A stretch of DNA of 64,000 nt from Escherichia coli (GTDB lineage Bacteria; Pseudomonadota; Gammaproteobacteria; Enterobacterales; Enterobacteriaceae). The translations under genes and the position numbers were made by a program. The stretch lies in the NCBI RefSeq assembly GCF_022846255.1, contig NZ_AP025682.1; one strand, 5' to 3'. Position 1 is the stretch's first letter; the number at the start of each line of letters is the position of its first letter. Below are positions 1 through 64,000 of this stretch, one piece after another. Below the pieces are notes generated by a model, which did not search any database, was not told where the DNA came from, and was given only the letters and a program-made list of their open reading frames with translations.

Positions 1-9819: not shown

Positions 9820-11245
9820 TAATGCCAGTCAGTTAAGCAACTGACTGGCTCTTTTTCGGGGCTGTGGGGTATTTCCAGGGCCTCTCCTTTACCACTCTCG
9901 GGAAGGCCCTTTCCCTTCTTGTCGGTAATTTCACAAGTTGTCCCATACTTGCAAGATCGCGCATCAGCTCCGGTATACGTCCCGGTGAAGCGCCCTGCAA
10001 TGTCATCAGCATTCTCATCACCATTCCACATGATTCTGAGAAACTCAGTTGATTCGGCCAGTAACCTTTCAGATGTTCCGCCATTTTAATCATCTGATAT
10101 CTCACCAGATTATAAGCCAGTAAGACACCCCACAGCTCTTGCTCCACAAGCTCCGGTTTTTTACTTCTCAGCGTCAGCCTGCTCAGTTGCATCGTCTGTT
10201 TTATCTCCCTGTATCCCAGTTCGATTTCCCAGCGATGACTGTACAGATCCGCCATTTCTCCTCCGGGGAAGCGCATGGCGTCCGTCATCGACGTCAGCAG
10301 ATGGCAGACTTTTCCTTTGCGCGTCACGGTCAGCAGGCGGGCTGTCACTTCATTTCCCAGTCCCGGCCACTTTTTTCGTGCCTGCGGGCTGGTTTTCAGC
10401 TTCACCAGATGATCGCCTTTACCCAGTTTTCTGATCTCTTCATATTGCGCTCCCTTTCTGAGAGGTATCATCCAGTGGCGGTGTTCTCCCGCCAGGCTCC
10501 AGGCATTTAACAGTCCCAGTGAGTAATAACCTTTATCCATTAACGTCAGAGTGTTATCGCCGGTTTGTTCTATAAGTTGCTCAGCAAGCTCATTTTCGCT
10601 GTTCTTCATCGTGCCGAAGGCTGCAGCCGTCAGCAGATGGCTGGTCAGTTCCATCTGGCAGACCATTTTGACCTGCGGGTAGAGCGCCGGGTTCCCGGCA
10701 TGTGTCTGGCGGGGGAAGGCTGCATCGTTCTCTGGTGTATCCGGTGTGCGCCAGAACACACCATCGATGGCCAGCAGGGTCAGGCCGCACCAGTGCGGAT
10801 GCGGCGTGGCGTTATGCCAGAGCTGCGCTGTTTTCGTGAACACGCGGCGGACAGCCTCACTTCCCAGGCGCTGGCGGGCCTGAATAACGGCACTGGGGGC
10901 AACGAAGGGGCGATTGCCCGGCAGCATGATGTCCAGGCGATTCACAATCTGGTGAAGAGGTTCTTTACGCTCAAGCGCCATGCCAACAATACACCAGACC
11001 ATCATTTCGAGGGGAAGACGGCGCTTGCGTAGCGTTACAGTACCTGATTCGGCAAGGCAACGAGAGATGAGTTCGGGGTCGAGGTAATCCCCCAGAGAAG
11101 TCAGTGGGTTACGCAGAGAATCGTAACGGGATACCAGATCAAGAGCCTGTCCAATGTGCATAAAAAAATCCGGAAACAAGTGAGCGTTTCCGGATTCTTA
11201 CACAGCCACTGGATCGGTCAACTGATCCTTAACTGATCGGCATTA
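9820..11245 (-). mobile_element. IS4 insertion sequence, complete, 1426 bp
   Basis: 18-bp imperfect terminal inverted repeats TAATGCCAGTCAGTTAAG (9820-9837) and TAATGCCGATCAGTTAAG (revcomp of 11228-11245); flanked by 12-bp direct repeat CACCGACAGGGG (9808-9819 and 11246-11257); encodes IS4 transposase. Confidence 0.9.
9833..11161 (-). CDS. insG: IS4 transposase (InsG-like, DDE family), 442 aa
   Basis: ORF beginning [16 protein letters not shown]... matches recalled IS4 transposase; longest ORF extends 6 codons further upstream. Confidence 0.85.
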
Positions 11246-12464
11246 CACCGACAGGGGCTGTTTTTGCCTCACCAGCATTACAGACTGGCTGACGAATCTG
11301 CGGCGGAAGATCCTCAGAGAAAATGATCGGGCCTGAGTTCATCACGACGGCGCGTTCAATGACGTTGGAAAGCTCTCGAATATTACCCGGCCATGACCAG
11401 GCGGTAAGCAGCGACATTGCCATCGGATCGATGTCGATAATATCGCGCTGATTCTCACTACTGAATTTTTGCAAAAAGTGATTAGCTAACAGGGAAATAT
11501 CTTCCCGGCGATCGCGCAGAGGCGGCAGTATTAAATGAATAACGTTAAGGCGATAAAAGAGATCTTCACGGAAGGTGCCTTCTTTCACCATTGCCTGCAA
11601 GTCGCGGTTGGTGGCAGCAATGATGCGGATATCAACTTTTATGGTCTGATGACCGCCAATCCGTTCAAATTCCCGTTCCTGCAGAATGCGTAGTAATTTG
11701 GCTTGCAGTACCAGCGGCATTTCGCCAATTTCGTCGAGGAGCAGAGTACCTTCGTTGGCACGTTCAAATAATCCCTGACGTAAGGTTTGTGCACCAGTAA
11801 ATGCGCCTTTTTCATGACCAAACAGTTCACTTTCGAGCAACGATTCCGGCAGCGCCGCGCAGTTGACTTTAATGAACGGCCCCTTTGCCCTCCGCGAATT
11901 GTAGTGAATCGCTCTGGCAATCAACTCTTTCCCGGTGCCGCTTTCACCGCTAATCAAGACGCTGGCCTGAGAAAGGGCAATTTTGGCGGTGTCTTTGCAG
12001 ATGTCCATCATCGCCGGGCTGTTGGTGAGAATGTGCCCCCATTGCCAGCTGGTGCTCAGTGCCTGGTGCAGATGACGGATCTCTTTTTTCATTGACTGGA
12101 GTTGTAAAGCGCGCTGAACGATTAAATTCAACTCATCGAGATCAAACGGTTTGATAACATAGTCGAAGGCTCCGCAGCGTAGTGCTTCGACGGCGGTTTC
12201 CACTTCAGCATAGGCCGTCATCAGAATAACGGGTGTCCGGGTCTCATGGCTGCGCATCTCCTTGAGTGCCTTGATGCCGTCCATCTCTGGCATGCGGATA
12301 TCCATCAACACCACGTCAGGGTGAATATCGGCAAACAGGTGTAATGCTGTGCGCCCGTTGTTCGCACAATGTGTTTCGAATCCTTGTAGTGCAAAAGCGG
12401 TGCTCAGCATACGGCGAACATTATCTTCATCATCCACAATAAGGATGCGATTAATAGCAGTCAT
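11246..12464 (-). pseudogene. atoC: atoC 5' fragment (receiver + sigma-54 AAA+ domains, about 402 codons) truncated by IS4
   Basis: [22 protein letters not shown]... with GESGTGKE Walker A and GAFTGA sigma-54 interaction motif; reading frame runs into IS4 and ends after 5 IS-derived codons (VMPIS*). Confidence 0.85.
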
Positions 12465-14287
12465 ACAGTCTGATTTCCCTGCGGGTTGATCGGTAAAATA
12501 AGCGTGAAGGTTGCGCCGTAGCCCGGCAAACTGGCGACGCGAATATCACCCTGATGGGCATTAATGATGCGTTGACTTAACGCCAGACCAAGCCCGGTTC
12601 CTGAGGCTTTGGTAGTGAAAAAGGGATCGAAGATCTTTTTTTGCAGCGAGAGATCAATGCCACTGCCGTTGTCCTCTATCGAAATGGCCTGTTGTGAGTC
12701 GCTATACTGCCAGGTTCGAATGCGAATTTTCCCTCGTGCACTGATAGCCTGGACGGCATTGATCAGGATATTCAGTAGTACCTGTTTGAGCAGTTCACGA
12801 TCGGCGTTAATCGGGCTTAATTCATTATCCAGTTCGCTTATGAAGTCGACCCGCGCTTGTACGCCGGCGGTTTGTACCAGTACCAGAGTTTCTTCAACCA
12901 ATGCATTGAGGCTGACTTGTTGCCATTGACTGTGGCGTGGACGTGAAAATTCGAGCAATTGCTGAATAACTTTGTTAATTGAATCGATTTCTTTGAGTAC
13001 TACGGACAGATATTCCTGATGTATTGGGTCACGGGTTTGTTGGCGCAAGATCTGTACATAACCACGAATAGCTGTTAGCGGATTACGTAATTCATGCGCC
13101 ACGCCAGCCATCAGCTCACCCAGTGTGGCGAGGCGTTCTGCTTGCGCCATGCGGCGCTGGGTTTCTTTGCGGGCAGTTAAATCAGAGAAAATCACCAAAG
13201 CACCTATCATTTCACCGTGCGTGTTATGAATACGACTGGTCGTGACACTGAGTTCAATGGTGCGGTCACGGCCTGGAAAACTGATCTCCAGTGCTACATG
13301 TTCGGTGCCATGTTCCAGCGTATCCAGTACTGGACTGTAGAACTGAGTATTGTCGAACAACATGGAGTAAGGCTGCCCTACCAGTTCATGACGTTGATAG
13401 CCAGTGATGACTTCTGCTGCTGGGTTCATGGTGGTTACATCACCCTGGCGGTCAATGGCAATGACGCCATCGGCAGCGTTTTCAATAATCAGATCGTTAA
13501 GTGTTCGCGTTTCACGCAGTGCCTGGGCGAGGTTGTTAACACTCTGACTGATTTGCCCCATTTCACCGGGCAATTGTGGTAATCGAGTGGGAATATTTTG
13601 TGCCAGAGTCGAGAGGCCATCGGTGATGATATCTATATTGGCGCTCAGGCGACGGGAGAAAAGGACAATCAACAGCAGGCTTATCAGCAAACCGGCGGTG
13701 AGCACAATGATAATCCTCACATCCATTTTCCAGGCCTGGCGGCGAATATCTTCGGTTAATTCATTGGCCCAGATATAGCCGAGGATTTCACCATTACGCT
13801 CAATGGGAATCATTGAATTCAAAATATCGCCGCGCACCTGCCTGCCTGAATAAACCAAAGGGGTATTTGTACGCATGACTTCGCGACCAGGGTGATCTGC
13901 GGCAATGGTAACGCCCACATTATTCTGATATAGCGCTGAAGGCGCGTAGGTGATTATCGCATCCAGCGTTTTGTTGTAATAACCAGCGCCGATGCCAGGG
14001 AAGGCGTGAGTGATATTTTCGGTAATGGGGGCAAGTTCTGCATTTAATGCGCGGATATGCTCCTCACGCGGTAAGTCGATGTAGAGATCGTAGCGATTGC
14101 CTAGCGCCTGATTAAGCAGGTTGACCACGGCAGAAAGTTTTTTCTCTTTTTCAGATAAGACTGCTGAACGTCCTTCCGTTTCTACGATATAACCAATAGT
14201 AAGCGTTGGGACAATGACCATCAGGATTGCCATCAGGATCATTTGATTGCGTAAGCGGCGTGGATAAATCCACTTCATATAATGCAT
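12461..14287 (-). CDS. atoS: Sensor histidine kinase AtoS
   Basis: 608 aa from [12 protein letters not shown] (longest ORF is 612 aa); HAMP/PAS/HisKA/HATPase architecture; stop overlaps atoC start. Confidence 0.9.
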
Positions 14288-14453
14288 GCTGAAATCCACT
14301 AGTCTTGTCCGGTATATGACGATTATCAGAGGTTAAGGTGATGATTTCTCGGCGGTGTATCATATTCCAGAGAAGAGAGAACATTGCGGTAACACGCTTT
14401 TACCGCTACCTTAACCACACTCCATCGGTCACCTGAGGCGGAGCTTCGCCCCT

Positions 14454-17303
14454 TTGAAATACCTTGCTTCTTTTCGTACAACCCTGAAAGCCTCGCGCTA
14501 CATGTTCAGAGCATTGGCGTTAGTGCTCTGGCTGTTGATTGCTTTTTCATCCGTTTTTTACATCGTTAATGCGTTACATCAGCGAGAATCGGAAATTCGT
14601 CAGGAATTTAATCTGAGTTCCGATCAGGCTCAGCGCTTTATTCAACGCACCTCTGATGTGATGAAAGAGCTGAAGTACATAGCTGAAAATCGCTTATCGG
14701 CAGAAAACGGTGTGCTTTCCCCGCGTGGACGAGAAACGCAGACGGATGTGCCTGCGTTTGAACCGCTGTTTGCTGACTCTGATTGTTCCGCAATGAGTAA
14801 CACCTGGCGAGGTTCTCTGGAGTCATTGGCGTGGTTTATGCGCTACTGGCGCGATAATTTTTCTGCGGCTTACGATCTAAACCGGGTATTTTTAATCGGC
14901 AGCGATAACCTCTGCATGGCTAATTTCGGTCTGCGTGATATGCCAGTGGAACGCGATACCGCGTTAAAAGCTTTGCATGAACGCATTAATAAATATCGAA
15001 ATGCACCACAAGATGATAGTGGCAGTAACCTCTACTGGATCAGCGAAGGTCCGCGCCCTGGCGTCGGGTATTTTTACGCCTTGACGCCAGTTTATCTGGC
15101 GAACCGGTTGCAGGCGCTTTTGGGTGTCGAGCAAACCATCCGGATGGAGAACTTTTTCTTACCTGGTACGTTGCCGATGGGGGTTACCATTCTTGATGAA
15201 AATGGTCATACCCTGATTTCGCTTACCGGACCAGAAAGCAAAATTAAGGGCGATCCTCGCTGGATGCAGGAACGCTCCTGGTTTGGCTATACGGAAGGGT
15301 TCCGGGAGCTGGTGCTGAAGAAAAATCTGCCACCCTCATCGCTAAGCATCGTGTATTCGGTGCCGGTTGATAAGGTGCTGGAACGCATTCGCATGTTGAT
15401 CCTTAACGCAATTTTGCTGAATGTGCTTGCCGGAGCTGCATTGTTTACTCTCGCGCGGATGTACGAGCGGCGTATTTTCATTCCGGCGGAAAGCGACGCC
15501 TTGCGACTGGAAGAACATGAGCAGTTTAATCGCAAGATTGTCGCCTCCGCGCCAGTGGGTATCTGCATTTTGCGTACCGCTGATGGCGTCAATATTTTAA
15601 GTAACGAACTGGCGCATACCTATCTCAATATGCTTACGCATGAGGATCGCCAACGGCTGACACAAATTATCTGTGGGCAGCAGGTCAATTTTGTTGATGT
15701 CCTGACCAGCAACAATACCAATCTGCAAATCAGCTTCGTCCATTCGCGCTATCGTAATGAAAACGTGGCCATTTGTGTGCTTGTGGATGTTTCTTCGCGC
15801 GTGAAGATGGAAGAGTCGTTGCAGGAGATGGCACAAGCAGCGGAACAGGCGAGTCAGTCAAAATCGATGTTCCTTGCCACCGTCAGTCATGAGCTGCGAA
15901 CGCCGCTGTATGGCATTATCGGTAACCTGGATCTGTTGCAAACCAAAGAGTTACCGAAAGGCGTCGATCGTCTGGTGACGGCAATGAACAACTCTTCCAG
16001 CCTGTTGTTGAAAATTATCAGCGATATTCTCGATTTCTCGAAGATTGAATCGGAACAGTTGAAGATCGAACCGCGTGAGTTTTCACCGCGTGAAGTGATG
16101 AACCACATCACCGCCAACTATTTACCGCTGGTGGTACGCAAGCAGTTAGGCTTGTACTGCTTTATTGAACCGGATGTGCCAGTGGCCTTAAATGGCGACC
16201 CGATGCGTTTACAGCAGGTCATCTCCAACCTGTTGAGTAACGCCATAAAATTCACCGATACCGGCTGTATAGTTTTGCATGTTCGCGCTGATGGCGATTA
16301 TCTCTCTATCCGTGTTCGCGATACCGGCGTGGGGATTCCGGCGAAAGAAGTCGTGCGCTTGTTTGATCCCTTCTTCCAGGTCGGAACGGGCGTACAGCGA
16401 AACTTCCAGGGGACCGGTCTGGGTCTGGCGATTTGTGAAAAACTGATCAGCATGATGGACGGCGATATCTCGGTAGATTCAGAACCGGGAATGGGCAGCC
16501 AGTTTACCGTGCGTATTCCGTTGTACGGCGCTCAGTACCCGCAGAAAAAAGGCGTGGAAGGGTTGAGTGGTAAACGCTGCTGGCTGGCGGTCCGCAATGC
16601 GTCGCTCTGTCAGTTCCTGGAAACCAGTTTGCAGCGCAGCGGCATCGTCGTTACAACATACGAAGGGCAGGAACCGACTCCCGAAGATGTGTTAATCACT
16701 GACGAGGTAGTGAGCAAAAAATGGCAGGGTAGAGCGGTAGTGACCTTCTGTCGTCGCCATATTGGTATTCCGCTGGAGAAAGCGCCAGGGGAGTGGGTAC
16801 ACAGTGTGGCTGCCCCGCATGAGCTACCGGCATTGTTGGCGCGTATTTATTTGATCGAGATGGAGAGCGATGATCCTGCTAACGCTCTGCCGTCGACGGA
16901 CAAAGCGGTCAGCGATAACGACGATATGATGATTCTGGTCGTGGATGATCATCCGATTAACCGGCGTCTTCTGGCAGATCAGTTGGGATCGTTGGGCTAT
17001 CAATGTAAAACCGCGAATGATGGCGTCGATGCGCTTAATGTACTTAGCAAGAATCATATTGATATCGTGCTTAGCGACGTCAACATGCCAAATATGGATG
17101 GTTACCGCTTGACGCAACGCATTCGTCAGTTGGGACTGACGTTGCCGGTTATCGGAGTAACTGCTAATGCGTTGGCTGAAGAGAAGCAGCGGTGTCTGGA
17201 GTCCGGTATGGACAGCTGCCTGTCGAAGCCGGTAACGCTGGATGTGATAAAACAGACGCTAACGGTATATGCCGAGAGGGTCAGGAAATCGCGGGATTCG
17301 TAG
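14454..17303 (+). CDS. rcsC: Hybrid sensor histidine kinase RcsC
   Basis: 949-aa ORF with HisKA/HATPase and C-terminal receiver domain; size and position match rcsC. Confidence 0.95.
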   Translation: MKYLASFRTTLKASRYMFRALALVLWLLIAFSSVFYIVNALHQRESEIRQEFNLSSDQAQRFIQRTSDVMKELKYIAENRLSAENGVLSPRGRETQTDVPAFEPLFADSDCSAMSNTWRGSLESLAWFMRYWRDNFSAAYDLNRVFLIGSDNLCMANFGLRDMPVERDTALKALHERINKYRNAPQDDSGSNLYWISEGPRPGVGYFYALTPVYLANRLQALLGVEQTIRMENFFLPGTLPMGVTILDENGHTLISLTGPESKIKGDPRWMQERSWFGYTEGFRELVLKKNLPPSSLSIVYSVPVDKVLERIRMLILNAILLNVLAGAALFTLARMYERRIFIPAESDALRLEEHEQFNRKIVASAPVGICILRTADGVNILSNELAHTYLNMLTHEDRQRLTQIICGQQVNFVDVLTSNNTNLQISFVHSRYRNENVAICVLVDVSSRVKMEESLQEMAQAAEQASQSKSMFLATVSHELRTPLYGIIGNLDLLQTKELPKGVDRLVTAMNNSSSLLLKIISDILDFSKIESEQLKIEPREFSPREVMNHITANYLPLVVRKQLGLYCFIEPDVPVALNGDPMRLQQVISNLLSNAIKFTDTGCIVLHVRADGDYLSIRVRDTGVGIPAKEVVRLFDPFFQVGTGVQRNFQGTGLGLAICEKLISMMDGDISVDSEPGMGSQFTVRIPLYGAQYPQKKGVEGLSGKRCWLAVRNASLCQFLETSLQRSGIVVTTYEGQEPTPEDVLITDEVVSKKWQGRAVVTFCRRHIGIPLEKAPGEWVHSVAAPHELPALLARIYLIEMESDDPANALPSTDKAVSDNDDMMILVVDDHPINRRLLADQLGSLGYQCKTANDGVDALNVLSKNHIDIVLSDVNMPNMDGYRLTQRIRQLGLTLPVIGVTANALAEEKQRCLESGMDSCLSKPVTLDVIKQTLTVYAERVRKSRDS

Positions 17304-17500
17304 GACGGATAAGGCGTTTACGCCGCATCTGGCATTCAGTGCAAATGCCAGATGCGACGCTGACGTGTCTTATCTGGCCTACTTTAATGTAATCTGTTGA
17401 AATAATGGGAATCGTAGGACGGATAAGGCGTTTACGCCGCATCCGGCAATCGGTGCAAATGCCAGATAAGACACTAACGCGTCTTATCTGGCCTACAGGT
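17304..17500. repeat. REP/BIME-type extragenic palindromic repeats between convergent rcsC and rcsB
   Basis: Two near-identical copies of GTAGGACGGATAAGGCGTTTACGCCGCATC(T/C)GGCA plus GCCAGATG/AAGACGCGTCTTATCTGGCCTAC palindromes typical of E. coli REP. Confidence 0.6.
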
Positions 17501-17502
17501 GA

Positions 17503-18153
17503 TTAGTCTTTATCTGCCGGACTTAACGTCACTGAAGAGAGATAATTCAGCAGAGCAATATCGTTCTCGACACCCAGCTTCATCATCGCAGATTTCTTCT
17601 GGCTACTGATGGTTTTGATACTGCGGTTCAGCTTTTTAGCGATCTCGGTCACCAGGAAACCTTCCGCAAACAGGCGTAGAACTTCACTCTCTTTTGGCGA
17701 GAGACGCTTGTCACCGTAACCACCAGCACTGATTTTTTCCAACAGGCGAGAAACGCTTTCCGGGGTAAATTTCTTCCCTTTCTGCAGCGCGGCGAGAGCT
17801 TTCGGCAGATCGGTCGGTGCACCTTGTTTCAGCACGATCCCTTCGATATCCAGATCCAATACCGCACTAAGAATCGCCGGGTTGTTGTTCATGGTCAGAA
17901 CAATGATCGACAGGCTTGGGAAATGGCGCTTGATGTACTTGATTAAGGTAATGCCATCGCCGTACTTATCGCCAGGCATGGAGAGATCGGTAATCAACAC
18001 ATGCGCATCCAGTTTCGGCAGGTTGTTGATCAGTGCTGTAGAGTCTTCAAATTCGCCGACAACATTCACCCACTCAATTTGCTCAAGTGATTTGCGAATA
18101 CCGAACAAGACTATCGGATGGTCATCGGCAATAATTACGTTCATATTGTTCAT
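17503..18153 (-). CDS. rcsB: Response regulator RcsB
   Basis: 216 aa from MNNMNVIIADDHPIVLFGIRKSL; LuxR-type HTH C-terminus. Confidence 0.95.
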   Translation of the reverse strand: MNNMNVIIADDHPIVLFGIRKSLEQIEWVNVVGEFEDSTALINNLPKLDAHVLITDLSMPGDKYGDGITLIKYIKRHFPSLSIIVLTMNNNPAILSAVLDLDIEGIVLKQGAPTDLPKALAALQKGKKFTPESVSRLLEKISAGGYGDKRLSPKESEVLRLFAEGFLVTEIAKKLNRSIKTISSQKKSAMMKLGVENDIALLNYLSSVTLSPADKD

Positions 18154-18169
18154 GTAATAGGCTACCTTG

Positions 18170-20842
18170 CTACAGCAAGCTCTTGACATAACTGTCAATG
18201 TCGCTGATGTATTTTTCTATTCCTGGAACATCCTTCTCACGAATCAGATGTTCCAGCGTTTCACATAACTGCTTGCCGGGTACCAGATTTAGCATGGCAA
18301 ATACGCCTTTAAGACGATGAGCCGTTTGGGCTAACGCAGCAAAGTCACTGGTTGCTGCTTCAGTATACAGCCTCTTAACATCATCCGGTACTGTGTCTAC
18401 AAAGAGCGCATAATAGCCGCTGGCATGGAGTTGCGCATTTTCATCTCCGCCCAGAGGCGATTCTGTCACCTCTTCCTGCGCCAGTTGCACTTCAATTAAT
18501 TGTAAGACCGCTTCCTGCATAGCGTTGCTCATATTGAAATTGACGCACAATTGACCAGGCCCAATTTCCCGTACGCCAGACTCATCATCGCTTAAAAGCA
18601 AGCCAGAGGCAGTAAGATTAGACGGATTATCCGTTAAAAAGATATCATAATCTTGACTAATTAATCTTTCATCGGGTGTGATACAGGTTGCACCCCAATT
18701 TTCTAACTGGCGAGTGACAATATTCCGAATTTCTGCCGAAGTAACATCCACCATTACGCAGACATCATCCAGTAATCGCTCTTCTTCCTCTTCAACTTCC
18801 GGGTCAGCTGCGAGCATTTTGATATGCACAGAGTAGCGTGTACCGAGCCCATCCCGCGTTTTGATGTTTAAATGACCGCCCAGTTTACGCGCCAGTTGAT
18901 CGCTCAGCCAGAATGCCAGCGGGTCCGCCTTGCCATAGCGATCGTTTTGGGTCTGGTTGATAAACGGGAAGTGCAAATTATCCATTTCATGAATACTTAC
19001 GCCTTCTCCCGTGTCCAGAATGCGGAACGTCAGGCGGTCTTCGGAGGACTCATCCTGATCAACCTCAAGGGTGATTTTTCCCAATTGCGTTGAGGTCACG
19101 GCATATTGCATCAGTAGTAGCAAAATACGTCGTAAGGCATCGCGATCGCCGCGGCGCATATCGTGTGCTTTCAGATGATTGTTAATCAGCAGTTGCAGAC
19201 CTTTACGCTTGATGGCAGGCAACACTGAAGGCACAACTTCATCAATTAAATCCTGCACGGAGAACAGCTCCGTCTCACTTTTCCAGCTATCGTCCGCAAG
19301 CATGTTCGCTAACTGTATTTCATCGACCAGCCGCACCAGCACATCTGCCTGATTCGCCAGTTGTTTGCCTTCCGGGGCGTTGAGTTTAGCCGCGCTCTCC
19401 GCCAGGGACTGTGCGGGTTCTTTCAGCGCATCGCCAATGTTTTTCATAAAGGTCATCCGCCCCTGCTGGTTTTTCTCATACAGACGCTGCGCCTGCTTGA
19501 GTTTCTTGTTTACCAGCACTTCGCGATCCTGATCGCGAATAATGAAAATTTGTGTGCGCGGCGCAACCTGGCTGCGGAACATGCGGATCTCATACAGCTC
19601 GTTATTGATCGTCGCCTGAATAATCCCCTGATGCTGTTCCGCCATGGTGGTGATGTTTTGCAGATTCAAATGCGGCAGCAAATGATCGGCAATTTTGTTA
19701 CTTATGACTGTGCGGTTCGATTCCTGATCGTGAACCAGCAGGCCGAGCGGCAGCAGTGAGACTATCTCTTCATTAATTGCCCGTAAAATGCGCAATTCGT
19801 TATTGACCGCCGTGCTGGGGACGCTTTCTGTACTGCGGCTGGAGAAATGGCGGAATGTGGTATAGCCAAATAACGCCAGCGCCAGCAAACCGATGTTCAG
19901 CAGCAGTGGCAGCAGAATGTTTTGCAACGTATCCAGCAGTAAGGTGCCGTAAGGAACCTGCCAGACCAGGCGCATATCGGTAGAGTTGAGTGCCGAGGAG
20001 ATTTCAATCTTCGTACTGTTAAAGTGGATACTGACGCTATCCGTCCCTTCTTTCTCATTTTCATTGTTTCCCGTTGCCGTCGCGTCTGGCTCAAGGCGGA
20101 AACTGTCCAGCGGCATACCCGGTGGGATCAAATCATTAATCGGCAGATCAAAAGCCACGACCGTTGCCAGATGTCCCGGCTGGTTGAACGTGGTACGCAA
20201 GGTAAAGTAATGACCGTTCTGCCAGGCCAGGCGGCGCATGTTAGAAAAACTTTCGCGTTCATCGAGGGCGTTGGCCTGTTGCAACATCTCTGCACGACGT
20301 GAATCAACAATGTCGCTGACGGTCGATTCTTTAAATCCGGAGGTGAGATCTTTGAGGGGCAGGGTTGAGATCAGCACCAGACTGTTATCCTGACCATTCA
20401 GGTAATACATCGACCACGGTACATTTTCTGCGCCCCACAATGTGTCCAGATAGGTGGACATCCGTTGAGTCATCTCAAGCGTTGAGTTGTCGTGAGAGCC
20501 AAAGATTAACGCTTCCGTTTTGCGGCGTGGTTTCTCCAGATAGTAGACATCCTGTTTCAGGCGCGTCTCTTGTAAACCTTCGCCGGAGGAGGGGGAGGTT
20601 GTCGCGGCAATGTTGTCGTAGATCTGCCAGGTCACGTAACGCCAGGTATCGACGCGCTTTTGGATAGCGTGGGTAATGTCGACAATCTGGTAACTTTTAT
20701 CTTTCAGCCAGGCGTTAACGGCGCTTTGTACCATTACACCCATCGTCACCAGTAACACAATGATCAACAGTAAAAAGAAGCGGGTAATGCTCCCCGGTAG
20801 GAGTGAAAAGCGGGTCGTGGCCGTTGTCTCTTTCTGACGCAT
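18170..20842 (-). CDS. rcsD: Phosphotransfer intermediate protein RcsD
   Basis: 890-aa ORF, membrane N-terminus, HPt-containing C-terminus; directly upstream of rcsB. Confidence 0.9.
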   Translation of the reverse strand: MRQKETTATTRFSLLPGSITRFFLLLIIVLLVTMGVMVQSAVNAWLKDKSYQIVDITHAIQKRVDTWRYVTWQIYDNIAATTSPSSGEGLQETRLKQDVYYLEKPRRKTEALIFGSHDNSTLEMTQRMSTYLDTLWGAENVPWSMYYLNGQDNSLVLISTLPLKDLTSGFKESTVSDIVDSRRAEMLQQANALDERESFSNMRRLAWQNGHYFTLRTTFNQPGHLATVVAFDLPINDLIPPGMPLDSFRLEPDATATGNNENEKEGTDSVSIHFNSTKIEISSALNSTDMRLVWQVPYGTLLLDTLQNILLPLLLNIGLLALALFGYTTFRHFSSRSTESVPSTAVNNELRILRAINEEIVSLLPLGLLVHDQESNRTVISNKIADHLLPHLNLQNITTMAEQHQGIIQATINNELYEIRMFRSQVAPRTQIFIIRDQDREVLVNKKLKQAQRLYEKNQQGRMTFMKNIGDALKEPAQSLAESAAKLNAPEGKQLANQADVLVRLVDEIQLANMLADDSWKSETELFSVQDLIDEVVPSVLPAIKRKGLQLLINNHLKAHDMRRGDRDALRRILLLLMQYAVTSTQLGKITLEVDQDESSEDRLTFRILDTGEGVSIHEMDNLHFPFINQTQNDRYGKADPLAFWLSDQLARKLGGHLNIKTRDGLGTRYSVHIKMLAADPEVEEEEERLLDDVCVMVDVTSAEIRNIVTRQLENWGATCITPDERLISQDYDIFLTDNPSNLTASGLLLSDDESGVREIGPGQLCVNFNMSNAMQEAVLQLIEVQLAQEEVTESPLGGDENAQLHASGYYALFVDTVPDDVKRLYTEAATSDFAALAQTAHRLKGVFAMLNLVPGKQLCETLEHLIREKDVPGIEKYISDIDSYVKSLL

Positions 20843-21153
20843 TCGTGTTTATGACCTGTTAAAACTTCGCGAAGTGATAGGGCAGTATAAAGGGTACAGT
20901 GTGAAATTCCAGACTCTTACCTGATTGATGATTCTCTATTCTCCAGTGATATTTATCATCCTGCATTGGGGGAAATAGATGTACAAGCGCCATTTTGCTG
21001 TACAAATAACCTACAAAAAGCCTAACGAAATTAATTGCAAATAAACGAAGATTGCTGGAAATTATGCTGATGTTAATTATTTGTGAAATAGTTAACAAGC
21101 GTTATAGTTTTTCTGTGGTAGCACAGAATAATGAAAAGTGTGTAAAGAAGGGT

Positions 21154-21246
21154 AAAAAAAACCGGATGCGAGGCATCCGGTTGAAATAGGGGTAAACAGA
21201 CATTCAGAAATGAATGACGGTAATAAATAAAGTTAATGATGATAGC
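21154..21246 (-). ncRNA. micF: MicF antisense sRNA (regulator of ompF mRNA)
   Basis: Minus strand reads GCTATCATCATTAACTTTATTTATTACCGTCATTCATTTCTGAATGTCTGTTTACCCCTATTTCAACCGGATGCCTCGCATCCGGTTTTTTTT, matching recalled micF; divergent from ompC; ends in hairpin plus U-run. Confidence 0.85.
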
Positions 21247-21397
21247 GGGAGATATTCTAGTTGCGAGTGAAGGTTTTGTTTTGACATTCAGTGCTGTCAA
21301 ATACTTAAGAATAAGTTATTGATTTTAACCTTGAATTATTATTGCTTGATGTTAGGTGCTTATTTCGCCATTCCGCAATAATCTTAAAAAGTTCCCT

Positions 21398-21470
21398 TAT
21401 ATTTACATTTTGAAACATCTATAGCGATAAATGAAACATCTTAAAAGTTTTAGTATCATATTCGTGTTGG
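21398..21470 (+). promoter_or_regulatory. OmpR-binding boxes of the ompC promoter
   Basis: Tandem TTTACATTTTGAAACATCTA / ATGAAACATCTTAAAAGTTTTAG motifs about 120-180 bp upstream of the ompC ATG. Confidence 0.5.
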
Positions 21471-21580
21471 ATTATTCTGCATTTTTGGGGAGAATGGACT
21501 TGCCGACTGATTAATGAGGGTTAATCAGTATGCAGTGGCATAAAAAAGCAAATAAAGGCATATAACAGAGGGTTAATAAC

Positions 21581-22696
21581 ATGAAAGTTAAAGTACTGTC
21601 CCTCCTGGTCCCAGCTCTGCTGGTAGCAGGCGCAGCAAACGCTGCTGAAATTTACAACAAAGACGGCAACAAATTAGATCTGTACGGTAAAGTTGACGGC
21701 CTGCACTATTTCTCCGATAACGACTCTAAAGATGGCGACAAGACCTACATGCGTCTTGGCTTCAAAGGTGAAACTCAGGTTACTGATCAACTGACCGGTT
21801 ATGGTCAGTGGGAATATCAGATTCAAGGTAACGAACCTGAAAGTGACAATAGTTCCTGGACCCGTGTGGCATTCGCTGGTCTGAAATTCCAGGACGTTGG
21901 TTCTTTTGACTATGGTCGTAACTACGGCGTTGTTTATGACGTAACATCCTGGACCGACGTGCTGCCAGAATTCGGTGGTGACACCTACAGCTCTGACAAC
22001 TTCATGCAGCAGCGTGGTAACGGCTTCGCGACCTACCGTAACACCGACTTCTTCGGTCTGGTTGATGGCCTGAACTTTGCTGTTCAGTACCAGGGTAAAA
22101 ACGGTAGCCCGTCTGGCGAAGGTATGACTGGTGTGACCAACAATGGTCGTGATGTTCTGGAACAGAACGGTGACGGCGTTGGTGGTTCTATCACTTATGA
22201 CATCGGTGAAGGCTTCAGCTTCGGTGGTGCAATCTCCAGCTCCAAACGTACCGCAGAGCAGAACAATTATGGCATCGGTAACGGCGATCGTGCAGAAACC
22301 TACACTGGTGGTCTGAAATACGACGCTAACAATGTATACCTGGCTGCTCAGTACACCCAGACTTACAACGCAACTCTGGCTGGTGATTTAGGTTGGGCGA
22401 ACAAAGCTCAGAACTTTGAAGTGGTTGCACAGTACCAGTTCGACTTCGGTCTGCGTCCTTCTGTAGCTTACCTGCAGTCCAAAGGTAAAAACCTGAATGC
22501 CAACATCGCTGGTCGTACTTACGACGACGAAGATCTGCTGAAATATGTTGATGTTGGTGCGACCTACTACTTCAACAAAAACATGTCCACCTACGTTGAC
22601 TACAAAATCAACCTGCTGGACGACAACCAGTTCACCCGCGCTGCTGGCATCAACACTGATAACATCGTAGCTCTGGGTCTGGTTTACCAGTTCTAA
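21581..22696 (+). CDS. ompC: Outer membrane porin OmpC (371 aa allele)
   Basis: Porin ORF with signal peptide [21 protein letters not shown] and C-terminal ...ALGLVYQF; conserved beta-barrel core. Confidence 0.95.
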
Positions 22697-22715
22697 TCTC
22701 GATTGATATCGAACA

Positions 22716-22738
22716 AAGGGCCTGCGGGCCCTTTTTTC
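22716..22738 (+). terminator. Rho-independent terminator of ompC
   Basis: AAAGGGCCTGCGGGCCCTTTTTT hairpin plus T-run 20 bp after the ompC stop. Confidence 0.6.
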
Positions 22739-22807
22739 ATTGTTTTCAGCGTACAAACACAGTTTTTTGGTGTACTCTTGCGACCGTTCGCATGAGGATA
22801 ATCACGT

Positions 22808-23863
22808 ATGGAAATAAGCTTTACCCGCGTGGCACTGCTGGCTGCCGCGCTCTTCTTTGTTGGTTGCGATCAAAAACCACAACCCGCCAAAACCCACGCT
22901 ACTGAAGTTACCGTTCTTGAAGGCAAAACCATGGGTACCTTCTGGCGTGCCAGCATTCCGGGCATTGACGCCAAACGCAGTGCCGAACTTAAAGAAAAGA
23001 TTCAGACCCAGCTGGACGCCGACGATCAGCTGCTTTCGACCTATAAAAAAGATTCCGCGCTGATGCGCTTTAACGACTCGCAAAGTTTGTCGCCGTGGCC
23101 AGTAAGTGAAGCGATGGCCGATATCGTCACCACCTCGCTACGCATTGGCGCGAAGACCGATGGCGCGATGGATATAACCGTCGGGCCGCTGGTGAATCTG
23201 TGGGGCTTTGGCCCGGAACAACAGCCGGTTCAAATTCCGAGCCAGGAACAGATCGATGCGATGAAAGCCAAAACCGGCTTACAGCACCTGACGGTCATTA
23301 ATCAGTCGCATCAGCAATATCTGCAAAAAAACCTGCCGGATTTATATGTCGATCTCTCCACTGTCGGCGAAGGCTATGCGGCGGATCATCTGGCACGCTT
23401 GATGGAGCAGGAAGGGATTTCCCGCTATCTGGTGTCGGTGGGCGGCGCGCTGAACAGCCGTGGCATGAACGGTGAAGGCCAGCCGTGGCGGGTAGCGATT
23501 CAAAAACCAACCGATAAAGAAAACGCGGTTCAGGCTGTGGTGGATATCAACGGTCATGGCATTAGCACCTCTGGCAGCTACCGTAACTATTACGAACTGG
23601 ACGGCAAACGTCTTTCTCATGTTATCGATCCGCAAACCGGGCGTCCTATCGAACACAATCTGGTATCCGTGACGGTGATTGCCCCGACGGCGCTGGAAGC
23701 CGATGCCTGGGATACTGGCTTAATGGTACTGGGGCCGGAGAAAGCCAAAGAGGTTGTTCGCCGGGAAGGACTGGCGGTCTACATGATCACCAAAGAGGGC
23801 GATAATTTTAAAGCCTGGATGTCGCCGCAGTTTAAAAGCTTCCTTATCAGCGAAAAAAATTAA
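22808..23863 (+). CDS. apbE: FAD:protein FMN transferase (ApbE/Ftp), lipoprotein
   Basis: 351-aa ORF with lipoprotein signal (LFFVGC) and ApbE family sequence. Confidence 0.9.
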   Translation: MEISFTRVALLAAALFFVGCDQKPQPAKTHATEVTVLEGKTMGTFWRASIPGIDAKRSAELKEKIQTQLDADDQLLSTYKKDSALMRFNDSQSLSPWPVSEAMADIVTTSLRIGAKTDGAMDITVGPLVNLWGFGPEQQPVQIPSQEQIDAMKAKTGLQHLTVINQSHQQYLQKNLPDLYVDLSTVGEGYAADHLARLMEQEGISRYLVSVGGALNSRGMNGEGQPWRVAIQKPTDKENAVQAVVDINGHGISTSGSYRNYYELDGKRLSHVIDPQTGRPIEHNLVSVTVIAPTALEADAWDTGLMVLGPEKAKEVVRREGLAVYMITKEGDNFKAWMSPQFKSFLISEKN

Positions 23864-23869
23864 AGCGCA
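23857..23869 (+). promoter_or_regulatory. Ada box (methylated-Ada binding site) of the ada promoter
   Basis: AAATTAAAGCGCA matches the Ada box consensus AAANNAAAGCGCA, about 70 bp upstream of the ada ATG, overlapping the apbE stop. Confidence 0.5.
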
Positions 23870-23936
23870 AGATTGTTGGTTTTTGTGCGATGGTGACCGG
23901 GCAGACTAAAGGCTATCCTTAACCAGGGAGCTGATT

Positions 23937-25001
23937 ATGAAATACGCCACATGCTTAACTGACGATCAACGCTGGCAATCTGTCTTAGCCCGCGACTCGA
24001 ATGCCGACGGCGAATTCGTTTTCGCCGTGCGCACCACGGGTATCTTTTGCCGTCCGTCTTGCCGAGCCAGACATGCCTTGCGGGAAAATGTCTCCTTCTA
24101 CGCAAATGCCAGCGAGGCGCTTGCCGCTGGCTTTCGTCCCTGCAAACGTTGTCAGCCAGACAAAGCCAATCCCCTGCAACATCGCCTTGATAAAATTACC
24201 CACGCCTGCCGACTTCTGGAACAGGAAACGCCTGTAACGCTGGAAGCCTTAGCCGACCAGGTGGCGATGAGTCCATTTCATTTGCATCGGTTGTTTAAAG
24301 CGACTACCGGAATGACGCCTAAAGCCTGGCAACAGGCCTGGCGCGCTCGCCGTTTGCGCGAATTGCTGGCGAAAGGGGAGAGCGTGACTACATCTATTAT
24401 TAACGCCGGATTCCCCGACAGCAGCAGTTACTACCGCAAAGCCGACGAAACGCTGGGCATGACGGCTAAACAATTCCGTCACGGTGGCGAAAATCTGGCG
24501 GTGCGTTACGCGCTGGCTGATTGTGAGCTGGGCCGTTGCCTGGTGGCAGAAAGTGAGCGGGGGATTTGCGCGATATTACTGGGCGATGATGACGCGACAC
24601 TAATCAGCGAGTTACAGCAGATGTTTCCCGCTGCCGACAGCGCGCCTGCCGATCTGACGTTTCAGCAACATGTGCGTGAAGTGATCGCCAGCCTCAATCA
24701 ACGCGATACGCCGCTGACGTTACCGCTGGACATTCGCGGCACTGCTTTTCAGCAACAAGTCTGGCAGGCACTGCGCACGATACCTTGCGGTGAAACCGTC
24801 AGTTATCAGCAACTGGCTAACGCCATCGGCAAACCGAAAGCGGTACGGGCCGTTGCCAGCGCCTGTGCCGCCAACAAGCTGGCTATCATAATACCCTGTC
24901 ATCGGGTGGTCCGTGGTGATGGCACACTTTCCGGTTACCGCTGGGGCGTGTCGCGTAAAGCGCAACTGCTGCGCCGCGAAGCTGAGAATGAGGAGAGGTA
25001 A
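23937..25001 (+). CDS. ada: Bifunctional transcriptional activator / O6-methylguanine-DNA methyltransferase Ada
   Basis: 354-aa ORF; N-terminal Cys-rich methylphosphotriester domain, AraC-type HTH, C-terminal PCHRV active site. Confidence 0.95.
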   Translation: MKYATCLTDDQRWQSVLARDSNADGEFVFAVRTTGIFCRPSCRARHALRENVSFYANASEALAAGFRPCKRCQPDKANPLQHRLDKITHACRLLEQETPVTLEALADQVAMSPFHLHRLFKATTGMTPKAWQQAWRARRLRELLAKGESVTTSIINAGFPDSSSYYRKADETLGMTAKQFRHGGENLAVRYALADCELGRCLVAESERGICAILLGDDDATLISELQQMFPAADSAPADLTFQQHVREVIASLNQRDTPLTLPLDIRGTAFQQQVWQALRTIPCGETVSYQQLANAIGKPKAVRAVASACAANKLAIIIPCHRVVRGDGTLSGYRWGVSRKAQLLRREAENEER

Positions 25002-25651
25002 TGTTGGATCTGTTTGCCGATGATGAACCGTGGCAAGAGCCACTGGCGGCTGGTGCGGTAATTTTACGGCGTTTTGCTTTTAACGCTGCGGAGCAACTGA
25101 TCCGCGATATTAATGATGTTGCCAGCCAGTCGCCGTTTCGCCAGATGGTCACTCCAGGCGGATATACCATGTCGGTGGCGATGACCAACTGTGGGCATCT
25201 GGGCTGGACGACCCATCGGCAAGGTTATCTCTATTCGCCCATTGATCCGCAAACAAATAAACCGTGGCCCGCCATGCCGCAGAGTTTTCATCATTTATGT
25301 CAACGTGCGGCTACGGCGGCGGGCTATCCAGATTTCCAGCCAGATGCCTGTTTGATCAACCGCTACGCTCCTGGCGCGAAACTGTCGCTGCATCAGGATA
25401 AAGACGAACCGGATCTGCGCGCGCCGATTGTTTCTGTTTCTCTGGGCTTACCCGCGATTTTTCAATTTGGCGGCCTGAAACGAAATGATCCGCTAAAACG
25501 TTTGTTGTTGGAACATGGCGATGTGGTGGTATGGGGCGGTGAATCGCGGCTGTTTTATCATGGCATTCAACCGTTGAAAGCGGGGTTTCATCCACTCACC
25601 GCCGACTGCCGCTACAACCTGACATTCCGTCAGGCAGGTAAAAAAGAATAA
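25001..25651 (+). CDS. alkB: Alpha-ketoglutarate-dependent DNA dioxygenase AlkB
   Basis: 216-aa ORF; start overlaps the ada stop (ada-alkB operon). Confidence 0.95.
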   Translation: MLDLFADDEPWQEPLAAGAVILRRFAFNAAEQLIRDINDVASQSPFRQMVTPGGYTMSVAMTNCGHLGWTTHRQGYLYSPIDPQTNKPWPAMPQSFHHLCQRAATAAGYPDFQPDACLINRYAPGAKLSLHQDKDEPDLRAPIVSVSLGLPAIFQFGGLKRNDPLKRLLLEHGDVVVWGGESRLFYHGIQPLKAGFHPLTADCRYNLTFRQAGKKE

Positions 25652-25726
25652 AAATAAGAATTATTATTGCTGTGCGCACGAAGATGTTTAAACTGCGGGC
25701 TGTAATTCATTGTCCGGGTTTTCTGC

Positions 25727-27370
25727 ATGGAACTTCTTGTACTTGTCTGGCGGCAGTATCGCTGGCCATTTATCAGTGTGATGGCGCTAAGCCTCGCCAG
25801 TGCGGCATTAGGCATTGGCTTAATTGCTTTTATCAATCAGCGCCTTATCGAAACGGCGGATACCAGTCTGCTGGTGTTGCCGGAGTTTCTGGGATTATTG
25901 TTGCTGTTGATGGCAGTCACTCTCGGATCGCAACTGGCGCTCACCACTTTGGGGCATCACTTCGTTTACCAACTGCGTAGTGAATTTATCAAGCGGATTC
26001 TGGATACCCACGTCGAGCGCATTGAACAACTTGGTAGCGCTTCGTTGCTGGCGGGGTTAACCAGCGATGTGCGCAATATCACCATTGCTTTTGTGCGTCT
26101 GCCGGAACTGGTGCAGGGGATCATTCTCACTATCGGTTCCGCGGCGTATTTGTGGATGCTGTCGGGCAAAATGTTGCTGGTAACGGCTATCTGGATGGCA
26201 GTCACCATCTGGGGCGGTTTTGTGCTGGTGGCGCGGGTGTACAAACATATGGCGACCCTGCGTGAAACCGAAGATAAGCTGTACACGGATTTTCAAACCG
26301 TACTCGAAGGGCGCAAAGAGCTGACTCTGAACCGGGAACGCGCCGAGTATGTGTTTAACAACCTCTACATTCCTGATGCGCAAGAGTATCGCCATCATAT
26401 TATCCGCGCAGACACCTTCCATCTTAGTGCCGTGAACTGGTCAAACATCATGATGCTGGGCGCTATCGGCCTGGTGTTCTGGATGGCGAACAGTCTCGGT
26501 TGGGCTGATACCAACGTTGCCGCGACCTATTCGTTGACGCTGTTATTCCTGCGTACGCCGCTGCTTTCGGCAGTTGGCGCATTGCCGACGCTGCTGACGG
26601 CGCAGGTGGCGTTTAACAAGCTGAACAAATTCGCGCTCGCACCTTTCAAAGCAGAGTTTCCACGCCCGCAGGCGTTTCCCAACTGGCAAACGCTGGAGCT
26701 GCGTAACGTGACGTTTGCTTATCAGGATAACGCGTTTTCCGTTGGGCCGATTAACCTCACCATCAAACGTGGCGAACTGCTGTTTCTGATTGGTGGCAAC
26801 GGTAGCGGAAAATCGACGCTGGCGATGTTGCTGACGGGCTTGTATCAGCCACAAAGCGGCGAAATCTTGCTGGATGGCAAACCTGTCAGCGGCGAACAAC
26901 CGGAAGATTATCGCAAACTGTTTTCGGCAGTGTTTACCGATGTCTGGCTGTTTGATCAACTGCTGGGGCCGGAGGGTCAACCCGCTAACCCGCAACTGAT
27001 TGAGAAGTGGCTGGCGCAACTGAAAATGGCTCATAAGCTTGAGTTAAGCAACGGACGTATTGTTAACCTGAAGTTATCAAAAGGGCAGAAAAAACGCGTC
27101 GCGCTGTTGCTGGCGCTGGCAGAAGAACGCGATATTATCCTGCTGGATGAATGGGCGGCGGATCAGGACCCACACTTCCGTCGTGAGTTTTATCAGGTGC
27201 TGCTACCGCTGATGCAGGAGATGGGTAAAACGATTTTCGCCATCAGTCATGATGATCATTACTTTATCCACGCTGACCGCCTGCTGGAAATGCGCAACGG
27301 GCAACTTAGCGAGCTGACAGGCGAAGAGCGCGATGCTGCTTCGCGTGATGCCGTTGCCCGGACGGCATAA
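25727..27370 (+). CDS. yojI: ABC transporter (fused permease/ATPase) YojI, microcin J25 efflux
   Basis: 547-aa ORF; N-terminal TM domain, C-terminal NBD with GGNGSGKST Walker A. Confidence 0.9.
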
Positions 27371-27382
27371 TATTTCGACGCT

Positions 27383-27415
27383 GACCTGGCGGACTGCTGC
27401 CGCCAGGTCAATATT
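27383..27415 (+). terminator. Putative terminator after yojI
   Basis: GACCTGGCGG-ACTGCTG-CCGCCAGGTC hairpin followed by AT-rich tract. Confidence 0.5.
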
Positions 27416-27575
27416 CTAAAAATCCCTTCATTTCTAATAACCCTATAATTAATCAACGAAATTATAATGTTTCTAAAATTAGAATATAATTTATAAACAT
27501 TATTTAAATGTTGTTACTTAAGTGTTACCGTTGATGCCGCGCAAATCTCACCTGCAATAAAGCGACTAAAAGTAA

Positions 27576-29234
<1,659 letters not shown>

Positions 29235-29380
29235 TGATGTGCCACATCCGGCATGGTATGCCGGATGTGGCGTATGCAGATAAGACGCGTCAGCGTCGCA
29301 TCAGGCAACCGGCTCGGGCGTTAGATGTCGGATGCGGCGTAACCGCCTTATCCGACCTGGCGGTTGCAGCACTTCACAGC
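29235..29380. repeat. REP/BIME-type palindromic repeats between mqo and eco
   Basis: GCCGGATGTGGCGTATGCAGATAAGACGCGTCAGCGTCGCATCAGGCA and GCGGCGTAACCGCCTTATCCGACCTGG type REP units. Confidence 0.5.
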
Positions 29381-29383
29381 AGT

Positions 29384-29872
29384 TTAGCGAACTACCGCGT
29401 TGTCAATTTTCTCTTCCGCCTTCCAGACGCGGTACTTCACATCTACATTGTCTGGCGTATACACCACGATCGGCAGCTTGCTGTTATAACGCAGCATTCC
29501 GGCATCGCCCAGATACGCGGTGACAAATTTCTTCTCTTTCTTGCCATCCGGGCAGGCCATCATCGTCGAAACCGGGGAACTGACTTTATCAAAGACATAA
29601 TAATCATAGCCCCAGCCTTCCAGCGTTTTGCTTTCCAGCTTCCCGCCGAGACGATGCAAATTGCAATCGACTTCCAGCGTCTGGCCGATTAACAGTTCTA
29701 CTTTCAGGGTAGATTCATCTTCTTGCGGGGTTAACTGAATCACCTGGCGCTTCATGCCTTTTTCAGCTTGTGGATAAGGTGCGATTTTTTCCAGTGGCTG
29801 GACGCTTTCTGCCGCCCAGGCGGAAGTGGTGGCGAAAGCGGCAAACAATACTGCAGGTAGAATGGTCTTCAT
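29384..29872 (-). CDS. eco: Ecotin, periplasmic serine protease inhibitor
   Basis: 162 aa from [20 protein letters not shown] (signal peptide); longest ORF extends 7 codons upstream. Confidence 0.9.
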
Positions 29873-30130
29873 TTTTTTGCTTTCCTTCTTCATTTATAGG
29901 TTTTCACCGATGATGACGCTGAAGGTTAACATATTCATCAGATTTATTAATTTGCTTTATGAATAACTTAAAGAACATTCAGATAATTTTACCTGCTCTT
30001 TTAGTGTTAAATTCTGATGAGAAAACAAACCAGCAGAAATATCTCTGGCGAATTAATCGATATATAAATATGTTTATAACCATTTGAAATGTGAGCAAAA
30101 GCCCGTTTTTGCCACGCTTCCCGCCACTCT

Positions 30131-30166
30131 TTTGATCCTGCTACAGGTTTTACCCCGATCGGGGTA
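30131..30166 (+). promoter_or_regulatory. napF promoter control region: NarP/NarL 7-2-7 site with putative FNR site 20 bp upstream
   Basis: Perfect 7-2-7 palindrome TACCCCGATCGGGGTA (30151-30166) matching NarL/NarP heptamer TACYYMT; TTGATCCTGCTACA (30132-30145) has a good FNR left half-site but a poor right half-site. Confidence 0.5.
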
Positions 30167-30279
30167 TGCATCTTTGACACATCCTTTAATATCTTAGCGG
30201 CTATAAAAATGGCTTATTAATTATGCGGTTTATTTGGTCGCTCTCAATTTTCAGAGCGCGTTAATGATGGAAGGTCAAT

Positions 30280-30774
30280 GTGAAGATTGATGCATCCCGT
30301 CGGGGCATACTCACTGGTCGCTGGCGCAAAGCCAGTAACGGTATCCGTCCGCCCTGGTCCGGTGATGAATCTCATTTTCTGACCCATTGCACCCGCTGCG
30401 ACGCCTGTATTAATGCTTGTGAAAACAACATTCTGCAACGCGGCGCGGGTGGCTATCCGAGCGTTAATTTCAAAAATAACGAGTGCAGCTTCTGTTACGC
30501 CTGCGCGCAGGCTTGCCCCGAATCGCTATTTTCTCCGCGCCACACCAGGGCCTGGGATTTGCAGTTCACCATTGGGGACGCGTGCCTGGCGTATCAGTCA
30601 GTTGAATGCCGCCGCTGTCAGGATAGCTGTGAGCCAATGGCAATTATCTTTCGCCCGACGCTCTCCGGGATCTACCAGCCGCAACTTAATAGCCAACTTT
30701 GCAACGGATGTGGAGCATGTGCAGCCAGCTGTCCGGTATCAGCCATAACTGCGGAGTATCTCCATGCACACTAA
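30280..30774 (+). CDS. napF: Ferredoxin-type protein NapF
   Basis: 164-aa ORF with multiple CxxCxxCxxxCP 4Fe-4S motifs; GTG start. Confidence 0.9.
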   Translation: MKIDASRRGILTGRWRKASNGIRPPWSGDESHFLTHCTRCDACINACENNILQRGAGGYPSVNFKNNECSFCYACAQACPESLFSPRHTRAWDLQFTIGDACLAYQSVECRRCQDSCEPMAIIFRPTLSGIYQPQLNSQLCNGCGACAASCPVSAITAEYLHAH

Positions 30775-31027
30775 CTGGCAAGTTTGCAGCCTGGTCGTGC
30801 AGGCCAAAAGCGAACGAATTTCAGACATCAGCACCCAACTGAACGCCTTTACCGGCTGTGAAGTTGCTGTCAGCGACGCGCCGAGCGGTCAGTTGATTGT
30901 GGTGGTGGAAGCAGAAGACAGCGAAACGCTGATCCAAACCATTGAGTCAGTACGCAACGTAGAGGGCGTGCTGGCGGTGTCGCTGGTTTATCACCAGCAG
31001 GAAGAGCAAGGTGAGGAAACACCATGA
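30764..31027 (+). CDS. napD: NapA chaperone NapD
   Basis: 87-aa ORF overlapping napF end and napA start. Confidence 0.9.
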
Positions 31028-33510
31028 AACTCAGTCGTCGTAGCTTTATGAAAGCTAACGCCGTTGCGGCCGCTGCGGCGGCTGCCGGTCTCAGCGTGCC
31101 GGGCGTTGCCCGCGCCGTTGTTGGTCAGCAGGAAGCCATTAAATGGGATAAAGCGCCGTGCCGTTTCTGCGGTACGGGTTGCGGCGTTCTGGTCGGAACG
31201 CAGCAGGGGCGTGTGGTGGCCTGTCAGGGCGACCCGGACGCACCGGTTAACCGTGGCCTGAACTGCATTAAGGGCTATTTCCTGCCCAAAATCATGTACG
31301 GTAAAGACCGTTTGACGCAGCCGCTGCTGCGTATGAAAAACGGTAAATATGACAAAGAAGGCGAATTTACCCCAATCACCTGGGATCAGGCCTTCGATGT
31401 GATGGAAGAGAAATTCAAAACCGCCCTGAAAGAAAAAGGGCCGGAATCGATCGGTATGTTCGGTTCTGGTCAGTGGACTATCTGGGAAGGTTATGCCGCG
31501 TCCAAGTTGTTCAAAGCGGGCTTCCGTTCGAACAACATCGACCCGAACGCGCGTCACTGTATGGCGTCGGCAGTAGTTGGCTTTATGCGTACCTTTGGTA
31601 TGGATGAGCCGATGGGCTGCTATGACGACATCGAGCAGGCTGACGCGTTTGTGCTGTGGGGCTCCAACATGGCGGAGATGCACCCGATCCTCTGGTCGCG
31701 CATCACTAACCGTCGTCTTTCTAACCAGAACGTCACCGTGGCGGTGCTTTCTACCTACCAGCATCGTAGCTTCGAGCTGGCGGATAACGGCATCATCTTT
31801 ACGCCGCAATCTGACCTGGTGATCCTGAACTATATCGCCAACTATATCATTCAAAACAATGCGATAAATCAGGACTTCTTCAGCAAACACGTTAACCTGC
31901 GCAAAGGGGCGACGGACATCGGCTACGGTTTACGTCCGACCCATCCGCTGGAAAAAGCAGCGAAGAATCCGGGTTCTGACGCCTCCGAACCGATGAGCTT
32001 TGAAGATTACAAAGCCTTCGTTGCTGAATATACGCTGGAAAAAACCGCCGAAATGACCGGCGTGCCGAAAGACCAGTTAGAACAACTGGCGCAGCTGTAT
32101 GCCGATCCGAACAAGAAAGTCATCTCCTACTGGACGATGGGCTTCAACCAGCATACCCGTGGTGTGTGGGCCAACAACCTGGTCTACAACCTGCACCTGC
32201 TGACCGGCAAAATTTCCCAGCCGGGTTGCGGTCCGTTCTCCCTGACCGGGCAGCCTTCCGCGTGTGGTACTGCGCGTGAAGTGGGCACCTTTGCTCACCG
32301 TCTGCCTGCGGACATGGTGGTGACTAACGAGAAACATCGTGATATTTGCGAGAAGAAGTGGAATATCCCGAGTGGCACCATTCCGGCGAAAATCGGTCTG
32401 CACGCGGTGGCACAAGACCGTGCGCTGAAAGACGGCAAACTGAATGTTTACTGGACCATGTGTACCAATAACATGCAGGCCGGACCGAACATTAATGAAG
32501 AGCGTATGCCGGGCTGGCGCGATCCGCGCAACTTTATCATCGTTTCCGATCCGTATCCGACGGTCAGTGCGCTGGCAGCGGACTTGATCCTGCCGACCGC
32601 AATGTGGGTAGAGAAAGAGGGCGCTTACGGTAATGCCGAACGCCGTACTCAGTTCTGGCGTCAGCAGGTACAGGCACCGGGTGAAGCAAAATCGGATCTC
32701 TGGCAGTTAGTTCAGTTCTCCCGTCGCTTCAAAACTGAAGAAGTGTGGCCGGAAGAGCTGCTGGCGAAGAAACCAGAACTGCGTGGCAAAACGCTGTACG
32801 ACGTTCTGTATGCCACTCCGGAAGTGAGCAAATTCCCGGTATCCGAACTGGCGGAAGATCAGCTGAACGATGAATCCCGCGAGCTGGGCTTCTATCTGCA
32901 AAAAGGGTTGTTCGAAGAGTACGCATGGTTTGGTCGCGGTCACGGTCACGATCTCGCGCCGTTCGATGATTACCACAAAGCACGCGGTCTGCGCTGGCCG
33001 GTGGTGAACGGTAAAGAAACGCAGTGGCGTTACAGCGAAGGTAACGACCCGTACGTGAAAGCGGGCGAAGGCTACAAGTTCTACGGTAAACCGGATGGCA
33101 AAGCGGTGATCTTCGCGCTGCCGTTCGAACCTGCGGCGGAAGCACCGGATGAAGAGTACGACCTGTGGCTCTCTACCGGACGCGTCCTGGAGCACTGGCA
33201 TACCGGCAGTATGACTCGCCGTGTACCGGAACTGCACCGCGCCTTCCCGGAAGCGGTTCTGTTTATTCACCCGCTGGATGCGAAAGCGCGCGATCTGCGC
33301 CGTGGCGACAAAGTGAAAGTGGTTTCTCGCCGTGGCGAAGTGATCTCGATTGTCGAAACGCGCGGTCGTAACCGTCCGCCGCAGGGCCTGGTGTACATGC
33401 CGTTCTTCGACGCCGCACAGCTGGTTAACAAACTGACGCTGGATGCGACCGATCCGCTCTCGAAAGAGACGGACTTCAAGAAGTGCGCGGTCAAACTGGA
33501 GAAGGTGTAA
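31024..33510 (+). CDS. napA: Periplasmic nitrate reductase catalytic subunit NapA
   Basis: 828-aa ORF; Tat signal SRRSFMKA; molybdopterin oxidoreductase with N-terminal Cys cluster. Confidence 0.95.
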
Positions 33511-33516
33511 GCCATT

Positions 33517-34212
33517 ATGTCCCGGTCAGCGAAACCTCAAAATGGTCGCCGCCGCTTTCTGCGCGATGTCGTTCGCACAGCAGGCGGGCTGGCTGCCGTG
33601 GGTGTGGCGCTGGGGTTACAACAGCAAACCGCACGCGCATCTGGTGTGCGGTTGCGCCCGCCCGGAGCCATAAACGAGAACGCCTTTGCCAGTGCCTGTG
33701 TGCGTTGCGGTCAGTGTGTTCAGGCTTGCCCTTACGACACCTTAAAACTGGCGACGCTGGCCTCTGGTCTGTCGGCGGGCACGCCATATTTTGTCGCACG
33801 GGATATTCCTTGCGAAATGTGTGAGGACATTCCGTGCGCCAAAGTGTGCCCGAGCGGTGCGCTGGATCGTGAGATCGAATCGATCGACGACGCGCGGATG
33901 GGGCTGGCGGTACTGGTGGACCAGGAAAACTGTCTCAACTTTCAGGGGCTGCGCTGCGATGTTTGTTATCGCGAATGCCCGAAAATTGATGAGGCCATCA
34001 CCCTGGAGCTGGAGCGCAACACGCGAACCGGTAAGCACGCCCGCTTTCTGCCGACGGTTCACAGCGACGCCTGTACCGGCTGCGGTAAGTGCGAAAAAGT
34101 GTGCGTGCTGGAACAACCGGCAATCAAGGTGTTACCGCTGTCACTGGCGAAAGGGGAGTTAGGTCACCATTACCGCTTCGGCTGGCTGGAGGGGAACAAT
34201 GGCAAATCGTAA
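33517..34212 (+). CDS. napG: Ferredoxin-type protein NapG
   Basis: 231-aa ORF; Tat-like signal GRRRFLRD; 4Fe-4S motifs. Confidence 0.9.

Positions 34213-64000: not shown

Follow-up and report, generated by a model that had tools for sequence, protein, structure and literature searches.

Organisation of the rcsC-rcsB gap

Within the window, by which we mean the whole analysed stretch of 64,000 nucleotides, the genes rcsC and rcsB converge on a gap of 199 bp (17304-17502). Both names come from the annotation of E. coli genomes that are 97-100% identical to this segment; its top match is E. coli strain 104 (chicken), at 100%, while K-12-type genomes match at 98%. It is textbook knowledge that E. 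coli carries REP/BIME clusters between converging genes, and the one described here is an ordinary, already catalogued element with nothing new in kind. The coding sequences and the parts of the repeat are as follows.

14454-17303, plus strand: rcsC coding sequence, 949 amino acids, from the list of open reading frames, named after matching E. coli genomes; C-terminus ...VRKSRDS*
17285-17398, plus strand: first repeat period of 114 bp (repeat search), running from the 15 rcsC nucleotides that precede GTAG through unit 1 and 16 nt into the linker
17300-17334, plus strand: Y unit of unit 1, inverted (GTAG first), with a window-specific T at 17329; Rfam naRNA4 alignment; hairpin of -12.2 kcal/mol
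17335-17345, plus strand: 11-nt head-to-head spacer of unit 1 (TTCAGTGCAAA)
17346-17382, plus strand: Z2 unit of unit 1 (CTAC last); Rfam alignment; hairpins of -19.5 (plus) and -16.5 (minus) kcal/mol
17383-17413, plus strand: 31-nt inter-unit linker, specific to the rcsC-rcsB locus
17414-17448, plus strand: Y unit of unit 2, inverted; Rfam alignment, unit census and folding
17449-17459, plus strand: 11-nt spacer of unit 2 (ATCGGTGCAAA); unit census
17460-17496, plus strand: Z2 unit of unit 2, whose 12-bp outer stem is perfect (GCCAGATAAGAC / GTCTTATCTGGC); inverted repeat 100% complementary
17503-18153, minus strand: rcsB coding sequence, 216 amino acids, from the list of open reading frames, named after matching E. 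coli genomes; stop codon at 17503-17505

The repeat search returned two direct repeats of 98 nt (17285-17382 and 17399-17496) with 88% identity and a distance of 114 nt between their starts; both copies hold internal inverted repeats. They contain four palindromic units of 35-37 nt, within the 30-40 nt expected of a REP, which are imperfect palindromes and alternate in orientation as in a BIME. Each full unit follows the same plan: an inverted Y (GTAGGACGGATAAGGCGTTTACGCCGCATC(T/C)GGCA), an 11-nt spacer and a direct Z2 (TGCCAGAT...ATCTGGCCTAC), so that GTAG stands at 17300 and 17414 and CTAC at 17379-17382 and 17493-17496. An earlier note on this DNA had described tandem REP/BIME units between the convergent genes, and the repeats, the GTAG and CTAC ends, the alternating orientation and the Rfam matches given below bear this out. 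Its statement that the two units differ by a T/C exchange stands for the Y units, of which this is the sole difference; over the 98 positions of the full units there are 12 differences, most of which fall in the spacer and the Z2 unit (GATGCGACGCTGACGTG vs GATAAGACACTAACGCG).

Tandem Repeats Finder reported nothing at 17285-17496, which is no evidence against the repeat, because the array falls short of two full periods at 88% identity.

The cluster reaches both genes closely. The rcsC stop codon TAG (17301-17303) consists of the final three bases of the GTAG of the first palindromic unit, and the CTAC of the last unit extends to 17496, which leaves 6 nt to the rcsB stop. Apart from this first GTAG, with its 3-nt overlap with the rcsC stop, all palindromic units are extragenic and lie in the 199-bp gap. 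Three short open reading frames in this region (17192-17392 and 17269-17400 on the plus strand, 17281-17442 on the minus strand) were rejected as spurious: they consist of repeat sequence and are broken up by its copy-number variation.

A census of related units in the window, in which the four palindromic units served as blastn-short queries, found them at just two other places, 29277-29354 with two units and 49480-49506 with one; the two further REP sites named in the earlier note are thus real. A 501-nt query spanning the units has a median of at least 26 related places per E. coli genome. The linker occurs at 4,471 places in 4,436 E. coli genomes, about once per genome and at this locus only.

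Several other features of the window were recorded in passing. Beside the REP pair at 29277-29354 lies a perfect 18-bp hairpin (29234-29272; GCCACATCCGGCAT...ATGCCGGATGTGGC), which matches the K-12 entry REP161 (eco/mqo) in a table of bidirectional terminators. On the minus strand, Rfam matches at gathering score were obtained for the MicF sRNA (21154-21247, 116.8 bits), a tRNA (46117-46190) and an L25 ribosomal-protein leader (49906-49931); the three fit the K-12 region from ompC-rcsD to rplY in reverse orientation.

Repeat class and the K-12 orthologue

Both units match the Rfam model RF02564 (naRNA4) over its full length of 77 positions on the plus strand, with 70.0 bits for unit 1 and 73.7 bits for unit 2 against a gathering score of 59.5 bits (E-values of 2e-10 and 4e-11 for the whole window). 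On the minus strand the scores of 48.7 and 52.5 bits are under the gathering score. The naRNA4 RNA is one of the six Y+Z2 repeats of REP325 (bioRxiv 10.64898/2026.03.23.713779; 2015 mBio paper). Because it holds one Y and one Z2, the match types our units as Y+Z2 doublets.

BIME-2 elements are described as tandem arrays, variable in copy number between strains, in which Y and Z2 alternate and the linker inside the doublet is short (PMC3333891). In the rcsC-rcsB gap we found Y/Z2 alternation, 11-nt spacers, tandem arrangement and 1-4 copies among 5,426 genomes. As the linker is specific to this locus and carries a copy of the rcsC tail, the element might nevertheless be filed as an atypical BIME.

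The long linker also raises the question of a BIME-1 (RIP/RIB) that recruits IHF, a class defined by Y and Z1 units, a long L linker with an IHF site and a single copy (PMC3333891). The minus strand of our linker does contain TTTCAACAGATTA, one mismatch from the IHF consensus WATCAANNNNTTR. However, an exact IHF consensus occurs nowhere in the rcsC-rcsB gap, the units other than Y are of the Z2 and not the Z1 type, and the long linker joins the tails of two doublets rather than the REP and iREP of one BIME. Moreover, BIME-1 elements are single (PMC3333891), and the copies here are in tandem. With Z2 units, no exact IHF site and tandem copies, this reading is effectively refuted, and we regard it as extremely improbable.

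The same locus has been mapped in K-12. Two entries for REP162, classed as 'Convergent' with the genes rcsB:micF:rcsD:rcsC, appear in the supplement of bioRxiv 10.64898/2026.03.23.713779; they cover K-12 positions 2316832-2316874 and 2316942-2316985 and are given there as bidirectional terminators mapped in an earlier study. The K-12 gap (MG1655 2316828-2317026) is also 199 bp long and aligns with the gap of the window without indels. In this alignment 2316832-2316874 corresponds to 17456-17498 of the window (Z2 of unit 2) and 2316942-2316985 to 17345-17388 (Z2 of unit 1). Thus, the K-12 termination sites coincide with the two Z2 hairpins of the window. Judged by sequence, the element is the E. 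coli orthologue of K-12 REP162 and consists of two tandem BIME-2-type doublets.

Copy number among E. coli strains

The earlier note expected the number of copies to vary between strains, and this proved to be the case: alleles of 1 to 4 units exist among 5,426 complete E. coli genomes. The linker, present in alleles with at least two units, was detected by blastn in 4,436 of them (81.8%). One unit was found in 980 genomes (18.1%), including Nissle 1917, where the one-unit allele matches in one place. At least three units, recognised as linker-unit-linker in a single 154-nt piece, occur in 32 genomes, and about 81% of the 5,426 carry two units, ST131 and K-12 among them. By subtraction, 10 genomes fit neither the one-unit nor the linker test. 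Two other queries are poorly suited to such counts. Megablast of the inter-unit junction undercounts (2,701 genomes), because K-12-type SNPs leave no exact word of 28 nt, and a flanked synthetic three-unit query does not discriminate, since overlapping pieces give 100% coverage in two-unit genomes.

Expanded alleles grow in whole periods. Strains 14EC033 and M18 carry three units in a gap of 313 bp (199 + 114), and MS 115-1 carries four in a gap of 427 bp (199 + 228). In these three- and four-unit alleles every period is exactly 114 bp, which confirms the register assigned in the window. Their middle units combine markers of unit 1 and unit 2 in a mosaic, which is not the same in 14EC033 as in M18. 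The exact 114-bp steps together with the mosaic units point to repeated unequal homologous recombination. In one-unit alleles the rcsC tail of period 1 is joined to a doublet of the unit-2 type, which is the expected product of a crossover within the shared segment GGGA(A/T)TCGTAGG...GCATC.

Smaller changes were also seen. In the ETEC strain L7_E1373 (L003:420-665) the 5′ arm of the unit-2 Z2 has been lost through a deletion of 18 nt, which destroys the hairpin nearest to rcsB. The penultimate residue of RcsC (residue 948; window 17296) shows an Asp/Glu polymorphism, with the codon GAT in the window and in K-12 and GAA in the one-unit alleles, in ETEC L7_E1373 and in other Escherichia species; GAA agrees with an ancestral ...RE* ending. 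Given that 1-4 copies and internal deletions are tolerated, the exact form of the element would seem to be under no strong constraint.

Origin of the array

The repeat does not begin at the first palindromic unit. The end of the linker (17399-17413; GAAATAATGGGAATC) is a decayed copy of the 3′ end of rcsC (17285-17299; GAAATCGCGGGATTC), with 11 of 15 nt identical, a level reached by only 47 of 200,000 random 15-mers from the window. Since the repeat reaches 15 nt into the rcsC coding sequence, the pair of units should stem from a 114-bp segmental duplication and not from two insertions. A simple duplication of rcsC tail and doublet does not account for the first 16 nt of the linker.

For comparison across genera we scanned for RcsB in one genome per species and extracted the rcsB-rcsC gaps. 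In Kluyvera, Citrobacter braakii, Klebsiella oxytoca and others, RcsC ends in RE* with a TAA stop codon. The RcsC end reads ...CGCGGGAATAA in Kluyvera and related genera, which indicates that the GAAATCGCGGGAA stretch is native coding sequence. In all Escherichia loci the junction reads ...CGGGA(A/T)TCGTAGG, so that the protein ends in RES* or RDS*, with one added Ser and a stop supplied by the repeat.

The number of units varies within Escherichia as well. In E. albertii two units are joined by the same linker as in E. coli, and two other Escherichia species (L011, L016) have two units of which the second is decayed, with the linker in decayed form; a further species (L010) has a single unit. 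Two units may be ancestral and one derived, although this order, which rests on few outgroups and on a set of returned loci from which E. fergusonii is absent, is not fully settled.

The simplest history that we infer from these comparisons has three steps. In the Escherichia lineage, a doublet would first have inserted itself at the stop codon of rcsC, turning the ancestral ...RE-TAA ending into ...R(E/D)S-TAG, with the TAG taken from the GTAG of the repeat itself. Next, the doublet would have been duplicated in tandem together with the 15 nt of rcsC in front of it and 16 nt of spacer, 114 bp in all. Finally, unequal homologous recombination between the 114-bp periods would remove or add whole periods and so yield alleles of 1-4 units.

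In E. albertii the Y stems of the two units have GGTG...CACC where E. coli has GGCG...CGCC. Such a compensatory change common to both units suggests gene conversion between units within a species.

Outside Escherichia the gap holds other structures. Its length ranges from 36 to more than 1,000 bp across genera. Salmonella and Citrobacter have a REP pair of another kind, arranged tail to tail. A classic bidirectional intrinsic terminator (for example AAAAAGGCCCGCAAGGGCCTTTTTT) occupies the gap in Enterobacter cloacae, Pluralibacter, Leclercia and Enterobacteriaceae bacterium 89, and these gaps have no REP or only an extra one. It seems that the rcsB-rcsC slot needs a 3′-end hairpin of some kind. 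A parallel case was met in Enterobacteriaceae bacterium MGYG-HGUT-00110 (L037:2723-2995), where four copies with a period of 79 each contain a REP and a repeat of the rcsC tail; this amplification of tail plus REP is independent of the duplication in Escherichia.

Two further observations concern single assemblies. Gaps of 697 bp in Leclercia adecarboxylata NCTC13032 and 1,193 bp in Mangrovibacter plantisponsor have had something inserted. One locus labelled 'Chryseobacterium sp. 18061' (L048) carries an enterobacterial RcsB (98% identical) beside rcsC, and this assembly is probably mislabelled or contaminated.

Folding of the units

The repeat region is strongly structured. For a 221-nt region, no dinucleotide shuffle folded as well as the native sequence on either strand (z = -6.1 and -8.9). 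The hairpins of the four palindromic units range from -9.1 to -25.3 kcal/mol; those of Z2 are the strongest as isolated RNAs, and they fold better than all 200 shuffles on both strands. The unit-2 Z2 hairpin has -20.3 kcal/mol on the plus strand and -25.3 kcal/mol on the minus strand (rcsB-sense RNA), the latter being the value tabulated for K-12 (bioRxiv 10.64898/2026.03.23.713779, supplement).

The two doublets fold in different ways. Unit 1 prefers a single hairpin of 83 nt in which Y pairs with Z2 (-45 to -47 kcal/mol), a shape favoured by the window-specific T at 17329, and unit 2 folds as two hairpins.

REP stems usually contain a mismatch, but the outer stem in the Z2 of unit 2 is perfect. 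At this site GATGCGACG is retained in E. albertii and in one other Escherichia species. The transposase TnpA-REP needs the stem mismatch in vitro (PMC3333891). A Z2 that lacks this mismatch may therefore be fixed in place and selected for the strength of its hairpin.

The matches to RF02564 could be taken to mean that the locus produces naRNA4-like small RNAs that bind HU and condense the chromosome, as proposed for REP325. Both units do score above the gathering score on the plus (rcsC-sense) strand, unit 2 adopts the two-hairpin shape, and a HU/nucleoid role for Y+Z2 two-hairpin RNAs was put forward in the 2015 mBio paper. However, the model describes a generic Y+Z2 doublet, and a match shows only that such a doublet is present. 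In addition, the gap has no promoter-like site and unit 1 prefers one long hairpin over two. The proposed function is itself disputed: neither deletion of REP325 nor overexpression of naRNA4 had an effect on nucleoid size, and no REP-REP contacts were found, in a study whose senior author is common to the 2015 mBio work (bioRxiv 10.64898/2026.03.23.713779). We therefore rejected naRNA4 as a functional assignment and consider this role highly improbable at the rcsC-rcsB locus.

Proposed role at the 3′ ends of rcsC and rcsB

The explanation that we favour, and hold to be very probable as a whole, is that a REP162-type cluster which arose by duplication provides hairpins that act as 3′-end structures for both transcripts. 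The anatomy, homology, copy-number dynamics and origin of the cluster come from the present analysis; the functional steps would follow from the K-12 literature, and on that basis a 3′-end role is likely. RNA of the rcsC sense and RNA of the rcsB sense would both fold into these hairpins, above all the two of Z2. The hairpins would serve the converging rcsC and rcsDB transcription units as 3′-end structures, halting or attenuating converging transcription and blocking 3′ exonucleases.

In the interval 17000-17800 we found no sigma-70 promoter and no hairpin-plus-T-run terminator on either strand. The G+C-rich hairpins are thus not followed by the T run of an intrinsic terminator, yet the K-12 termination sites map to Z2. 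Of the related REP325 it is reported that it is a partly Rho-dependent terminator and a stabiliser of mRNA in the 3′ UTR and that it does not compact the nucleoid; the same study found about 60% of REPs between converging genes and higher expression of convergent pairs with a REP, while mRNA half-lives showed no significant genome-wide difference between REP-associated genes and controls (bioRxiv 10.64898/2026.03.23.713779).

The units might instead be neutral, selfish passengers, spread by the REP-associated transposase and by recombination, with no local role beyond filling the gap. This would agree with the copy number of 1-4 among strains, with the internal deletions through which units have decayed in ETEC L7_E1373 and two further Escherichia species, and with gap contents that are unrelated between genera and range from 36 to more than 300 bp. 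On the other hand, every Escherichia locus keeps at least one intact strong hairpin beside each stop codon. The Z2 of unit 2 is now a perfect palindrome, more stable and free of the mismatch that the transposase needs in vitro, and the Y stems of E. albertii show a compensatory change from C:G to T:A. Termination sites lie on the Z2 hairpins in K-12, and in genera without REPs an intrinsic terminator fills the slot. We thus give the passenger reading a low, though appreciable, probability.

Alternatively, the main role might lie at the level of DNA. Positive supercoiling accumulates between converging genes. As a BIME-2, the cluster could act as a strong DNA gyrase site that removes positive supercoils between the converging units. 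It has the Y and Z2 composition of the type cleaved by gyrase in vivo and sits between converging genes, and cleavage sites are over-represented in BIME-2 elements (PMC6379681). They occur in only a subset of these elements, however (PMC6379681), and the supplementary files of that study, possibly incomplete, contain no entry for rcsB, rcsC or REP162. By analogy with other BIME-2 elements such a role may exist, but we think it unlikely; it would be compatible with the role at the RNA level.

Apart from transcription and RNA decay, the hairpins may touch upon translation. According to Liang et al. 2015, as cited in PMC12306157, REPs at most 15 nt from a stop codon stall ribosomes. With one hairpin at the rcsC stop and another 6 nt past the rcsB stop, terminating ribosomes may be slowed at both genes. 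Effects on translation termination, like the binding of gyrase, are possible additions to the 3′-end role.

More speculatively, and in our view very improbably, the number of units (1-4) might naturally tune the Rcs envelope-stress phosphorelay. Were this so, ribosome stalling, tmRNA tagging of RcsC and RcsB and the stability of the 3′ ends could depend on how many units there are and how strong the nearest hairpin is. The ratio of kinase to regulator would then differ by lineage, for example between Nissle 1917 with one unit and ST131 or K-12 with two.

Significance and comparison with known systems

The cluster as such matters little, as it is already catalogued and mapped in K-12. Its value, which is modest, lies in being a worked example of the birth and change of a REP cluster. 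The repeat gave RcsC a new stop codon and one extra residue, growth of the array duplicated a segment that includes coding sequence, and exact periods of 114 bp are gained and lost within the species. The one-unit and multi-unit alleles form a natural series for studying the effects of REPs on the expression of neighbouring genes.

The closest known element is K-12 REP162, with which the present one is orthologous: the locus, the length of 199 bp and the four units and their order are identical. A few bases differ. At 17329 the window reads T (GCATCTGGCA) and K-12 C; at 17366 it is T (GACGTGTC) against C, at 17394 C against T, and at 17419 A (GGACGG) against C.

With the BIME-2 elements of Gilson and Bachellier (PMC3333891) the cluster has in common the alternation of Y and Z2, the short linker within the doublet, the tandem arrangement and the variable copy number. 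Unlike in those elements, the sequence between the doublets is not a dispersed BIME motif but is specific to this locus and contains a copy of the rcsC coding tail, and there are only 1 to 4 doublets.

REP325/naRNA4 (RF02564; yjdM-yjdN) is built from the same Y+Z2 two-hairpin unit, as the full-length match above the gathering score indicates. It differs in that its six units stand between tandem genes, whereas the two units described here stand between converging genes.

Lastly, the cluster resembles the REPINs that are mobilised by RAYT / TnpA-REP in its inverted pairs of REPs that are able to pair and in the GTAG present on all units. It departs from them in two respects: the growth of the rcsC-rcsB array is explained by unequal homologous recombination, and the Z2 of unit 2 is without the stem mismatch required for TnpA-REP binding in vitro (PMC3333891).

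Follow-up and report, generated by a model that had tools for sequence, protein, structure and literature searches.

A micF-ompC divergent module of canonical type in a 64-kb window of Escherichia coli

The 64-kb stretch of DNA analysed here (the window) carries, as we conclude with high confidence, the canonical E. coli micF-ompC divergent module. This module is already known and is an ordinary textbook feature: micF was one of the earliest antisense RNAs with a regulatory role to be described from bacteria, and the control region that it shares with ompC is a standard textbook example. The initial annotation had read this stretch as a known feature, and this reading is borne out, as micF and the OmpR-box region lie divergent from ompC and all defined cis elements are identical to those of K-12. 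The conclusion is based on the presence, position and sequence identity of the elements, on the RNA fold, on the pairing potential and on an intact ompC ORF. No observation in the analysis argues against it. The coordinates of all elements are listed in Table 1.

Table 1. Elements of the micF-ompC module, with positions in the window
Feature	Position	Strand	Basis
micF, 93-nt MicF small RNA (5' end 21246, 3' end 21154)	21154-21246	-	RF00033 and mapping of K-12 b4439
MicF Rho-independent terminator: hairpin nt 65-87 (21160-21182) and U-tail (21154-21159)	21154-21182	-	terminator scan and fold
MicF internal stem-loop, nt 26-51	21196-21221	-	MFE, centroid and Rfam consensus structure
MicF nt 1-33, single-stranded antisense domain for the ompF translation-initiation region	21214-21246	-	identical to K-12
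control region shared by micF and ompC, 253 bp, bounded by the two transcription starts	21247-21499	.	PMC1489923 and K-12 alignment
micF -10 hexamer TAGAAT (-13 to -8)	21254-21259	-	sequence; identical to K-12
mar/sox/rob box ACAGCACTGAATGTCAAAAC (-51 to -32), overlapping the -35 position	21278-21297	-	consensus match; identical to K-12
OmpR box C1 (TTTACATTTT GAAACATCTA)	21402-21421	+	identical to K-12; within the published C1 oligo
OmpR box C2 (AGCGATAAAT GAAACATCTT)	about 21423-21442	+	identical to K-12
OmpR box C3 (AAAAGTTTTA GTATCATATT)	21443-21462	+	identical to K-12
ompC core promoter P1: -35 TTGGAT 21467-21472, 17-bp spacer, -10 GAGAAT 21490-21495	21467-21495	+	sequence; identical to K-12
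ompC 5' leader, about 81 nt	21500-21580	+	base-for-base identical to K-12; start inferred
ompC CDS, full-length 371-aa porin	21581-22696	+	uninterrupted ORF and Pfam Porin_1

The MicF RNA, its fold and its pairing with ompF

When the whole window was searched with all Rfam models (cmscan), a match to RF00033 (MicF) was found at 21154-21247(-), with 116.8 bits (E=9.5e-18). The score lies above the gathering score of the family (79 bits), and the untruncated match covers the whole model (positions 1-94 of 94), which places the RNA in the MicF family. In a local scan of 20700-22900, the match was rescored with E=3.3e-19. A permissive Rfam scan of the same segment returned no second credible RNA family, only a sub-threshold chance match. 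In the curated record of K-12 MG1655 (NC_000913.3), micF is b4439 (2313084-2313176) and is located between ompC and rcsD. Transfer of b4439 via a gap-free alignment leads exactly to 21154-21246(-). The initial annotation had placed MicF on the minus strand from 21246 to 21154, with its own terminator, and had named alignment to the micF reference and a covariance-model search as checks. Both recover the RNA, and the transfer of b4439 gives exactly these coordinates. MicF carries a conserved 13-nt sequence, GCUAUCAUCAUUA, at its 5' end (PMC1489923). This invariant sequence is present in the window, where 21246 to 21234 reads GCTATCATCATTA.

The gene is divergent from ompC (21581-22696(+)) and lies beside rcsD (18170-20842(-)), and the gene order of the region is rcsC-rcsB-rcsD-micF-ompC-apbE-ada. 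The K-12 MG1655 gene has the same length (93 nt) and is likewise located between rcsD and ompC. The two RNAs are identical at 92 of 93 nt. Nucleotides 1-81, which include the entire antisense domain, are the same; the one difference is at nt 82, which is U in K-12 and C in the window. C82 agrees with the Rfam consensus.

The initial annotation had remarked that the ORF track lacks micF. This is true and is trivially explained, because MicF is non-coding. Among the matches listed, the RefSeq/PGAP feature under the micF match is "none" in all 12 complete E. coli genomes, one of which is a K-12 MG1655 derivative, and routine RefSeq/PGAP annotation appears to omit the gene. With neither an ORF nor, in these 12 genomes among the matches listed, a RefSeq feature, micF is easily overlooked. 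Beyond annotation quality, the finding of this module matters little.

MicF has a predicted minimum free energy of -21.4 kcal/mol, which corresponds to z=-5.4; of 200 shuffled sequences, none folds as well. In the predicted fold, nt 1-25 are unpaired and are followed by the internal hairpin and then by the terminator, for which the terminator scan and the fold give a GC-rich stem of 10 bp (21160-21182) and 8 U. Among 112 other enterobacterial species (see below), the pairs of the internal stem-loop are canonical in 109-112 and those of the terminator stem in 83-112. The predicted MFE secondary structure of the K-12 RNA is identical. C82 (21165) pairs as G70-C82, where K-12 has a G70.U82 wobble. 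The predicted dG is -21.4 kcal/mol with C82 and -18.5 kcal/mol with the U82 of K-12, a difference of 2.9 kcal/mol in favor of the window. Across species, the pair 70-82 covaries (GC in 52, AU in 36 and GU in 24) and is canonical in 112 of 112.

Pairing with ompF was computed for MicF nt 1-33 and positions -17 to +11 of the K-12 ompF sequence, ompF being absent from the window. The predicted duplex has a dG of -27.1 kcal/mol. Shuffled controls gave -11.4 +/- 2.8 kcal/mol, and none of 500 attained the observed value. The predicted pairing spans the GAGG Shine-Dalgarno sequence at -14 and the AUG. Of 5420 E. coli genomes, 5080 carry this K-12 ompF target segment with an identity of 99% or more. 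A duplex of full-length MicF with ompF was uninformative (-39.4 observed, with a shuffle minimum of -45), as long spurious pairings form; therefore, the seed-restricted test with nt 1-33 was used instead.

The linking region and the ompC gene

In E. coli, micF and ompC are joined by a 253-bp region, and its OmpR sites activate both genes (PMC1489923). The corresponding region of the window equals that of K-12 in length and has three substitutions (21252, 21399 and 21400). Tandem OmpR boxes had been reported upstream of ompC, and C1-C3 are indeed present, with 21402-21462 being identical to K-12. C1, C2 and C3 are tandem 20-bp OmpR sites with two 10-bp halves each (PMC3050692), and a published C1 oligo (PMC2586830) matches C1 of the window apart from the 5' flank. 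The half-site TGAAACATCT occurs twice, at 21411 (C1) and at 21432 (C2), as a direct repeat. Relative to an ompC start at about 21500, C1-C3 extend from -98 to -38 and thus form three contiguous 20-bp sites in the stretch roughly 40-100 bp ahead of it. The exact limits of C2 and C3 are, in part, those that we take them to have.

The ompC start is placed at a distance of 253 bp from the 5' end of micF, which leaves 81 nt up to the ATG at 21581. The positions of the -10 hexamer (GAGAAT) and the -35 hexamer (TTGGAT), which in part we presume to be those of ompC, are consistent with this start. The initial annotation had ended the module at 21470. This end is too early, as it falls inside the ompC -35 hexamer, and the module reaches to about 21500. 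It is thus about 30 bp longer, or 110 bp longer if the leader is included.

The micF box for MarA, SoxS and Rob has one mismatch to the consensus AYnGCACnnWnnRYYAAAYn. A consensus search is, by itself, at chance level (38 of 100 shuffles yield at least two matches). The weight of this site comes from its identity to the characterised K-12 site, because the consensus match alone is non-significant. Its placement and class are, in part, what we take them to be from Martin et al. 1999. A simple sigma-70 scan called neither the micF promoter nor ompC P1; it reported two sites, with 3.6 expected, and was thus at chance level. Both promoters have poor -35 hexamers and are activator-dependent, and for ompC P1 such a miss is to be expected. 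As to the regulators, micF is a documented target of MarA, SoxS and Rob (bioRxiv 10.1101/2024.08.26.609649), and OmpR dependence of MicF has been reported (PMC5175337). Lrp represses micF, and MicF represses lrp in turn.

The promoter precedes an intact general porin gene. Pfam Porin_1 covers 1-337 of the 337 model positions in OmpC (E=5e-141), and a terminator-like hairpin follows the gene at 22715-22734. OmpC from the window and that of K-12 (371 vs 367 aa) share 89% identity, and small indels separate them.

Substitutions relative to K-12 and alternative readings

The rcsD-ompC intergenic region (738 bp) differs from K-12 by ten substitutions and has no indels. Six of these are in the micF-rcsD spacer and thus outside of the module. 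The other four are inside: 21165 is nt 82 of MicF (U to C); 21252 is micF -6 (A to T), which belongs to the discriminator, downstream of the -10 hexamer; and 21399-21400 (GC to AT) are 2-3 bp upstream of C1. The window and K-12 do not differ in C1, C2, C3, the ompC -35 and -10 hexamers or the 81-nt leader, nor in the mar/sox/rob box or the micF -10 hexamer. The module had been described as apparently unaltered. This is correct for every defined cis element and needs to be qualified for the module as such, given the four substitutions.

Allele frequencies were determined by a search of 5426 complete E. coli genomes. In 5374 of them, a segment of 501 bp around the module has an identity of 95% or more. 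The MicF allele of the window is found exactly in 3231 of 5374 genomes and is the majority form in E. coli; U82 as found in K-12 is the minority. The micF promoter allele (84 nt) has exact counterparts in 1106 of 5372 genomes. The 65-nt segment that comprises the AT and C1 is rare in E. coli, being found exactly in only 27 of 5364 genomes (about 0.5%).

For comparison across species, the micF-ompC locus was collected from 112 other enterobacterial species (one genome each), which were found via MicF nt 1-28, and was aligned from micF through the ompC start. The elements have mean identities with the window of 0.86 (C1), 0.77 (C2), 0.91 (C3), 0.99 (ompC -35 hexamer) and 0.84 (mar/sox/rob box), and the spacer at 21298-21383 has one of 0.47. 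For MicF nt 1-33 the value is 1.00, with nt 1-28 fixed by the search pattern. Conservation thus follows the functional elements, and the spacer is not conserved.

Because the four substitutions are at unconstrained or covarying positions, they are almost certainly neutral, and a functional effect, as judged from these alignments, is very unlikely. The opposite reading would be that this is a regulatory variant, in which the GC to AT change at the C1 flank, the A to T change at micF -6 and the stronger terminator together shift the level or the set-point of ompC and micF, C1 being the high-affinity site at which OmpR starts to bind. We regard this as highly improbable. The rarity of the 65-nt segment in E. 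coli is in line with such a variant, and so is the likewise rare ompC coding allele that is linked to it; across species, however, AT is the commonest state at the C1 flank (21399: A 66, T 23, G 21; 21400: T 63, A 36, C 11), and it is the G and C of K-12 that are in the minority (21 and 11 of 112 species). The published C1 binding oligo (PMC2586830) does include the flank positions 21399-21400, but Escherichia coli O127:H6 E2348/69 (EPEC, NC_011601.1), which is well studied, is 100% identical to the window over 21100-21600 (501 bp), as are about 24 other genomes, and carries the same segment with AT and C1. As for the more stable terminator, the responsible pair 70-82 is GC, AU or GU in all of the 112 species, and C82 is the majority allele in E. 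coli. The micF -6 position is variable and carries three different bases across species (57, 28 and 18). With respect to both MicF nt 82 in E. coli and the C1 flank across species, K-12 does not represent the majority allele or the commonest state, respectively.

The ompC coding allele is rare. Its best match, at 99.6% identity, occurs in two genomes, of isolates from monkey and pig; for more than 5200 genomes, identity is below 90%. The ompC CDS of E2348/69 is 98.4% identical, and the differences cluster at 21937-22069 and 22636-22678, with no difference across 21027-21936. Over a wider region of 24 kb, E2348/69 is 98.9% identical to the window, which therefore belongs to another strain, and the gene order matches from atoB to yejA. 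The ompC allele looks mosaic, which is consistent with recombination within ompC. It is tempting to speculate that the AT next to C1 and the rare mosaic ompC mark a recombinational import, with its 5' end within the promoter, which might subtly change the occupancy of C1 by OmpR. We consider this to be most doubtful. If it were true, the import could alter the osmotic set-point of ompC and micF in this lineage.

A further reading, to which we attach a negligible probability, is that the micF stretch codes for a small protein. There is a TTG-initiated ORF of 75 aa (21073-21300(-)) in the same orientation as micF, and in 81 of 113 species its frame has no interruption between -54 and MicF nt 93; in the other 32, the frame is broken. 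Conservation is at the nucleotide level, as nt 1-33 are 100% identical, third codon positions included (nt 1-28 being fixed by the search), and the MicF stems show compensatory base-pair covariation. Both observations point to selection on the RNA. Moreover, the putative TTG start is inside the mar/sox/rob box, ahead of the mapped 5' end of the RNA, and neither K-12 nor E2348/69 has an annotated CDS at this ORF. For the broken frame, the RNA-level conservation and the missing CDS in K-12 and E2348/69, the 75-aa ORF was rejected as a coding gene, and the stretch is assigned to the MicF RNA of the canonical module.

The regulatory circuit and other features of the window

For this strain, binding of the proteins, transcription and repression are expected by analogy to the K-12 literature. 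At high osmolarity, phospho-OmpR would fill C1 and then, with its level increasing, C2 and C3. The bound phospho-OmpR would activate the weak ompC promoter rightward and micF leftward. Under antibiotic or oxidative stress, MarA, SoxS or Rob would activate micF via the box that overlaps the -35 position. The unstructured 5' 33 nt of MicF, with Hfq, are predicted to base-pair with the ompF mRNA over its Shine-Dalgarno sequence and AUG. Translation of ompF would then be blocked, so that OmpF would fall while OmpC would rise.

The genes ompF, ompR, envZ and hfq are not within the 64-kb window, and marA, soxS and rob are likewise located outside of it. When a K-12 ompF 5' fragment was compared with the window (blastn), the sole match was the paralogous ompC coding sequence. 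The initial annotation had concluded that the OmpC/OmpF osmoregulatory circuit should be functional. Function of the whole circuit cannot be deduced from the window, because ompF and envZ-ompR lie elsewhere; it is a reasonable prior, and it is the cis half that is intact here. Among complete E. coli genomes, the best match to the window is 98.9% identical over 24 kb, too distant to stand in for the rest of this genome. In this strain, the cis-acting elements for reciprocal porin control are of the standard kind and have been retained; such control is relevant to envelope permeability and antibiotic uptake.

Several other features of the window were recorded. An IS4 element of 1426 bp (9820-11245) is inserted in atoC. 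Its transposase has the domains Nterm_IS4 and DDE_Tnp_1, its terminal inverted repeats have about 22 nt, and it is flanked by a perfect 12-bp target duplication (CACCGACAGGGG, at 9808-9819 and 11246-11257). The residual atoC ORF (11229-12464, 411 aa) keeps the receiver and the sigma-54 AAA+ domains. The C-terminus is lost and, therefore, induction of the ato operon (acetoacetate and short-chain fatty acids) is probably lost as well. E2348/69 lacks IS4 in atoC, and the atoC::IS4 junction was found in none of the 5426 complete E. coli genomes. The spacer between rcsC and rcsB contains two tandem copies of naRNA4/REP-type elements (RF02564) at 17303-17379 and 17417-17493(+), with 70.0 and 73.7 bits.

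The two ends of the window are occupied by unrelated genes. At the left end, none of three large consecutive ORFs within 1-5525(+) (1027, 549 and 258 aa) matches an NCBIfam model at E<=1e-10; all three are outside of the stretch that was compared with E2348/69. Between narP and tRNA-Pro, there is an uninterrupted autotransporter ORF of 759 aa (43733-46012(+)) with AIDA stalk, pertactin and beta-barrel domains. E2348/69 has only a frameshifted remnant of 453 bp at this position, which we take to be that of yejO, presumably a pseudogene in K-12. Rfam also detects a tRNA at 46117-46190(-), which is annotated as tRNA-Pro at the equivalent position of E2348/69, and an L25 (rplY) ribosomal-protein leader at 49906-49931(-); both are ordinary. 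The right end of the window codes for an ABC-transporter substrate-binding protein, a cyclic-di-GMP phosphodiesterase and a murein endopeptidase.

Follow-up and report, generated by a model that had tools for sequence, protein, structure and literature searches.

The ompC locus

The window analysed here is a 64,000-nt stretch of Escherichia coli DNA (NZ_AP025682.1), in which ompC is found in the canonical gene order rcsD–micF–ompC–apbE–ada–alkB. The features of the locus that concern us are the following, in window coordinates:

18170–20842, minus strand: rcsD, next to micF
21154–21247, minus strand: micF, an antisense sRNA gene transcribed away from ompC; it matches Rfam RF00033 over its full length (1–94) with 116.8 bits, where the gathering score is 79
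21402–21495, plus strand: ompC promoter region, identical to K-12
21581–22696, plus strand: ompC coding sequence, an intact ATG-to-TAA reading frame of 371 codons plus stop, whose product starts with a signal peptide and ends in YQF
21581–21643, plus strand: signal peptide, codons 1–21 (mature PDB chains begin at query residue 22)
22715–22742, plus strand: ompC intrinsic terminator, identified by a terminator scan (stem of 8 bp and loop of 4 nt, with a T run) and identical to K-12
22808–23863: apbE, downstream of ompC

The window ompC is intact and encodes the major outer-membrane porin OmpC. The NCBIfam model for this porin (NF007841) gives the protein 745.8 bits against a cut-off of 484; the scores with the OmpF model (473 bits, cut-off 583) and the PhoE model (462.8 bits, cut-off 599) both fall below their cut-offs, and the Pfam family PF00267 (Porin_1) is matched with E = 5e-141. 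An AlphaFold2 model built on a deep alignment of 79 porins (A2, identity down to ~32%) has a pLDDT of 90.7, a pTM of 0.88 and 16 strands. A model from a shallow alignment (A1, 48 OmpC homologues of at least 78% identity) reached a pLDDT of only 34 and was discarded. The predicted structure is a 16-strand β-barrel that has eight loops on the extracellular side, of which L3 folds inward, and its best Foldseek match is K-12 OmpC itself (PDB 2J1N, TM 0.97, rmsd 1.6 Å). In precursor numbering, the loops span residues 46–55 (L1), 83–91 (L2), 116–144 (L3), 172–198 (L4), 223–236 (L5), 263–274 (L6), 304–316 (L7) and 345–361 (L8). The gene looks fully functional.

The regulatory surroundings follow those of K-12 closely. 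With K-12 ompC the window gene shares its locus, signal peptide, terminator, fold and 5′ UTR, a near-identical promoter and a micF that is one base apart. Four bases differ in the upstream 440 nt, at 21165 in the micF terminator stem, at 21252 just past micF and at the dinucleotide 21399–21400 (GC to TA). By correspondence with the K-12 ompC promoter, the OmpR boxes C1–C3 would lie at ~21402–21465, and the –35 and –10 elements are presumably TTGGAT (21467–21472) and GAGAAT (21490–21495). The dinucleotide change is located just upstream of C1 and is the only one near the promoter. We also note that, from a reading of the two sequences, the change at 21165 would convert a presumed G–U pair of the K-12 micF terminator hairpin into a G–C pair.

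The divergence from K-12 is confined largely to the gene itself. DNA differences are concentrated at ~21681–22574, where 4–27 are found per 100 nt, as compared with 0–5 per 100 nt upstream and for ~0.9 kb downstream; distal apbE and ada show up to 10 per 100 nt. The flanking genes differ from K-12 by ~1–3%, and rcsD is 98.5–99.7% identical to essentially all complete E. coli genomes. Because the flanks and rcsD resemble those of E. coli, we read the host chromosome as that of an ordinary non-K-12 E. coli, with ompC regulation that is K-12-like by sequence. A non-K-12 background had been proposed in the original prediction from the ompC allele, and it is evident outside the gene as well, in the ~1–3% divergence of the flanks and in an IS4 insertion in atoC (see below).

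Differences from K-12 OmpC

We aligned the window protein directly with K-12 OmpC (WP_000865568.1, 367 aa, locus L001 on a K-12-derived RefSeq chromosome). The two share 333 identical residues and are separated by 32 substitutions and 8 gapped positions. The original prediction held that the allele differs from K-12 behind a conserved signal peptide, and that it encodes 371 rather than 367 residues; the alignment agrees on all three counts. The 21 signal peptide residues are all as in K-12, and the difference in length is the net of five residues gained in L7, one gained at the periplasmic turn T4 and one lost in each of L4 and L5. The four segments that had been singled out as variant do differ from K-12. 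They correspond to 12 residues in L1, 11 residues in L2, the stretch NATLAGD...FEVVAQ, which contains the L6 differences together with A281V in a strand, and 17 residues of L7 that include a five-residue insertion (NANIA), accompanied by I319L. Beyond these, differences are found in L4 (five positions), L5 (six), L3 (G137S), L8 (D354A) and the flanks of T4 (positions 208, 209, 213 and 214), such that all eight loops are affected.

The same prediction placed the differences in extracellular loops, and this is correct for most of them. When the 40 differing positions are mapped onto the model, 31 fall in L1–L8 (four in L1, five in L2, one in L3, five in L4, six in L5, three in L6, six in L7 and one in L8). 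Exceptions to an outward-facing location are G137S, which is internal, E194, which is in the vestibule, and the four positions around T4. The five remaining positions (24, 252, 281, 295 and 319) are in strands and are conservative exchanges among I, V, L and A. The mature protein has 350 residues, 131 of them in loops, and 30 of the 39 distinct positions fall among these 131 (Fisher p = 1.2e-7). Two of the changes face the pore: S137 in the constriction loop L3, and E194 in place of K-12 R195, a vestibule residue (PMC6970295). The net charge of the mature protein is –18, compared with –15 for K-12.

Mosaic structure of the allele

A codon alignment of the window ompC with 12 other alleles reveals three blocks from two sources. 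The breakpoints between them were examined by the maximum chi-square method with permutation, using the ompC alleles of EC17CM2 (L096, WP_000865538.1) and MB53 (L094, NZ_CP073939.1), both E. coli, as putative parents. The informative sites occur in the order 38 of EC17CM2 type, ~80 of MB53/E. fergusonii type and 7 of EC17CM2 type; interspersed within the ~80 are four sites of EC17CM2 type and one of neither type. The maximum chi-square is 87.9 (permutation p at most 1e-4), with breakpoints at 21928/21937 and 22537/22561. The resulting segments are:

21581–21928, plus strand: 5′ segment of a common E. coli type, encoding β1–L1–β2–β3–L2–β4–β5
21937–22537, plus strand: E. fergusonii-type patch, approximately codons 120–320, encoding L3 with S137, L4, T4, L5, L6 and L7 with the NANIA insertion
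22561–22696, plus strand: 3′ segment of E. coli type, ~135 nt, encoding β14–β15–L8–β16 and the stop codon

The first segment differs from the EC17CM2 gene at 0–1 positions and from every other aligned allele at 33–40, and window residues 22–136 are the same as those of PDB 2XE2. Over the patch, E. fergusonii ompC and MB53 are nearly the same as the window, and K-12 and EC17CM2 are each ~100 differences away. The 3′ segment differs little from any allele. Both breakpoints sit in conserved strand-coding DNA.

From this pattern we conclude that the allele's difference from K-12 is the product of homologous recombination within the gene, between allele types that already existed. The first ~350 nt, which encode L1 and L2, would have come from a common E. 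coli allele type, as would the final ~135 nt, and the central 600 nt, with L3–L7, would most probably have been imported from E. fergusonii or a close relative. The predicted outcome is a standard 16-strand barrel that keeps its regulatory sequence and has its outer surface largely replaced.

Related alleles and their distribution

The frequency of the allele was surveyed in 5426 complete RefSeq E. coli genomes. At the level of the whole gene, two genomes are at least 99% identical to the window, A25 (from a monkey) and CP090611 (from a pig), and five are 95–99% identical, namely four records of the enteropathogenic (EPEC) strain E2348/69 and MB53. A further 208 genomes are 90–95% identical and 5215 are 80–90% identical. 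The segments of the gene differ in how widely they are found: 526 of the 5426 genomes match the 5′ segment at 99% identity or more, and only seven match the central patch at 95% or more, four of these being the E2348/69 records.

The exact window protein is already public as 'porin OmpC [Escherichia coli]' (BDH32771.1 and others, 98 contigs at NCBI). Its loops have also been catalogued: the 24-residue L4 is class a3, the 14-residue L5 is class a8 and the 13-residue L7 is class 'l' in the S2 Table of Beck et al. 2016, where all three classes are represented by the DEC1A protein WP_000865540.1 (PMC5056734). A sequencing or assembly artefact was considered and rejected, given the occurrence of the same protein on 98 contigs and of the same DNA block in several independent assemblies. 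That block is an identical haplotype of ~3.6 kb around ompC (~20800–24400), shared by assemblies that are otherwise 1–2% different.

One of the closest known alleles is that of EPEC O127:H6 E2348/69 and DEC1A (WP_000865540.1), which shares 369 of 371 residues with the window and is 98.4% identical in DNA. The L4, L5 and L7 types, the mosaic plan and the 3′ breakpoint are the same in E2348/69 as in the window. The two residues that differ are D137 and D361 in E2348/69, as opposed to S137 and N361 in the window. The first of these follows from the position of the 5′ breakpoint, which in E2348/69 is at 22069/22072, ~135 nt further downstream, such that the E. coli-type start of L3, and with it D137, is retained.

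The low-permeability D137/E195 alleles of phylogroup D (ST38) are a second point of comparison. EC17CM2 carries such an allele, with an L4 of Beck class d1, and PDB 2XE2 ('OmpC20') is another example. The first ~357 nt and residues 1–136 of these alleles match the window, and both have glutamate in place of K-12 R195. In contrast, their L4, L5, L6 and L7 are entirely unlike those of the window, with ~109 differences in the 698 aligned columns past the breakpoint. The glutamate itself (window E194, aligned with K-12 R195) belongs here to the E. fergusonii-type patch, and residue 137 is S rather than the reduced-permeability D (PMC6970295) that is present in both EC17CM2 and E2348/69. The window allele is not assigned to this class because of S137; agreement with it is limited to the 5′ third and the glutamate, and this identification was rejected.

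Relationship to E. fergusonii

The first indication of a source for the patch comes from protein clusters. The 90% cluster that contains the window OmpC includes proteins named E. fergusonii, and the best other cluster is also E. fergusonii. A 371-aa protein annotated 'MULTISPECIES: porin OmpC [Escherichia]' (P0135, 77 contigs) matches the window protein exactly from residue 92 to residue 349, and all 10 of the P0135 contexts that we examined have E. fergusonii-type flanks, with an 889-aa RcsD and a 123-nt ompC–apbE spacer. The L3–L7 region of this and other E. fergusonii OmpC proteins (P0016 and P0004) is as in the window, with ~98% identity in patch DNA. P0135 differs from the window at residues 47, 48, 50, 59, 85, 89 and 91 (L1, β2 and L2) and at residues 350 and 361 (L8).

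We compared the window with 11 E. fergusonii loci (L004 and L100–L109) along the length of the region. The DNA differences are:

rcsD: 24%
micF intergenic region: 27%
ompC 5′ third: ~10%
patch 21937–22537: 1.8–2.6%
ompC–apbE spacer: 19–20%
apbE 5′ half: 24–25%
apbE 3′ half, ada and alkB: 3–8%

Over the same patch, the window differs from MB53 by 1.3% and from K-12 by 16.5%. Nei–Gojobori dS values between the window and E. fergusonii are 1.77 for rcsD and 1.63 for the apbE 5′ half, and only 0.115 for ompC codons 120–323, where the value for the window and K-12 is 0.45; ompC is a highly expressed and codon-biased gene, such that a low dS is by itself weaker evidence here than it would be in an average gene. 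The patch is far closer between the two species than is the DNA around it, which argues for horizontal exchange rather than shared ancestry. It also differs by ~2% from every E. fergusonii copy examined, with 15 synonymous differences, and the mean patch diversity across the 11 E. fergusonii loci is 0.31%. Thus, either the transfer took place some time ago, or the donor was a related or otherwise unsampled lineage.

Strain MB53 carries a longer tract of E. fergusonii type. Its rcsD is of E. coli type (0–7 differences per 200 nt from K-12), and the region corresponding to window positions ~21546–23330 is E. fergusonii-like, with 2–13 differences per 200 nt from E. fergusonii as compared with 16–50 from K-12. 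This contiguous tract of ~1.8 kb (locus positions ~2966–4750) takes in the complete ompC gene, the ompC–apbE spacer and ~520 nt of apbE. The ApbE type of MB53 falls in a cluster with the protein of ATCC 35469, the type strain of E. fergusonii, and with numerous further entries from that species; the MB53 version is found on 36 contigs labelled E. coli. Given the MB53 tract, and a patch type that is uniform in the sampled E. fergusonii and rare in E. coli, E. fergusonii is the favoured donor, and import from this species or a close relative is the likeliest origin of the patch. Taken as a whole, a functional ompC allele in an ordinary E. coli, mosaic in structure and with a central patch most probably derived from E. 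fergusonii or a close relative, is the reading that we prefer, with a probability of approximately 0.8 on the sequence comparisons described.

It is also conceivable that the transfer ran in the other direction, with an E. coli ompC type exported to E. fergusonii, where it is now common, and the window keeping the old E. coli allele. Both species have a recombination hotspot here, the pool of ompC alleles in E. coli is very large, and in one E. fergusonii locus (L004) the apbE 3′ half and ada are ~3% from the window, as compared with 4–8% for the other E. fergusonii loci. However, all 11 E. fergusonii loci are of this type and vary by a mean of just 0.31%, and the patch's neighbors in that species (rcsD, the intergenic regions and the apbE 5′ half) are 19–27% away from E. 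coli. Among the 5426 complete E. coli genomes, moreover, just 7 carry the patch type at 95% identity or above, and in MB53 it is physically linked to the E. fergusonii-typical apbE 5′ half. We therefore regard export from E. coli as improbable.

A slightly poorer explanation is that the allele class is older than the split between E. coli and E. fergusonii and has been maintained in both by balancing selection from phages or immunity, with no recent transfer. Outer-membrane protein loop types are few, old and reshuffled (PMC12175518), and a third Escherichia lineage, represented by locus L013, has the same ompC type, as such a trans-species polymorphism would allow. Against it, the divergence of the patch (~2%, dS 0.115) is lower than that of the ordinary neighboring genes ada and alkB (3–6%), and lies far below that of the adjacent E. 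fergusonii-specific DNA (24–27%, dS ~1.7). Neither the sharp breakpoints in conserved strand-coding DNA nor the long contiguous E. fergusonii tract of MB53 would be expected from an old shared polymorphism. Accumulation of point mutations and small indels under positive selection in a single E. coli lineage, without recombination, is very improbable: positive selection on ompC is reported in work cited in bioRxiv 10.1101/2021.09.21.461324 and the differences do cluster in loops, but 69 synonymous differences from K-12 stand beside the 45 non-synonymous ones, the informative sites form three blocks that match two different existing alleles, and flanks that are ~1% diverged surround a gene body with up to 27 differences per 100 nt.

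Two further observations concern the wider relationships of this region. Locus L013 (NZ_JAATUR010000027.1, 'E. coli strain SCPM-O-B-8794', a GTDB species representative) has an rcsD ~8–10% diverged from that of the window and carries an E. fergusonii-type ompC body that is ~3% different. Its rcsD suggests a probable place in a cryptic clade of Escherichia, and the presence of the ompC type there is a caveat to E. fergusonii as the donor. In E. fergusonii itself, the DNA from rcsD to the apbE 5′ half forms a hyper-divergent island, 19–27% from E. coli (dS ~1.7), which ends inside apbE at approximately window position 23340; ada and alkB beyond it are just 3–7% diverged. One possible source of this island is an earlier transfer from an enterobacterium less closely related to it.

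Relation to published work and possible consequences

Hypervariability in ompC is known to be concentrated in L1, L2, L4, L5 and L7 (PMC5056734; PMC6970295; bioRxiv 10.1101/2021.09.21.461324; PMC12175518), and the mosaic evolution of the gene has been described (bioRxiv 10.1101/2021.09.21.461324; PMC12175518). One hypervariable region has been placed on the periplasmic side (bioRxiv 10.1101/2021.09.21.461324), and the T4 cluster of the window protein matches it. In these respects the allele is ordinary and already known, with a public protein, catalogued L4, L5 and L7 loop types and published ompC mosaicism. The sources of the recombined hypervariable regions are stated to be unknown (PMC12175518). 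The literature searched contains no earlier report of E. coli ompC segments with an E. fergusonii origin; the species is used there only as an outgroup. The apparent E. fergusonii origin of the L3–L7 cassette, including that of EPEC E2348/69, is a modest addition to that literature rather than a system of a new kind.

The receptor surface is the most obvious property that could be affected. Recognition of OmpC by CdiA-EC536 is determined by L4 and L5, for which many natural loop combinations exist (PMC5056734), and L1, L4 and L5 have been implicated in phage attachment, that of T4 among others (bioRxiv 10.1101/2021.09.21.461324). Based on these roles, the receptor surface of the allele should differ from that of K-12, and by analogy the replaced surface would be expected to alter how antibodies, CdiA effectors and OmpC-dependent phages recognize the porin. 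The predicted non-K-12 surface is relevant to the choice of phages or vaccines against strains with the allele, which also marks the window as coming from a non-K-12 lineage.

A second possible consequence concerns permeation. The G137D and R195L substitutions, as well as the phylogroup-D D137/E195 allele, lower susceptibility to several β-lactams (PMC6970295). By analogy, the change of R195 to E, together with the net charge of –18 instead of –15, may reduce the permeation of anionic β-lactams through the window OmpC.

These considerations suggest a more general proposal, namely that E. fergusonii is a natural donor of OmpC loop cassettes covering L3–L7 (~600 nt to 1.8 kb) to E. coli, the prototype EPEC strain E2348/69 included, and that the cassettes bring with them a surface foreign to E. 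coli-adapted phages and CdiA and a more acidic vestibule. We would give this proposal slightly better than even odds. If true, it would provide a concrete source for hypervariable-region types whose origin is described as unknown (PMC12175518).

Other features of the window

The window as a whole has no close counterpart among complete genomes. Neither 25-kb half of positions 1–50000 has a match above ~98.5% among complete RefSeq E. coli genomes, and the lineage from which the window derives seems to be unrepresented in that set. We also note that the first 9.8 kb of the window are just 97.5% identical to A25.

An IS4-family element of 1426 bp is inserted in the 3′ end of atoC at 9820–11245, with its transposase reading frame at 9833–11179 on the minus strand and a 12-bp target duplication. 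The atoC reading frame is left at 411 aa instead of 461, without the C-terminal DNA-binding domain, and the insertion probably inactivates the AtoSC-controlled ato operon. The convergent spacer between rcsC and rcsB (~17300–17500) exceeds that of A25 and of loci L007–L012 by 114 nt, because a REP/BIME-like palindromic unit is present twice. The yejO autotransporter gene (43421–46012) is a pseudogene, with codon 68 changed from K to a premature stop (43622–43624); an intact gene of 863 aa is found in E. coli SMS-3-5. In K-12, yejO is interrupted by IS5, a lesion different from the premature stop in the window.

Follow-up and report, generated by a model that had tools for sequence, protein, structure and literature searches.

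The napF control region of an Escherichia coli chromosome: known FNR and NarP sites located by sequence

The DNA upstream of napF in the window (the whole 64,000-nucleotide stretch that was analysed) is almost certainly the control region of the E. coli napFDAGHBC operon, which encodes the periplasmic nitrate reductase, with its established regulation by FNR and NarP and with a core identical to that of K-12. The initial finding holds up both in its position and in its interpretation, and it was already known. Dissection of the napF control region goes back to the 1990s, and the region is a textbook case both of an FNR site at the unusual position of -64.5 combined with a NarP site at -44.5, and of competition between NarL and NarP at a single site. 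The result has little discovery value and serves mainly as validation, both sites having been located to the base from sequence alone. It had two by-products: the FNR site has a degenerate half that three genera conserve as degenerate, and the yojO reading frame is not kept within E. coli. Our own observations concern the sequence, coordinates, identity to K-12, conservation, gene context and agreement with a ChIP peak.

Locus and gene context

We compared the region with E. coli K-12. The window is E. coli chromosome, and in alignment positions 30076-30300, from the Crp-like site to the start codon, are 100% identical to K-12 MG1655; 8 substitutions fall in 29990-30075 and none in 30076-30300. 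Published K-12 results on the napF control region therefore apply here base for base, and the identification of the region as the napF promoter in the initial annotation, which had proposed a comparison with the published promoter, is borne out. The strain itself is not K-12: a 521-bp region is 98.3% identical to K-12, and yejO is intact. Of 5426 complete E. coli genomes, 5421 match the same 521-base region, in every case on the chromosome, where the annotations read eco, yojO and napF.

The two genes that matter most for what follows are:

30280-30774, plus strand: napF, first gene of napFDAGHBC, with a GTG start at 30280 (TIGR00402, E = 2.7e-74; RefSeq agrees)
42454-43101, minus strand: narP, response regulator gene (NF007708, E = 2.4e-137, over ORF residues 11-225; K-12 annotation agrees)

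According to the RefSeq annotation of matching genomes, napFDAGHBC-ccmA-H lies directly 3' of the control region, with eco/yojO on the other side; in the window the open reading frames after NapF are NapD and then NapA (TIGR01706). The order in the K-12 neighbourhood is mqo, eco, yojO, napFDAGHBC, ccmABCDEFGH, narP, and the remaining genes of the window are ato, rcs, ompC, ada-alkB, yojI, mqo and yej.

The initial annotation had also remarked that, with narP lying beyond the ccm genes, the anaerobic nitrate-responsive unit looked complete. The position of narP was right. However, narP is convergent with ccmH on the opposite strand and forms a separate transcription unit, and narQ, narXL and fnr map to other parts of the chromosome. 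Published ChIP peaks place napF/yojO at 2.30 Mb, aegA/narQ at 2.58, narX/narK at 1.28 and fnr at 1.40 Mb (PMC3688515). Since the sensor genes narQ and narX, as well as narL and fnr, are thus hundreds of kilobases away, calling the unit complete is an overstatement.

Two differences from K-12 were seen beyond the nap-ccm genes. The ccmH-narP spacer (42420-42453) is 34 bp long here and contains one hairpin, GCCCGATGG...CCATCGGGC, which is common to K-12; the K-12 spacer is about 176 bp longer, the addition carrying REP-like sequence and the hairpin a second time. The yejO autotransporter ORF is intact at 43733-46012 (759 aa, TIGR01414 beta-barrel), the K-12 gene being a pseudogene interrupted by IS5.

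The NarP/NarL and FNR sites

Two elements and one overlapping reading frame occupy the core of the region:

30151-30166, no strand assigned: NarP/NarL 7-2-7 site TACCCCGATCGGGGTA (TACCCCG-AT-CGGGGTA), centre 30158.5, at -44.5 relative to the predicted P1 start
30132-30145, no strand assigned: degenerate FNR site TTGATCCTGCTACA (TTGAT-CCTG-CTACA), centre 30138.5, at -64.5 relative to the predicted P1 start
30007-30171, minus strand: yojO, a small ORF of 54 codons, with its ATG at 30171-30169, overlying the NarP and FNR sites

The 7-2-7 element and the FNR-like element, described initially as centred 20 bp upstream of it, are exactly where they were placed. TACCCCGATCGGGGTA is a perfect 16-bp palindrome made of two inverted heptamers with 2 bp between them. 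The claim of a perfect NarL/NarP heptamer pair holds for the symmetry alone: both heptamers (TACCCCG) match TACYYMT at 6 of 7 positions, with G in place of T at position 7. Among orthologues, position 7 varies between G, A and C and position 5 between C and T, while positions 1-4 and 6 do not change. TACCCCGATCGGGGTA is the only 7-2-7 element in the 386 bp between eco and napF. Two other perfect 16-bp palindromes were found in the window, GATATTCATGAATATC at 40436-40451 in ccmF and GTGGATGATCATCCAC at 43053-43068 close to the 5' end of narP; a count of this size fits chance.

Binding of phospho-NarP and phospho-NarL at the napF 7-2-7 element is described in the literature (PMC9262595, PMC4549865), which puts the element at -40 to -49, with its centre at -44.5 (PMC4549865). 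Because the spacer holds a single 7-2-7 element and the published position is -40 to -49, we infer that P1 starts at 30203, the start that results when the centre of the element is set at -44.5. On this scale the -85 to +19 fragment, which gives NarP-dependent expression of napF (PMC9262595), corresponds to about 30118-30221 of the window.

The initial description of the FNR-like element as having a good left and a poor right half was accurate. Compared with TTGAT-N4-ATCAA, its left half matches at 5/5 positions and its right half (CTACA against ATCAA) at 2/5. Matches with up to 3 mismatches to this consensus number 338 in the window, against 247 expected, or about one per 190 bp, and judged by its letters alone the FNR-like element is no better than hundreds of them. 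Indeed, neither motif is remarkable by itself in 64 kb; the case is made by the joint pattern, the location, the conservation and the ChIP peak. Exactly 20 bp separate the two centres, and the pattern TTGAT-N14-TACYY-N6-RRGTA occurs once in the window, whereas shuffled sequences gave 0.08 occurrences even with 1 mismatch allowed. A one-mismatch match to the joint pattern at 17963-17997 (minus strand) falls within coding sequence close to rcsB/rcsD by the K-12 map, and is probably due to chance.

We then consider conservation. A scan for relatives of NapF gave 7 usable loci (one from E. coli, one from E. albertii, four from Citrobacter and one from Leclercia); the other 14 hits were unrelated ferredoxins and were left out of the alignment. 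TTGAT is invariant in 8/8 aligned upstream regions, and there are no indels between TTGAT and the 7-2-7 element in these 8 sequences, so that the 20-bp spacing is invariant. The 7-2-7 element is kept as TACC(C/T)C-N-AT-N-GGGGTA in E. albertii, Citrobacter and Leclercia. When only Citrobacter and Leclercia are compared with the window, identity reaches 0.89-1.00 in TTGAT, the 7-2-7 element and the -10 block; it is 0.54 in the leader, 0.44 in the region of the start, 0.57 in the stretch that separates the Crp-like site from the FNR site, and 0.22 far upstream. Of the 5421 E. coli genomes, 4947 have an 86-bp core with an identity of 99% or more, and the most divergent copy retains the 7-2-7 element and TTGATCC. 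The nap operons of ten other gamma-proteobacteria, among Yersinia, Pasteurellaceae and Vibrionaceae, are also predicted to be preceded by Fnr and NarP sites (PMC1805755).

The right half of the FNR-like element is itself conserved (0.80-0.82 identity) and is non-consensus everywhere: it reads CTACA, CAACA or CTACT, and is never near ATCAA. We tentatively suggest that its weakness may be under selection, the promoter perhaps being held as an obligate FNR-and-NarP AND gate. This possibility, somewhat doubtful at present, was raised by the observation that Escherichia, Citrobacter and Leclercia all retain TTGAT, the 20-bp offset and a right half, C-A/T-A-C-A/T, that departs from the consensus.

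In vivo, FNR ChIP-seq and ChIP-chip gave a peak at 2301669, labelled napF/yojO, with a PatSer ln(p) of -5.37 (Myers et al. 2013, PMC3688515 Table S5). This score is among the weakest motif scores of bound sites in a table that reaches -16.5 (PMC3688515), in agreement with a degenerate FNR site. In NC_000913.3 napF starts at 2303497, which places the centre of the FNR-like element at 2303638.5. The coordinate offset between the genome versions we take to be about 1976. Calibration on two strong sites of Table S5 gave 1979.5 (upp/purM) and 1926.5 (yfgF/yfgG). The converted napF peak then falls about 7 bp from the centre of the FNR-like element; peak centres in this dataset can be off by about 50 bp, and the peak by itself therefore does not resolve the FNR site.

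A second FNR-like sequence, TTGGTCGCTCTCAA at 30234-30247, lies in the napF leader at about +37.5, and could be the functional FNR site instead of the element at -64.5. It departs from TTGAT-N4-ATCAA at 2 positions, the upstream element at 3, and it shares the napF/yojO spacer with the ChIP peak. However, it is about 108 bp from the converted peak centre, conservation of its right half already fails in E. albertii, and the site is lost in Citrobacter and Leclercia. It also lies outside the -85 to +19 fragment, which still gives regulated expression (PMC9262595), and an FNR site downstream of the start would repress rather than activate. We consider a functional site in the leader very improbable, and retain the element at 30132-30145 as the FNR site.

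Conservation of the core could, alternatively, reflect a protein encoded by yojO rather than cis-regulatory sites. RefSeq annotates yojO over the sites in many genomes, and its first codons, MHTPIGVKPVAGSKE, are conserved. The frame, however, is broken after 15-20 codons in another E. coli, in strain MFDS1006657, and in E. albertii, Citrobacter and Leclercia, its start codon is GAG in C. werkmanii, and it has no match to an NCBIfam family. Conservation follows the binding sites and not the yojO frame, which leaves a coding explanation with an even smaller chance of being right than an FNR site in the leader; yojO is probably an annotation artefact over cis-regulatory DNA.

Finally, the notion that the 16-bp palindrome is a chance palindrome, an RNA hairpin or a terminator instead of a protein-binding site is the least credible of all: perfect 16-bp palindromes do arise by chance in a stretch of this length (the window has 3, where dinucleotide shuffles predict 1.27) and the 7-2-7 consensus is not enriched in the window (4 matches to TACYYMT-NN-AKRRGTA when 2 mismatches are allowed, against 2.6 expected), but this one has no T-run on either strand, gives no call in a terminator scan, is not at any gene end, keeps its outer TAC/GTA and C/G runs in three genera at a fixed 20-bp offset from TTGAT, and is named in the literature as a NarL/NarP site (PMC9262595, PMC4549865).

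Promoters, leader and upstream sites

Around the NarP and FNR sites we assigned the following elements:

30190-30195, plus strand: putative P1 -10 hexamer TATCTT, at -13 to -8 from the predicted start at 30203
30187-30192, plus strand: putative P2 -10 hexamer TAATAT, shifted by 3 nt from that of P1, which it overlaps, with a predicted start at about 30200
30203-30279, plus strand: predicted napF 5' untranslated region of 77 nt, counted from the predicted start, with the Shine-Dalgarno sequence GGAAGG
30058-30081, no strand assigned: ModE-like operator CGATATATAAATATGTTTATAACC, centre 30069.5 (-133.5), with one mismatch to TATAT-N7-TAYAT
30087-30108, no strand assigned: candidate Crp site AAATGTGAGCAAAAGCCCGTTT, centre at -105.5, a weak match with 3 mismatches

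The -10 block, AATATCTTA, reads the same in each of the 8 aligned sequences. On the K-12 chromosome (NC_000913.3) the predicted P1 and P2 starts would correspond to 2303574 and about 2303577. A single assignment, the 7-2-7 element at -44.5, puts the FNR-like element at -64.5 and the ModE-like operator at -133.5. The napF gene reportedly has an FNR site at -64.5, a ModE site at -133.5 and dual overlapping promoters, P1 and P2. The agreement in these three respects is a consistency check against these reported values. The spacing that the initial annotation had compared with the napF P1 architecture accordingly fits, for the FNR-like element by its match to the reported -64.5 and for the 7-2-7 element by the published -40 to -49.

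A sigma-70 scan of 29880-30300 called no plus-strand promoter, as is expected for an activator-dependent promoter without a -35 element. Promoter-like sites in the same interval number 2, against 1.8 expected. One sigma-70-like sequence, TTGAGA-16-CATAAT (10/12 positions), was seen at 30247-30220 on the minus strand, running antisense through the napF promoter toward yojO.

Further upstream, napF is known to be activated by ModE (PMC8139620). ModE-like matches of the quality of CGATATATAAATATGTTTATAACC amount to 4 strand-hits in the window, and the operator is conserved in Escherichia and Citrobacter and absent in Leclercia. The Crp-like block is conserved at 0.81-0.86 across genera. At napF a Crp site is said to lie upstream of the Fnr site, and the assignment of AAATGTGAGCAAAAGCCCGTTT as that site is a candidate one.

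In the leader, the block of the Shine-Dalgarno sequence and start codon is conserved across the aligned sequences. No conserved secondary structure was found in the napF leader, the consensus fold energy being -1.05 kcal/mol. A scan for the IscR type-2 motif was uninformative, with 120 matches against 130 expected and one 2-mismatch match at 30208-30232.

Regulatory logic and related promoters

For protein binding, start sites and the logic of activation and antagonism we rely on the literature. At napF, FNR and phospho-NarP induce, and phospho-NarL blocks the binding of phospho-NarP (PMC9262595). Placed on the window, this logic would run as follows. Under anaerobiosis FNR would bind its weak site at 30132-30145 (-64.5), and in the presence of nitrate or nitrite phospho-NarP would bind the 7-2-7 element at 30151-30166 (-44.5), abutting the -35 position. 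The two proteins would jointly activate P1 (-10 TATCTT, start near 30203), which P2, with a start about 3 nt upstream, would overlap. Phospho-NarL would occupy the same 7-2-7 element without activating, and at high nitrate would thereby antagonise NarP. ModE (-133.5) and, probably, Crp (about -105.5) would add input from further upstream.

The closest known system is napF of K-12 itself (aeg-46.5; Choe & Reznikoff 1993; Darwin & Stewart 1995; Darwin et al. 1998; Stewart et al. 2003), which has the same flanking genes. It shares the 7-2-7 element, the degenerate FNR site lying 20 bp further upstream, and the overlapping -10 hexamers; its ModE-like operator, CGCTATATAAATATATTTATAACC, differs from CGATATATAAATATGTTTATAACC by 2 of the 8 upstream substitutions. 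For napF of Haemophilus influenzae Rd, it is reported that Fnr, bound upstream in a class I-like position, acts in synergy with phospho-NarP, that the sites are at -81.5 and -42.5, and that NarL activates as NarP does. If these features are right, the two promoters share an upstream Fnr site and a phospho-NarP site near -42 to -45, and differ in that here the offset is 20 bp (-64.5/-44.5) and NarL antagonises.

Other E. coli promoters that FNR and NarL/NarP co-regulate are built from the same parts. Those of nirB, nrfA, narG and yeaR likewise combine FNR with TACYYMT heptamers arranged as 7-2-7 sites, the yeaR 7-2-7 site being near -42 (PMC4549865). At nirB, nrfA and narG, FNR takes a class II position (-41.5) and the Nar sites lie upstream of it, whereas at napF this order is inverted. 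The FNR motifs of these three promoters are, in addition, strong, in contrast to the weak site of napF: their PatSer ln p values are -16.5 (nirB), -13.3 (narG) and -10.3 (nrfA), compared with -5.4 for napF (PMC3688515).
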